Shown here: in pieces, positions 1 to 64,000 of the stretch
Position numbering within the stretch: position 1 is the first letter of the stretch
How the letters are laid out: every line of letters begins with the position of its first letter
Assembly (NCBI GenBank): GCA_023515725.1
Contig: JALDTO010000164.1
Coordinates: forward strand, 62,001-126,000
Reading direction: 5' to 3'
Length of the DNA: 64,000 bases
DNA from: Amoeboaphelidium protococcarum X5
Lineage: Eukaryota > Fungi > Aphelidiomycota
The notes under the pieces: model-generated
What the model was told of the DNA's origin: nothing
The model's database searches: none
The model's input: only the letters and a program-made list of their open reading frames with translations
Position numbers and translations under genes: made by a program

Positions 1-1
1 C

Positions 2-1384
2 GTTTTTGGTACCGCTAATAAGAGAGAGTAGTGTTATGAGAATCTGAGAGTGTCCCGTAATGCTTGGGACACTAACTTGTGTAAAGCCAATGCTCGTTTC
101 ATCTCTGTGAACTTGGAAGCTGGCGGTGGTGGTCAGTTTGCTGTGATTCCACTGGATCAAGTGGGCAAGTTGGCTAACGACCTTCCAGTGTTCAGTGGCC
201 ATACCGGTGCTGTTCTGGATACTGACTTCAACCCGTTCAATGATTACGTGGTTGCCAGTGGATCTGAGGATTGCAAAGTTTGCGTCTGGTCCATTCCAGA
301 GGGTGGTTTGAAGGAGAACTGCAATGCTCCTGCTTTGTCTTTTGATAAGCACACTCGTAAAGTTGGACATGTCCTCTTCCACCCGACTGCTGAGAATGTG
401 TTGTTGAGTTCCGGTGCTGACTTGTTGATCAAGTTGTACGACATCAAGAAGGGAGCGGAGAAGCAGGATGTCACTGGCCACCCAGATATTGTTAACTCTA
501 TCGTTTACAACTATGACGGATCCATGCTGGCAACCACCTGTAAGGACAAGAAGATCCGTTTGGTTGATCCACGTGGCAACAAGATTGTGGCCGAGACTAA
601 TGGTCATCAAGGTGTGAAGGGAACTCGTGTCTGCTGGTTGGGCGACTCTCAGTACATCATCTCTACCGGTTTCTCCAAGACCAGTGATCGTCAGTATGGT
701 CTATGGGACTCTAGAAACATGAACGAGGCAATCAAGATTGAGAACTTGGACACCATGTCTGGTGGTCTGATGCCGTTCTATGACCAGGACACTCGCATGA
801 TTTACCTTGCTGGTAAGGGTGATGGTAACATCCGTTACTTTGAGTTCGAGGTGGCTGAAGATGGACCTCACATGTACTACTTGACTGAGTACAAGTCTGC
901 CGACCCTCAACGTGGTATTGCCTTCTTGCCAAAGCGTGCTCTGAACATCAACGAGTGTGAGATCTCTCGTGTGTACAAGGTGCATCCTGACCGTGTTGAG
1001 CCAATCTCTTTCAAGGTGCCTCGTAAGTCTGATCAATTCCAGGCTGACATCTTCCCTCCAACTGCTAGCGACAAGCCAACTCTATCTGCCGATGAGTGGT
1101 TCAGTGGTAAGAACGGTAAGCCTACTCTGGTCAGCCTGGAGAAGGGTTTCGTGCCTAGTGCAAAGAAGGAGTTTGTCACTGAAGGTGTCTCCCCAGCTCA
1201 GGCTGTTAATGATCCTCTGAAGAATCCTCAGAGTGAGAAGGAGTACCAGGATGGTTTCCACGTTCTGCGCAAGGAAAATGATGCTCTGAAGAATGAAGTT
1301 GCCCAAAAGGATGTCAGAATTCGTCAGCTGGAGTTGCAGTTGGAGAACCTGATGGCCAACGGTGGTGGCAACAAGGGAAAGTGA
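2..1384 (+). CDS. CRN1: Coronin (WD40 actin-binding protein), 5'-truncated by the window edge
   Basis: Frame from nt 2 reads VFGTANKRE(TAG=Q)CYENLRVSRNAWD, the coronin N-terminal motif. It continues through WD40 repeats, GKGDGNIRYFE, VPRKSDQFQADIFP and a C-terminal coiled coil to TGA at 1382-1384. Confidence 0.97.
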
Positions 1385-1577
1385 TTGAAATAGTCTGATG
1401 ACTAGGAGGAGGATTCAGCTGACTGAATACTTTAAAATAGTTTTGTGCGTAAAAGGTGAAGAAAATATGGATGAAAATGGAAATTTTGAGTTGAATTTCA
1501 TCTTTATAATCTTGCTCGGTTTCCTTAAAATTAGCAAATATTAAATCTAATTACAATAGTATAAATCTATTATTAAA

Positions 1578-2649
1578 TCAGTTCAAAATACTCTTCAGTG
1601 CGGACATTGTGATAATAATCGCTTCTTCGGATCTAATCGTTCTACTGCCTTGATCTGGACAGGTGTTGAGCCAGAAATCAAACAAGTCTCGACTATCCTC
1701 CGGGTTGATAGACGTGGACTCCATCAGATCCTGATCGCCTTCTACGCATACTTCAATACCTAGAAGTCCTCCAAATACAATCAGTACGTGTTTAGCATCT
1801 GCATACTTTGATTAAAGAGCATCACGCACAGTCTAATTGGATAGCATATCATCACCTCGCTCTGACGTTCCAATAGTCATATCGTAGCCTCCAACATAAG
1901 GACACGATTTAAAAACATCCGAGAAACTACCAGCCTACCTCACCTCATATCCCCAATAACTACCCGCTTAAGTGGGTGTGCGAGGAGACACTATGGATAC
2001 TTTAAGCTTCCTGCAGGCTTTCATCATTTTCAACTTTTTCTATTAGGGAGAATCGTGCGAAGAATTGCCACCGCCGCTATGATGATGGTGCTGATTGTGA
2101 CAATACTTATCCAGTGCAGCCTGAGGATCGCTAAGTTTGAGAGTGACGCGCTAATTTTGTTTAATATTCTCAACCAACAGAGGATCCACCTTTACCATGA
2201 CATGCTTATCAAATCCACAATCAACCTCCACCTAGGACTTGGCCGGATCAACTTTGATAACTAGACCTTCACGATATTCCGATAGCTCAGTCTTACGCAA
2301 ATGATGTGGCGCGTCAATAGGATTGAGGAGGCCAGCGAATTTCAGATTTGGATGATGAGGAAATAGACTCTTGCGCAGATACTGAGGAGTTTCCAGGTAG
2401 CGAAGAACATGCGTCATGAATGTCTATGAATTGAATCGCTTGCTAGATGAAGGACTGAATTCCTCTCCACCATCATCATTATCTTTATGCTAGTCACCTT
2501 CTCTCTTTTCAGATGATCCCTTAACACTCTCCTACTGGAATACAATCACCTCGTCCACCTTAAATATCACCATACTACGCGCAATCTACCCAACCAGATA
2601 AGTTTTCAGATCAGGCGACTGAGCATTATCCAGAATTGATGATGGAAAA
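1578..2649 (-). pseudogene. SPOUT1: SPOUT-family RNA methyltransferase (C9orf114/SPOUT1/CENP-32 type), 3' part, interrupted by the KDZ transposon
   Basis: Reads FPSSILDNAQSPDLKTYLVGQIAR...LRYLETPQYLRKSLFP...AGLLNPIDAPHH...QGSRTIRSEEAI to TGA at 1578-1580. Joined to the 5' part (11212-11284) with one TSD copy removed, it gives a 379-codon frame. Confidence 0.92.
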
Positions 2650-2658
2650 CCTCTGGTG
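2642..2658. repeat. Left target-site duplication (ATGGAAAA) and left terminal inverted repeat of the KDZ element
   Basis: The same 8-mer recurs at 11212-11219. The duplication could be read as 9 bp (GATGGAAAA), but 8 bp makes both element ends start CC. Confidence 0.85.
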
Positions 2659-3309
2659 TAAAGAAAACTTACTATCTATTTCGTGTGTTTGATGTGTGCA
2701 ACGCGCGATCATAATTTCTGTTTGAGGGAAAAATGTGAAAATCTAAACAAGCCGTTAAATTAGCGTTTGGATCGGATCTTTTTCATCGTGGTATACTCTC
2801 AGTAATCTTAAATGCTTGCGCACCATTTATAATGTATTATTTGCGGTACTGGCGGATTTACTAAACATTTTCGATAAACGCGTAGTAAGCTTGTTTCAAG
2901 ATCAGGAATCGCCGACCGGCTATGCTAGTACCGTCTGAGTGTGCTACCACACTTCAAATATATCATCTCTGATGATACTATTAGTGTAACTAGGAATGTA
3001 TTCTTGTTTTTATGCGTGGTAGATGTTTTTTTATTATGAACTGCATTTAAGCAAAGAGAGCCACCAGCTCGCTGTGCATTCAATCGCACGCGCTTCCCTT
3101 AAACGTATTAATAAATGCATGATATGCATGATATGGAATCCTGTTTGATCGGAAAACAGGATCCGCTATATAAGTTATATAGATACTTGCTTAAACGTTT
3201 GTGTTGAGAACTTTTGGTCACAACGTCCTGAAACCAAGTGGCATACGCACTGTTGTTCTTTTATTCTTTCATTCTTTAAACCGATTTCGATCACAAAAAC
3301 TTATATATC

Positions 3310-4776
3310 ATGACTGCTAGAATTAAGAAGAAGCTGAAAATTGATAGTGACCTAGAGGATGAGAATTAATCAGATACTGTCAATGTAAGCTATTAGTTTG
3401 CTTCTGCCTCATCATATGCATTGTCACGAATTAATGTAGGTGTAACAGGAAGCCTCGATTAACAATGGCACGGTTGTCGAAGCCGAAAGTAATGATATCC
3501 CGGCGAAGATGGACCCTGCTGACAATTTGAATTAGGAAAGTGTTAAAGCGCCTAAGCGAAAAAAGGATGACCATGGTATATATTCTAATTGCGTAGTAAT
3601 TTCAGTCATATCGTTTGTGTAGAAGTTGATAAAGCCGAAATTCCATCGTTGTTCCGTCTGTCAACTAGGAATTACTTGAAGAAATTGTGGGGTGGCAAAA
3701 GTGGTAAGATACTTTATTCTATTGCGTTGTCTCATATATGTGTATCATGCTGTAGGCTCATAAGAATCTAAAGGAATGCTGGAATATAATGTTAATTTCG
3801 ATAGGCGTTTTAAGTCATTGAAGCCTTCGGAATTGAAGAACTATGAGTATGCCGCAAAGTATGGACCATATCCTAAAGAATGGTATCCAGAAATGCGTTC
3901 TAAAGCTATGGATATCCTGGAGCAGGTGGTAAGTTTTATTATTGTATTTGAAGTGATCGCGTTTTGTTTGTGTAGATTCCTTACGGCCCGCAAATTGGAA
4001 TGGAGACACATTGTCTCATCTGGCAGCATTCTCATCTGGATGCAAAGCCGGCAGTCAGTAAAATTAACGTGGTGTAGACTGAGGTAATGTCGCAGGCTGT
4101 TAGTGCCTACCACGAGAAATTCGGAAAGGCGGATCACAGCTTTATTAAGTCTATAGATCTGTCTGTGCAAGCGATGGATTGCTTGTAAGCTTCTGGTATC
4201 AATGCGCGTTGTAAGCTAGAATATGACGAAAGATTGTACAATTAATCATAATGTAGTTATTGTCGGCCGTGATTCAATGCCTAAGGTGGAGACAATTACT
4301 GATTTTGGCAAGAATGAGCAGTCTGAGCGTATTTAGTATTTGACAGAGTACTTTCAGAATCAGTGGAGTATGTCGATCTAATGTGGTGTGCTTATCGCCT
4401 ATATTATCTTTATAAATTTCGTGTAGATAAAGCAGTCGAATTCATTCCGAACAAGAACAAGTCATTCCCTTTCACTAATTGGCAGCAGTCCATCATAATT
4501 GATGGCATTCCTAATAATCCGGAGTCTAAAGGCTCCGATGTCCCTATAAAAATTCGACGTCCTTTTACCACAAGCGAGTAGTAGAAGTATGGATATACGC
4601 CTTCTTAGCTGCGTGCATTGGAGTATGCGTGCAAGAATGGCCATATGGTGTTCAGATTGAGTAAGTATGTCTGAATTTTACGTAGTTTTATGAGTGACCT
4701 TTTGCCAATGAGTGTAGAAGATGATATCGATACTAAGTCTGCCGATCTCAAGTCAGATCTCGATAGTGATATTTGA
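3310..4776 (+). CDS. KDZ element accessory protein of unknown function, 8 exons, about 367 aa
   Basis: Seven GT...TGTAG introns (3385-3439, 3576-3622, 3704-3755, 3929-3975, 4211-4256, 4368-4426, 4661-4717) splice in phase into one frame, MTARIKKKLKIDSD...QWNKAVEFIPNKNKSFPFTNWQQSIIIDGIP...DSDI-TGA. Confidence 0.8.
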
Positions 4777-5051
4777 ATCATTGTGGCTTGCTATTTATGG
4801 AATGTTTACTAATCCTTTAGTCTTTTGGTGGAGTGGTCTAGAGTTGTTGTGTGAATTTGTGAGTGTTATTAATTAATTGATTATGTCTAATCTATTAATC
4901 TATTCAACAAATTTGCCACGTGCTTATTTAATTGGGTTTCACTAACAGTACGGTGCTGAGCAGTACAAAGATACAAAGAGGCAAAGTTAAAACCTTCGGA
5001 CGAAGCGCGTTATTGTCTTCGTTATAACTTCATTACACGTAATAGATTCAG

Positions 5052-5799
5052 TCATTCAGTCTGTAAAGAGCTCAGTGAGCTTTGCAATTCATGTATCAAC
5101 GTCTGAATCCTGGCGTTTTGGTCTTGATATAGATGCCACATCTTGTACTCCAGCTATATCTCCACAGGCTAAATCATTATGTAAGCCTTTTAACATCTAG
5201 CAGGCTTTACACCATTCTTCTCATTCGATACATGCTGGCTTATTAGACAGTTGTTTTTGGCAAAGCGATTAACTTTATCAACTTTAAACTAACTACACAA
5301 GATCCACGCGTCACAACATGAAATTACAGTAAGGTCAAAATTACTTCAAATTGTTACTCATCTACTAGAGTTGAATCTATAAGTCCTAACGCTTCCTTCT
5401 CCTTGTTTCATTGTAAGCGTCTTTATTCTTCTGGTAAGTGGCACGTTTTTAAGCAAGTCTTTTCGATCGTGGGCTTGTTTCAACTTCAGCTGTGAGTTAC
5501 CTGACATTAACGGATCCAACGTTCAACAGCGGTGCCGGTCTATGTAAACTTTAGCTTGTTTTCACGGAGCCTTGAGCATTTTTTGTATATCTCTATTTAT
5601 TGGATTGTTCATTGTTATAGTCTTTTAATATTTATTCAAACGAATCAATGCGTCTAACAGGTATGAAGCTCTCCGAAGCAGACGATAAATCGGATGAGAA
5701 CTCACAGTCTACAGATTTAGTACATCGATAATTAAACTATAAGATTTAAATCATACTCTTGTTATAATAATATTAATTGAGACTATTTCCGTACGACAT
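5052..5799 (-). CDS. Putative second KDZ cargo gene with a basic/coiled-coil (bZIP-like) segment, about 215 aa; start uncertain
   Basis: Two GT...TGTAG introns (5709-5756, 5293-5344) splice in phase. The product contains RSKRLAQKRATYQKNKDAYNETRRRKRQDLQIQLQQMSNNL. Confidence 0.5.
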
Positions 5800-7275
5800 T
5801 GACTTTGGAGTATCTAAATTTGACACTGTAGAGCTTAATTACTTGATGAAACAAATCAGCCATGGAAAGAGGAATGAAAGGAAACGGGTTGCCCGAGTAC
5901 AGAACACGCTGTGATTATATAAGGCTGAAGTATTCTCCCAAATCTGATTGTGCAGTAATTAATGTCGATATGTCTAACTTTGCAAGCATTACGCTAATAG
6001 CCGTACCGCTGGTATAGCTACGAATCTTATTTTAAGTATTCGAGACGGGACTCTATTGATAAGACGCGACTTATACACCTTCTAGATCTAAAATCCGACA
6101 AAAGGATTGCATTGTCATGGTGAGTATATTAATTTATCTTATCATAGCGATAAAATTAGAATTGAAGTTACTTTAATCACTGCTCTCGGCCATTGTCATT
6201 GGCACGGTTGCTTGTTGTTCATCACGTATTACAACCGACAAAACTATGGACTACGTTAACCAGACAAATTTAAAACTACTCTAGTTTTTTTAACTTGCTT
6301 CTGTTGTCAATTAAATCCATATATGTATGAATTTTCTAAAAAATCAATTTCGTGAGATGTGACTAAGAGAACGCGACATTGTTTAAGTTGAAACAATGAT
6401 CACACTAAGATCTCGTATACGGCGCATTGTATATAAGTGACCACATTAGCATATCATAACAATCAAACTTATACGTGAACGCGGCAAATGTATTACTCAT
6501 ATATATTCAAGATCTAAACATTAGAAAAGAATAATAATTCTCAAACATATTCGCTACCTAAGTTGTGTCTAGTCACTAGACTAATAACGCCTAAACGCGT
6601 AACTTCAAAGCAAAATTTCACGTGTAAATTTTAATTGTTGAGCTGTAAAAGTTATATTTCTGGAATCAGCGCCAAAAATGGAATAAACCACTATGAACTT
6701 TGAATTTGATTTAGTTCTTGTCGTTGAATACCTGACACTGTGTTCGGGATTGGTTGAGTTTGATTCAAATAAAGCTTACACTAGTGGTTGTCCTGGTGTG
6801 ACATTCCGAACATGTTGACAAATTTCAAGCAAACTCTTTCAACGTCTTTTAATATTATACTAGTACATATTTTAAAGTAGTTTGGTGTAAATTTTCTTCA
6901 ACTTTATGTTTAAAAGCTAAAATATAGTCGGTTTTTACTTATATTAGTGACGCGCATCGTCGATCACCTGTTGATTAATGCCAATTTACATGCATTTACT
7001 TCGTAGTCATAATTTTTTTTACCATTCTTTTTTATACATTAAAAAAATAATATAAACTATTGTTTAATGTCAAATCATTGCCATTTTAAAAGCGATTTGT
7101 TGTACTGTAACAATTTAAACTTGTAACAGGTGATCTTAAGACACGTCGCTCTTGCAGCTCATTGCTACTCACTTGGGAAATTATAAACTCGTAGACAGGA
7201 TAAAAATATACGTAATTAAAGATTATGATAATATATTCTCAACTTTAACTCAATACTCTTAACGCCGAACTCATA

Positions 7276-10200
7276 TCAGCCTTGTCTTTGCGTTGCCACT
7301 TACTAATTATGCCTCAAATTCAACAATCGTTCCTTGATCTCCTGTCGTAATGCACGAATCTTTACTTTTGATGTAGAGCTTATAGTGCCTTATTTAACAA
7401 TTTGCTTAGCATACCAGAAAGCATAGACTCCACAACTATGCCCATCTTTCTATTTGGGACCTTAGATGACTTACGGCGCGTCAAATTCCAATCGTAGATC
7501 AAAAGAAACAGCATTCTGAAATAGATGTTTAAGTTAATCAACAAAAGACATATCAACTTCATAACCAGCCGAACAGTAGAATCGCAACTTTGCCACACTA
7601 TTATTTACCACAAGATGGTATACATTCCAATGAGGAGGGCCTCTGTTCATGAGATGACGAAGAATTACGACATCGGTGACATTATTAGTGAGTTTGCGTG
7701 CAAAGTAACGCCTACGCTGCTCAGGTTAATCATTCGAGTGTTCACACCAACTCTCCAAATTTTGACTGTCAAGTAGAACGATTCCAGAATGAGCTTCTAA
7801 CTTGAGAGACTTGAAGGCATAAAATAAAACATCATCTTTCAATCGCGGCTCATTTCCATTGCAGAAGCTCTCTAAAGCTTGAGTTATGGGATGAGTATCG
7901 ACTGGCAAATCAGCGCCTTACTCGTCAGGTTACTTTACAGGTGAATCGCCGAATTAGATTGGATTATGAAGATTATCACCCGCCACTTACTCAACATCTG
8001 GAGCAGCGTCTTACATTGCACAGTTCTCGACATTGACCTGTTAGGTAGTATCGGCAATATTCTCAAAAACTTGTTCACACTCTTATTCAACTTATACACC
8101 ATGACATGCTTATTCAATCTATAATGGAGGATGATCATCTGGTGAATTGTTCAACATAGGCACATTATCATCTACTGCACTGGCTGATTGTGGACGATTG
8201 AACTGGTTGACGCGTAATCTTTATAACAAATCTACATGGCTCTAAGATGTTAATTCATTAATATACGGCAGCAGCTTTTTATAATCACTACGACACTTTT
8301 ACAATCTCTTATGCATCATTTGATACAGAACAAGCTTACTACTCCAAGCGCTCGGTGTAGAGATGGACTTCAATATACTAAGTACTATGACAATTTGAGA
8401 TTTGATTAATTAGATTGATTCATGTCTACACAGCAGCATCTCCTCTAAACACCTCTATCTAGCATGAACCAACTGGCGAAGTTAGGTAGAATCATCATTA
8501 TTTTGAGCGATATAGTTAAAATTTACGTGAGTTAATGATGGGGATGCAGGAAACTCTTCAAACTCAATACAGTCAACACCATAGTCAATCTTTACCTTTT
8601 GCACCAGATCATTAAACTATCGAGTCAATTGGGTGATATTTACGCGTCGCGATTTTAAGGCTCTGGCAAAGACCTTCTTCTTGAATTGGCTAGAAGTGTT
8701 CTTCCCTTTGTAATCTAACAGCACTGTGATCTCAACCATTTCGCTCTTAAGCTGCCTCAGAATAATGCTACATCTCTTTATTACAAGCGCGATTCTAGCA
8801 TCTTTATACTCAACTTTCTGCACGGTCCATCTACTGGCAGCATCAATGCCTAGCTTCAGCTCGAACATCTCAACTTTCTACAATAGAGATCGATCATTTG
8901 GCATATGTTACAGATCTTCCAAGCTCTTAACGTACAACTCTTCCGACGTCCACTTCTGCAAATCATCACCAGGCGCACATTCCATCGGTGCCAATATTAT
9001 TGCTGCACACTACTCATCTACTGACATTTATTGAGCTTTCAGAACAGGATGATCATACAAATACTCCTCCAACACAAGAAGCTCCTGTTCTGCGATCTCG
9101 TATCTCTGCACTATTTACAGCACAATCTTATCATTCAGTTCCATGCTGTGTTTCCAGAGTATATGATCAATGACCTCTTCACGCGCTGCAATACAGAGAT
9201 TCTTTGTAATGTAGCCAAAGTTCCCAATAACAGACCAGAGGCTCTCCATCAACTCACCAGCAGTTTTACCGGACCAGAGAGAAAACTTACTGGAAAATTT
9301 AGCTTGGCAATAACTTTGATGCGCGTAAAGATGTAAAGCAGGTACCAAAACATCTATATCACTGAGATCAGTCCTGCCAATCCGACGCGCCAAGTTCACC
9401 ACCCACTGGCATCCGACGTCATAATACACTTTAAGTTGGTCAGGTGAATCCTAAAATGATGCGAGCATTTGTATAACATTCAACACCGCCACATCAGCAT
9501 GCAAATATTTCTCACCTTTCTCGAAGTTAGAATATGTGCGAGAGATTGCAGGCCCATGCCTAGCACAACATGCCCCGAATAATCCAGTAATGTCATTAAA
9601 CTTCGACATCAGTTGACCAGCAACTTAAGTCACCGCTTTAAATGAGCTGCAAGAGGAAGACTATTACTTATACTCATCTTTCAGAAGATCAAAGCAGAGA
9701 CTATCTACAAAAAACAGCTTGTCAGAAATGACCTCAGTGTTATTAACATCACCACTGGACGCGCCCCGATTAAGATGATTAAGCTTAAAATTTCCGTCAA
9801 GTGCGATCTACAATAAATGAGGAATCTAAGGCAATTGAGCTTATGATAAAGCAATAGACATGTCCAGTATTTCATCTGTCAAACCAGTATCAGCTTGTAG
9901 CTCGCCATCTTGAATATCTGCAATCTTCTATGAGTACTGAGCAGCAACTTAATTTGGACAAGCCAGACAATCAAATTAAAATGGAAGAGTGTGAGTCTTC
10001 CAAAACTGCTTTTCAAGCGCAATGTACAAACGCAGACTCTGCAGTAAATGCTTGCGAAAATACGACGAACCACCAATGTAGCATACATCAGAAAAAGACG
10101 CGGCAAATCCTGACGCCGTACATTTAGAATTTCTAAGCAAGGACGCGTAAAACTTAATAACTTCAAGTTATATCGCATATTACGGCTTACTTGCAGTGCA

Positions 10201-11071
10201 AGCAACAAATCCAAGCGCCAGCAAAGCCTTAAACAATCCATACTTAACTGATGTGATGTGTTCGCAGACGTCAATCTCACACTCAGCGACACCATTAGGA
10301 AATTGATATAACTTAACGGAATGCTTAGATTTTTTACAGCCGGGATCCACACAGCATGCAGACAGACTTCCACCACACTTATATGCCAGCTGATCTGACA
10401 ATAATCGCTGTTACAAATGAAACTGCTTGTCGCGATGGATTTCGGCAAAGCAAGCATCGCAGTACTATGGGCAGTTATCACAAGTTAGACATCTAACTTC
10501 AGAGGATGCTCTATCACATGCAGAACACCCGACAGCAACGTCATAGTCGTACTACTTAAAGTAGAGCTCATCATTGCAGGCTTACACGCAATCGCGAAAA
10601 GTGGCGGTCAGATCAGGCCTAACATTCCTCCTTCTAAATGATACCTTAAATAGACTTGGTTTCTTCTTCTTTTTATTTCTTTTCTATTAATTCGCCATCT
10701 ATTCACCAGTATCAAGTGCTGCATCTTCCCACATGTAGTCGAACACGTCATGATTGTGCAGTTCTTCCAAATCAAGATCAGCCATTTGCTCGACGACATC
10801 ACCGTTATTACGCTATTGCTAATTATCATTCCGATTAAGTCGTAATAGATTATCAGGTGCTACACGTAAAAGATATCTTAAATCATGATATATCAAAAGA
10901 AAATCAGATCTTACAGACAAAAGCATTATTGAATTTATTCGCCGGGGATGGCGTTTTTTCAGCAGGGACTGCCTTACTCTGAGAGTAAGAAATCTTTTTA
11001 GACCCTTAGTTCCCATAGGTTGACACTTTATACTTGCGGAGATGCTTTTTACGTATATTTATTTTAGTCAT
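7276..11071 (-). CDS. KDZ transposase (Cys-cluster zinc domains, RNase H-fold KDZ domain) fused to a C-terminal Ulp1/C48 peptidase, about 1246 aa
   Basis: One intron (10860-10914). Motifs: CSAC..RCLTCDNCPQYCDACFAEIH..FH; FDCLACP; ALDGNFK; GACCARHG; KGEKY; YYDVGCQW; HLYAHQSYCQ; GELMESLWS; RCLEE. These are followed by LKDDVL, HW and PKQKDGHSCGVY (Ulp1). The frame is open when TAA/TAG are read as Gln. Confidence 0.93.
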
Positions 11072-11202
11072 AGCTGTCAATAGTCAAGCAAAATGATAAA
11101 AAAGGGATGAAATAATTTTTCACATTTTTCTCCATTCATGAAACAAGCCTCTTGATCTTCGCGCGAAAAAAATGTTAGTTTTCTCGCTCTTTTCATGTTC
11201 AC

Positions 11203-11219
11203 CACTAGTGGATGGAAAA
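11203..11219. repeat. Right terminal inverted repeat and right target-site duplication of the KDZ element
   Basis: CACTAGTGG followed by ATGGAAAA. Confidence 0.85.
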
Positions 11220-11284
11220 GCAATCGACACTGTGCGCGTCTATGGTGTCTACGATTTTTAAAATTAATAAGAAGCCACCGTCAT
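11212..11284 (-). pseudogene. SPOUT1: SPOUT1 5' part, separated from the rest of the gene by the KDZ transposon
   Basis: ATG at 11284 reads MTVASYQFQKSQTPQTRTVSIAFP, which joins SSILDNAQS at 2641 to give the conserved TVSIAxPxSILDNAQ start of the family. Confidence 0.9.
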
Positions 11285-11702
11285 ATTTAATAATTAAATC
11301 CTAGCGTGTGTTTGTATTGATAAAATAAAGCTTAATGATAAAATGTCTGCAGTCTAGATTTTTATCGCCTTTTTTCACAGAGGGAGTTTGTGTTACAAGT
11401 GAAAAACGATCCTTGAAGAATATAGCTTATTGTAAACGAAAGCGTTCATATCACGGTAATCTTTAGTTATAAATTTAATTGCGTGACTAATTAAAGCTAA
11501 TTCTCCATATGAGCGAATGATAAATTATTGTCTCACTCGTAATAACTATGAGAGCAAATCTAAAGTAATATAGTTCATGTCTTTCACTTGCCGTCTAAAC
11601 GTTGTTCTCTCGTTTCCCACGACGGAGTTTGCTTTGTCTCGCTTAGCTGTTGTAACGGTTAATTGTAATACGTAGTGTTAATTAATCAATTGACAATATA
11701 TT

Positions 11703-12962
11703 ATGCTGCACCGAAGATTGATTAGAAGTATTAATCCTAAGAGGGGATATTTTGTACTGCCTGAAAGTGTACAAGAATTGTCTAGCACTATAAGGCAGTG
11801 GGCGGACAAGGAGTTGGCACCGATTGCGAAAGATGTTGATAAGAGAAATGCTTTCCCTCTGGAGATGTGGCCTTAGCTTGGCGAGCTGGGCACTTTGGGG
11901 ATCACTGCACCTGAGGCATATGGAGGTATGAACATGGGCTACCTTGCTCATGTTATCGCTATGAAAGATATAAGTAGAGCATCTGCATCTGTTGGTCTCT
12001 CTTACGGTGCGCATTCAAATCTCTGTGTGAATCAGTTGGTTAGAAATGGTAGTGAAGAGTAGAAGGAGAAGTATCTGCCCAAGTTGATATCCGGTGAGTA
12101 TGTTGGAGCATTGGCAATGAGTGAGCACTCGGCTGGTAGCGATGTTGTGTCCATGAAGTGTCGCGCTGAGAAGGTGCAGGGTGGATATAGATTGACTGGT
12201 AGCAAGTTTTGGATTACCAATGCACCGGATGCCAACGTTTTGATTGTCTACGCAAAGACTGATGTGCAAAAGAATCATATTACGGCATTCATTGTGGATG
12301 ATGATGTTAAAGAGGGATTTACGCGTGGTGAGAAGTTGGATAAGCTGGGTATGCGTGGGTCTAACACGGGAGAACTAATCTTTGATAACACCTTCATCCC
12401 GGAGAAGAATGTATTAGGCAAGGTGCACCAGGGTGTCTACGTTCTAATGTCCGGTCTGGATCTAGAACGTCTAGTGCTGAGTGGAGGACCACTGGGAATA
12501 ATGGAAGCCTGTCTTGACGCTGTGGTGCCTTACATCAACGAGAGAAAGCAGTTCAATAAGCCTATTGCTGACTTTCAGCTGGTGCAGGGTATAGTTGCAG
12601 ATATGTATACTAAGCTGAATGCCTCCAAGGCTTACGTGTATTCTGTCGCCCAGGCTGTGGATGATATGAAGGCGAGAGACGCGAGCGATGCTGGTACATC
12701 TGCTGCCACTACAGAGGCGGAGAATGTGGACAAGTACAAGCAGTTGAGAAAGGACTGTGCCGGAGTCATTTTATATTCTGCAGAGCGAGCGACTGAATGT
12801 GCCCTCTCTGCCATCCAATTGCTGGGTGGTAATGGCTACATTGAGGACTATCCAGTGGCCAGATTGCTGCGTGATGCAAAGCTATATGAGATTGGAGCAG
12901 GTACCTCTGAAGTTAGAAGAATGTTGATAGCGCGTGAGATGAACCAGGAATACAGACATTGA
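11703..12962 (+). CDS. IVD: Isovaleryl-CoA dehydrogenase, mitochondrial
   Basis: Arg-rich presequence MLHRRLIRS, then [51 protein letters not shown] and [17 protein letters not shown]. Two in-frame TAG are read as Gln. Confidence 0.95.
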
Positions 12963-13053
12963 ATTAAAAAATATATAGGAAGTCTCTTTGACTATAGTTG
13001 ATTAATTTTATTAACAGATTAATTTTATTAAGTATACTTCCTGTTGCAATAGA

Positions 13054-13602
13054 TCATTGACGATGCTAGTGCGGGTAGTTGAACATGGGTCTTGCCTGGT
13101 ATAGATTTTATGGAACAGCCTGTGCACTGACACCTTGCACCCCTGTACCCGACAACTATCCATGAACACTCGGCTATTATAATTACTACTATTATAGTTG
13201 TTATGCAGGCAGTTAATACTACTGCTATTATGTTGACTAAATCTAGAATTAATTCTACTACTACAACTATTACTATTACTACTAGGGAGGCTATGAAGAT
13301 TACAAATGACTCTGAGGATGAGGCATTGAAGGACGCGTCATTACAACACCACCACCACCAATATTGTTAATGTTACTATTAGCGAAAGGAGGAGACATTA
13401 AGGGCGGCGATTAGATAGGAGCAGGTGGAGGGCGATTTCTAGTCATCATATCGATTGCCTATTGAGCGTAGAATGAAGCAATCTTCGCATAATGATTACG
13501 GACCATGTCTCGATGTCTAAATCCAGCATTGTGATCTCGCCTAGCTTTCATAGAGTCATGAGTGAGATGTTTATCACAATAATCGCAATAGTACTTGGGC
13601 AT
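13054..13602 (-). CDS. SNRPC: U1 snRNP protein C
   Basis: MPKYYCDYCDKHLTHDSMKARRDHNAGFRH zinc finger followed by a Pro/Gln-rich tail. Ends CAA-TGA. Absent from the standard-code ORF track. Confidence 0.93.
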
Positions 13603-13844
13603 AATCGATTGAATAATCTAATTACAGGTAGTAAGTAACTCAACGGGTACGGGAGACAAAAAAAAACATGAATATTCTGAGAGCTATTTGATTCACCAAG
13701 AAATATCTGAAGCGTTTTCTCTTCATTTTCGCGTTTCGTTTATTCTTTTCTTTTTTCTTTTTGAACAACTGGCACGGGCACATATTTAAGCAATTCGATT
13801 TTTGATAGTCGATATATACATATAGTGCTTGGAAATAGCATATA

Positions 13845-16007
13845 ATGGACTCTCAGCGGTTGGAAGAGATATTATCGGATGATTTTGATGTTTCCAAGTT
13901 GACGATTCCCAATATAAAGAGTATCCTGCTGCACTTTGATGCTCTCCCTCAGAAGCAGTAGCTACCCAATGGCACACCTATGCGCAAGAATGATTATGTG
14001 CAGACATTTCGCTCTCAGATTCATGATAAAAGGCAGTAGTTGCGTAAAAAGTATTTAAATGTCAAAGGATCTGCTCGTGGAATTTAGGCGGTGAATGAGC
14101 GTGGTAGTCCGTAAGGCGCGCTTGAAGATGTAGAGTATCAGAAGGAGAATGTACGATCATCCACATCTTCAGTATCTAAATCTAGTAGTAACAGGAATAA
14201 GAAATAGTCTCCTTAGCAGACTGCTGCATCTGTAGATCCTTTTGACAATCCATTCTAGAGACGGCGTTCGCTCAACTATTAATCCATGCTTGCTGATGGT
14301 AGTAGTGATGATAATAACATTGTTGAGCACGCTGGCTATCAAGAACCACCCTCTGATGAGATTGAGGCTGGTGGCCGTGAGCGTGGCAGATCATCTTCTC
14401 TTAAAAAGAGAAAATCTTTGGGCAGAGTCGCTCAGAAGGAAACGAAAAACGATACAGTCTCCCCTGCTCAAGACGCTTCTGCTTAAATTTTTAAGGAGGA
14501 ACAAGATTATTCATCTGCGAATAACGTCAGAGGCAAGTCTCCATCGTCTGCGAGACGAAGAAGATCAAGTTCGCGTAAATCTGGACAAGGATTGCCTTTA
14601 AAGTTTATCAGCCCCACTATTCCATTTCCAATTGCCGGATATTCAGATGTAAGTGAGGTTCTGAAGAAAGCTTAGAAGGATGCTAATGTTGTACCTACTA
14701 TGAGCGGACGAAATAAGTTTGTCGTCTTGGCAAAGGTGGCGATTGTTATATTAAGTCTGGTAATTGCGCTGGCATCAGTTCACTTATAGCGCTGGAAGAA
14801 AGTTCCTTATTGCGCACCAGATAGTCCTAAGGAGACGTATACTTTCAGAACGTATAGAGGTATTCCGCTTACTTGGGAATTGCCTGAATGTAGACCTTGT
14901 CCTAACCATGGTGAGTGTCGCCCCCCTTTTGATCTGAAATGTGAGGCTGGATACTTGTTATATCCTCAAGAGCATGTCACACTGTTACAGGCTATCAATC
15001 CGCTGACTTATCTTCTTCCGCCTCGCTGTGTTGCTGATACTATGAAAGGTGAATATGTTGATAAAATGGTCTCTGATGTCGTGGCACTACTGGCAAATCA
15101 TGATGGTGCAGTGATTTGTGGTGAATCTGATGATGCTCAAGGAATGTCAGAGTCTACTCTTAAATCTTTGATGGAGAAAAAGTATACCAAGTTGAGTCAT
15201 GAGAGATTTTAAGTTTATTGGAATGCCACTCTTAATGAGACCTAAAAGGAATAGTAACAATTGCCTATCGAATTACGCGCTTCTGGCTTGGGGACTGTGT
15301 ACTTTTCTAGAGAACCTAACTATTCTCCCTTGTGCCGCATTACTATATTCATAAGAGATTCTATTGAGTACTTTAAGTATCATCTCGTTGCATCGTTGAT
15401 TGCGTTAATATCGCTTATCTTTGGTTACTACAGATACTTGTCTAGTGTTGCGTATTCTCAAATGGTTGAACATTATGTCGATGCTGTGAAGATGCTGTTG
15501 ATAGAGTAGGAAAAGTTGTTTAGAATCCATAAGACTGTAGATTCTGCCGCTTTATCGCAGTATCAACTGCGCGACTTTGTCCTCTCTAAAGACTTTCCAA
15601 AGTTGAAGGATCGTATGAAGGTGTGGCAGTCCGTAGTTGAGGCTTTAATGAACAAGTACGGTGGTGCGTTCGTGAGGGAATGTAACGCCGTTATTGAAGG
15701 AGAGGTGCATGATGGCCTCCAGTGGATTGGCGGTGGAGTGTTGAATGAACATCATTTCACTGGTGGAACCACTAATAATAGTGGTGACTTTGCTTCTGAT
15801 CGCGGACGATCTACAAGTAGAACTCCTAAGCAGGATTATTATCACTAGGATTAGTATCATGATTAGAGTGCTGCTTCTTATCACTCTTCTACTTATGGCG
15901 ATACTAATGGATAAGACTTCGATGACTATAACAGACGTCACTCTACTCAGTAACAATAACAGTCGTACTATGGATCTGTCAATGGCGTTTACCCAACATT
16001 GGAATGA
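13845..16007 (+). CDS. Inner nuclear membrane HEH/LEM-MSC protein (Src1/Heh1/MAN1 family)
   Basis: N-terminal HEH domain (DFDVSKLTIPNIKSILL...VKGSARGI), two TM segments, luminal CRPCPNHGEC...PPRCVAD, and a C-terminal MSC domain (QLRDFVL...W..V...GEVHDGLQWIG). Confidence 0.88.
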
Positions 16008-16298
16008 ATTAAGAATGATAATAACTGAATGAACTCTATAATACAGTAACCTTAATTGACTATAATTTTTCAGGTTTAATCAAATAGTGTAGTCATTGGT
16101 CGTTAGTAGATACGAACTGGTAGAGATCGTTCCCATGACAACATGCATGAACGAGTTTGGCTTCTTTCATGATGGTGTTGGCATGGTGAATACAATTAAT
16201 GATGATTTTGCATTGGTAAATAGCTCATTGCAAATATACTTTGACTATATTTATTTTATTTATTTTTGATAGTGTTAACAAAATAACTGATATTAATA

Positions 16299-19200
16299 AT
16301 GAATACTGATGAATTTCTGGCCAAGTACAGTGTCCCTAGTCCGTTGAAGTTCAAACGAGAATCGTCGAGAGCATCGCTATTATCCCACCCGTCCAATATA
16401 GACACTTGGCTACTTAGAAGTACACCAATTTAGGAGAATGTAGTTTTCTCTCCAGCAAGTGATAATGATTTCGCGCTGCCACCTCCACTATCTGCGTCTC
16501 CTAGAATTTAATAACCAAGCTTTGCTTATTCTTACCAGTCATCAACCGCAATATCTGCGCTGCGTAAAAGAGATACCACCATGTTTGAAATACCTTTCAC
16601 GGTGGCTGAGAAAGTTCTTGCCGATCCTGATACTGTGCCCCCTCCTGAACCGCTTAGTCCTGTAAAGATTCAAGAGTACAGACTCTCTCGTATGATGCCA
16701 CAAGATCTACAGGTGTCCACGAAGTAATTGATGTTATATCCTGATCCACCAAAGTCACCTCTGCCGCAGCCTTTGACTGAGTAGCCTCAGTTGTTAATCG
16801 TGAAATCTGCAGTTTTGTCTTCGCAGTTGTCCTCTTAGAATTCATTGAATACTTCGCAGCGCGATGCAATTACCGCTGCTGTATCCAAGTTGTCATTGCC
16901 TGATGATGGCGCTGATGCGTATAGCACACAGTTGAGCACGAGAACTGTGACATAGGGAAACTTTTATAGCTATGATGCCAATTTGAGTAGTATGGGGTTG
17001 GAAGTTGACCGATCAGCCACTCACTACTATGACTTCAATGATAATGCTCCGGATGATGAGCCTTTGCCTTTAGTGACTGCAAAGAAGTCTTCTACGCCAG
17101 TGGCTGAGAGTTAATTTCAAGATGCTGATACTCTCTTTAAGCCGTAGAATGGTGTTATTGCTACTCAAGATCAGATTTACGTGTACTCGAATGAAGGTGT
17201 CCCCTGCTTATTGTGCGGAATAAGTGACTCCACTTCAGTGGGAGAAATTGTTGCCAAGTGGGTCAGTGCTTAGATGGCAAAGTCTACTGATAGAGGCGGT
17301 GATTAGGAGACTGAAATTCCGATACTAGCTCAAGATTACGGTCTTGTTATCTTGTAGAAAGATCAACTGAATAAGGTTGTTGATTTCATCGATGAGACCA
17401 AGTAGTATGGAAGCCTGACTCCAGAGTCTGTTGATGATTTGCTTATTATTCGACGCCGTTCACCTCAACTGTTTAATGTGAAGGTATAGTTTCCTGATAA
17501 TCAGCATTTGTATGTGTAAAGTTCTCTGTTCACTACCACGGAGCAATTGGCGAGAGATCTTGTGAATTAAGTAGTCAGCTCTGGTAATGATGAGATGTAA
17601 GCTTTCATCTATGACCACGTACCTGAAGATGTTATTGAAAATCCAAGTGCTGTTGTTAAGTAATTGGGTATTTGGAGGCTATCGCTAGATTCTAGCGAAT
17701 AAGTTACTGGGTTTTTAAAGATGGACGAGACACCATTCACGCCTTTAGATTCTCAGATTCGATACATTTTGAAGCCTATAGGAGCCGACAGTAGTATTGA
17801 TGATGTAGTGGGCAGTGCAGATTAAGATGAGAATTGTGTGTATAGAGTTTATCTATCAACGGGGTAGTATAGAGGAGTTGTGGCTGCCAGTCAAACGTCT
17901 GCAAGTGATCTTTTTAGCGCCTTTTGTAAAAGTTTAAAGATTTAGAATGGATTAGGGTAGTCGTTCTAGTGGTCACTTGCTTTCATAGATCGCGTCACAG
18001 ACTAAATCTCTGAGATTAATCAGCAGTCAGTGTTTGCTGAAATCGTTAATAACGATGGCTAAAAACATTTGTGTCTTGTCAGAGATGAATAAGGCTTCCA
18101 ATCTCAAGGTAGAGCATGCGTGATCACTTACCATGAGGTTGAGCGCGTATTCTTTGAATGTGCCTCTAATGCTGTAGCAGACCAGTTTGCGGGTGCTATT
18201 TTAGAAGAACTTGCCTCGCTGGATGACATTAAGAGTGCACTGCTTAGCTATGCGTAATCCATGTCGACTGGCCTGGTTGAGTCTGACGATACTTCAAGTC
18301 ACAATGATTAATCAGTTTAGAATTCTAATAGTGTCCAGATGCCTTCTACCATTACATCTAGTGCAACGAACGTGACTTCAAAGCGTACCTCTGTTATCGC
18401 GTAAGCTTTATCAGGTCAAGACAGTGATTTGATTAAGGACAAGTTGCGAAAGATCTATAGAAATTCTTCTATGGCGTCTAACTTCTCAGACTTGAAGCCA
18501 CTTGAAGCAGATACAGGTAAATCTAGCAGGTCTGGCGGATCTGGTGGTATATCCGCGCAATAAGATTAAGATGCGAAGAGGCTGAATAAATTAATATCTG
18601 TTCTTGGTCTGCAGGATGAGTAAGATTTGGTAAAGTATTTGCTAGAAAGTAATAACCCAGTGGGTAGTAGCGATAAAAGTAAATAGAAAGTGGTGTAACT
18701 ATTGGGCCTCAATGATCCTGGTACATTCCGCAGTAGGAGAACTGCAGGTGTAATTTCGTAAAGTTCTTTCATGAAAGGTGGCAAGTCGAGTAGTAAGAAG
18801 GGTGGAAAGAGCGGACAATCTTCACCCAAAGTGGAGTCTAAAAAGCACAAAACAAGCCTTCGTGTTGGAGGAGCTGTTACTGCGGATGAATAGATACAGA
18901 GTTCTAGTTCCAAGCCTACAGTTGTCAATAACCAGTTCTATGCTCGTATCTATCTGACTAATCAGACATACAAGAGTTTGAATTTGCATAAAGACGCACT
19001 AGTGTAAGACGTCATCTTATTGCTTATTGAGAGATTGAATATTAAGGATGATTATGAGCAGTATACGCTTGTCCAAGATGATGGTGCAACTCAAAAGGTT
19101 TTGCAAGCAACTTAGAAGGTGTTAGACGTTCTAAATTCGTAGAGTAATGGCAGCATTATAGTTTTCAAGAAGAATAAAACTGTTCAAAGATCTTCATTGG

Positions 19201-20807
19201 AGTCTTTGACATCTCTCATGTCCACATCATCCAAAGATAGGCCGGATATGCGTAAGTCTGTTGTGTTCAATAGACGTGCTGCTAAAGTTGCTAATATTCT
19301 GGGAGTCAATGACAAGAAGGATCAGTTTAATTCAGAAAATCCTGCTGTGAAGGACATTGTTCACATTTTGAAGACATCATCAGTAGTCAAGGAGCGTAAA
19401 GTTGAAATCGAATCTATTACAAAGGAAGGATGGTTGGTGCTGGAAAATGGTAAAGATGGCGTAAAGCCAAAAAATAAGAGCCTTTGGTGCTATATTGAGA
19501 ATAGCAAGTTTATTGTTACCGAGAAGTCTGCCTCTAAAGAGACTATTTAAGTACTCAATTTACTTTTGAGTGATTACTTCATTCAGAAAGGCTAGTAGGG
19601 AAGGTATTGCATTGAAGTTGTATCCAAAATTAATGCCGCTGATGTGCATATATTTTACGCAGACTCGGCATCTGCTTGTGATGGATGGATAACGGCTTTA
19701 ACGGAGGCTACTAAACGTAAGTCTGCTGGAGTAACTAGTCCGTCTTAGAAGTCTAAAGAGCAAGCTGTGTCAATGGATGATTTTCAAGTGCATAAAGTTT
19801 TAGGACGTGGTAAGTTTGGTAAAGTGCTATTGTGTCAGAAGAAGTCCAATGGTCAGATTTATGCTATCAAAGTTGTTAAAAAGTCTGGTATCAGAGATTC
19901 TAGAGAGATTCTGAACAACAAGACTGAGAATTAAATTTTGCGTGCCATCAGACATCCATTCATTGTTGGATTGCATTATGCTTTCTAAACTGATACTCGA
20001 CTCTACCTGGTGTTGGAGTATGTGAATGGAGGAGAGCTATTTTTCCATATTAGCAATTTTGGTAGATTTTCTGAGGAGAGAGTTAAATTTTATACTGCTG
20101 AGCTTTCTCTGGCGCTCTAGTCCCTGCACGGTAAAGGCATTTTGTACCGTGATCTGAAACTGGAAAATATTCTGCTGGATCGTGATGGCCACGTTAAGTT
20201 GACCGACTTCGGTCTGAGTAAGGTCAACTCTGATGGAGTAGATAATGCTGATGGTGGTGGCGGTGATGATGATGATAGCATCATTGCCGGCACCTTTGAG
20301 TATTTGGCACCCGAAATTATTGGCGGTCTAACGGGCAGTTACGCGGCTGATTGGTGGGCACTGGGTGTTGTCATGTTTGAGATGCTCTGCGGCTATCATC
20401 CGTTCTACTGTGAGGATCGTGATGAATTGTGTCAGAGAATTATGTACATGAAAATAGAATACCCTCAGTACGTGTCTGCTGATGCGCGTGATGCTTTACA
20501 TAGACTTCTGCACCGGGATCCTAACAAGAGATTATGCTGCGGGTCGAAAGGTGCCATTGAGTTGTAGAAACACAAGTTCTTCAGTTCAATTGACTTTGAC
20601 TTGCTGTTTAAGAAGGAGCTGCCTGTTCCATTCAGACCAGAAGTCAATGATGATCTAGATGTGAAGTATTTCGATGATGACTTTCTCCAGCAGGACATTG
20701 GCGACACTCCAGACAGCGTCAATTCCTATCTTGCCCAGCGGCCTGGAGTGTTTCAAGAATTTGGTTTCAATCAGGACGCGCTCTCAATCAGATCAAAGAA
20801 GGCTTGA
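16299..20807 (+). CDS. Large AGC-family (Akt/PKB-like) Ser/Thr kinase with Ras-association-like domains and a PH domain, about 1500 aa
   Basis: RA-like segments ([14 protein letters not shown]; [15 protein letters not shown]...LIERLNI), PH (KEGWL...[17 protein letters not shown]), kinase ([33 protein letters not shown]) and an AGC tail (PFRPEV...YFD...FQEFGF). The track fragments share one frame; the N-terminal third was only partly scanned for TGA. Confidence 0.88.
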
Positions 20808-21200
20808 AATTTAGTCGTTCTTGATGATAGTTAGCTCTGATTACCAGCCCTTAGTTTAATGATGACTTGAATAAATATTGCAAACTTGTAACTACCATCT
20901 TGACCTTTGTTATGGCTCTTTTCGGTTTTAAACTCACCAGTGATGATGACTCCTAGATGATGAATCACCAATCAAATCTGTCACTCACGATCGCCCTCAC
21001 AAATCTTGTGTCTCGCAGACTAAGTCAATCTCACACACGCGCGTAAGAGGAGTGAATGAGTGAGTGAACAAATGTTGATGCGACATTTCCATTACGATTT
21101 TCATCATTTTTTTAGTTTTTTTATCCCTGAAATATAAATCCCATCAACTGTTGACAGCAAAAAATTACATTATCATCCAATTTTAGAAAGTCGTAATTTT

Positions 21201-23822
21201 ATGAACATCTTTGAGATTATAGAGAACGGTACTACACCTCAAGTCGCATCACTGACAGTGGACAGTGGTGTCTAGCTGGTCGGTATTCTCACAACTCTGG
21301 CTATTGTGCTTGTTGTGGCCACTGCTCTTCTAGCCATATTTGAATTTCTGCGTCATCGTCTACCCACTATTTATTGTGCGAAACCACATTATGTAAATGA
21401 TTATGGATTAAAGCCAGTCAGAATGGGAATATTTGGATGGCTTATATCCGTTATACGACAGAAAGATGATGGGCTGGATAGTATAATCGGATCCGATCAA
21501 TACCTGCATCTAATGATGATGAAATATGGTGCCATGTTTTACGTGATAATGGTGTTTATCACCTTTATTATTGTCATTCCTTCCAATAAATCTGGCGCCA
21601 TGGGACTGGATGATCTCCAGGGATTATCCATGTCCAACATACGGACTGGTTAGTCGATCCTGTGGGTTCATTACGTCGTGTCTGTGATTGTAGTCTCATT
21701 AGGATGTGGATATATGTTTCTAATTCACCAGTAATTCCTTAGCGTCTATAGAAGATTTCTAGTGCGCAAATACAATTCTAATAGACGCGATTCTAGGACT
21801 GTACTTCTTAAGCATCTCGACCGCGGTCTCCGAGATGAGGTGCGCCTTAGAGCTTATATCGAGTAGTTGGGCATCGGTGAAGCGGAAGAAGTTAATGTGC
21901 ATAAGAGATACGGTGCCGTGAGGAGATCAATGCGTAGACGCGATGCAACAACTCGAAGGTTGGAAGGTGCTTATTTCACCTTCTTCCTCAACATGCTGGA
22001 TGTTAATGGGTAGATATTAAAGATTACATAGGAGAAGTTCTAGTATATTAAAAGTAAATTCCCTATAAAGTAGTTTGTTTAAGATGTTCTCGAGGATCAG
22101 TCTATTTTGAATCAAGTTGACCCGCAGTATGTTCCACTTGTTCGCAAAGGTGTTCCCTGTATAAATTAGCGCTAATTAAATGCTTTATCTTATTATCAAG
22201 GTCAGAAAGAAAGGGCTGAGCAGGATCTTAATCACATTAGACAGGTCTAGAAGCTGGATGCCAGGTGCTCCACTAATGCGTTTGTCACTTTTAAGACGGC
22301 CAAGTAAGCTATACTTGCATCCTAAGTAAAATTTGGTCTCTAGTCTACTATCAAAGCATCTATGGCTCCGGAACCGCGCGATATACTATGGCCTAGTCTG
22401 GATGCACAGACGCAATTAAAGGATGGCCGTCGGCTCCTTATTCTGATTCTCTCTATCTTGATTATTATCTTTTGGTTTGTACCGCTGGCATTCATAACTT
22501 CTCTGATCAGTTTGAATTATTTGTCTGTGCTCATACCTGGATTCGAGGAGTTTGTGAACAGATCGCAATTTCTTCGCAGTTTGATAACAAGTGTCCTACC
22601 TCCATTGCTGGTGAATATTCTGATGCAACTTCTCCCCATGCTTCTCTGGTTTGTCACCGGGCTGTAGAAACCAATGACGTTTAGTAACTGGATGGAGAGT
22701 GCAATGAAGAGATACTATGGTTTCCTGGTGATAAATGTTTTGATATTCGTCAGTCTCGGCACCACCTTTCTGACATCTCTGTCCGTTATACTGAACAATC
22801 CTGCTCGGATTATACCGATACTCGGTGTTGCATTGCCAGCCGCCTCCGGGTTCTTTATCAATTATATTGTGCTCACTTTCAGTGGATTCGCCTTATAACT
22901 CCTATAGCCACCTAAACTTTGGAGTTTCTTCATCTGGCCGTTCCTGAAAACTCCTCGCTAGAAATCCACCAAGCATATGCCACTCCTCCCCGTACTGATA
23001 TTTATGGTCCCCATGGAGGCTTTGATATTCACCATTGCCTACGTGTATAGTGTGATTGCTCCTTTGATCACTATCTTTGCCGCCGCCTCTATGGCTCTAA
23101 AGTACCTATCATACAAGCACTAGTACATGTACGTATTCGATCCCGTGTATGAAGACGGTGGTCGCTGGTGGTTAAGTGCGCGATACTTCTTCTGCACTGC
23201 CATATGCATATTCATCATCACCATGTGTGGTATATTTGCTCTCAAGTAGGCGTACGTTTAAGCTGGTCTTATGCTGCCTCTTTTTGCGCTTGTGATTGCC
23301 ATTATGCGACACACTAATTATCCTCGACATAAAATTCCGCTAGATATATTCACTTTTAAGTAGGATTGTATCTCCACTTAATCTTAACATGAATAGGAGA
23401 AGAAGACTTAGGATCAAGTGTAGAAAGATGTGGAGAGCGGAGAGCCAATCCAATCTAACAACACCACCAAAGCGGCTGAGAATGTTGATCTCCTATTGGA
23501 TGCTCAAGAAGGTCACACTAGCGCCGATAGTATGCTCACCTCGATCAAGTAATACTATAACACCTCCATCAATGATCGATATATCGACCCGTGTATGTAC
23601 AAGGATATAAAGTTGTGGCTCCCTGATGTGTTGATGCCTTTAGCTGATGCGGAAATTAATTGGAATCTGTGCGGTAAATCCTTGGACAGCAGTAACACGT
23701 TAAGCTCTGATGTCAAATCCGATCCTGCTGATGGTAATGATGATGATGCCGGTAGTAGAGGTGGTGATTTAGGTGACCATAATATGAGAACTGCGAACAC
23801 TAGTGCAGAAACTTTAGTCTGA
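21201..23822 (+). CDS. OSCA/TMEM63/CSC1 (RSN1-type) calcium-permeable channel
   Basis: IFEFLRHRLPTIY, GIFGWL, LSMSNI, AFVTF, APEPRDILW, FFINYI, YSVIAPLI and YEDGGRWW motifs with many TM helices. Confidence 0.92.
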
Positions 23823-24047
23823 TGAAGTCGATTTTACCACAATTTCTATAATTATCGCACTATGATTTGTAATTGAAATTAGTAATTGTTAAAACTATTT
23901 TTAATAAAAATTGTATTTCACATACATGGCCACTTTATTACTCTCCTTCTTAGTCTTCTCATTAAATAAACCCATTCGATCACAAGTATCTCTTAGCCAT
24001 AATCAAATCAGAATTAAATTCAATGAGAGCAAAAGCAGAATAAAATC

Positions 24048-24638
24048 TCATAGAGCCATCAAAGCACCAACTGCTCCAGCGACTATAATAACGAGAGCTA
24101 GACTAGTCCACAGGATGATATTGAACGGGACCACGTAATCATTATAAGAACAAGCAAGACCGGTATATCCAGGCTGACACTGACATTGATAGCACTAAGA
24201 GATGGAATTCTATGAACAACTACCATGACTAGAGCAATTACCCGTATAAGATGAACATGAACTCTCTGATTTGAAGCAGAAATTGGACGAGTTTTTAGTA
24301 TATCCATCGAATGCTCCAAATCGCACTTACTACTACTATTACTATTACTATGAAGATGGAGGCGATCCACCAGAAGAGGAATTGTCAGATTATTACTCTT
24401 ACAAGCCAGACTCTGCTCGCTTATACACAGCGCCATTATATTATTACTACTACTATTATTGATTTCCATTATCCTTCTACTCGGTAGCGTACAGAGATTA
24501 CAGAAGAGCAGAGTGATTAGCCCGACGATCAGTAATTCGCAACTGCTAATAATCACTCAGGTCAGAGTCCATGGCAGCCAACACCACAAGTCCCAACACA
24601 CTGAATATTGCTACTAATTGTACTAATATTCTCAACAT
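24048..24638 (-). CDS. Secreted or membrane-anchored EGF-like protein (DUF3844/Vps3844 C-terminal type) with poly-Gln tracts
   Basis: Signal peptide MLRILVQLVAIFSVLGLVVLA, then CFKSESSCSSYTGNCSSHGSC...CQCQPGYTGLACSYNDY followed by a C-terminal TM helix. Confidence 0.78.
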
Positions 24639-24994
24639 TTTCTAGACAGTCGCTTTATACAGGCAAAGTACAACTAAGAGTTAGAGATGAACCTTATGGA
24701 TTTTGCAATAGTAAAGACTAAAGAAAGAAGAAGGAGCGGGTCAAGTCTCTCTCAGTTCTCATTCTCTCTCTCTTTCTCTTTCTCTTGGTTCTTTTTTGTT
24801 ATCTTCCACTCACTCACTCAGAACGAACGAACGAATGAACGCGTCTCATTTCTCTCTCTTACAATTCTTCTTCTATTTGGGCGTGCTTTTCCTGAGCCAT
24901 TACAGGTCTTTCATTTCCATATCACTTACTCACTGATTGACTAACAAGTGCATATACATTCTAAATTATAAATACTGGAAAAAGTTGTGTAATA

Positions 24995-27900
24995 ATGTAA
25001 AGTGAAAGTGGAACGCCGTATAGTATAGCTCATTGTGATGTGGTGCTGAGACTAGTGGATAGGAACAGGTTTAGAGTGTAGTCAGAACTTCATCTGATTC
25101 CATCCTCGGGAGATTTCAAGTCTATTTAGCTCAATTTCAATCCACTCATTAAAATTGATTAGATCATAATTAATGGTGGTCGGTGTAAGAATTTCAAATT
25201 GTAATCTGTGAAAAAGAGTGCCTCTATTGATCTGCATCAATTGCTCATAGCTGAGTACAATCATCGAGAGTTGATAATCGACTGTGATGGTATCAACTTG
25301 GTTAAAGACTAGGAAACTATGGAATATGATCCTATAGTAATCAAGATTAATTATGACTTGGATTTGACTATTGGCACGTAGATTTGTGTTCAAAGCACTG
25401 AGTAATAGCTTTTATATTTATGTCATGGAAGAATGAAGAATTGTAGACTTTGGATTCCATGTATAGATAGTCAGTCTGAGCGTTATACATGGAATATCAC
25501 GTTCCATTTGCCTTAGCATTTGATTGCTATATGCTCTGGTGATTCTATAGTGTTACCTCAAGATGAAGATAATACTCAGGATTAATAATCTATTGATAGA
25601 AATGAACACCCGGTCACAGGTAATGGCGATAGTGATGGATCTACTTTGAATTAAACATACAAAGCACATAGATTCAAAATAGATTCTAATGTAAGTGTAT
25701 GGGACATATCGTGGGCTATTGCGCAGTTTCAAGTCGTGTCTCTGAAGCCATTTATGAGCACTTCATCTAATCTTACAGTGGATTCTTTTGTCTTTACCAC
25801 CGGGTAATCGCATCAAGTATCTGTGGATTTAATGACGCGGATTGGTAAGGCGTATGAGTTTGTCGGATAATACATTGGTGTGTCTTGGCCATTCAAGAGC
25901 TGGAAGTTGTGTTTCCTGCCTGGTTTGGCTGAGAGTGTTCATGGTGCAGGAGTTTCATTTATCAGTCAGGATCTGCTATATGGTGATCGTGACATTATTG
26001 AGCAGGTGATACCTACAACTCTTAGTATTGCATATTCAATTTGCTATCAGTGGTTTGGCGTTTACGCGTATGCTACATAGCTGAGGGATCGGTGGGTAGT
26101 TGAAGGTATTTGTGGATACGTTGCCATGTTGCATATCAAGGCAGTCTTTGGGTAGAATGAATACAAGTACCGAGTATGTGAAGATATGAAATACGTGGCC
26201 GATAATGATTTTGAGCGATTACCTTGCTGTCCGAAATAGGATGTGTTGGAGTTCAGTGATGATTTTTATCGAACTAAAGCATCAGTCGTAATGTATATGC
26301 TCGGACGCAATATTGGCCGGACCATGTTGTAGAAGGTGGTGAATCGCATAATGATTAGCGCCATATCTGGCGAGTTGGCTGAAGGTGTCAGCACTCTGAT
26401 GTTTTTGCGGCTAGTCAAAAAGACTAGTGGTAAAGATACAAAGCTATTTTCTGATCAGTGGATTTACACTGCCGGTATACCTAAAGTGGAGGCGTAGTAT
26501 TATTTTAATCGAAAGAAGAATGTTGTGGAGGTGAAGATTATGCAACAGGTAAATTAAGCACATCCTCTTTACAATGGGAGTTTAGTGATTAGAATTCATG
26601 AGCCAGATGGTACCTTTGATCATGTTGTTCGTATCGAAGATAGAGAGCATCAGTTCAATATCAATTATCACACCAAGTATAAGCGTCTGAAGGCTAATAA
26701 GAAATCTCTTCTACTTGCTGAGAAACTGGCCGAAGAGGAGCAGGAGGAGACCCTGGAATTGGCACCGCCTCCTGGATGTGAGCCAGATGAGGTAATGAAC
26801 TTGACGGATCCGGAACTTAGTGCAGAGTTGTCCAAGGCCAAATACAAAGAAACTGATGAAGAATCGCAACTGGGCACTTCTCCCATCACTTGGATCCGGA
26901 TCGACCCTGACATGGATCTGTGTTTCCGCGTTCCGTATGAGCAGACTGAATATATGAACTGCATGCAGCTGCTTAAAGACAAGGACCCGATAGCTCAGAT
27001 TGAAGCGGTATAAATGCTTGTTCAATTTCCTACTGAACGGGCCGCCGCTAATCTCCTCTTTGCTTTGACTGATGTCCGTCTATTCTATCGTGTACGAATG
27101 TAGGCTGCTCTTTCTCTGGCTCACCCCGTGCAATAGCAACTAGATCATATTGGCTATCGATATCTAATGATGGCGTTTGCTAAAAAGTTTTGCATACCAG
27201 AAAGTGGTGACGGTGACAAAGCAATGGATGGCGACTATACTCAAGTACTGATGCCCAAGAGGAATGACTTTTCTGTCGTTACAGAGTATTATGTATAGAA
27301 AGCGATTGTGGACTCCATGTCCAAGATACGGAGCGTTGATGATGGCAAGCTTTTGCCGCTTATTTGCTAACAGTTGCTCACTCTATTGAAATCTAATGAT
27401 AATTCTTCAAACTAAATCTCTGATAGCATGTATGTTGCCAATCTACTCAAAGCTCTTGGTTAATCTTTTATGAGTATAAGTGATGCATAGGATGGAACTT
27501 CTGCTATGCAAGCCAATCCACATGTCAAGTTGGATTCAGAGATGAGACTACTTGTACAAGATGCAGTTGCTGAATTGGATCGAAATCTATTTCTTGAGAC
27601 TCAAGTACCGACATACCATAATGTGGTGGCATGCGAGTGTCTGTCTGTATTGTATCGTTGGCTTTTACATGGCGATATCATAACACCAGAATTCATTACT
27701 CTGCACCCTTTCATGATCTTCAGTGCTCCAGGTAATTTCTATCGCGTACGTTTAATAGCTTTCGAGGCTCTGGTGACTTTCCGACTTTCTGATTAGACAT
27801 ATTGGGACTACATACTGGAGACTCTGCTTAGTAAGGAGGAATGTGATACTAAACTTAAACTTGGATTGCTGCAATTGATTTATCAAAAGTTCAGAGTGCT

Positions 27901-28399
27901 CCGAGGCTCTTATTACCGAGAGCTAAAGGATAGAGAATCGTAGACTAGGAAATAGAAGGCTAAAGAGGAGAAGATCAAGATTGAAGTTGAAGATATCGGG
28001 AGTGATAACAATGCTGTACAGGAGTTTTTGCGGTAGAAGAGGCAAGTGTAAGAATTCGATTAAATCAAGGCTCTGTTCAGAAATGATTTTATAATCACAG
28101 GCATAAAGCAGATAGTGAAAGAGTGCACAGATTTGTAATTGTAAATCGCGGCTCTACGAATCCTCGATGTGATGAATGTACGTGATGAAGTCGTGCTGGA
28201 GCCAATCAAAATTAAAATCCCACTCAGCTAGAAGAGTTCTGTAGCTGCAGATATGACTCCTTTATCTGCCACTGCCGACAGTTTATAATAGTCTCCTGTT
28301 CAGCTCAGTAAAGTCGCTGCCGCTGCTCCAGCGCCCACAACGAAGCCTAAACTAACTTTTAAACTCTCACTGGGTGGTTCTAACTCTAATAAATAATGA
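24995..28399 (+). CDS. TAF2: TFIID subunit 2 (M1 aminopeptidase-like fold)
   Basis: QWFG, FSDQWIY, FNRKKNVVE, IRIHEPDGTFDHVV, WIRIDPDM, DKDPIAQIEAV and LFYRVR motifs. Ends TAA-TGA. Confidence 0.92.
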
Positions 28400-28586
28400 T
28401 CTTGGTATTCTTTTTTATAATTTATAATTTCGCGCTTTATACTCTTCACCATTTTGACTTTGTGCTGTTATTACTCAGCGTGGACTGGGCAGTGATCCTT
28501 TTCATTCATTCATTGAAAGAGATTGTCCTGTGAAATTCCGTGTTTAATAATTACATTGTGTAAGAAGTGTCGAAGGAAGGGATAGT

Positions 28587-30266
28587 ATGAGTGAATAAGA
28601 GTTGACTTTTAGATAGTTATTCCATAGACAATAAGTGTCTGAAATAATGCAAAAGGGGAACTAGATTATGAATTCTTGGGCATTGAGAGATGAAGCACAG
28701 GGACAAGAGTAGTTGTAACAATGGCTGCATGGTGTGATTAGTCTCACAAGGTAACTCGGATGGTCTGAATTCATGTCACATTACCTGAGTAATCAAGTTA
28801 CTCCATTCATTGCCCAGAATCTACTGTCTAAAACTGCCAAAATGCTTTAATTGAGAATCTAGATATACTCTTTAATTAGATTACATATACCATTTGTTGA
28901 CTCGAACATCCTCTTAATGAACGCCCTTCGTAAAGATATGACTATGATGACACGGATGCAGAATGCTGACAATGGTGGTTGCAATGCTCAACTATAGACT
29001 GAGGCTAGAATGACATACTGCGTAATTTTATTAAAATCTGGTGAATAGAATTTGATTAAAGAAGCTGTAAACTTGATTGAATCTGAAAAGATTAGCTTTG
29101 GAGAGTCTTTGTAGATTATCACCTCTGTTCCATTTAGTCCTCACCTCTAATAGTTGGCTAATAATCTGATTCTGAGCACTGATGCTTCTTGTTATAGCAA
29201 TGACAATATCAGCCTCATTTGTAGATTGTGTGACTAGTACAAGATTGCTGTACCTCCATCACATCTTATTGTGGAGTGCATAAAAATTGCTGATGTTGGA
29301 ACGATGTCATTGGAATACTCTACTAAATTGGAAACACTGATGCAAGTTAGTATTCTGTAATACACTTATGACTAGATCCTATAGTTTACGAAATCTTTGA
29401 GTAGTTGTTAGTTAAGCGGTACTGCGATTCTGGGGTATAAAGTATTGCTCAACTCTGACATTGTGGATAGATTGACATTAACTTAGTATGAGTGTATACG
29501 CGATGTTGTGTAGTCCGACATTTAATAGAGCATATAGGAGATTAAGCTTTTAGATGGAGAATCATTCCATTAATTCGGTAGTTTGATAGCAGAGAATAAT
29601 ATTATTGTAAAGGTGTCTCAGTAATAGTTGAGACATTTTTTTATTAATCCAACTGTTGATTGTTAAAGTGCAGCCAATGTTATTAGTAAGCTAAAGTGTA
29701 TCCCTATAGTGACCAGGGTGGAAGATCGAGAACTATCCATCATTCATCTACAATCGCTTCTTATTAACTCCTAAAGTATTCATAATGACGAGGATATTAT
29801 TAAGGCAGTGATATCGTCTTTTATCAAGTTGTAACCATCCACAGATTAACGTCGAGTTGTATTTTAGCATCTAATGTAATAACTTGTTGACACTAATCAG
29901 AGTGATAGTGATGATGCGTATTGTCGAGATAAGATCATTTCAGCTCTAGTGTTATTGCTGTAGGATAGTAATGCTGATCGATTTATTGAAGAAGATTCGA
30001 TATTACGGTTGATCAAAGCTTGTCAGGAATTTCGACAACTTTTACAAGTGACAAGATTGTTCTATGACCCGAAAGTGGCTCTGTAATGTCCTAATACTTT
30101 ACATGCTATTCTTACCCTGTATAATGACCATATAACTCACTTAAATTAGAATCATTAATAGTAATAGTAAGTAGATGCTGTTGATATTGAGACTTTATTA
30201 ATGATGGAATGGCAAGTCTAGTAATTGAAGCAAGCTTATATTTTCACAGCTAAGTCCAAGTAATGA
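28587..30266 (+). CDS. Hypothetical helical (HEAT/ARM-like) protein, 559 aa
   Basis: 1.68-kb frame free of TGA with Leu/Ile/Gln-rich helical composition. Ends TAA-TGA. Family not recognised. Confidence 0.7.
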
Positions 30267-30342
30267 CTAAAGTTGTATAAAATCTCATGACATGGATAAG
30301 AAATAATTTGAATTGTCTATTATGATATAGAATCATAAGGTA

Positions 30343-31425
30343 TCATTAATATTTATGAGGATGGTGATGATGATTATTATCAGTCAAGATTTATTTGGCT
30401 CTGCTCTTGGCATCTTATAGATTGTCATTACTTGGATTAGATCTTTTATCGCTGGCACTTGAGTAAGAAGATCCTGAAGTGTCTTATTAAAGACTAGGAA
30501 TCTGTGATAGAATCTCATCCAGATTGAGACCATTATACACTTGATCTATATCATCCCATTCCTGTTTACTGTCCCCATCTTACGATTAATGATCATCATT
30601 AACAACACTGTCTCCATTTGCAGCAGTACTCTATATAGATTGATCCCCTTGTTATTATTATTATTATTAACTTTATTTTTCAATTACAGCCAAAAAGTCT
30701 ATAACTTGATCATCCAATTATCCAAAATCAAAGTCAAAATTTTGTTCTATATTGCCATCACTCTTGATAATATGATTGTTATTGTTATCTGCTGTTAAAC
30801 GGTCTACACCAGCTGACTATAACTATGTATCACCACATACTTAGGGCCGGGGAGAATCTTCTAGTTACTACTTGATCCCTCTTTGTAAAAGTGAATGCTA
30901 CTACTATTATTATTACTACTGTAGTAACTCTGCAGGAGATGAAGTTTTGAACAACCGCTAGAACTTGAAAGCAAACTAGTCAAATTTGAGTCTATTGCCA
31001 CCACCACTACCATCCAACCTCTACTCCAATTACTGCATTTGCTCTTACCTATCCTAATTACCTCTCGGCGTGGACAGATCTGATATGAATGTAGACTGTG
31101 TCGGTTAGGTCAACTATTATAACTGTGTCGCCGCATTAATATACGTCTTACTATTGATACTATCCAAATTCAAATTGTTATTATGATTACCATCACAACT
31201 CTATGCATTGAGTAACAATCGTTAAAGTGGATTCTTTGGAACTGCCCATTAAACCTCATCATCCTAATCACTGCTCTATCTCTATACATCCTTGTTAGGG
31301 TGAGCATATTAAACCTTTTTCTTAGACGGTGCTGCCTTATTGAAATTGTTATCACCCTCATCAGCATTATTATATCCCTCTGTATGGTCCAAACAATCCA
31401 AATTCCTGATAGGTGACCTTTTCAT
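30343..31425 (-). CDS. Hypothetical low-complexity Q/N/D-rich protein, 360 aa
   Basis: TGA-free frame MKRSPIRNLDCLDH...HHHHPHKYQ with poly-Gln encoded by TAA/TAG runs and an NLS-like PSKKK. Ends TAA-TGA. Confidence 0.7.
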
Positions 31426-32003
31426 ATAATCTTGTGAATGATGTCGTCGCTTCATTCAGATGATATATTTCGCTTTACTCCTTACAACTATGTACTCTAA
31501 GTAGATTTAAATATAGGTCAATATAGACGAAATGCGATAAGAGTACTACTGTAGAGTGAAGTACAGTACTGTAGAGTAATGAGTGAGATCTCCAGAGTTA
31601 AAACAATGATGAAACAATTCACATTTTGTTCAGAAAGAGCGCGGTCGCTTCAGAGCGATAGTCTTGTTTGATAGTGTTAATGATTCGTTTAATGTAAACA
31701 CTTGGATTAAAGCTGACATGTTTAATACCTGAGAGTACCAAATCGGAGATTTGCAATTGATATTTTGTCAATAGTTATATCTTAGAAATACACTTGGCAT
31801 TATCCACGCGTAGTTTTAAGAGCGATATAATCCATCAAGAGAACCTTCCTCAATGCAATGCGACTTGACCTGTGGCGATATAGTTTAAAAAAATAAAAAA
31901 ATAAAATAAATCAATACATTAAAGCGAAATAATAAGAAAACCATATTTGAGTGTATACTTGGTGTATTTATTCAAATAATGTCAGACATGATGGCGGCGA
32001 TGC

Positions 32004-32756
32004 TCATTACTTGCCAGCAGTGACATTGTCTGAGCTCTTTCTCAAACTCGACAATCTTCTCTTCTTGTGCAGCTCTGCCTTCTTCTACTTCTATTCAGCG
32101 ACTCTCTTTGCCAACAGTTTAGCATAATCTGCAGCATCATCACGAGACTTTTGGATGGCGCGAATCTTAAGTGCCTGTCGACGACGCTTACGCTGCAGAG
32201 TCAGAGGAGTGACAAGACGCTGAATCTTTGGAGCCTTTGTGCGTTCCTTCTTACCCTCCTCCTTGGCAGGGATCTTACGACGGATGACGTAGTGACGAAC
32301 ATCATCATCCTTGGTCAAGTTGAACATCTTACGAATGTGGTTGGCACGCTTTGGACCCAAGCGAAGAGGAACCTAACCATCAGTCAGACCAGGCAAGTCG
32401 TTCTCACCCTGCTTCACAACGACCAGAGACAAGGCGGACATGTCATTGCCAACGATGCAACCGCGCACAGACTTACGCTTTCTCTCACCGTGACGACGTG
32501 GACGGTAGCAAGAGTGGCCCTCGCTCAATAGCAAACGGACACGGTGTGGCAGTAGAACACCCTGCTTCATAGGGAAACCTTGCTTGTCGTTACCTCCGGT
32601 GATCTTAAACACGTATCCCTTAAATTCATCACCTAGAGCATCAGCCTCCACCTCAGCGGAAATACGCTTATCGTAGAAAATACGCAGCTTACGCTCGTCG
32701 TCAATCTCGTAACTCTTCTAAAGTCCAGTACTTGGATTAGCGATATTCAATTTCAT
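32004..32756 (-). CDS. RPS6: 40S ribosomal protein S6 (eS6)
   Basis: [12 protein letters not shown](TAG=Q)[11 protein letters not shown]...[14 protein letters not shown]...[11 protein letters not shown]...[11 protein letters not shown]. Ends TAA-TGA. Confidence 0.98.
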
Positions 32757-33272
32757 CGTGTATAATATATTTCAAATGTATTAAAGAATTCCAAAATCCT
32801 ACTTTAATTATATTATTATAGCGTGATGACACTAATATAAAGCAGAGTTTTGATGTTCTTTACTGTTAAACTGCGCTGGACACGCGAGAAAAAGTTTTGA
32901 GCCAACGCGATCAGATCAATTCTCAACCTTAACCGACCGCGCTTTAATTGATTGGCTTTGCCTCACAGTAGTCGCACATGAAATTGTGTGCTGGTATTTT
33001 ATGACTATGCGATAATCCTTACATGGAATGATTTAACCTCATTTGAGTTTCGCTGTTCAATTTACGCTCATCTTCAGAATCAAAAAATGCTACATCTCAA
33101 ATAAGGATTCGATTTGTGCACACGCGTCACTGCAATGCTCCCTCTTGATTGGCCATGGGACTTACTCACCCGAGGAACCAGGTGGTATTATATCAGTAGT
33201 TTATTCGCTTTTTTAGACATTTTTTTTCTTCTCCTAGTGGATTAGATTTTGGTATTATTTAGTAGAATATAG

Positions 33273-34508
33273 ATGAGTGTCTTGTATGTCAGCATTTTAA
33301 TAGTCGCGCTTTTAATTTTACCTTCTTATTAGAGCATGCAATTGGGCTGCGGTCAGACGAATGGCATCTCGTGTGATCCTGGCTATTGTTGTAGCTCTCG
33401 CGGCTACTGTGGGATTACCGCGGGTCATTGTGGCCGGGGATGTTAGTCCATCTTTGGATCATGCTGGCCTGATGAGAACACGTCTTAAAATCCATAACCA
33501 ACACCTGAAACATCATCGCTGCAGTAAGAATAGCCTGTGGAATTTCAGCAGCCCAAGAAATCCTTCCTGAGACGTATATTCTCCAAGACGGAGAAGGCTG
33601 ATGCACGCGTAGGGAGGCCGGCTACATGTGGTCAGATGAATGGCTAATCTTGTGGCGAAGGCGATTGTTGCAGCTCTAACGGGAACTGTGGTAAGACTCA
33701 GGGTCACTGTGGCGCAGGATGCTAATCTACGTTTGGCCTATGCTGGAGTCTGAATGAGGTTAAACGTTAGACGGAGAAGATAAAGAATCATGGCGTCCGT
33801 ATTCCTTATTATGACATTTGGAAAGAGCCCGACTTGGTTAAGACTGCTAAGAAATCTTAGTTTGGAGATGCTGTTCAATTTTCATTACCAGAGGATGATG
33901 CATATTTTCCTCAGACTTATAAACCGCGCACGATGATCCCGATGCTTCCATACGTGGCTCCATGTTAATTCGTATGCAACAAGGTCAAGAATAAAGCTTA
34001 TCACGGACTGGTGACTAGCGACATTGGATTAGTGGCCTAAGCTTATCTTAATGCTGTAAATGGCCTACCTTCTGTCGGTAAAGAAGCTTTGATTCATGGC
34101 GCGAATCTCGTGGCACTTACAGCCGTTATCACCGCCAAACAATGCATGGGCATTGTAGCTCTAGGGGCTTTCAACGCCTTGGCACCTGTTATTGCCGCCC
34201 CGCATTTACTTATGGTTGCTCAAATCAGTGGCCCCAATTCTATTGATTATTTGCGCATCATCCACGCATGTGAGATTTATTTAAAGAAGAGAGTTGGTAA
34301 GAAGGCATTGCAGGAGCTGGCTGAAATTGGCAGGTACCGCAATCACGGCGGAGTTCCATTTCAAATGTGGTTGATGCGGCAACGCGTTTAGATTTAGATT
34401 AAAATGGAATCTAGTGGTTAGCAGTGTGTTGAGTACAAAACTGATAGAGTATAAGAGTATGGATAGATCATGGATGACTTGTTGCCTCAAGATTTTTAGA
34501 ATTAGTGA
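33273..34508 (+). CDS. Secreted protein with two hevein/CBM18 chitin-binding domains and an unrecognised C-terminal domain
   Basis: Signal peptide, then CGQTNGISCDPGYCCSSRGYCGITAGHCGRGCQSIFGSC and CGQMNGQSCGEGDCCSSNGNCGKTQGHCGAGCQSTFGLC (8 Cys each; the Gln of CQS is TAG or TAA). Ends TAG-TGA. Confidence 0.88.
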
Positions 34509-34572
34509 TTAAATGATGATAATTAAATTGATATTAACGCTAAATACCATTCATTGCACCACTATACTTGAC

Positions 34573-37500
34573 TCATTGAACTAGTGGAGCTACAAACACT
34601 TTCAACATAGGGACATCAATTTCCGACATGCTTGTGGACTTGGCTTCAGTCTCTTTGTCTTGCAACTGCTGAGGTTATTGAAATTCAGCAAATTTAACAA
34701 TCAGGCGAGGAGTTTTACACCAGCCCATGCTCAAAGGAACTATTTGATATTACAAAGGGACCAAAGAGCGCGGCATAATCTACAGCATGGATGACTTGTA
34801 TCCTGCCAGTGCAAAATTCTCATTCAAGTCAATTGACACGGCCAGAGATCGTAATTTATCAGAGTGATTATGAATCAAATACTTTAACACCATTGGTTGA
34901 TAGAGTACACTATCCAGTTTCTACTTGCACAAAACTACTTCCAACTGACTCTAAAGCTTCGGTGCTAAATTCAAGTCAATCGAAGACTGATTCCATGCGA
35001 CTGAAGTGGAATTCTCTCTCCTCCACTTGATCATTAATTACAACTGTTACAGCTAGCTATATCGCATATTTTCTAATGTGCTAATTAAAGTGATGGTCTA
35101 CTACGTACTAATTTACGAACCAGAATTGTATCCAAACACTTGGATAGAAATACCATCCGGGCCATTAGATATGTGCGCAGAGTCGATAACAAGTGGAATA
35201 ATAGAACGATTTTTCAATTGCATACGGAGATCATAAGATTTTGGATTGTCAATTTACGGGAGATTCTTATCAGTTGCCGCAATGACTATGCTAGCCAGCT
35301 TGGACACGATCGTAAACGGACTTTAAGCATTAAGCAATATAGACTCTTCCATGCTAGAAAAGCATTCAGATCCACCTTTAGCTGAGCTGATAATCTTTGC
35401 AGACACTTTCAAGTGCAATACTCTTGGCCCAGCCTTGTCTGAAAGTCTAATGTAAATCTTTTTGGACATAATTTTACCCTTTTGAATAATCCCAAGTTCT
35501 TAATCCTCAATAATTAAACCACCACTCCCTTGGTCGCTGTTGAGATATATCTAATCATCAGCGGATGGTCTGCTAGACCCCTCAATATTGATTCTAGCAC
35601 TGATACGAGTCAAGAAATCAGTCTTTTCTCCATTAACAAGACGTAATTCGACGGGATACAATTCAGATATGAACACAGGCGCCTGATGCACAACGTCAAA
35701 CTTTAATCTGGGCTGATTCAGGTTGATCTTTATACTCTACGGATCAAATTCCGTGGTATAAATGCGCTTACCCACCCGACCGGAGGACTTGATAACTCCA
35801 TACCATTCTCTGTCATAGAGATTCCTTGTTACCGCTGCAGTGCCACTATTGGTCGACTGGGTTACTTCAACTTGATGTGGATGATTGATGGATCCAATGA
35901 CATACTTGACAGCAACAACACTCAGCTGGAGTGAAGTGTCAATCTTGATCAAAAACTGAATCACATTCAATGTATCGGAAACTTACAATTTGCATTTTGC
36001 GACTCTATCATTATCGGATATATTTACCCGTTAAAGGTAAAAATCGTGCTTTTTATCAGAATAGACTTGGACATTCACAGTGGAATCATGCTTTAACTTC
36101 ACGTTATAGTCAGTCGCATTAAATTAAATTTCCACTTGCGATATTTGATATCCAGAAGAGGGTACTATCAACTGCACCGGTATGAGAGTGCCCACATATC
36201 CAATATGATGTTAGAATCCAGCTTTAATATTCAAAGGCCGTAGTAGTTATTCAGATTACACAGCTAGAACTCGCTACTACTGGCTAACAAGGTACTAGAG
36301 GCACTGTTAAATAGTGTTCTTAAACTATACATAATCTTATCCATAAGAGATCAGATCCACGTACGCTGCAAGAACCGCCGATACATCGCCTAACTGAATG
36401 GCACAATGAGCCAACATTGACTGACACTCCAATACAATCGATGACCAGCACTCTCTATGATAACTCTTGACAATTTTATCCAACAACTTCATTGCAATGT
36501 CAAATCTATTATCCATCATGTGATTTTAAGCTATAAGCTTGGCTATCATGAACCCCATTCTTGTCTATTTCCTCTTTCTAAATATATCATACGCATTCGT
36601 AAGATGATCTATAATCAGCTGTCCAATATCCTCCCCCTCTCCAAAAACTTTAAAGAGCATTGATACAGCCGATGTGCTAACCTGCCTCTACCTGGATATG
36701 CGCATTTGATACAAACACAGCGCCGTCATTAAATAATAATGTCCAGAGTGCTATAAACTGATCAAGCACTCTTACTTGGATGACGCGAGAGAACGTGACT
36801 GTATTTGAGACCATTCCGATGCAAATTCCAAGCTAACAGGCACCTGAGAAATTATATAATTGACCGATACATTAGCAGCAATCTGATGCTTTGCCACAAT
36901 TGGCAACGTGATACCTCGCCGCTCCATAGACTAAACTATGCCGGCGAATAACATAAACTAAGCCCCGCACCATCCGTAATACGAACCATACTGGTCCAAT
37001 AAACCGTATCCAAAGTTCAAGTGTCGATGCAACTGAAATAGACCATCTAGCGGACTCTCACTAAAACACAAAAATCTACTAATCTTAAAGCTTAGAGAAG
37101 ACAGAATCTCATCATACTCCCTCCATCTAGATTACTTGATGGCAGCAGGCTTCTAAACAAGTTCCTTAATCAGCTAACTCAGTGCATTATAAGATTGAAT
37201 GTAATGCTGAGTCGCCAGTTCATAATCACGCATAAGCTCAGCAAAAGCACCCATCTTGTAATCGTACCTAATATTCCACAATGAAGTGATGGTAGAATTG
37301 GCAGACTTGGCGGGATTCTAAGATATTCTACCCTTCTTCTTTTTAGTCTTCTTCCCATGTTCTCTATAATAAAGAGCCGAATATTCAAGCATCGTCCGCT
37401 CCACCTGAACGATAAACTCTTGTAAATCTTACTACCGCGTCGATATAACAAAATAAGAGTGACGAAAATCAAGATTACACATCTTCTTAATATAAGCACC

Positions 37501-38150
37501 ACGCTCCTCCAGACTTTCATCATTCAAGTCTTGATCTGTTATAAGTACAACAACAAACTTCAATTATGGATAATCTGCAAGCTATTTCTTAAGAGAATTA
37601 ATCTCCAAAGTCAGCTCAGTGTCTCTAGTCGATGGATCCAGTGGATTGAAACTGATGTCCTCGTTGGTCAACCGAAAGTAAAACATTACCACAGATGGCA
37701 GCTAATCTCTGTACTTATGAATCCACTCTGGCTAAATAATTCCATCAGGATGCAGAGAACTCTGTGGATTCAATGGAGACAATCGACTGAACACTTTAGG
37801 CTATCCCTTGACTTGACTCTATTACTAAGCACCTTTTCTAACAACTGGCAACTCTTTCATATTCTACAATACTTTTAACTGGTTGACAAAATATGCTAAG
37901 CTCTAATAAATAAATATACATAATTTATACTTACTTTAGAAAGAAACATGTACCTGAATGAGGCATTCTCAGAATTAATAGTCATCTGAGGTAAAGGTGA
38001 GGGATCCATAGTTGATGCAAGTTGATTACGACTCTAATATGCAGACACAAGTCTTTTCTCAAAGTCATCACCGCCACCACTATTACCAGGGATACCCCAA
38101 ATTCCCATCAGTGGATACAGATGAGCAAGAAGGTCGGAATCGTAACTCAT
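34573..38150 (-). CDS. TRAPPC11: Trafficking protein particle complex subunit 11 (Foie gras/Gryzun)
   Basis: MSYDSDLLAHLYPLMGILG, then an intron at 37864-37934 (GTAAGT...TGTAG), then SPLNPQSSLHPDGIIQPEWIHKY, RYDYKMGAFAE, HSGHYYLMTA and C-terminal KVFVAP. Ends CAA-TGA. Confidence 0.85.
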
Positions 38151-38781
38151 GGTCTTTACTAATTATTACTAACAGCTTTAAATGGCGATAATCAGAACGC
38201 TGTGGGATAACAAAAATGGGAAACAATCGCCACTACAAAACACAGTGAGGAATAACGAGAAAGACGCGCTCGCGTGCCTGAAACCGAGAAACTCATCGCT
38301 AAATCACCAGTCACACGATCTACGGTAATGCACATTGTCTTAAGAGTGTGTGTATATATACTATGACTCCAAGATGATAGTTTTATATGATGACTTGAAT
38401 TATTAGTGTATTGTTTTACACATTAAATCTAAATCACTTGCATTTACACCATAAATCACAGTAAATCATCCCAGGTGGTCTAAACGAGTCTGGAAACAAC
38501 CAGGAAACTACACCGCGTCCCGACAGGAGTCACTGTAGGTATACTACATTGAATACTCTGCGAATCACGATCACATAATTGCACAATTTATTCTCATCGA
38601 CGTTATATGAGTCGTTCATTAAAACCGTCTTATCAAGGTCATGTAACGGGCTAATTTTATACACAACGAGTTCAGGAGTAGAGGTGTCCCTGATTTACCA
38701 ATGCTGATTGAGTTGATGCCGCGGCGGCCGACATTTTAACGATTGTCCTCAATTTTCAATCCGTCCGTAAACTATCAAAAA

Positions 38782-41079
38782 ATGAGATTATTACTGTTAT
38801 CCATTCCACTACTATACCTATCGTGCTGTGTGTCAGGTGGTTGGTTTGGAAGATCTTCAAGTCGTGCTCCGGATACTGATGCTTTCAGTTTGAATCCTAG
38901 GTATGCGCTTAACACTGAGAATGCACTCGGCGTGGCAAAGCAGATGATTAGTCGCGTCAAAGAGTATCCAGATGCTTTGGACGCATTGGCTAAACTGATT
39001 CTGGCTGCTGACACCTCTCAGCCCAACTATGTTAGAAATGTGTAGAAACACTGGAATAGTTTTGTTGCATCTCTGAATACTCAATATCTACCTTTTCCCC
39101 TGCTCTTGAAGTCTGTGATTGATCAGTCTCCTTTACCTGATTCTTTGAAATATCTGCTGCAATCGAATGTTTTGGAAACATTGTCCAGCCTTGTGGATTC
39201 ATTGAACCGCGGAGATACTTCTAATGGCGATGGTGAGATGAGCCTATTCACTTCTACCGGTATCGAGTATGCTGTCGCGTAAATTAATGTTCACCTTAAT
39301 TTGATCAAGCTGGGCTTCTTCCAGGATATGATTGATGGCTTTATCGATCGCTTGTAAGAAACCATTATCGCCGACGGTGAGGCTAAGAAGTTCAGAACTG
39401 AGGATAAAGAGCTTATTTCAAATACGGTAAAGGATTATGCTCTGGCAGTGAAGAAAATGACGATTGCCTATGTCGATAATGGTCCTGTTGTTATCAAGCG
39501 ACGTATGATCGCACAATTACTTACCGCTGGTATTCACCAGAAAACAGTTGAAGGTATGGTGGCTCATATGCTTGTTGGCACTGGTGTGATGATGTAAAAG
39601 GCGCTCCAAGTATTTTTGGGATTTGCTGAACAGGTACATCCTTCCATTGAGGAGGTCTCCAAGATTATGCGCTCTAAAGTGCCGATTTTCAATGAGGATC
39701 TGCTACCAGAAGTATTTTCCCGCGTTTTTGTTGATGGCGATCCTTTAAAGTCTGGCTTTGTCGAATTTGGCGATGAGCCTATATCTCAAGGAACCGTGGG
39801 TATTGTGTACAAGGCCAAGCTTGGGGAGTCGGCTGCGCAGTTGTATGGCTTCGATGAAGTTGCTGTAAAATTGAGAAGATCAGACGCAAAGGAATTGGTA
39901 TAGGCCGAGTTTAGCGCAATTGAAAACTAGCTATCCAACATTCACCCTTTCTTGGCTAAAGTCATCTTATCGATCAAAGAATCGGTTGAGGAGGAGTTTG
40001 ATTTTGATTTGGAGGCTGCGAATCTGCGCCAGGGCTATAAGGTGTTTGAGAATCGCCGCAAAAATATTAGAGTGACCCGGCTGTGGGGTGTATTACCTGT
40101 CAGAAAGCCATGGCTGAAGCAGTAGCCTGCTGAAGCAATTGTCACTTAATGGGCGCCGGGTGTGGTTTTGGACAAAGAGTATTCTGTAGCCTAGAGGGAA
40201 TGGTTGTCCTCATCTGTTAAGACTGTTGATAAGTACTGTTCTCTGAGACTTCAGCTAACCTCACTCGGATTCACGTCGTTTTAATCATCTATAGGTGGCA
40301 GCGGTTTTTATCATGCTGATCTACATTTGAGTAACATGAAGTATGATTACGAGACTGGTACTTTGTGGCTGCTTGATTTTGGAAATGCTGGTCACTTGAG
40401 ACTTTCAGATAGAGCTACGTAACTAAGTGCTTCAATGAGTATGTTTAGGCTCAACGGCGAAGGTGTGTACAATACTTTAAAAGATTATGCCATCGAAAAT
40501 AACGCATACTAGGAAGCATCTCCATCTACGTGGAAGGCGTTCAGAAAGTCCCTTAATGAGCAGAGCAAGTAGTCTAAAGCCGATATTGCAAAGTTAAAGC
40601 TAGAATAGCAGCGCGTCGAAAAGCTATTGAAAAGTGCTCGTCTTCAAACTAATGGCGGTAGCAATTAAGATGTAGGTAATGTTTAAGGTTATGAGGAGTA
40701 GTTGAGAGACATTAAGCTCAAGATTTTGCAAGCTAGAAGTGCATTTTCTTCTGTCGTGATGAGTTAGGCTGTCTCACTGCTTATTCCAATTCCGATGTGG
40801 TTCGTTAATTTTGCCCGTGGTGCTGCGTTGATGATTTCTACTGTAATGAACGCATAGGTGTTTGCATAGGCTGCGAAATGCCCATCTGTTGATTATATGC
40901 TACCTTTTGTTGCGACTGCCGTAAAGACTTATGCTGGTCTAGGTGGACGCGTCTTTGGTCACTCAATCTGGAAGTCTATCACTTGGCCGTTTAGATAAGT
41001 GCGTAACTGGCTAAGAAATCGTCGCAACAAATATGGCCACGCTAATAGACTGGGACCAGAGTTCTAGTAGTACGAGTGA
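38782..41079 (+). CDS. ABC1/UbiB-family atypical kinase with an N-terminal signal peptide
   Basis: MRLLLLSIPLLYLSCCVSG leader; QKALQ, EPISQGTVGIVYKA, VAVK, EEFDFDLEAANL, GFYHADLHLSN and LLDFG motifs. Confidence 0.82.
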
Positions 41080-41310
41080 GTAATGAGCGGTTGATTAAGG
41101 AATTGTCTTGAGGGGTATTAATGCAGATAGAAATAACAAGTTGAAATTTATATAATTTTTGGTAATACTCGATTCATGTTCAACTTGGCCTTTTAAGAGC
41201 TATCGTAATCAGTCAATCTCAAACGATGTAACCTCAAAGTTACAGTACGGTATATTGTGCTTGTATATTAAGCACATGGCAAATATTTTTACTTCATTTT
41301 AGCTATAAAA

Positions 41311-42149
41311 TCATCGACGCGATTTGAATCCACCATGTGCAGACGAGCCAAACCCGCGACCATTTCTATAGCTGCGTGTAATGGAACTCAGGCGCCAAGC
41401 ATCCTTGTCTTCAAACTTCTTATGCAAAGGCTCAATCTTGTCACCTTTACGCTTTCTTCCCAGCTCATGTCCACTCAGAGTTTTGTAGTAATTAGGCGCC
41501 AATTCGATAAGCCACTTGGGATCGACGAGGGACACTTCGCGCATATATTCCTTAGTTGTGAGAACGAGATCATGATAGATTACCCACTGCGGCTACCGCT
41601 AAAACAGAGAGGAGGATGGATGCATGAATACAACGGTGTTATCAGTCAGTTTCTTGTATCCTTCAGTCATGTGCTTCTTGGCAACATTTCTAAAGAATCC
41701 AGCAGTGATCGCTTTGCGGACTTTAGTAAAATCCTTGCCACAGGACTGAATCTAAATTTTGCACCGATCCATAATCTCAATCAACTGGCGGCGAACATCT
41801 TGAGCCTTTTGCATAGTCTTGTACTGAATATAATTATCAAAACACCATTTATCCTAGAATCCAGCCGCTTTCCAGCTGTTGTATACACAGAGTAATGTCA
41901 GATGATCTCCCTCCGGTTAGCTGAATTTCTACTTTTTCTAATCGGCCTCAGATAGCTTGTCTTTGGGTCGATAAAATACATTCTACACGCTCAGCATAGC
42001 GATTATTTTTAAAATCTCTTCTGTGCACTAAAACATTTCACTGGCAATCAACGTTTTGGACAGCTGCGGCTCAAGAGGAAATTCGGCCATTCTACGACCG
42101 ATCGGAGTGATGAAGCCTTCTTCGTCCAGAGCCCCAATAGAGTATAATA
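41311..42149 (-). pseudogene. PRP22: PRP22/DHX8 DEAH-box splicing helicase, 3' part, downstream of the copia insertion
   Basis: [30 protein letters not shown]...EGDHLTLL...HPSS...[15 protein letters not shown] to TGA. Confidence 0.95.
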
Positions 42150-42269
42150 TGTTAAAAACGTAATAAGTAGAAAATAAATAATAACCAATTATTGTTATTT
42201 CTACTTCACTTGAAGAAGTAGTTTGATCATTTTTCACTGACGTTGTACGTGTTTCGTCACAACCTAACA
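42150..42269 (-). repeat. 3' LTR (120 bp)
   Basis: Identical by eye to 47375-47494. Preceded on the minus strand by a short purine-rich tract AGGCGAAAG (candidate PPT). Confidence 0.97.
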
Positions 42270-42295
42270 CTTTCGCCTGAGGATATACGTGCAAC

Positions 42296-45200
42296 TCAAC
42301 AGCGACTTTAATCTAGACCCAATCTGGCAACATGTCTTCGGAATAGCGTAGGAGTCAGCGGCTTGGTTAGAACATCAGCAGTCTGCTCCTACGTATTCAC
42401 ATATTCAAACATAACGCGGCCGCTTTCAGTTAACTCCCTGACAAAATGATACTTAACTTCGATATGCTTAGTTCTGCTAAACTTCTCCGGATTCTTTGTA
42501 ATGGCAATACAACTCTGGTTGTCTTCCATAACTTTAAGTGGATGAACCTTCACTCTATCAACAGTTTCTTCATCAGCTAACAACCTTAGCCCATCAACCA
42601 CAATATCGAGCCCTACTTCATTCAGAATCTCCCTAAACCAGCACAGCTCTTAACACACAGCAGCAGCGGCATAGTACTCTGCTTCAGTGCTACTTAACGC
42701 AACTGCACTTTACAACTTGGACTTCCAAGAGATACTAGCGCCACACATTTGAATTACATAGCCGGTGGTAGACCGCCTTCCCTCTTAATCGTTAGCAAAG
42801 TCTGCATCGGCATAAGCAATGGGAAGCAGATCTTTCTTCCCATCGAAAATCAAAACAAGATCTTTACTACCAGCCAAGTATCGCAGGACCCTTCTGACCA
42901 TACTGTAGTGTTCCATCTTAGGATTCGACAGATATTTACTTAAGTAACCAACAACGAATGCAATGTCGGGACGCGTACCCACCATAAGATACATCAATGA
43001 ACCAATCAACGCTCTATAAGAAACATCCAAGAAACCATCATCAACATCAACGTTAATCGCCTAAAGACTCATGGGTGTTGAGACTCCAACACAGTTGTCC
43101 GCTTCAAAGCGAGTAAGAACACGTTCCAGGTAAGTGCGTTGATCTAATTAGATAATCTTCTAAGGCATTGACCTCTTGATCCGAATCCCAACAATATGCT
43201 CAGCAGGACCTAAATCTTTCATGTCAAAACGCTGAGCCAGCTGTGCTATGACGGCATCAATATCTGATTAGCGCTAAGTAATTAAAAGAATATCATCGAC
43301 ATAGAGCACTATCATAAATAATCTACCGTGCTTGCGCCTGATGTAAAGACAATTGTCGGCATGGCTTCTCTTGAAACCAATCTCGACAAGAAACTAATGA
43401 ATTGTATTGTTCCAGCATTTCGGTGCTTATTTGAGCCCATAAAGACTTCTCAGTAGACGCAGTATCTGACCTTCAAATTCGGTACCCACAGGCCCTTTCA
43501 TGTAAATCTCCTCATTCAGTATTCCGTTTAAAAACGCAGTATTTACATCCATTTAATGGATTATCATATCATACTTTGCAGCTATAGCAATTACCATCCT
43601 AATCGTGTTAAACTTAGCCACCGGAGCAAATGTCTCGGTGTAATCAACATCCTTCACTTGACGGAATCCTTAAATAACTAATCGAGCCTTGAATCTCTCC
43701 ACCTACCCACTGGAATCAAGCTTGATCTTAAAAACCCATTTGCAAGGGAGCGCTTTAAAGCCTTATGGCAGAATGGACCTTTTCCAAGTCCCATGTTTAA
43801 GAAGACTCCTCAACTCATCCTCCATCGCAGCCTTCCACTGCGGCCATTCTTTAAGTAACATAGCCTCTGCAACGGTCTTAGGAGTCACAGGTATGTCTGA
43901 GCCACAATAGATTTCATTGAATAGACAAGTCACATCATACGGCATCTCTTCAACCTCAAGCTTAGAGAGATAGCATTGAACAAAGTCATCAATTAGTTCG
44001 TTTATCTTCACCTGAGACGAGAGTGCCTTGATATCAGCCCGTGTGTTCATGTCGATTTTGAGTTCTTCAACCAGGCGTTTGAGTCTCTTATTCACCAGAG
44101 CGTCTTCCTCATCCTCTTGCTCTTCACTTTGCTCTAAAGGATTAGACTCTGCACTGATATTACGCAGGCGACGACTGATTCGCTTACCACCAACTTTAAG
44201 ACACGCAGATCTCTGTTATATAGCTTACACATTCGTCGCGTCTGCATCATCCCTCACATTCACATTAGGCTCTTAATCATTCACATTCACATTAGGCTCT
44301 TAATCATTCGCATTCACATTAAGATCTTGAACATTCACATTCACATTCTCTTACGGCACATTCGAGCCCGATACTTACACATTCACTTAAGACACATCAC
44401 TTTAAGTGTTCACATAAACATCATCTACCAAACCGGTAGGCATAACATCAACATCATCACTTCCGCCCACCTCCATCTGAGGATTTGGCGTATGTTAATC
44501 ATTGTCATGCACATTGGTCTAATCTACATGTCTTTCGCCCAAAGTGGAGCGCATATTATCAGAGCTTTCGCCGCATGAAGAACGGGATTAATCTGGATTC
44601 TATGTCAAGTCACAAGAGGTGCTGCTTTCGCCCAACATCAAACCAGATTCCGACTATGTGTCTGAGAGATCTGGAGGATAGAACGATTCATACATCAAGT
44701 CAAACTCCTAGGCACCATAAGTCTAACGTGCAACCTCGTGAAAGACGACTTCATCAAAAGGAACATCGAGTAATGAATTTTAAGCAGTGAGAATCTGATA
44801 ACCGCTTGGTCTATACCCAATGAAATGACCTTTAGCAGTACGACTAGAGAATTTGAATTTATCAGCTCTTGCTTCTTTAGGTACGAAGTACGTAACGGGA
44901 CAGCCCCAAATTCTCAAATGATTGTAGCGCGGTTAGCTCCCATGGTATACTTCGTACGGTGTTATTTACAGTTATCCGGCGGCATTACGAGCACTTGTTA
45001 AAACTCTATTCGCCACATATACATAAGCCTGCACTGCAAGGCCCCAATATCTTCTGGGCAACCCACTGGATAGTAACATACTGCATACACCTTCTACAAT
45101 CCGACGATTATATCTTTCAGCTACTCCGTTCAACTAAGGTGTATATCTAGGCACCATATCTAAAAGGATTCCATAATCACGACAGAATCCTTTAAGATCT

Positions 45201-47326
45201 TAGTTCACAAACTCAGTACCTTAGTCGCATTTTAGAGTGTTGATCTTCTCACCAGTTTCCACGTTCATTCTAGCGTTAAGCACTTAAATGGCCGAGGATG
45301 CTTAATCTTTGCTGTACAACAATTCCGCCCATGCATAGCCTGAGTAGTCATCTACTATAGTCAAGATGTAGGATTACTTCTGAGGTGTTTGAATGCCAAT
45401 GGGACCGATGAGATCCGCATGAAGCATATAAAGAACACGAGGTGTCCGTAGAGGCATCTCTTTCTTGTCCCACCGAGAATCTTTCCGTTTAGAAAAATGA
45501 GCGCGAGTAGCTTTCGCTTGCAGACAGGGATCACAGTGATCTATTTAATCAAAGTCGATGTCATGGCTAACTTATCCTAACATATCTAGTCACACCATTT
45601 TCTTCACGATTCCCTTGCTAGGATGTCCGAGACGTTCGTGGATGGTCTTAGCATTGATACTTGCTGACAGACTGACTACATCTGCCTCGCTCTTACTTTG
45701 ATCATCAGACTTGTGACGCTTCGGATCACTGCCTTCGGATTGATGAGACTTGGGCCAGATCACCTTGATGTCCATAACATACAATCCATCAAAACGTCCA
45801 GAACTCATTTTCTAACCAGTTGCAATACATTCTCCATTTTGGTAGATTTTCTTCATGCCTTCCCCAAATACCACATACATTTTCTTGTCATCAACCGGCC
45901 CAACAGGGAATAAATTAAAGGAGAAGCTAGGAGAGTACAAGACGTCCTCAACAGTGGCAATGGTTAGTTTACCTTGGTCATTACGCATTTCAAACTATAT
46001 GCTGCCTCTACCTACCACGGTAACCAAAGTGCTATTATCAATAGTGGTGCAAACAGCAGAACAATCTTGGTAATTGTACAACCAGTCTTTTCTACACGTA
46101 ACAAATTTGTTGCAACCTCCATCACTTAACCAGACATTCTGGTTGTCTAGAGCAGTAGAGTCAATAGCCGCATTGAGGGTCATGACGTGAGTCACTAGAG
46201 ACACAAAGTTAGCGTCTTCAGCACTTTGAGCAACATTAGCACTGAACTTGACTTTCTTTATGCCATGACTTTAATCTTTGTCTCTAGGTATTAAGTGAGC
46301 AGGACGTTTGTGCTCAGCACCTCCACCAGGCCAGTAGCATTCTTCAGCAGTATGGTTCGCTTTCTTGCAGTTAGTGCAGTACTTGCTACTACTCCCGCCT
46401 GTAGAGAATTACTGCTTGCGATTACCTTTAAACGAAGCTCCTTACTTAACCATTGCATTAGCTTACACAGATTCAGTAGACTCACCACCAGATTAACGTA
46501 AGGCTTGTATCTGGCGCTATAGCTCAATACTAGTCAGAGTGTCCATCAGATCCGCGGTAGTCAGAGGCTTCTTTAAGTAAGTGGAAACGTTGTCCAACGC
46601 GCGGATATCGCCATACGTTGGGCCCTACGGTAGCTTATCTAAGAACTTCTAGGCTAGTTTTTACTCCGAAATAGAAGTATCTCCACACTTCTACATCTCC
46701 TCAACAATCGTTCTCATCGCAAATAGAAGTTTCACTGAATGATTGAACTGTTGGAAGGTGAGACTTTCCAATTGTTCAGCAAGCAGGCCAGAGTGCTTAG
46801 GAGACTTAGCGTTCCAATATGCCTCCACTGCTTATACTGCTTCATACGCGTACTTGCACTTGATGATGATATATCTCAGCTGAGGTTCGATGGAATTCTC
46901 GATAATTGCCAGAGCTTTGCTGTTCATTCCCAAAACTTCCGAAATCACCTTATGCTTATCCAGACTTGAAGATCCACCTGAAGATACGGACTGTACAGAG
47001 GACGGGACTACATCCTTTCTAGCTCCACCTTACTTTCCAACGTCACCTCTCTATGCACTACTATCGGGAGCTGCCTGATTAACGGCTGACGCGTCCGTTC
47101 CGACGGAGACGACGCGAGTTTGGCTGGCGCTATCCAGATTAGACAAGAGATTTGCATAATAGTCTTCAACAGAGCCAAGCTTCTTGATCTCTTTGTACAC
47201 CTTCTTACCCAGCACCGCGTCCACCTTCTTCTCTCTGGCTTAAGTGAGTAACGACTTGTGCCAGGCAGTGAAATTAGGGCCGCAAAATATCGTTCCATGA
47301 TACGCATCGTCCTTGCTGCTGTCCAT
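42296..47326 (-). CDS. Copia Gag-Pol polyprotein, 1677 codons, with one internal TGA at 45590-45592
   Basis: Zinc knuckle [14 protein letters not shown]; protease WLSDGGCN; integrase HERLGH...[32 protein letters not shown]; [29 protein letters not shown]; RNase [26 protein letters not shown]. Manual scan found only one in-frame TGA. Confidence 0.93.
44255..44346. repeat. Degenerate 27-bp tandem repeat (CACATTCACATTAGGCTCTTAATCATT) in the IN-RT linker of the copia element
   Basis: Two near-perfect units plus degenerate copies; encodes NDQEPNVNV-like repeats on the minus strand. Confidence 0.75.
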
Positions 47327-47363
47327 ATTAGCTTTTGATAGAACCTGATATGATATGATAAAT

Positions 47364-47374
47364 TGAAGTAGAAA
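47364..47374 (-). promoter_or_regulatory. Primer-binding-site position of the copia element; self-complementary rather than tRNA-type
   Basis: TTTCTACTTCA directly follows the 5' LTR, lacks the TGG of a tRNA 3'-end PBS, and is the exact complement of TGAAGTAGAAA at 47433-47423 inside the LTR. Confidence 0.7.
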
Positions 47375-47494
47375 TGTTAAAAACGTAATAAGTAGAAAAT
47401 AAATAATAACCAATTATTGTTATTTCTACTTCACTTGAAGAAGTAGTTTGATCATTTTTCACTGACGTTGTACGTGTTTCGTCACAACCTAACA
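47375..47494 (-). repeat. 5' LTR (120 bp)
   Basis: Identical by eye to 42150-42269. Confidence 0.97.
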
Positions 47495-50002
<2,508 letters not shown>

Positions 50003-50406
50003 CTCTAATATAAAATCTAAGGTGTGCTTTATTAAAACTTGGAAGAATAAACCAATCGCGCGGCCTCCCTTAGAATTACAGATTGGGGGAGAGAAAGAGA
50101 GAAAGCGCGTGACCGATCTTACGCGCATTAACAGGCTCTATCAAGTCGCTTTGCTTTACGTGTTTTGTCGCTTCGAGGAAAGAATCGCTTTAACCGAAGC
50201 CGCGAAAATTAACCGAAAATCTTTTCGTACTTGTCCATTTGAGTCTTTTGTAAAGCATTAGATAGAAACACAGAACGTAAGATTTGTACTATATTTATCC
50301 TCTGCACTGCCCATTTAACACGTTTTTAATTGCGGAATCTGTGCAGTGCAGTGGTTATTACAGAGGACATCTAATCACCTATTTCGTGCTTGTAGTTGAA
50401 TTTAAA

Positions 50407-50668
50407 ATGGCAAAGAGTAAGAATCACACGAATCATAATTAGAACAAGAAGGCTCACCGTAATGGTATCAAGAAGCCACAGAGAAACCGTTATCCTTCAT
50501 TGAAAGGTGTAAGAATTTATTTGAGTTTATAGAGGTCATCATTTTATACTCGTAATTCCAATCTTTGTCTGCATGTAGGTTGATCCAAAATTCTTGCGTA
50601 ATCAGAGATTTGCAAAGGCTGGTAGTGCCAAAGCAGTAAGAGAGCAGAGAAAGTTGGCCAAGGCTTGA
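50407..50668 (+). CDS. RPL29: 60S ribosomal protein L29 (eL29), one intron at 50509-50578
   Basis: MAKSKNHTNHN(TAG=Q)NKKAHRNGIKKP...SLKG|VDPKFLRNQRFA; intron GTAAG...TGTAG. Confidence 0.97.
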
Positions 50669-51191
50669 GTATTGTCCGTGCAACCACTGATTAATACAAT
50701 TGTCTTTTTAACATTTATTGATTTTGCTCTAAATTTTTGGAGTTTTGGGAGTTGGCCGTCTGAATGCCATTCTGATTCATTAGTAAATCCGAGATTTCGC
50801 AGTGTTATTGGTCTACTACATCTATTTTTTACCTGGAGTTCTGCGGTCAGCCGGAAAGAACGACCTCATCATTAATGACTTCAAATGCGCGACGATTCTG
50901 AACGCGTGTAGACAATAATGTGCGCCTCGTCGTTCGTATCTCATCCTGTCTCTCCCTGAGCGATTTACGCCAGGGAAGTGTGAGTCATCACCGACGCGTG
51001 GCTTTCAACGATTGTTGTTTCCTAAATGGGATTTATGAGCCACAAATTGCTTACAAATTCAATCGCCGCACGACTTCGACCATGCACAATTCCACCCTCT
51101 TTTCCCATTACGAATCGTCATTGTTTTACAAATCATTTGGTTTTAGTTTCTGATTATCTGTTTCATACAACTTACCCGCTTAATAATAAAT

Positions 51192-51410
51192 ATGTAGCTT
51201 CTGTCTGTGATTGCGTTCTTGTTTGTGCTGTCTGTGAATATGGTTGTGGCTCTTCCTGCTCTTGCTAATCCTTATGTCGTAATTCCTAATGGAGTCAACT
51301 CTGGTTATCCAAAGGATCCTAAAGGTTATGACCCGATCAGTTAAATCGATGAGACACCTGTCAAGATTGCTTACGCTGACATTGTTGACAAGGTTGAGGC
51401 CTAGTTTTGA
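51192..51410 (+). CDS. Small secreted protein of unknown function, 72 aa
   Basis: M(TAG=Q)LLSVIAFLFVLSVNMVVA signal peptide followed by LPALANPYVVIPNGVNSGYPKDPKGYDPISQIDETPVKIAYADIVDKVEAQF; A-rich start context. Confidence 0.7.
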
Positions 51411-52138
51411 GAGAAAGTTCTTACAACTATGTGAACAGTTTTAATTTAATGAATATTGACATTAACTCTTCATAAAATTTTAATTCCCTCTTGATTATAA
51501 TACTGATAACGATGAGGCATTCGTCAGAGCCAGCCCACCCGTAATGCGCCTTGATAATCGTTTGATCTGAAACGTTAGTTCTGAAACTGGTTATATAAGC
51601 TGTCAATTCACTCACACCGCGAAACGTACACACAGAACTTGATGTCGATTTTAGATTATTGCCATTCTTTGTTAATTAATAAACAAGTAAATAACACACA
51701 AAGCTTATGAACCATCTCACAATTCTCCATTAGCATAAAACAATATCTTAACAGAAGGCAATTGATAAACGAGAACCATGTGTGGGGAGAGAGAGCAAAT
51801 CCGATAAAGACGACGCGCGCGCTTGCAAAGCGTAACAATCACCCAAAACACACGAATCAATCAATCAATCACCTGAATATCATCATCATCGCCGCTGTCG
51901 AGTGCGTACATTCTTGGAATCACCTCGAATCCTCTCAATTTATTATTAAAGCAACCGGAAGCGACTGCCAGCTATAATCTCTTATTCGCTTTCATTGTAT
52001 TCTATTTCACCACTTGGAGAATTTTATTGACGGTCACTGACTGAACTGGAATTCGTATTTGGTGGTGTCGGTTATCATAATTTTGTCTTCAAATCACTTA
52101 CTGCAAGTACTGATAATAATACTAAAAGACAGCTTAGT

Positions 52139-53977
<1,839 letters not shown>

Positions 53978-54099
53978 ATGTATTACTAAATTTTGCATAT
54001 ATATAAACTTTATCCCTATAACAATTTGGTAAAAAGTTTAATCTTGAATTGCGCGACTCTATAACACAGGCGATAGAGCTTTAATCGCCACTCGATTTA

Positions 54100-54990
54100 A
54101 TGACAATGGATGCTCAAATTGAGAGATTTTTTGCCTTATTAGACACTAAACCTATGAAGCTTGCTCGTGATTAAGCTTTGAATTAACTGGACTAATATTT
54201 TGTGCCGTTGCCATATCGCCGGTTTATGCTCAAGATCATTGAGTGTAGATAAAAGATCTCCCAACCTAGCAGTATCCTTTATCATACCAGAGCCGTTCTG
54301 TTATAACCAGGCCATATAACGAGGCATGACAGATAGATAATAAAATAGAATTTGATCGATATATTTTAAAGATGCTGCGGTAAAACTTAAAATGGAGTAA
54401 TTACGTGGACTTAGAGAGAAATTATGTATGCGTTTACGTGCCTTGGAGTATCAGATTTGATTGCCGATATCTTTCGCAAGATTCAAGTACACAGCTGGAG
54501 TGTTGCTCCATCTGCACATGGTAAGATCTTAGCATGTGGTGAAATGTAATAGAAAGAGTTTGAACACTTGTTCCAAAAGGCTTGGGACTGTGCTGATTTT
54601 AGTGCTGATCAAGTTTTAGGCATTATTGCTTTTGAACGCGCTTTTCAGCCCATCGTGAGACCTGACTGTCTCTGAGAAGTGTCCAATTTAATGCTCTTAT
54701 ATTCGGACTTTGTGAATTACGCGTTCGGAAAATTGAAGAGATTAAAGAATCTAGACTTATCTTTAACAGCGGTCCATAGTGTTCTTGAGTCGTATATTGG
54801 CTGGTTTAGTTTAAATTCTCAATTCTACTATTAATGGTCTCAACATATGTGCGCTGTCGCTGAGAGTATCAACCGCGTATGTATTATGGTGGCGTAATCT
54901 ATAAGAACTAGAAGATGTTAAATAGGAGCTTAATCACAATATTGGTATCAATCTTGTAGTTGCTTTAGTGAGAGACGCAGACATAGATGA
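54100..54990 (+). pseudogene. Hypothetical protein gene with an apparent internal TGA at 54673-54675 (or a 191-aa gene ending there)
   Basis: One frame is open and protein-like on both sides of a single TGA; family not recognised. Confidence 0.4.
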
Positions 54991-55172
54991 AGATGGTCCA
55001 GAACTTGCAAGCGACATTAATAGAATCGACCACCGTCTATGACTTTGATTAAGAATGGTAGGCTGAAATAAAGTCAATCTTATAAGAGTTACGTACTATA
55101 ATTATCATTTCATTGAGAAAGTTTAAATGCACATATACTATACTGTATTGAAATGCCATATGTCAATCGAAA

Positions 55173-58100
55173 TCAAATCGAATTCCTTCTAACTCTGGCC
55201 CTTGGTCTGTTGTGAGAGTCCTTCCATTGAGAGAATAGGCCTTTGCTCTCCCACTCTTTCAGAATGTCTTTGCCATACTTGTATCCAATTTCATAAATCT
55301 AATCAAACTTGTTAAATTCAAGAGTACCAAAATGACCAACGGGTGGACGCAGATAGATACAGTTGGGCATATTTTTGACATCTTCCAATTACTTAACACA
55401 AGAAACATAAGCAAGGCGCGATTGAATATCTGTCAGAGATGGAAAATTGGTCTTATTGAAAGGGTTCAGTCGACACAATAATGCATACCATCCCGATAGA
55501 GCATCGCCATAATTAGCCACCATCGCCTATTCATCTGAGCCAACATCCACAGCGATAACAGTATCTGCTCCATTTGCACGCAGAATGTCCCCAGGCAAAT
55601 TGTTCAAATAACCTCCATCCAGGAGCATGTTATTATTGTCACATAGTGGAGGTAAATACCCTGATAAAGACATTGATGCGCGAACAAATCGCCAAAAGAA
55701 TCCACTTGTATGAATCTCCAATTTACTGTGCGTAATATTCGTGGTGCAACAAAAGTAACTCAACCACGAATCTTCAATCTGTTAATCCCCAAAACACTTC
55801 CAAATGGCTCTATTGAATTCATTTCCAGAGAACCACGATGTCAAAGGATACGTAAGGTCTAGTATCTATCTCCACACTGAATTAACTCTACTACCGAAAT
55901 CTCCAGCTCTCCAGTACACATAATAGATATCCTCATTCAGACTGTACAAACCACCAATCAGTGCCCCAATGGAAACACCGCCAATCATATCAATCGGTAT
56001 ACCAGCTTCCTCGAACGCGTGAATGATACCAATATGAGCTATACCTCTAGAACCACCGCCACCAAGCGCGATTCCAATAGACTTACCCACAAGCCGTCGA
56101 GCAAGTCGAGCGAAATCATTACGTGGTCCACAAGACTTTGGAGCAAATGATCTTTAATACGAGTACTTGGTGTACAATGATGTGATCTTCTCAAACTGAT
56201 TCTTCAGATCCTCAATAATAGCATTCTTGATCTTGATAGATGACATTGCGCGATTGACCAACATTGGAATCTGGAGATGATGATGAGTGTGAAGCCATGG
56301 ACGTTTTCCCAGATACTTCTTAGTCAATCCGATAGGTATCTATCTATCCGGATGTAAAATGACCAACTCTTTACGAGCCGTGGTCTTCACACTGAGCAGC
56401 ATCTTTTCAAAATCCCCAATTTCAGGAGTTTAAAATCTAGTGGTTACCACCAGGATCACATCCGCCTGTCTAATACATCTCTGCGTCCAAGGAGAGTGAG
56501 GCCCAGTGTCCGCCACATACAACACCAGTCTAACTTTCTCTTCCTACTCTGTGAGCCAGGTCAGCAACTTCAACTTTCCTAATCTACTGAATGCGTGTCT
56601 TCCGAGAGCTGACGTTACGGTGGAGCTATCCAGAAAAGTGCAAGTCTCCCCTATACCAATAAGAGATTCTCGCAAACGCTCAGCAAAGTCAACGATCGGA
56701 ACATCAGCAAAAGTTGGAACTAGAGCCACTGTCTTGTAGTTGACATTTGCTGGAGCGAGACCGTCCAGGCTATTTTCCAATTTACTCTGCGCCAACCTGG
56801 ACTTGCTGGCTATCATTCGAGATATCTACAGCGTGATATTAGGATGTTTTATCGCCAGAGCATTGAACAGAGTATGCGGCATTCGAGCCAACTCGGTATC
56901 TCTGATTGCAGTCACTGTGTGCACCCGCGGGCTATTGGTAAGAACTTCTGTCTCTCCTACAGATTCTCCAAGAGAGAATTCATTGACATTCTAAGCCTGT
57001 CCATTCACCTCTCTTAATGCACGCAAACGTCCATTCAGAACAATGTAGATGCAGTCGCTCTTGGGATCATCTTGCTTGTACAGAACCTTGCCCGCATTGA
57101 CCTGAATCCATTCAAGAGCCAAATCTATGTGTCTAACAAGAGGTGTCAAGCTAGAGCACAAGCGCTTAGACAACATCATCATGATCTGAGGCGCGCGTTC
57201 AACAATCGATTCTAGAGATTCCTTGGGCAAGTAGGCAACATAACTCCCTGCCGCAGCGACTACATTAACCAGCGATGCATGACTTGTCAGAGAGGCGAGA
57301 TAACCAGCCATACCACCAGAATGAACGTAATACTTCTTTCCACTGATATTTGCAAATACTTTATCGCCCGAAAATCCATCTTGTTAATGCCCATATTGCT
57401 GACCTTTCGGAGTAAAAGCAAGCATACCGCTACCTCTCGCTGTATGATAAGATGCACTGCGACGCAAGAACTAGTTATGTTTATCCATTGAGATCTCGAG
57501 AAGGCCTTCAATAACAAAATACAATCCAACATTCACGTCGCCTTACTTTATAACAGTAGCTCCTTATTCAAAATAGAGAATCTAAAGATCATGAGAGTAT
57601 TCACTGATATTTGTGGACAGAGATACCAGAGATGATGCCGGAGAATGAATTTCATCTTGCGCCTTGACACTTTACACCAAATGGCTCAATTATGATGATA
57701 CCTGTGGAGACGATGGATTAAAATCTCTACTTGCAGATGCTTTATGATTTATCAAGCCATCCAACGGACGCCTGGGAACAGAGTTGGAGGCGGAAGAAAA
57801 ACTATCCCTCTTGGAACGGACGCCACCACTAGATAACGCATTACCACCAGATGATGCAGGCAACCAGCTCATGTTCAATCCCAGCATTACTCCCATTTGA
57901 TCGAAAATAACATCATTAAGCTCCTTCTCATTCAAAGATGGCCCCATTCCAATTTACAGGTCGTCCATTGAGCCAATATCCACGTCCGGCTTCAACAATT
58001 CATTGTTACCAAGCGCGTCATCAAGTTTATTCTATCTACCTAAATCTCCAACATGGACAGATTTACTTCTCCGGTGATTATTGGCACGAGATGGCGGGAC

Positions 58101-59480
58101 GGCTTTTAAAGCAAAGCTCTTAGGATTACCACCAGTGCTAGTCATGAAAGGACTGCGCTTCACGTCGTCAGAGCTGTGTACAGTATTGTATGAGGCGGTA
58201 TTAAAATAGTCATCTTCAGCCTCGGCTAATAGATGATCCTCATCATCACTGTAGCTAACATTACTTGTAGTATCATTATTATTACGACTCGCCGTCTCAT
58301 TATACTCAGCACCATCATGTTGAATCTCGTCGTCTTCTTCATCTGGGCCCGCATGAACATATCTCGCCATCTTCTATAATAGAAGTTTATTACTAGCCAC
58401 GCGAAGGAGTTACCACAGATCTTTCTATGCAGATTGATGAGGACTAGTAGATAAACTATTACCAAAATCATGAGCAAACGTTGCAGGACCACCATAAACA
58501 CTGCTCTCCATCTTTACCAACTCCATGCCAACCCCCAACCATCGTCCCAGCACTAGCATACTAACTCGCTAGAACCTGGTCAAAATAATCTAAATAATTT
58601 GACTTATCGCATTAGGATAGATGGTGGACACGCGAAGAAATGCTTCTGGCGGAATGACCAACAAAGTCGTGTCAGTCAGGGCACGCACAGCCAATGCACT
58701 TTCATTGTCAATCTGCTGCACATTCTTACGACTTTTAGTACCACTACTATCGACACCACCCGGAGTAGATGATGTATCACTTTGCGCGGATACAGAAGCA
58801 TTCTAAGGGTGTTCACTCAAAACATTGTTGGCATACACAGATAGAACATCAAACAGTGATGATATAGTACCTCCCGTAGTGACCTTATTTAATACCAAAT
58901 GCTCTAAATCTTCATTGCTATCATAGAGCGCACTATCTGAGGTCTAAGGACTAAGTATCAACTGGACGCAGCCATCCATCACCAGGTAAAGATTACCACT
59001 CTACTCCTACTACTCAATGTCACTACCACTGCCGATATTATTGAGACCGTCCTACTGATGATTAGCACTTTTCACAAAACCATATCCCTATAAGTACTCG
59101 CCCGCATACAACTTCTTTTACTAGGAGTTGCGAGCAAACTCAACCAGAACCGACCTGTCAAGATAATTAAAGATCTTGATCGAGGAGAGGAACGATGCAA
59201 ATATTTCCTCCGGCAAGAACCTTTTATGATTGAAAGCATCTGAACCAGCAGCAGAACTTTGTGAAATTGATGCTGAGCCAAGCTGATCTTCCTCTGCCGC
59301 CTTCTTCTGGGCTGCGGAGTCAGCTGACATTGAAGCAGATCCCGACCGCATATACCTCACCAGGACATAGTATCTCACAAAGTAGAACGCAGGCCACGCA
59401 ATGATGAGACAGAATATAAGAAGAGTGGTCACATTTATATTCAAAGTTATCGTATACCCAGAAAATAACGACCACCCCAT
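55173..59480 (-). CDS. NTE1: Lysophospholipase NTE1 (PNPLA6/swiss cheese family)
   Basis: N-terminal TM, cNMP-binding-like domains (YIVLNGRLR), patatin GGGGSRG / GVSIG / DGG motifs, [15 protein letters not shown] and C-terminal RRNSI. Confidence 0.95.
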
Positions 59481-59611
59481 GACTATATGATGATACTGAT
59501 ATCAGCTATTTGCTTATTTTCTGTGACAGGTGCACTCTAAAATGAAGAAAGATCGAAAGAGAAAAGGAAACGATCAAAAAGACGATTTCCTCGCCGCCGT
59601 CATCAATGTCA

Positions 59612-59658
59612 TCGCTCGCTCGCTCGTTCGTTCGTTCGTTCGTGTATTCATTCATTCG
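59612..59658. repeat. Compound tetranucleotide microsatellite (TCGC)n(TTCG)n(TTCA)n in the NTE1/NIC96 divergent intergenic region
   Basis: tcgctcgctcgctcgttcgttcgttcgttcgtgtattcattcattcg; a similar run in the opposite orientation lies at 24820-24843. Confidence 0.7.
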
Positions 59659-60198
59659 ATCCGTCGATCATTGTGATATTGATGAGACCGACCTTTGTTT
59701 TAAGCGACTGGAATGCATAAATACAGTAAAAGTGAAACAAATATCTTTTATATACGGTATTATCATGTGAGTGTTAAGTTTGTCAAATGTAACTGTGAGC
59801 ATTCTATTTGACAATGAATGTCATCGTCGAATATGTACTGTAGATGGATAGCAGGCAATTATTAATTGAATGTTTAATGGCCAGTCCATAATGCAGTTCT
59901 CATCTTACTATTTAGTATACGCTGCTCATTTATACCTTTTGAACATTTGGAAGTGTGTTCGAATCAAGTGTCATCATCTTTAGTAAAGACGCGTGTGACT
60001 TTTAAAACTTGAGAACAACGCGTGTGTATTCCTTCGTTCGCCTCTCTCTCACCGTCTTCTCTTCTCTCCCTTTACTGTACTGCACGTCTCTATAACTGTC
60101 GTAGTAATCCAATTACTATCAGGACTGAAGTTTAGGTTTATATAAAGCATTTGATATAGTATTATTTAATCTACGTCTTATTTTTTGTGAGTTATAGA

Positions 60199-63100
60199 AT
60201 GGAGCAGTTATAAGATTTGTTGGAACGATCCAAGACTTTGAGTGCACAGTAGTAGTAGAGTACAGAGTACCATGGTGTGACTTTGGATATCGTCAGGCCT
60301 TTGCCTCTGTTGTAAAAGTAGACGCAGTAGATGTTGAGGGATAAGTCTCACGCTGCTGTAGGAGCTAATGAAGAGCAGGCTGCATAAATTCTGTTTGCAT
60401 AGAAGGGAATTAATTTGAATAGAATCAAGCAATCTCTGTAGGCTGTGAGTAAATCTGCCTCTGCCGCCTTCCAGTCTGTGTAAATGCTGAGGGATACGGA
60501 TGTGGGAGGGTACGCGGCTCTTGAACATGAGCAATTGATTCTCAACTCTTTGAGTAGAGCGAGGAAGGATATTGAATAGATTGTTGCCAAGACTCTGAAA
60601 GCATCTAGGAAGAAGCAGTGGGATACAGAGAAGCAGTAGGTTTCCCAGTTGATGTCAGCGTCCAAGTTTGTATAGCCACCGCCTTCTTAGACACCATTTA
60701 AAGGCGCATAAGGTATGGCTGGGAAGAAGGCGTAGTAGTAGAGTTAAGCACCTCAGTCTATTGCTACCTATTCAGTGAATAAATCTGGTATTGTGAATCC
60801 TGATTTATTGACTCCAAGAACAGCCAAGGGATCTGGTGTTCCTGTGCAATCGACCGCTGGTATTGCTACTGATGACCCGGTGATGGCCAAGTTGTTGTCT
60901 TATGCTCAGACTCTCATTGCAGTGGAGGAGCAGCGTTTGATGAATCGACCGGTTCCGGTGTTTAAGTTGTTCAAGGACGCCTTGCTTAGATTGAATGGCC
61001 CGTTTGATGAAATTGTGCAATGCTGGGATCTGCTGCAGTATATTGTAGGTGAGAATGGAAGTGGCGGTGTTTTGGCGCGTGATATGCACAACGCTCCTCG
61101 TGAAAGACAGTTTGCCAGAGGATATGGTTAGCCGGGAAGTGCAATAGACGGCCAGATTGTTCAAGGAAGTCGTAAATGGTTGGAATCCTACTTTAGAGTC
61201 TATCTCGAACGTGCAGTAGTCAAGTGCTACTAGAATAAGGACTTGTTCGCCGTCGATGGTCTGGAGCAGGCGAGAATTGCAAGTCAAGTTGGTCGGATGT
61301 CAGTCTCCTAGAAGGTTACCATGTGGATTCAGGATGTTCTGATGCCTCGTTCTGATGTAAACTTGTGGGAAATTGTTGACAATCAAGCGATTTGGGTGGC
61401 CATCTTCTACCTATTGCGTGCTGGTGAGTACCGAGAGGCTTTGCAGTTCGCAGCCAGATTTGAGAATCACTTTATGAAGACTAGCAAAAAGTTCCTGGAT
61501 TATCTCGAGGCGTGGGTTTCCTCTCCGGGACATGTGCTTCCTGCAAAGTTGAGATCCGAGCTGATGGTGGAGTATAATTCCAATCTACGGGATAGTGCGA
61601 TGAGAAATTTATCCGCGTCTTTCCATATGCCTTAGATGCAAAGTCGCTTCTTCAATGAGGGTGTCGATCCATACAAGTATCTGGTTTATCGTGTGTTGGG
61701 ACAGATTGTTGATTTCGATGTGATGATACCTCCGCACGTTGTATAAGGTCTTGCTGGTGGAGTAATTGGATGGGAAGATGAGCTGTGGATTTAGTTGATG
61801 TTGGTATCGTCTGCGGATGGGGCTCAATTCGCTCAAGATGCGCAATCCCCTTTCTAAAGTGGCTCTTAGAAAGGCACTCCGGAAGTTTATTCACTTGATG
61901 ATCTTTATCAAAAGTACGTGGCCAAAATCAGTGTTGAGCAGTGGACTGAGAATTCTTCACATGTTTATCGTTATTTCATGGTCCTGATTGCTTGTGGTCA
62001 GTTTGAGAGAGCCGTAATGTTCTTATTTAATCTTTAAGATGCTAGTGTAACACCGTCATCATAGATTGATGCTGTCCATTTTGCGATTTCTCTCTTGTAT
62101 TATGGCTTATTGTCTACTCGCACGTCGTTTGATGAAGATTCTGCTTTGACTCTGAATAGTGATGAGAATCAACGTTCCAAGGTGGATTTGCTTTCCATGG
62201 TGAATCAGTTTATATATGGAATTCTGAATCCATCTCTATATGCTCAAGAAGCTGTGCATTATGTCATTATTCTGTTTGTATTGCTGGATGGTTATACTGG
62301 ATCGGTCTCGGTTGAATCGAACAATTCTAATGAGCAACACATCAATCGTTTGCGTTAGATGCTTACTGGCTAGTTGATTGATTTGGTTATAAATTCTGGA
62401 AAGATTGAAGAATTATTTGGCACTTTTGCGTTGGATTAATAATTGCAACGAGCTGTGAGAAATGCTGGCTATCTGGACAGATACGCACCATTGATTGGAA
62501 TGAGTAAAGATGATGTTAAATCGTGTCTTATCAAGCCATCTGCCAGAAAATGTGTTTAATCTGACGTTCCTCTCGAAGTTGCAATTGCCTTGTTCAATCT
62601 AGCAGAAGATTTCGATGCTGTGCTCAACTTGCTTTCTAAGCGTCTCAGCGGTGAATTGAAATAGTGCAATGTAGATGCTGTAGTTCAATTTTCCGTTGGA
62701 TAGGCATCTGGTGCTGTGAAGACTTCTAATGTTGTCGGTAGAATCGATGCTCTTGTAGACGCGTATTAGATGACTAGCTCTGTTGTGGAATTTTATCAGT
62801 AAGAATGGATAGCGGTGAAGATCAAGTAGCAGAGTAAGGAGACCGTGCAGTTGTTGATGCTGATTAGTCAGTTGTGTATGACTGTGTAATCATTGGTGGA
62901 AGATTTCGACCTGTCAATGTGTGCCGAGTTGGTAAGATTGATTAATTCGCTGCCACTGGTGCCGATGTCTGATGATATGAACAGAGCAGGTGGTGATGGC
63001 AGTGGTGAGACTAGTTACGTGGCTATATAGTCATAAGCTGAATAGATCAGAAGAGACTTTTCAGATGTTGTGCTGGTACATTTGCCACTGGTATTTTGTA

Positions 63101-63282
63101 TAGTGGAAGCTGTGTATCTAATCATCTTCCAAGCTTAGCGCCGCCAATAATTGTCTCTTGGTATCAATGTGGGGAAACGCTCTCGTGAGCTCATGTCTTT
63201 TGTGGCACTGGTTGGCAGATGGTTTAAGATTGATTCTTCACTGAGAGCTTAACTCATGAACATGGAGGAAATGATAAATTGA
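60199..63282 (+). CDS. NIC96: Nucleoporin Nic96/Nup93
   Basis: MEQLQDLLERSKTL, DTDVGGY, GSRKWLESYF, IWVAIFYLLRAG, DPYKYLVYRVLG, EDELWIQL, GQFERAVMFL and DAVHFAISLLYYGLL motifs. Confidence 0.93.
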
Positions 63283-63489
63283 GATAATAAACTGGAGCGA
63301 ATTGTCCTCAAAGAACATTTACTATTGCATATCAGTTTTTTTCATACTCAAGAGCATTGTATCGCAGTGCTTCCTGATTGTAATAGTGCAGTTTTTAAAA
63401 AGAAATAAAGAGATATTAACTATTCCCATTACAATATCATATCATATTTTCAATCATTTTCAATATCAACCCATAAAGCAGCCAATTAC

Positions 63490-64000
63490 TCACTTGTCCA
63501 AGCTCTGAGCAAATACTTCGTTTTCACCGCCTTCCAACACACGAGAAATAGGCAGATAAGCAGGACGGTTATACTTGACCAGATAGTCTTGAGCGTACTA
63601 CAAACCATTGCGCTTCTCCTGAGCGGATGCACTTTTGCCAATCCAAACAAAAACTTCATGGCCACTATCATACACGTTGACATTAGTAGAATCAAACTGT
63701 GCCAGCTTAATCTGACCAGATGCAACTTGCTTGAACTCCAACTTTCCGGATGCATCGCTTAAAACAAACAGAACTTTGGCGAATGCCTTTGGTTCTTCAG
63801 TTACATCTGCAGCGGATTTAATAGCCTTCTGACCACCAACGGCATCCCAGAATGGCTTAGCATCAGCATCACCCTCATTAAAGGCCTACAACTTGGCTCT
63901 TCCATCACGCTGATCAACCAAAGCACGGGCGAATTCACCAGCCTTGACCTTCTCAGTCACCTACGCCTCCTTGCCGTTGAATTGGTAAATCTACAATCCC
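63490..64000 (-). CDS. Gelsolin/severin/fragmin-family actin-binding protein, C-terminal part (5' end outside window)
   Basis: IYQFNGKEA...PFWDAVGG...LFVLSDASGKLEF...YDSGHEVFVWIGKSAS..EK...RVLEGGENEVF; TGA at 63490-63492. Confidence 0.92.

Follow-up and report, generated by a model that had tools for sequence, protein, structure and literature searches.

A recently active Ty1/copia retrotransposon of the algal parasite Amoeboaphelidium protococcarum X5, referred to here as family A, carries a single in-frame UGA between the two halves of its integrase zinc finger. This UGA is probably a programmed stop made leaky by its context, through which the element would produce abundant Gag-protease (Gag-PR) and scarce Gag-protease-integrase-reverse transcriptase-RNase H (Gag-PR-IN-RT-RH). 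Several related copia families of the genome carry a UGA in a like position, and for this reason the stop of family A is most likely a deliberate leaky stop. In this single-stop genome each copia family that can be read has one UGA-C, which is located either before the protease (F2, F6, F8 and F14) or after it (A, F1/F4, B/C and F10).

The family A element and its reading frame

The element lies in the window, that is, the whole stretch of 64,000 nucleotides that was analysed (contig JALDTO010000164.1, positions 62,001 to 126,000). It is 5,345 bp long and occupies window positions 47494-42150 on the minus strand. It has the domain order of Ty1/copia elements (Pseudoviridae), PR-IN-RT-RNase H in a single reading direction, and also the TG...CA termini of the LTRs and the 5-bp target-site duplication (TSD) of this group (Table 1). 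The two LTRs were said in the sequence-only reading to be identical, and they indeed match at every position. The frame runs from the ATG at 47326 to the terminal TGA and contains 1,676 sense codons followed by the stop, which is included in the 1,677 codons reported earlier. It holds 42 TAA, 20 TAG and, as had been claimed, exactly one internal TGA (codon 579); the two other frames contain 54 and 81 TGA. On the element strand, window 45584-45595 has the sequence GTG TGA CTA GAT, as first described, and the TGA is the 11th codon past the second His of HxxxxH, so that it does fall between the HH and CC halves of the finger. The region downstream had been called intact, and ORF2 is open over its entire length. 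The Pol_BBD domain lies entirely upstream of this TGA, and the rve core follows it. In B, F1, F2, F6 and F8, likewise, just one stop interrupts the frame, with conserved coding regions on either side. Six-frame searches of the genome against Pfam were more informative than searches with short stop-free pieces, in which Pol_BBD and gag_pre-integrs appeared only below threshold; the gag_pre-integrs match of family A spans one TGA and two TAA.

Table 1. Features of the family A element, in window coordinates
Feature	Position	Strand	Basis or remark
TSD TATTA, 5' side, 5 bp	47495-47499	-	same 5 nt at 42145-42149
5' LTR, 120 bp, TG...CA	47375-47494	-	direct repeat, 100% identical to 3' LTR
ORF1: Gag, protease and HH half of integrase finger; 578 codons, ends at internal TGA	45593-47326	-	code-6 translation
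CCHC knuckle in Gag of ORF1	46378-46337	-	
Protease-region beta-barrel, Pfam PF22936 Pol_BBD; active site D-G-G	45881-46132	-	six-frame Pfam search, 55.7 bits
D-G-G active-site motif	~46126-46118	-	
Integrase N-terminal HHCC zinc finger, Pfam PF13976 gag_pre-integrs, TGA inside	45512-45676	-	38.4 bits
HERLGH, HxxxxH half of finger	45640-45623	-	
Internal stop with 3' context UGA CUA G (TGA = 45592-45590)	45586-45592	-	sequence read
CDPC, CxxC half of finger	45535-45524	-	
ORF2: remaining integrase, RT and RNase H; 1,097 codons without TGA	42299-45589	-	translation
Integrase core (rve)	45433-45137	-	six-frame Pfam search
RVT_2	43789-43070	-	six-frame Pfam search
Terminal stop TGA, then G	42296-42298	-	
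3' LTR, 120 bp	42150-42269	-	direct repeat; termini read
TSD TATTA, 3' side	42145-42149	-	match to 47495-47499

All family A copies have D-G-G at the protease active site, where F1, F4 and B have D-S-G. The protease of family A may be impaired or atypical, and because of this substitution the family may depend on the protease of a relative.

The insertion sits in a long host ORF on the minus strand (flanks 41311-42149 and 47500-50140). When the element and one copy of the TSD are removed, the flanks join into an in-frame ORF of 1,159 codons. Its C-terminal piece has a match to PF07717 (OB_NTP_bind), a domain with which DEAH-box RNA helicases end. Thus, on this haplotype at least, the element interrupts a helicase-like gene.

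Sharing of the stop among family A copies

A 601-nt probe across the genome assembly recovered four copies of family A, all of them 100% identical at the TGA site and differing from each other at just 2 of 5,345 nt. TGA-CTAG is therefore common to the copies (4/4), as had been predicted for a genuine stop, and three of these are independent TSD-flanked insertions: the flanks of the window copy and of those on contigs C207 and C314 are unrelated, and each copy has a 5-bp TSD of its own (TATTA, TTACA and ATTCG, respectively). A template with the TGA has thus undergone at least three very recent transpositions. Contig C253 (5,255 nt) consists of family A element sequence only and is probably a collapsed repeat, in which case the true copy number may exceed four. 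Of the two differences, one is at window 44574, in the variable IN-RT linker of ORF2, where the window copy has G (element strand) and the three other copies have T; the other affects the C314 copy, within its 3' LTR, at the site that corresponds to window 42244.

The presence of the TGA in all four assembled copies makes an assembly error very unlikely. With four separately assembled copies identical and analogous TGAs in five other families, a sequencing or assembly artefact can be given next to no weight. The private nonsense mutation that the sequence-only reading had offered as its alternative was rejected on the same grounds, namely the TGA in 4/4 copies and the analogous TGAs in five further copia families.

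Genetic code of the host

The TAA and TAG codons of family A align with Gln, or with TAA/TAG of other families, about 5-6 times above background. In the window, host ORFs of 1,520, 1,442 and 1,263 codons contain no TGA other than the one that terminates them. From these two observations the code is one in which TAA and TAG specify Gln and TGA is the sole stop. It could be argued that UGA is instead a sense codon, either for Trp, as in Condylostoma-type codes, or for selenocysteine, and that the full polyprotein is made every time. Two stop codons have already changed their meaning in this organism, and the positions affected are variable linker residues, which would suit such a decoding. It is nevertheless very improbable, as host ORFs in the window run for up to 1,520 codons without a TGA and then stop at one, and in the elements TGA occurs exactly once per element and solely at gag/PR or PR/IN junctions. 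The scattered in-frame UGA in ordinary genes that marks a UGA-as-sense code of the Condylostoma or Blastocrithidia type was not found, and a search for a tRNA-Sec gene (RF01852) gave no match in the 23.6-Mb assembly, which is possibly incomplete.

Stop positions in other copia families

Every copia family with the gag-to-integrase interval covered has exactly one internal TGA. In five further families (F1, F4, B, C and F10) the one in-frame TGA follows the protease and lies in the finger or just before it. In F1 and F4 it is the 4th codon after HxxxxH, in the same finger and 7 codons upstream of the stop of A; in B and C it is the 10th codon after HxxxxH and thus neighbours the codon used by A, the PF13976 matches of both families likewise enclosing a TGA; and in F10 the sequence TGA CTA G is found about 27 codons before the finger. 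The intact F1 element (C233/C169) has an ORF1 of at least 422 codons, the TGA and an ORF2 of 1,081 codons. Family B is represented by five copies, the fifth (contig C133) being cut by the contig end. The four full-length B copies are 99.8-99.98% identical and their homology stops at the element border, which makes them independent insertions. F2, F6, F8 and F14 share with family A the host, the superfamily and a single in-frame UGA-C, but here the stop is upstream of Pol_BBD, at the classical gag/PR junction, and the HHCC finger is uninterrupted.

Families C (contig C154:741841-746939) and F4 (contig C192:900324-905587) are each known from a single degraded copy with several frameshifts and extra TGAs; both still hold the in-finger TGA at the codon used by their intact sister families, B and F1 respectively. 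A local transposon cluster was also observed at contig C264:1502448-1514222, a stretch of 12 kb in which one F2 and two or three F8 elements, and so at least three copia copies, lie next to or within each other.

A maximum-likelihood tree of the copia families was built from RT-RH. It groups A with F1 and F4 as {A,(F1,F4)} (support 90/97), and this group is nested among F2 and F6, which are of the gag/PR type. F7, F8 and F11 form another group (100/100), B and C are joined with support 100/99 at a distance (27-30% identity to A), and F10 stands separately on a long branch. The post-protease stop is thus present in three separated lineages, which requires at least two changes of state. Four codons are used by the post-protease stops, at -27, +4, +10 and +11 relative to the finger. 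In an ungapped alignment of the 29-residue linker, A has GGA where F4 and F1 have TGA, and A has TGA where F4 has CAA and F1 has AAG. As judged from this alignment, the stop in the A/F1/F4 clade has been relocated by 7 codons (+4 vs +11) and not lost. The junction of gag and PR is too divergent for reliable alignment of the F2 and F6 stops with A and F1, and A has sense codons there. Three of the four post-protease positions are in the 29-codon linker and one is in the PR-IN spacer of about 80 codons, numbers too few for any claim of preference. In families with no stop at +4, +10 and +11 these finger positions are variable (K/R/S/G, I/H/F/V and R/K/Q), and hence whatever residue is inserted should be tolerated.

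Selection across the stop

In the pairs F1 and F4, and B and C, TGA is aligned with TGA although synonymous sites are saturated (pS 0.79-0.84). In both pairs pN is 0.32 downstream of the stop and 0.44-0.45 upstream of it, and the purifying selection on the downstream region that had been predicted therefore holds. All five in-finger families (A, F1, F4, B and C) have preserved HxxxxH before the stop as well as CxxC beyond it, and the retention of both finger halves makes sense only if these are joined in one polypeptide. The two pairs thus combine a stop conserved among diverged relatives with constraint downstream of it; the codon used by A is conserved only within a young family, in nearly identical copies whose divergence is too low to show selection or to date the stop.

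It is in this light that family A might be regarded as a non-autonomous lineage, in which the TGA is a fixed nonsense mutation and the RNA is packaged and copied by the proteins of a related autonomous family. The confinement of the +11 TGA to young copies, the low divergence among them and the D-G-G protease motif are all compatible with such a history. On the other hand the nearest relatives, F1 and F4, are split alike only 7 codons away, ORF2 has stayed open over 1,097 codons, the stop stands in the strongest known leaky context (UGA-CUA-G), and there are three fresh insertions. Among the copia families, as far as their regions were covered, none showed an uninterrupted gag-pol, so that no stop-free helper is in sight. 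A non-autonomous family A is thus improbable.

Nucleotide context and RNA structure

The base after the internal stop (+4) is C at 9/9 internal stops in non-degraded contexts: TGA CTA G in A and F10, TGA CTT in F1, F2 and F14, TGA CAA in B and F4, TGA CGC in F6 and TGA CAT in F8. CU follows the stop in five of these and CUAG in two. The lone exception is the heavily degraded copy on contig C154 (TGA AAG). At the TGAs that end the polyproteins, C is found at 0/9, with G, T or A instead. As background in the window, C follows 4/36 long-ORF ends and 17% of all TGAs. If only the clearly independent sites are counted (A, F1/F4, B, F10 and at least one gag/PR site), the chance of C at all of them is ~1e-4. 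UGA-C is a context unfavourable for termination, ideally in the form UGA-CUA-G, which A and F10 have. In Ustilago maydis and in HeLa cells, UGA-CU(A)(G) has been shown to bring about efficient readthrough by itself (PMC4207609).

Minimum free energies compared with those of shuffled sequences revealed no stable RNA structure in the 143 nt from the stop in A (z +1.7), F1 (+0.7) or B (+0.7), and among pseudoknot-free folds a 3' stem-loop of the MuLV or Tca2 type was thus not seen in these three families. In the absence of significant structure after these stops, the short-context mechanism is the most economical reading. The gag/PR-type family F8 (contig C98; L022:1925-2067, minus strand) has a structure of -37 kcal/mol 3' of its UGA (z -2.5; 3/200 shuffles as stable), and its UGA may be a structure-assisted site.

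A model for family A

According to the preferred reading, ribosomes on the full-length element RNA would usually terminate at UGA-CUA-G and release Gag-protease, ending about 10 residues past the HxxxxH half of the finger. From time to time the UGA would be read by a near-cognate tRNA, the usual candidates being those for Trp, Cys or Arg, and translation would continue in frame to Gag-PR-IN-RT-RH, which would be the sole product with a complete HHCC finger. The outcome would be a high ratio of structural protein and protease to integrase and reverse transcriptase. We infer both the readthrough and its efficiency from the anatomy, the sharing, the conservation and the context of the stop and the constraint beyond it.

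Comparison with known systems

In-frame stop suppression sets the Gag:Pol ratio in the gammaretrovirus MuLV (gag-UAG-pol) and in fission-yeast Tj1 (gag-UGA-pol). Both of these have their stop ahead of the protease, and in MuLV a pseudoknot is required as well, whereas in family A the stop follows the protease. Alpharetroviruses (RSV/ASLV) encode PR in the gag frame and separate gag-pro from pol by a -1 frameshift after PR, and Drosophila copia obtains Gag-PR from a spliced 2-kb RNA. Family A would resemble these two in keeping protease at Gag levels and the other enzymes rare. It differs in that they use frameshifting or splicing and a boundary that cuts no folded domain, whereas in A an in-frame readthrough would take place inside the finger. 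The sequence-only reading had called the position of the recoding site unusual; this stands for copia and gypsy elements, where a post-protease site is indeed unusual, but not for retroelements generally, in view of the alpharetroviruses and Drosophila copia.

In the short-context cases (Ustilago maydis, human peroxisomal isoforms and, with UGA-C, Sindbis virus) the stop and the next 1-4 nt are the same as in A. Readthrough adds short C-terminal extensions or viral nsP4 in these cases, and in A it would add an enzyme polyprotein of 1,097 residues. The host of family A is also different in having a release factor that recognises UGA only.

The closest copia precedent is Tca2 of Candida albicans, also a Ty1/copia element, which like family A has gag and pol in one frame with a single UGA to bypass on the full-length RNA (PMC2194720). 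In Tca2 the stop is between gag and protease and is followed by a putative pseudoknot; in A it is after the protease, in the finger, with no detectable 3' structure and with UGA-CUA-G. Pol of Tca2 has been shown to come from the gag-UGA-pol RNA, and the sequence flanking its UGA gave no readthrough in S. cerevisiae reporters, in which a cryptic internal promoter was found (PMC2194720).

The Tca2 results with reporters bring up another model, in which the stop is efficient and IN-RT-RH is made by some other route: an internal promoter or subgenomic RNA, termination-reinitiation, or splicing or editing that removes the UGA. RNA processing controls Gag/Pol in plant copia elements, which use splicing (PMC5580714), and in Drosophila copia, and an in-frame ATG lies 3 codons past the stop of A. 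F1 and B, however, have no nearby downstream ATG, and the frame is always kept across the stop. Such routes would part HxxxxH from CxxC, yet both are conserved in the five in-finger families at saturating divergence, and they give no role to the UGA-C bias (9/9 vs 0/9). It is thus quite unlikely that IN-RT-RH is made independently of readthrough, and leaky termination at the UGA is the better explanation of the arrangement.

Significance

Separating gag from pol by a leaky UGA is a known strategy, and a stop of the gag/PR type is confirmed here for four copia families. What appears to be new is that in at least three lineages the stop follows the protease and sits in the integrase HHCC finger. 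The relocation of the stop from codon to codon and the contrast between internal UGA-C and terminal UGA followed by another base are also new. No description of a post-protease in-finger stop was found in the literature searched, the coverage of which did not extend to a 2003 survey of recoding in LTR elements, and the search found no paper on aphelid retrotransposons. A wider proposal is that all copia lineages here set their protein ratios by leaky termination at UGA-C, and that selection has repeatedly moved the stop between the gag/PR and PR/IN junctions and from codon to codon in the linker between HH and CC, the in-finger position being perhaps advantageous. In this general form it is a tentative and rather doubtful suggestion.

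According to the textbook, copia elements reach an excess of capsid over enzymes by splicing, by frameshifting or by a stop before the protease; in this one small genome no fewer than three lineages have a probably leaky UGA behind the protease and within a folded zinc-binding domain, and the UGA-C context has been preserved although the stop has moved between neighbouring codons. If the reading is true, a stop in the finger puts the protease at Gag-level abundance, and only readthrough can then supply a complete zinc finger and, with it, any activity of the integrase. For annotators it means that such elements should neither be scored as defective nor be split into two genes. Taken together, the families can be compared across two stop positions, four post-protease codons and as many as nine UGA-C contexts, and so form a natural series. 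Such a series is suited for asking how termination efficiency is tuned where the release factor reads only UGA, and it also bears on protease dosage as an evolvable parameter in LTR elements.

What the first reader, a model, noticed from the sequence alone, without database searches (positions are those of the whole stretch)
47364..47494. A Ty1/copia retrotransposon that appears to prime its own reverse transcription
Seen: on the element strand the 5' LTR ends ...TTTTAACA and is followed with no spacer by TTTCTACTTCA (47374-47364). This is not a TGG-type tRNA PBS. It is the exact reverse complement of TGAAGTAGAAA inside the LTR (47433-47423), and pairing extends to 12 bp if the last LTR base is included. 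A primer made of those 11 nt would have its 3' end exactly at the LTR boundary. Established: fission-yeast Tf1 primes this way; the first 11 nt of the transcript anneal to the PBS and are released by RNase H cleavage. To my knowledge this is described only for Tf1-like Ty3/gypsy elements. This element is clearly copia (IN before RT; SLYGLKQAP, ADVLTK). Inference: tRNA-independent self-priming arose independently in a copia lineage, and transcription starts at or very near 47433.
Basis: partly seen in the sequence, partly recalled or inferred. Interest (0 to 1): 0.92.

Follow-up and report, generated by a model that had tools for sequence, protein, structure and literature searches.

The report
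Self-priming copia retrotransposons in an aphelid
A jumping gene of the Ty1/copia type carries, at the spot where a tRNA primer normally binds, an 11-base exact complement of its own repeat; four related families in the same genome do the same with different sequences, so the element very probably primes its own copying, a trick already proven in yeast Tf1 and predicted for one plant copia lineage.

Summary
TTTCTACTTCA (47374-47364, minus strand) abuts the 120-nt 5' LTR. It is the exact reverse complement of TGAAGTAGAAA (47433-47423) inside that LTR (chance about 1e-4).

Four other copia families in this genome have the same layout:
- They share only 27-47% integrase identity with each other and with this element.
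- The five families use four different primer/PBS pairs.
- Every LTR site starts with TGA and lies 52-77 nt before the LTR end.
- In three families the match is exact. The one family D copy examined has a mismatch in its own 5' LTR, which other LTR copies of the family lack.

None of the 76 genomic copies of the 11-mer lies in a tRNA gene. None of the 49 tRNAs tested pairs over more than 7 nt. In two families only 13-14 nt separate the LTR from the gag ATG.

Tf1-like self-priming is therefore the best explanation (about 0.75). The transcript start at 47433 and the RNase H cut remain untested, because only contigs were available, not raw RNA reads.

Self-priming was already predicted for the plant TAR lineage of Ty1/copia (89% of 203 elements, PMC6317226). 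This is a new member of a known kind, in Amoeboaphelidium protococcarum, which reads UAA/UAG as Gln. First readers of this scan flagged the same signature on other pieces of this genome.

The parts
47375..47494 (-). 5' LTR, 120 nt, TG...CA
   Evidence: 100% direct repeat with 42150-42269. Its ends are confirmed by solo and 3' LTR copies with target duplications.
47434..47494 (-). Predicted U3 (61 nt). It holds an A-rich TATA-like motif GTGAAAAAT at 47462-47454, about 27 nt upstream of the predicted start.
   Evidence: Inference from the position of the primer site. The same GTGAAAAAT motif lies 23 nt upstream of the primer in family B.
47440..47446 (-). CTACTTC in U3, the inverted partner of GAAGTAG in the primer site
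   Evidence: Families F (6 nt) and B (5-6 nt) have an analogous short inverted repeat just upstream of their primer. Function unknown.
47423..47433 (-). Predicted self-primer TGAAGTAGAAA, proposed to be the first 11 nt of the transcript
   Evidence: Exact reverse complement of 47374-47364. Conserved in diverged solo LTRs. The transcript start itself is not shown.
47375..47422 (-). Rest of predicted R-U5 (48 nt). It holds an internal hairpin and a second partial PBS-like copy, TTTCTACTT, at 47398-47390.
47364..47374 (-). Primer-binding site TTTCTACTTCA, directly after the LTR
   Evidence: No tRNA complement.
47327..47363 (-). Leader between the PBS and the gag ATG (47326-47324)
   Evidence: No tRNA complement of 8 nt or more.
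42296..47326 (-). gag-PR-IN-RT-RH polyprotein frame, 1673 codons when UAA/UAG are read as Gln. One in-frame TGA at 45592-45590; terminal TGA at 42298-42296.
   Evidence: RVT_2 match.
42270..42278 (-). Purine-rich tract AGGCGAAAG just upstream of the 3' LTR, the likely plus-strand primer site
   Evidence: Assigned by position only.
42150..42269 (-). 3' LTR, 120 nt
47495..47499 (-). Target-site duplication TATTA (other copy at 42145-42149). The insertion lies in a coding exon of a DEAH-box (PRP22-like) helicase gene.
   Evidence: Empty-site contigs.

Best explanation
The element is an apparently recently active Ty1/copia retrotransposon of Amoeboaphelidium protococcarum that primes its own minus-strand DNA synthesis, as fission-yeast Tf1 does. 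The proposed mechanism has five steps. (1) Transcription starts in the middle of the 120-nt LTR, at or next to the T of TGAAGTAGAAA (47433). (2) These first 11 nt fold back over the 48-nt R-U5 remainder and pair with the PBS TTTCTACTTCA that abuts the LTR. (3) The element's RNase H cuts after about nt 11, leaving a 3' OH exactly at the LTR/PBS boundary. (4) Reverse transcriptase extends this primer through U5-R. (5) During plus-strand synthesis the PBS is copied back from the primer, so primer and PBS stay perfectly complementary while drifting in sequence. Shown: the exact, boundary-anchored complementarity; its recurrence with different sequences in related families; and the absence of a tRNA partner. 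Inferred: the transcript start, the cleavage, and the copying of the PBS from the primer.
For: (1) Exact 11-nt (12-bp) complementarity anchored at the LTR boundary, with chance about 1e-4. (2) The same layout occurs in four other copia families of the same genome, which share only 27-47% identity in the integrase region. Family B (L143): LTR 1763-1916, then TTTATTCTCA, which pairs with TGAGAATAAA at 1858-1867, 59 nt before the LTR end. Family F (L145): LTR 1526-1685, then TCTATTGATCA, which pairs with TGATCAATAGA at 1609-1619. Families A and D: PBS TTTTATCCTCA/G, which pairs with TGAGGATAAAA. That site is found in family A's 3' LTR and its other 5' LTR, in family D's 3' LTR, and in three solo LTRs. 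Chance values for B and F are 4e-4 and 3e-5. (3) In every family the duplex starts at the T of a TGA and ends at the LTR/PBS junction. The next bases on either side cannot pair, except one extra A-T pair in C and A/D. This is what a primer that is the RNA's 5' end would give. (4) A-rich TATA-like motifs lie 23-36 nt upstream of each TGA. (5) No tRNA alternative was found. None of the 76 genomic copies of the 11-mer is in a tRNA gene. The best anchored pairing among 49 distinct tRNAs is 7 nt including G-U pairs. Nothing of 8 nt or more matches anywhere in the leader. (6) In B and F only 13-14 nt lie between the LTR and the gag ATG, leaving no room for another PBS. (7) The primer-PBS stem is the minimum-energy fold of the predicted 5' leader in all three families folded (z -4.4, -2.6, -3.5). 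(8) The family looks recently mobile: four copies are 100% identical over 195 nt, the LTRs are identical, and public runs hold an empty allele of the insertion site.
Against: No transcript 5' end, strong-stop cDNA or small RNA was seen. The only runs found are assembled contigs of unknown kind. The three-duplex 'pretzel' that Tf1 needs (bioRxiv 10.1101/2022.12.06.519325) was not found. With longer context the primer-PBS stem stays in the minimum-energy fold of families C and B but not F, and z-scores fall to background. The tRNA set tested is incomplete: 49 sequences, with Asp, Leu, Pro and Val missing. U3 would be only 61 nt, which is very small for a promoter. Family G lacks the signature.
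Confidence: 0.75

Rival explanations
1. The LTR-PBS complementarity is a structural stem of the 5' leader with another job, such as packaging, dimerisation, or hiding the gag start codon. Reverse transcription would then be primed by something else.
For: The stem is the minimum-energy fold. In families B and F it ends 3 nt before the gag AUG, so it could gate translation. Fungal GalEa copia elements have a conserved hairpin in place of a PBS whose role is unknown (PMC5445492).
Against: Any primer must anneal exactly at the LTR boundary, and that is where the complement ends in all five families. No other candidate primer exists. In B and F there is no room for a separate PBS. Perfect matches over 10-11 nt, with sequences that differ between families, are what copying the PBS from the primer would give. 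Selection for a stem would tolerate G-U pairs and mismatches.
Confidence: 0.12
2. A host tRNA, tRNA half or other small host RNA is the primer, as in Drosophila copia, Ty5, Osser (half tRNA-Met) or Bianca (half tRNA-Ile).
For: Half-tRNA priming is common in Ty1/copia and gives PBSs without TGG (PMC6317226). The tRNA set tested here is incomplete.
Against: None of the 76 genomic occurrences of the 11-mer lies in a tRNA gene, and its frequency equals the reversed-pattern control. The best tRNA pairing is 7 nt with G-U pairs. Four different PBS sequences would need four different host primers, each of which also happens to be present in that family's own LTR.
Confidence: 0.05
3. The element primes itself, but differently from Tf1. 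For example, the primer is cut out of an internal site of a longer transcript, or the 5' end of one packaged RNA primes the other RNA in trans.
For: The transcript start is unknown. The Tf1 pretzel was not found. Extra PBS-like copies in U3 (47446-47440) and U5 (47398-47390) suggest alternative pairings.
Against: The sharp 5' limit of the duplex at TGA in all families, together with a TATA-like motif 23-36 nt upstream, fits a 5'-terminal primer best. An internal primer would need two cuts.
Confidence: 0.08

Closest known systems
Tf1/Tf2 of Schizosaccharomyces pombe and the Tf1/sushi group (Ty3/gypsy chromoviruses), whose self-primed reverse transcription is experimentally proven
   Same: The PBS lies directly after the 5' LTR, has no tRNA match, and is complementary to 11 nt inside the LTR. 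In Tf1 those are the first 11 nt of the mRNA, cut by RNase H between nt 11 and 12 (PMC7175516). The primer length here, 10-11 nt, is the same.
   Different: The superfamily differs: here it is Ty1/copia, with IN before RT and an RVT_2 reverse transcriptase. The LTR is 120 nt. The three-duplex pretzel was not found. There is no experimental evidence here.
Plant TAR lineage of Ty1/copia (including Houba and Osr-1), with self-priming predicted in silico
   Same: These are Ty1/copia elements without a tRNA PBS, predicted to self-prime: 89% of 203 elements (PMC6317226, supplementary file 5; text).
   Different: The hosts are land plants, whereas this host is an aphelid (a fungal relative) with a UAR=Gln genetic code. 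TAR elements average 6.3 kb. The relationship between the two lineages was not tested here, so independent origin remains open.
Fungal GalEa copia elements with a Conserved Hairpin Site in place of a PBS (PMC5445492)
   Same: They are copia elements of the fungal side of the tree that lack a tRNA-type PBS, and they carry a conserved structure exactly where the PBS should be.
   Different: The GalEa site is a palindrome plus a local hairpin, and its authors found no LTR sequence complementary to it. Here the partner is clearly inside the LTR and the PBS is not palindromic.
Half-tRNA-primed copia elements (Drosophila copia, Ty5, Osser, Bryco, Bianca)
   Same: Their PBS does not start with TGG and lies directly after the LTR.
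   Different: Their PBS matches an internal part of tRNA-Met or tRNA-Ile. No tRNA match was found here.

Membership tests
Ty1/copia (Pseudoviridae) LTR retrotransposon | RVT_2-type reverse transcriptase and the domain order gag-PR-IN-RT-RH | tested here: met
   PF07727 match at E 3e-68 on window 43070-43789. The translation shows the IN zinc finger and DD35E core before the YVDD reverse transcriptase motif.
Ty1/copia (Pseudoviridae) LTR retrotransposon | LTRs with TG...CA ends and a 5-bp target duplication | tested here: met
Tf1-like self-priming retroelements (by mechanism) | The PBS abuts the 5' LTR and is complementary to about 11 nt within the same LTR | tested here: met
   11 of 11 nt exact, chance 1e-4. 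Repeated in families B, F, A and D with other sequences.
Tf1-like self-priming retroelements (by mechanism) | The complementary LTR site is the very 5' end of the transcript | not testable with these tools
   Only contigs of unknown library kind were available. Indirect support comes from the duplex always starting at TGA, with a TATA-like motif 23-36 nt upstream.
Tf1-like self-priming retroelements (by mechanism) | No tRNA complementary to the PBS | tested here: met
   The tRNA set is incomplete, but the exact-match search covered the whole genome.
Tf1-like self-priming retroelements (by mechanism) | Three-duplex 'pretzel' RNA structure around the primer-PBS duplex | tested here: inconclusive
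   The central duplex plus a U5 hairpin are predicted. No third duplex was seen, and the fold is not robust in family F with longer context.
Tf1-like self-priming retroelements (by mechanism) | RNase H cleavage between nt 11 and 12 releases the primer | not testable with these tools
   This needs biochemistry.
Tf1/sushi clade (by descent) | Ty3/gypsy chromovirus with RT before IN and a chromodomain | tested here: not met
   IN precedes RT and the reverse transcriptase is RVT_2. The element works like Tf1 but is not a member of its clade.
Plant TAR lineage of Ty1/copia | Phylogenetic placement of RT/RH/IN within TAR | not tested
   No named TAR reference sequences could be obtained.

The most novel reading that the evidence does not exclude
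A whole clade of Ty1/copia elements in an aphelid acquired Tf1-style self-priming independently of both the Tf1/sushi gypsy group and the plant TAR copia lineage. The clade comprises at least five families that have diverged to 27-47% integrase identity. It primes with a 10-11-nt 5'-terminal primer that starts with UGA and sits in LTRs of only 120-160 nt. The PBS is rewritten from the primer in each cycle, which would explain the perfect but family-specific complementarity.
Probability: 0.35. Interest if true: 0.6.

Novelty: new member of a known kind. Interest (0 to 1): 0.5.

Why it matters
Self-priming frees a retrotransposon from host tRNAs. It has been proven by experiment only in Tf1. A second copia lineage with the signature, outside plants, would suggest the trick evolved repeatedly or is older than thought. 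The five families form a natural compensatory-mutation series: four primer/PBS pairs in one genome. That series makes the mechanism directly testable by 5' RACE and strong-stop cDNA sequencing in a culturable organism. The layout also predicts transcription start sites and a minimal promoter in 120-nt LTRs, which would help annotate transposable elements in aphelid and early-fungal genomes.

Tried and rejected
- tRNA priming, rejected. An exact search for the 11-mer over the whole genome gave 76 hits against 72 for the reversed control, none in a tRNA gene. The 49 distinct tRNAs from 63 RF00005 hits were tested for anchored, unanchored and whole-leader pairing, and nothing exceeded 7 nt.
- Chance, rejected by shuffles.
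- RIP or decay as the reason for the many in-frame stops, rejected. All 59 are TAA/TAG at Gln-like positions, there are no frameshifts, and suppressor tRNAs with CUA and UUA anticodons exist.
- RNA evidence for the transcript start, not obtained. The one run search found only Logan contigs of unknown kind. One contig ends exactly at 47433, but 62 nt equals two k-mers of 31, so it may be an assembly break.
- Relatives outside this genome, inconclusive. A 91-aa RT piece found full-length relatives in an ENA metagenome contig (L147) and a Logan contig (L148). Neither holds both LTRs, and no boundary-anchored inverted repeat could be assigned.
The look-up of the NCBI protein of family D was withheld for this genome.
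- Lin and Levin 1997 (PMC1369541) is not held.
- Family G shows neither the signature nor a tRNA match.

Full report
**Observation**

The element lies on the minus strand at 42150-47494 (5345 nt).
- Its LTRs are 120 nt (47494-47375 and 42269-42150), 100% identical, run TG...CA, and are flanked by the 5-bp duplication TATTA.
- The 11 nt after the 5' LTR, TTTCTACTTCA (47374-47364), are the exact reverse complement of TGAAGTAGAAA at 47433-47423. This site sits at LTR positions 62-72, 59 nt before the LTR end.
- One more pair (A 47375 with T 47422) gives 12 bp.
- Solo and 3' LTR copies elsewhere in the genome, each with its own target duplication, confirm that the LTR ends at 47375. The 11-mer is therefore internal sequence at the place where a PBS must lie.
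- From LTR composition, such an anchored match is expected 1.0e-4 times. It appeared in 3 of 20,000 shuffles.

**What the element and the genome are**

- Under the standard code the element looks full of stops. All coding sequence is nevertheless in one frame, with 40 TAA and 19 TAG at positions where copia proteins have Gln (for example SLYGLK-Q-AP), and only one in-frame TGA.
- The genome encodes tRNAs with CUA and UUA anticodons, so UAA and UAG are sense codons here.
- RVT_2 (PF07727) hits the element at E 3e-68. The order is gag-PR-IN-RT-RH, so it is a Ty1/copia element.
- Proteins found with a 91-aa RT piece include NCBI entries of Amoeboaphelidium protococcarum. Their contig lengths (921293, 389574, 543554, 2509496) equal contigs C192, C57, C162 and C264 of this assembly, which identifies the organism.
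- Four copies of this family are 100% identical over the 195 nt of LTR plus leader.

**Not a tRNA primer**

- The PBS does not begin with TGG.
- TGAAGTAGAAA occurs 76 times in the genome, against 72 for the reversed control. About 20 of these lie in copies of this element. None of the 76 sites is in a tRNA gene.
- 63 RF00005 hits gave 49 distinct tRNAs. The best pairing anchored at the LTR boundary is 7 nt including G-U pairs. The best unanchored Watson-Crick run is 6 nt. Nothing of 8 nt or more matches anywhere in the 48-nt leader.
- The tRNA set is incomplete: Asp, Leu, Pro and Val are missing.

**The decisive evidence: related families**

RVT_2 finds about ten copia families in the genome. 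I obtained the 5' halves of five of them and mapped their LTR ends from 3' LTR and solo LTR matches.

| Family | Locus | LTR | Sequence after the LTR | Complementary LTR site | Distance before LTR end |
|---|---|---|---|---|---|
| C (this element) | window | 47494-47375 | TTTCTACTTCA | TGAAGTAGAAA, 47433-47423 | 59 nt |
| B | L143 | 1763-1916, ends TTAACA | TTTATTCTCA | TGAGAATAAA, 1858-1867 | 59 nt |
| F | L145 | 1526-1685, ends TCTAACA | TCTATTGATCA | TGATCAATAGA, 1609-1619 | 77 nt |
| A | L142 | ends at 1509 | TTTTATCCTCA (1510-1520) | TGAGGATAAAA | 52 nt |
| D | L144 | 1277-1429 | TTTTATCCTCG | TGAGGATAAAA (family), 1370-1380 | 60 nt |

- The partner TGAGGATAAAA is present in family A's 3' LTR, in the 5' LTR of its second copy, in family D's 3' LTR, and in three solo LTRs.
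- Family D's own 5' LTR reads TGAAGATAAAA, one A-C mismatch. The two LTRs of that copy are only 92% alike, so it is an old copy.
- Family A's C233 copy has a 5' LTR truncated by an unrelated 1473-nt repeat.
- Chance values for B and F are 3.8e-4 and 3.0e-5.
- The families share only 27-47% identity in the integrase region.
- Family G, the most distant (23-28%), lacks the signature.

So five of the six families examined keep the layout, with four different sequence pairs. This is compensatory covariation on a large scale.

In all five families the duplex begins at the T of a TGA and ends at the LTR/PBS junction. The neighbouring bases cannot pair, except one extra A-T pair in C and A/D. In B and F only 13-14 nt separate the LTR from the gag ATG, so nothing else can be the PBS.

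**Mechanism**

The simplest reading is Tf1-like self-priming. In Tf1, the first 11 nt of the mRNA pair with the PBS, and RNase H cuts between nt 11 and 12 to make the primer (PMC7175516).
- Here the primer would be the 5' end of a transcript that starts at 47433.
- A-rich TATA-like motifs lie 23-36 nt upstream of the TGA in families C, B, D and F. C and B share GTGAAAAAT.
- Folding the predicted leaders puts the 5' end on the PBS in the minimum-energy structure of C, B and F (z -4.4, -2.6, -3.5).
- In Tf1 the primer stays on the minus strand (title of reference 61 in PMC6317226). If plus-strand synthesis then copies it back into the PBS, that would explain why each family's pair is perfect yet family-specific, and why mismatches appear only in an old copy (family D). 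This step is inference.

**Limits**

- No transcript start could be measured. The only runs found are Logan contigs of unknown kind.
- Those contigs do show an empty allele of the insertion site, at depth 20.
- They show one PBS variant: 47364 T>C on the plus strand, which turns the last pair into U-G.
- One 233-nt contig stops exactly at 47433. Since 62 nt equals two k-mers of 31 and the depth is 2.3, I do not count it as evidence.
- The three-duplex pretzel that Tf1 requires was not found. With longer context the fold is not robust in family F.

**Comparison with what is known**

- It was proposed for the plant copia families Houba and Osr-1, and predicted for 89% of 203 TAR-lineage Ty1/copia elements (PMC6317226).
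- Fungal GalEa copia elements lack a PBS and have a hairpin instead, but no LTR partner (PMC5445492).

This finding is therefore a new member of a known kind: the first such clade I can find outside plants among copia elements, in an aphelid. Whether it shares ancestry with TAR was not tested. Relatives from other sources (L147, L148) did not contain both LTRs and gave no answer.

**Earlier notes of this scan**

First readers flagged the same self-priming signature on other pieces of this genome. I reached families A, B, D and F independently of those notes, and I did not check which note corresponds to which family.

**Verdict**

Self-priming is the best explanation, at about 0.75. The exact start site and the cleavage remain unproven. 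The novelty is moderate.

Noticed in passing
window 45590-45592 (minus strand); L142:3103-3105; L143:2926-2928; L145:2705-2707; L146:3076-3078: Five of the six families have one in-frame TGA splitting the polyprotein, in a genome where UGA is the only stop. In C and A it lies inside the integrase zinc finger; in B, F and G it lies just before the protease. In four of the five it is followed by C (TGA-CTA-G in this element). Family D is degenerate at that point. This looks like programmed UGA readthrough setting the gag to pol ratio.
   Followed up: partly
window 41300-50000; G000:C136:58586-59388: The element sits in a coding exon of a DEAH-box PRP22-like helicase gene. A 95% identical second copy of that gene lies on contig C136, and public runs hold an empty-site form at depth 20. 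The insertion is therefore probably in one homeolog or allele only.
   Followed up: partly
whole window and genome: TAA and TAG are sense codons (Gln) here. tRNAs with CUA and UUA anticodons were found among the RF00005 hits.
   Followed up: yes
window 47440-47446 and 47390-47398 (minus strand): Two further partial complements of the primer lie in the LTR: CTACTTC in U3 and TTTCTACTT in U5. Families F and B also have a 5-6-nt inverted repeat just upstream of their primer, and the family D consensus has CCTCA...TGAGG. The function is unknown; it could be an alternative pairing or a protein-binding palindrome at the start site.
   Followed up: partly
L142:1-1473 (G000:C233:287800-289272): An unrelated repeat of about 1473 nt is present in more than 20 copies at 99-100% identity across the genome. 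One copy truncates the 5' LTR of a family A copia element. It is probably a very recently active transposon and was not identified.
   Followed up: no
L144:1026-1277 (G000:C192, C235, C244, C211): A tandem array with a period of about 177 nt lies next to the family D element. Long arrays of it also occur on C235, C244, C211 and downstream on C192, so it is satellite-like DNA.
   Followed up: no
window 47433 (run X2): A 233-nt public contig carrying the element's 3' internal end plus LTR positions 1-62 stops exactly at the predicted start site. It may be a k-mer artefact (62 = 2 x 31).
   Followed up: no
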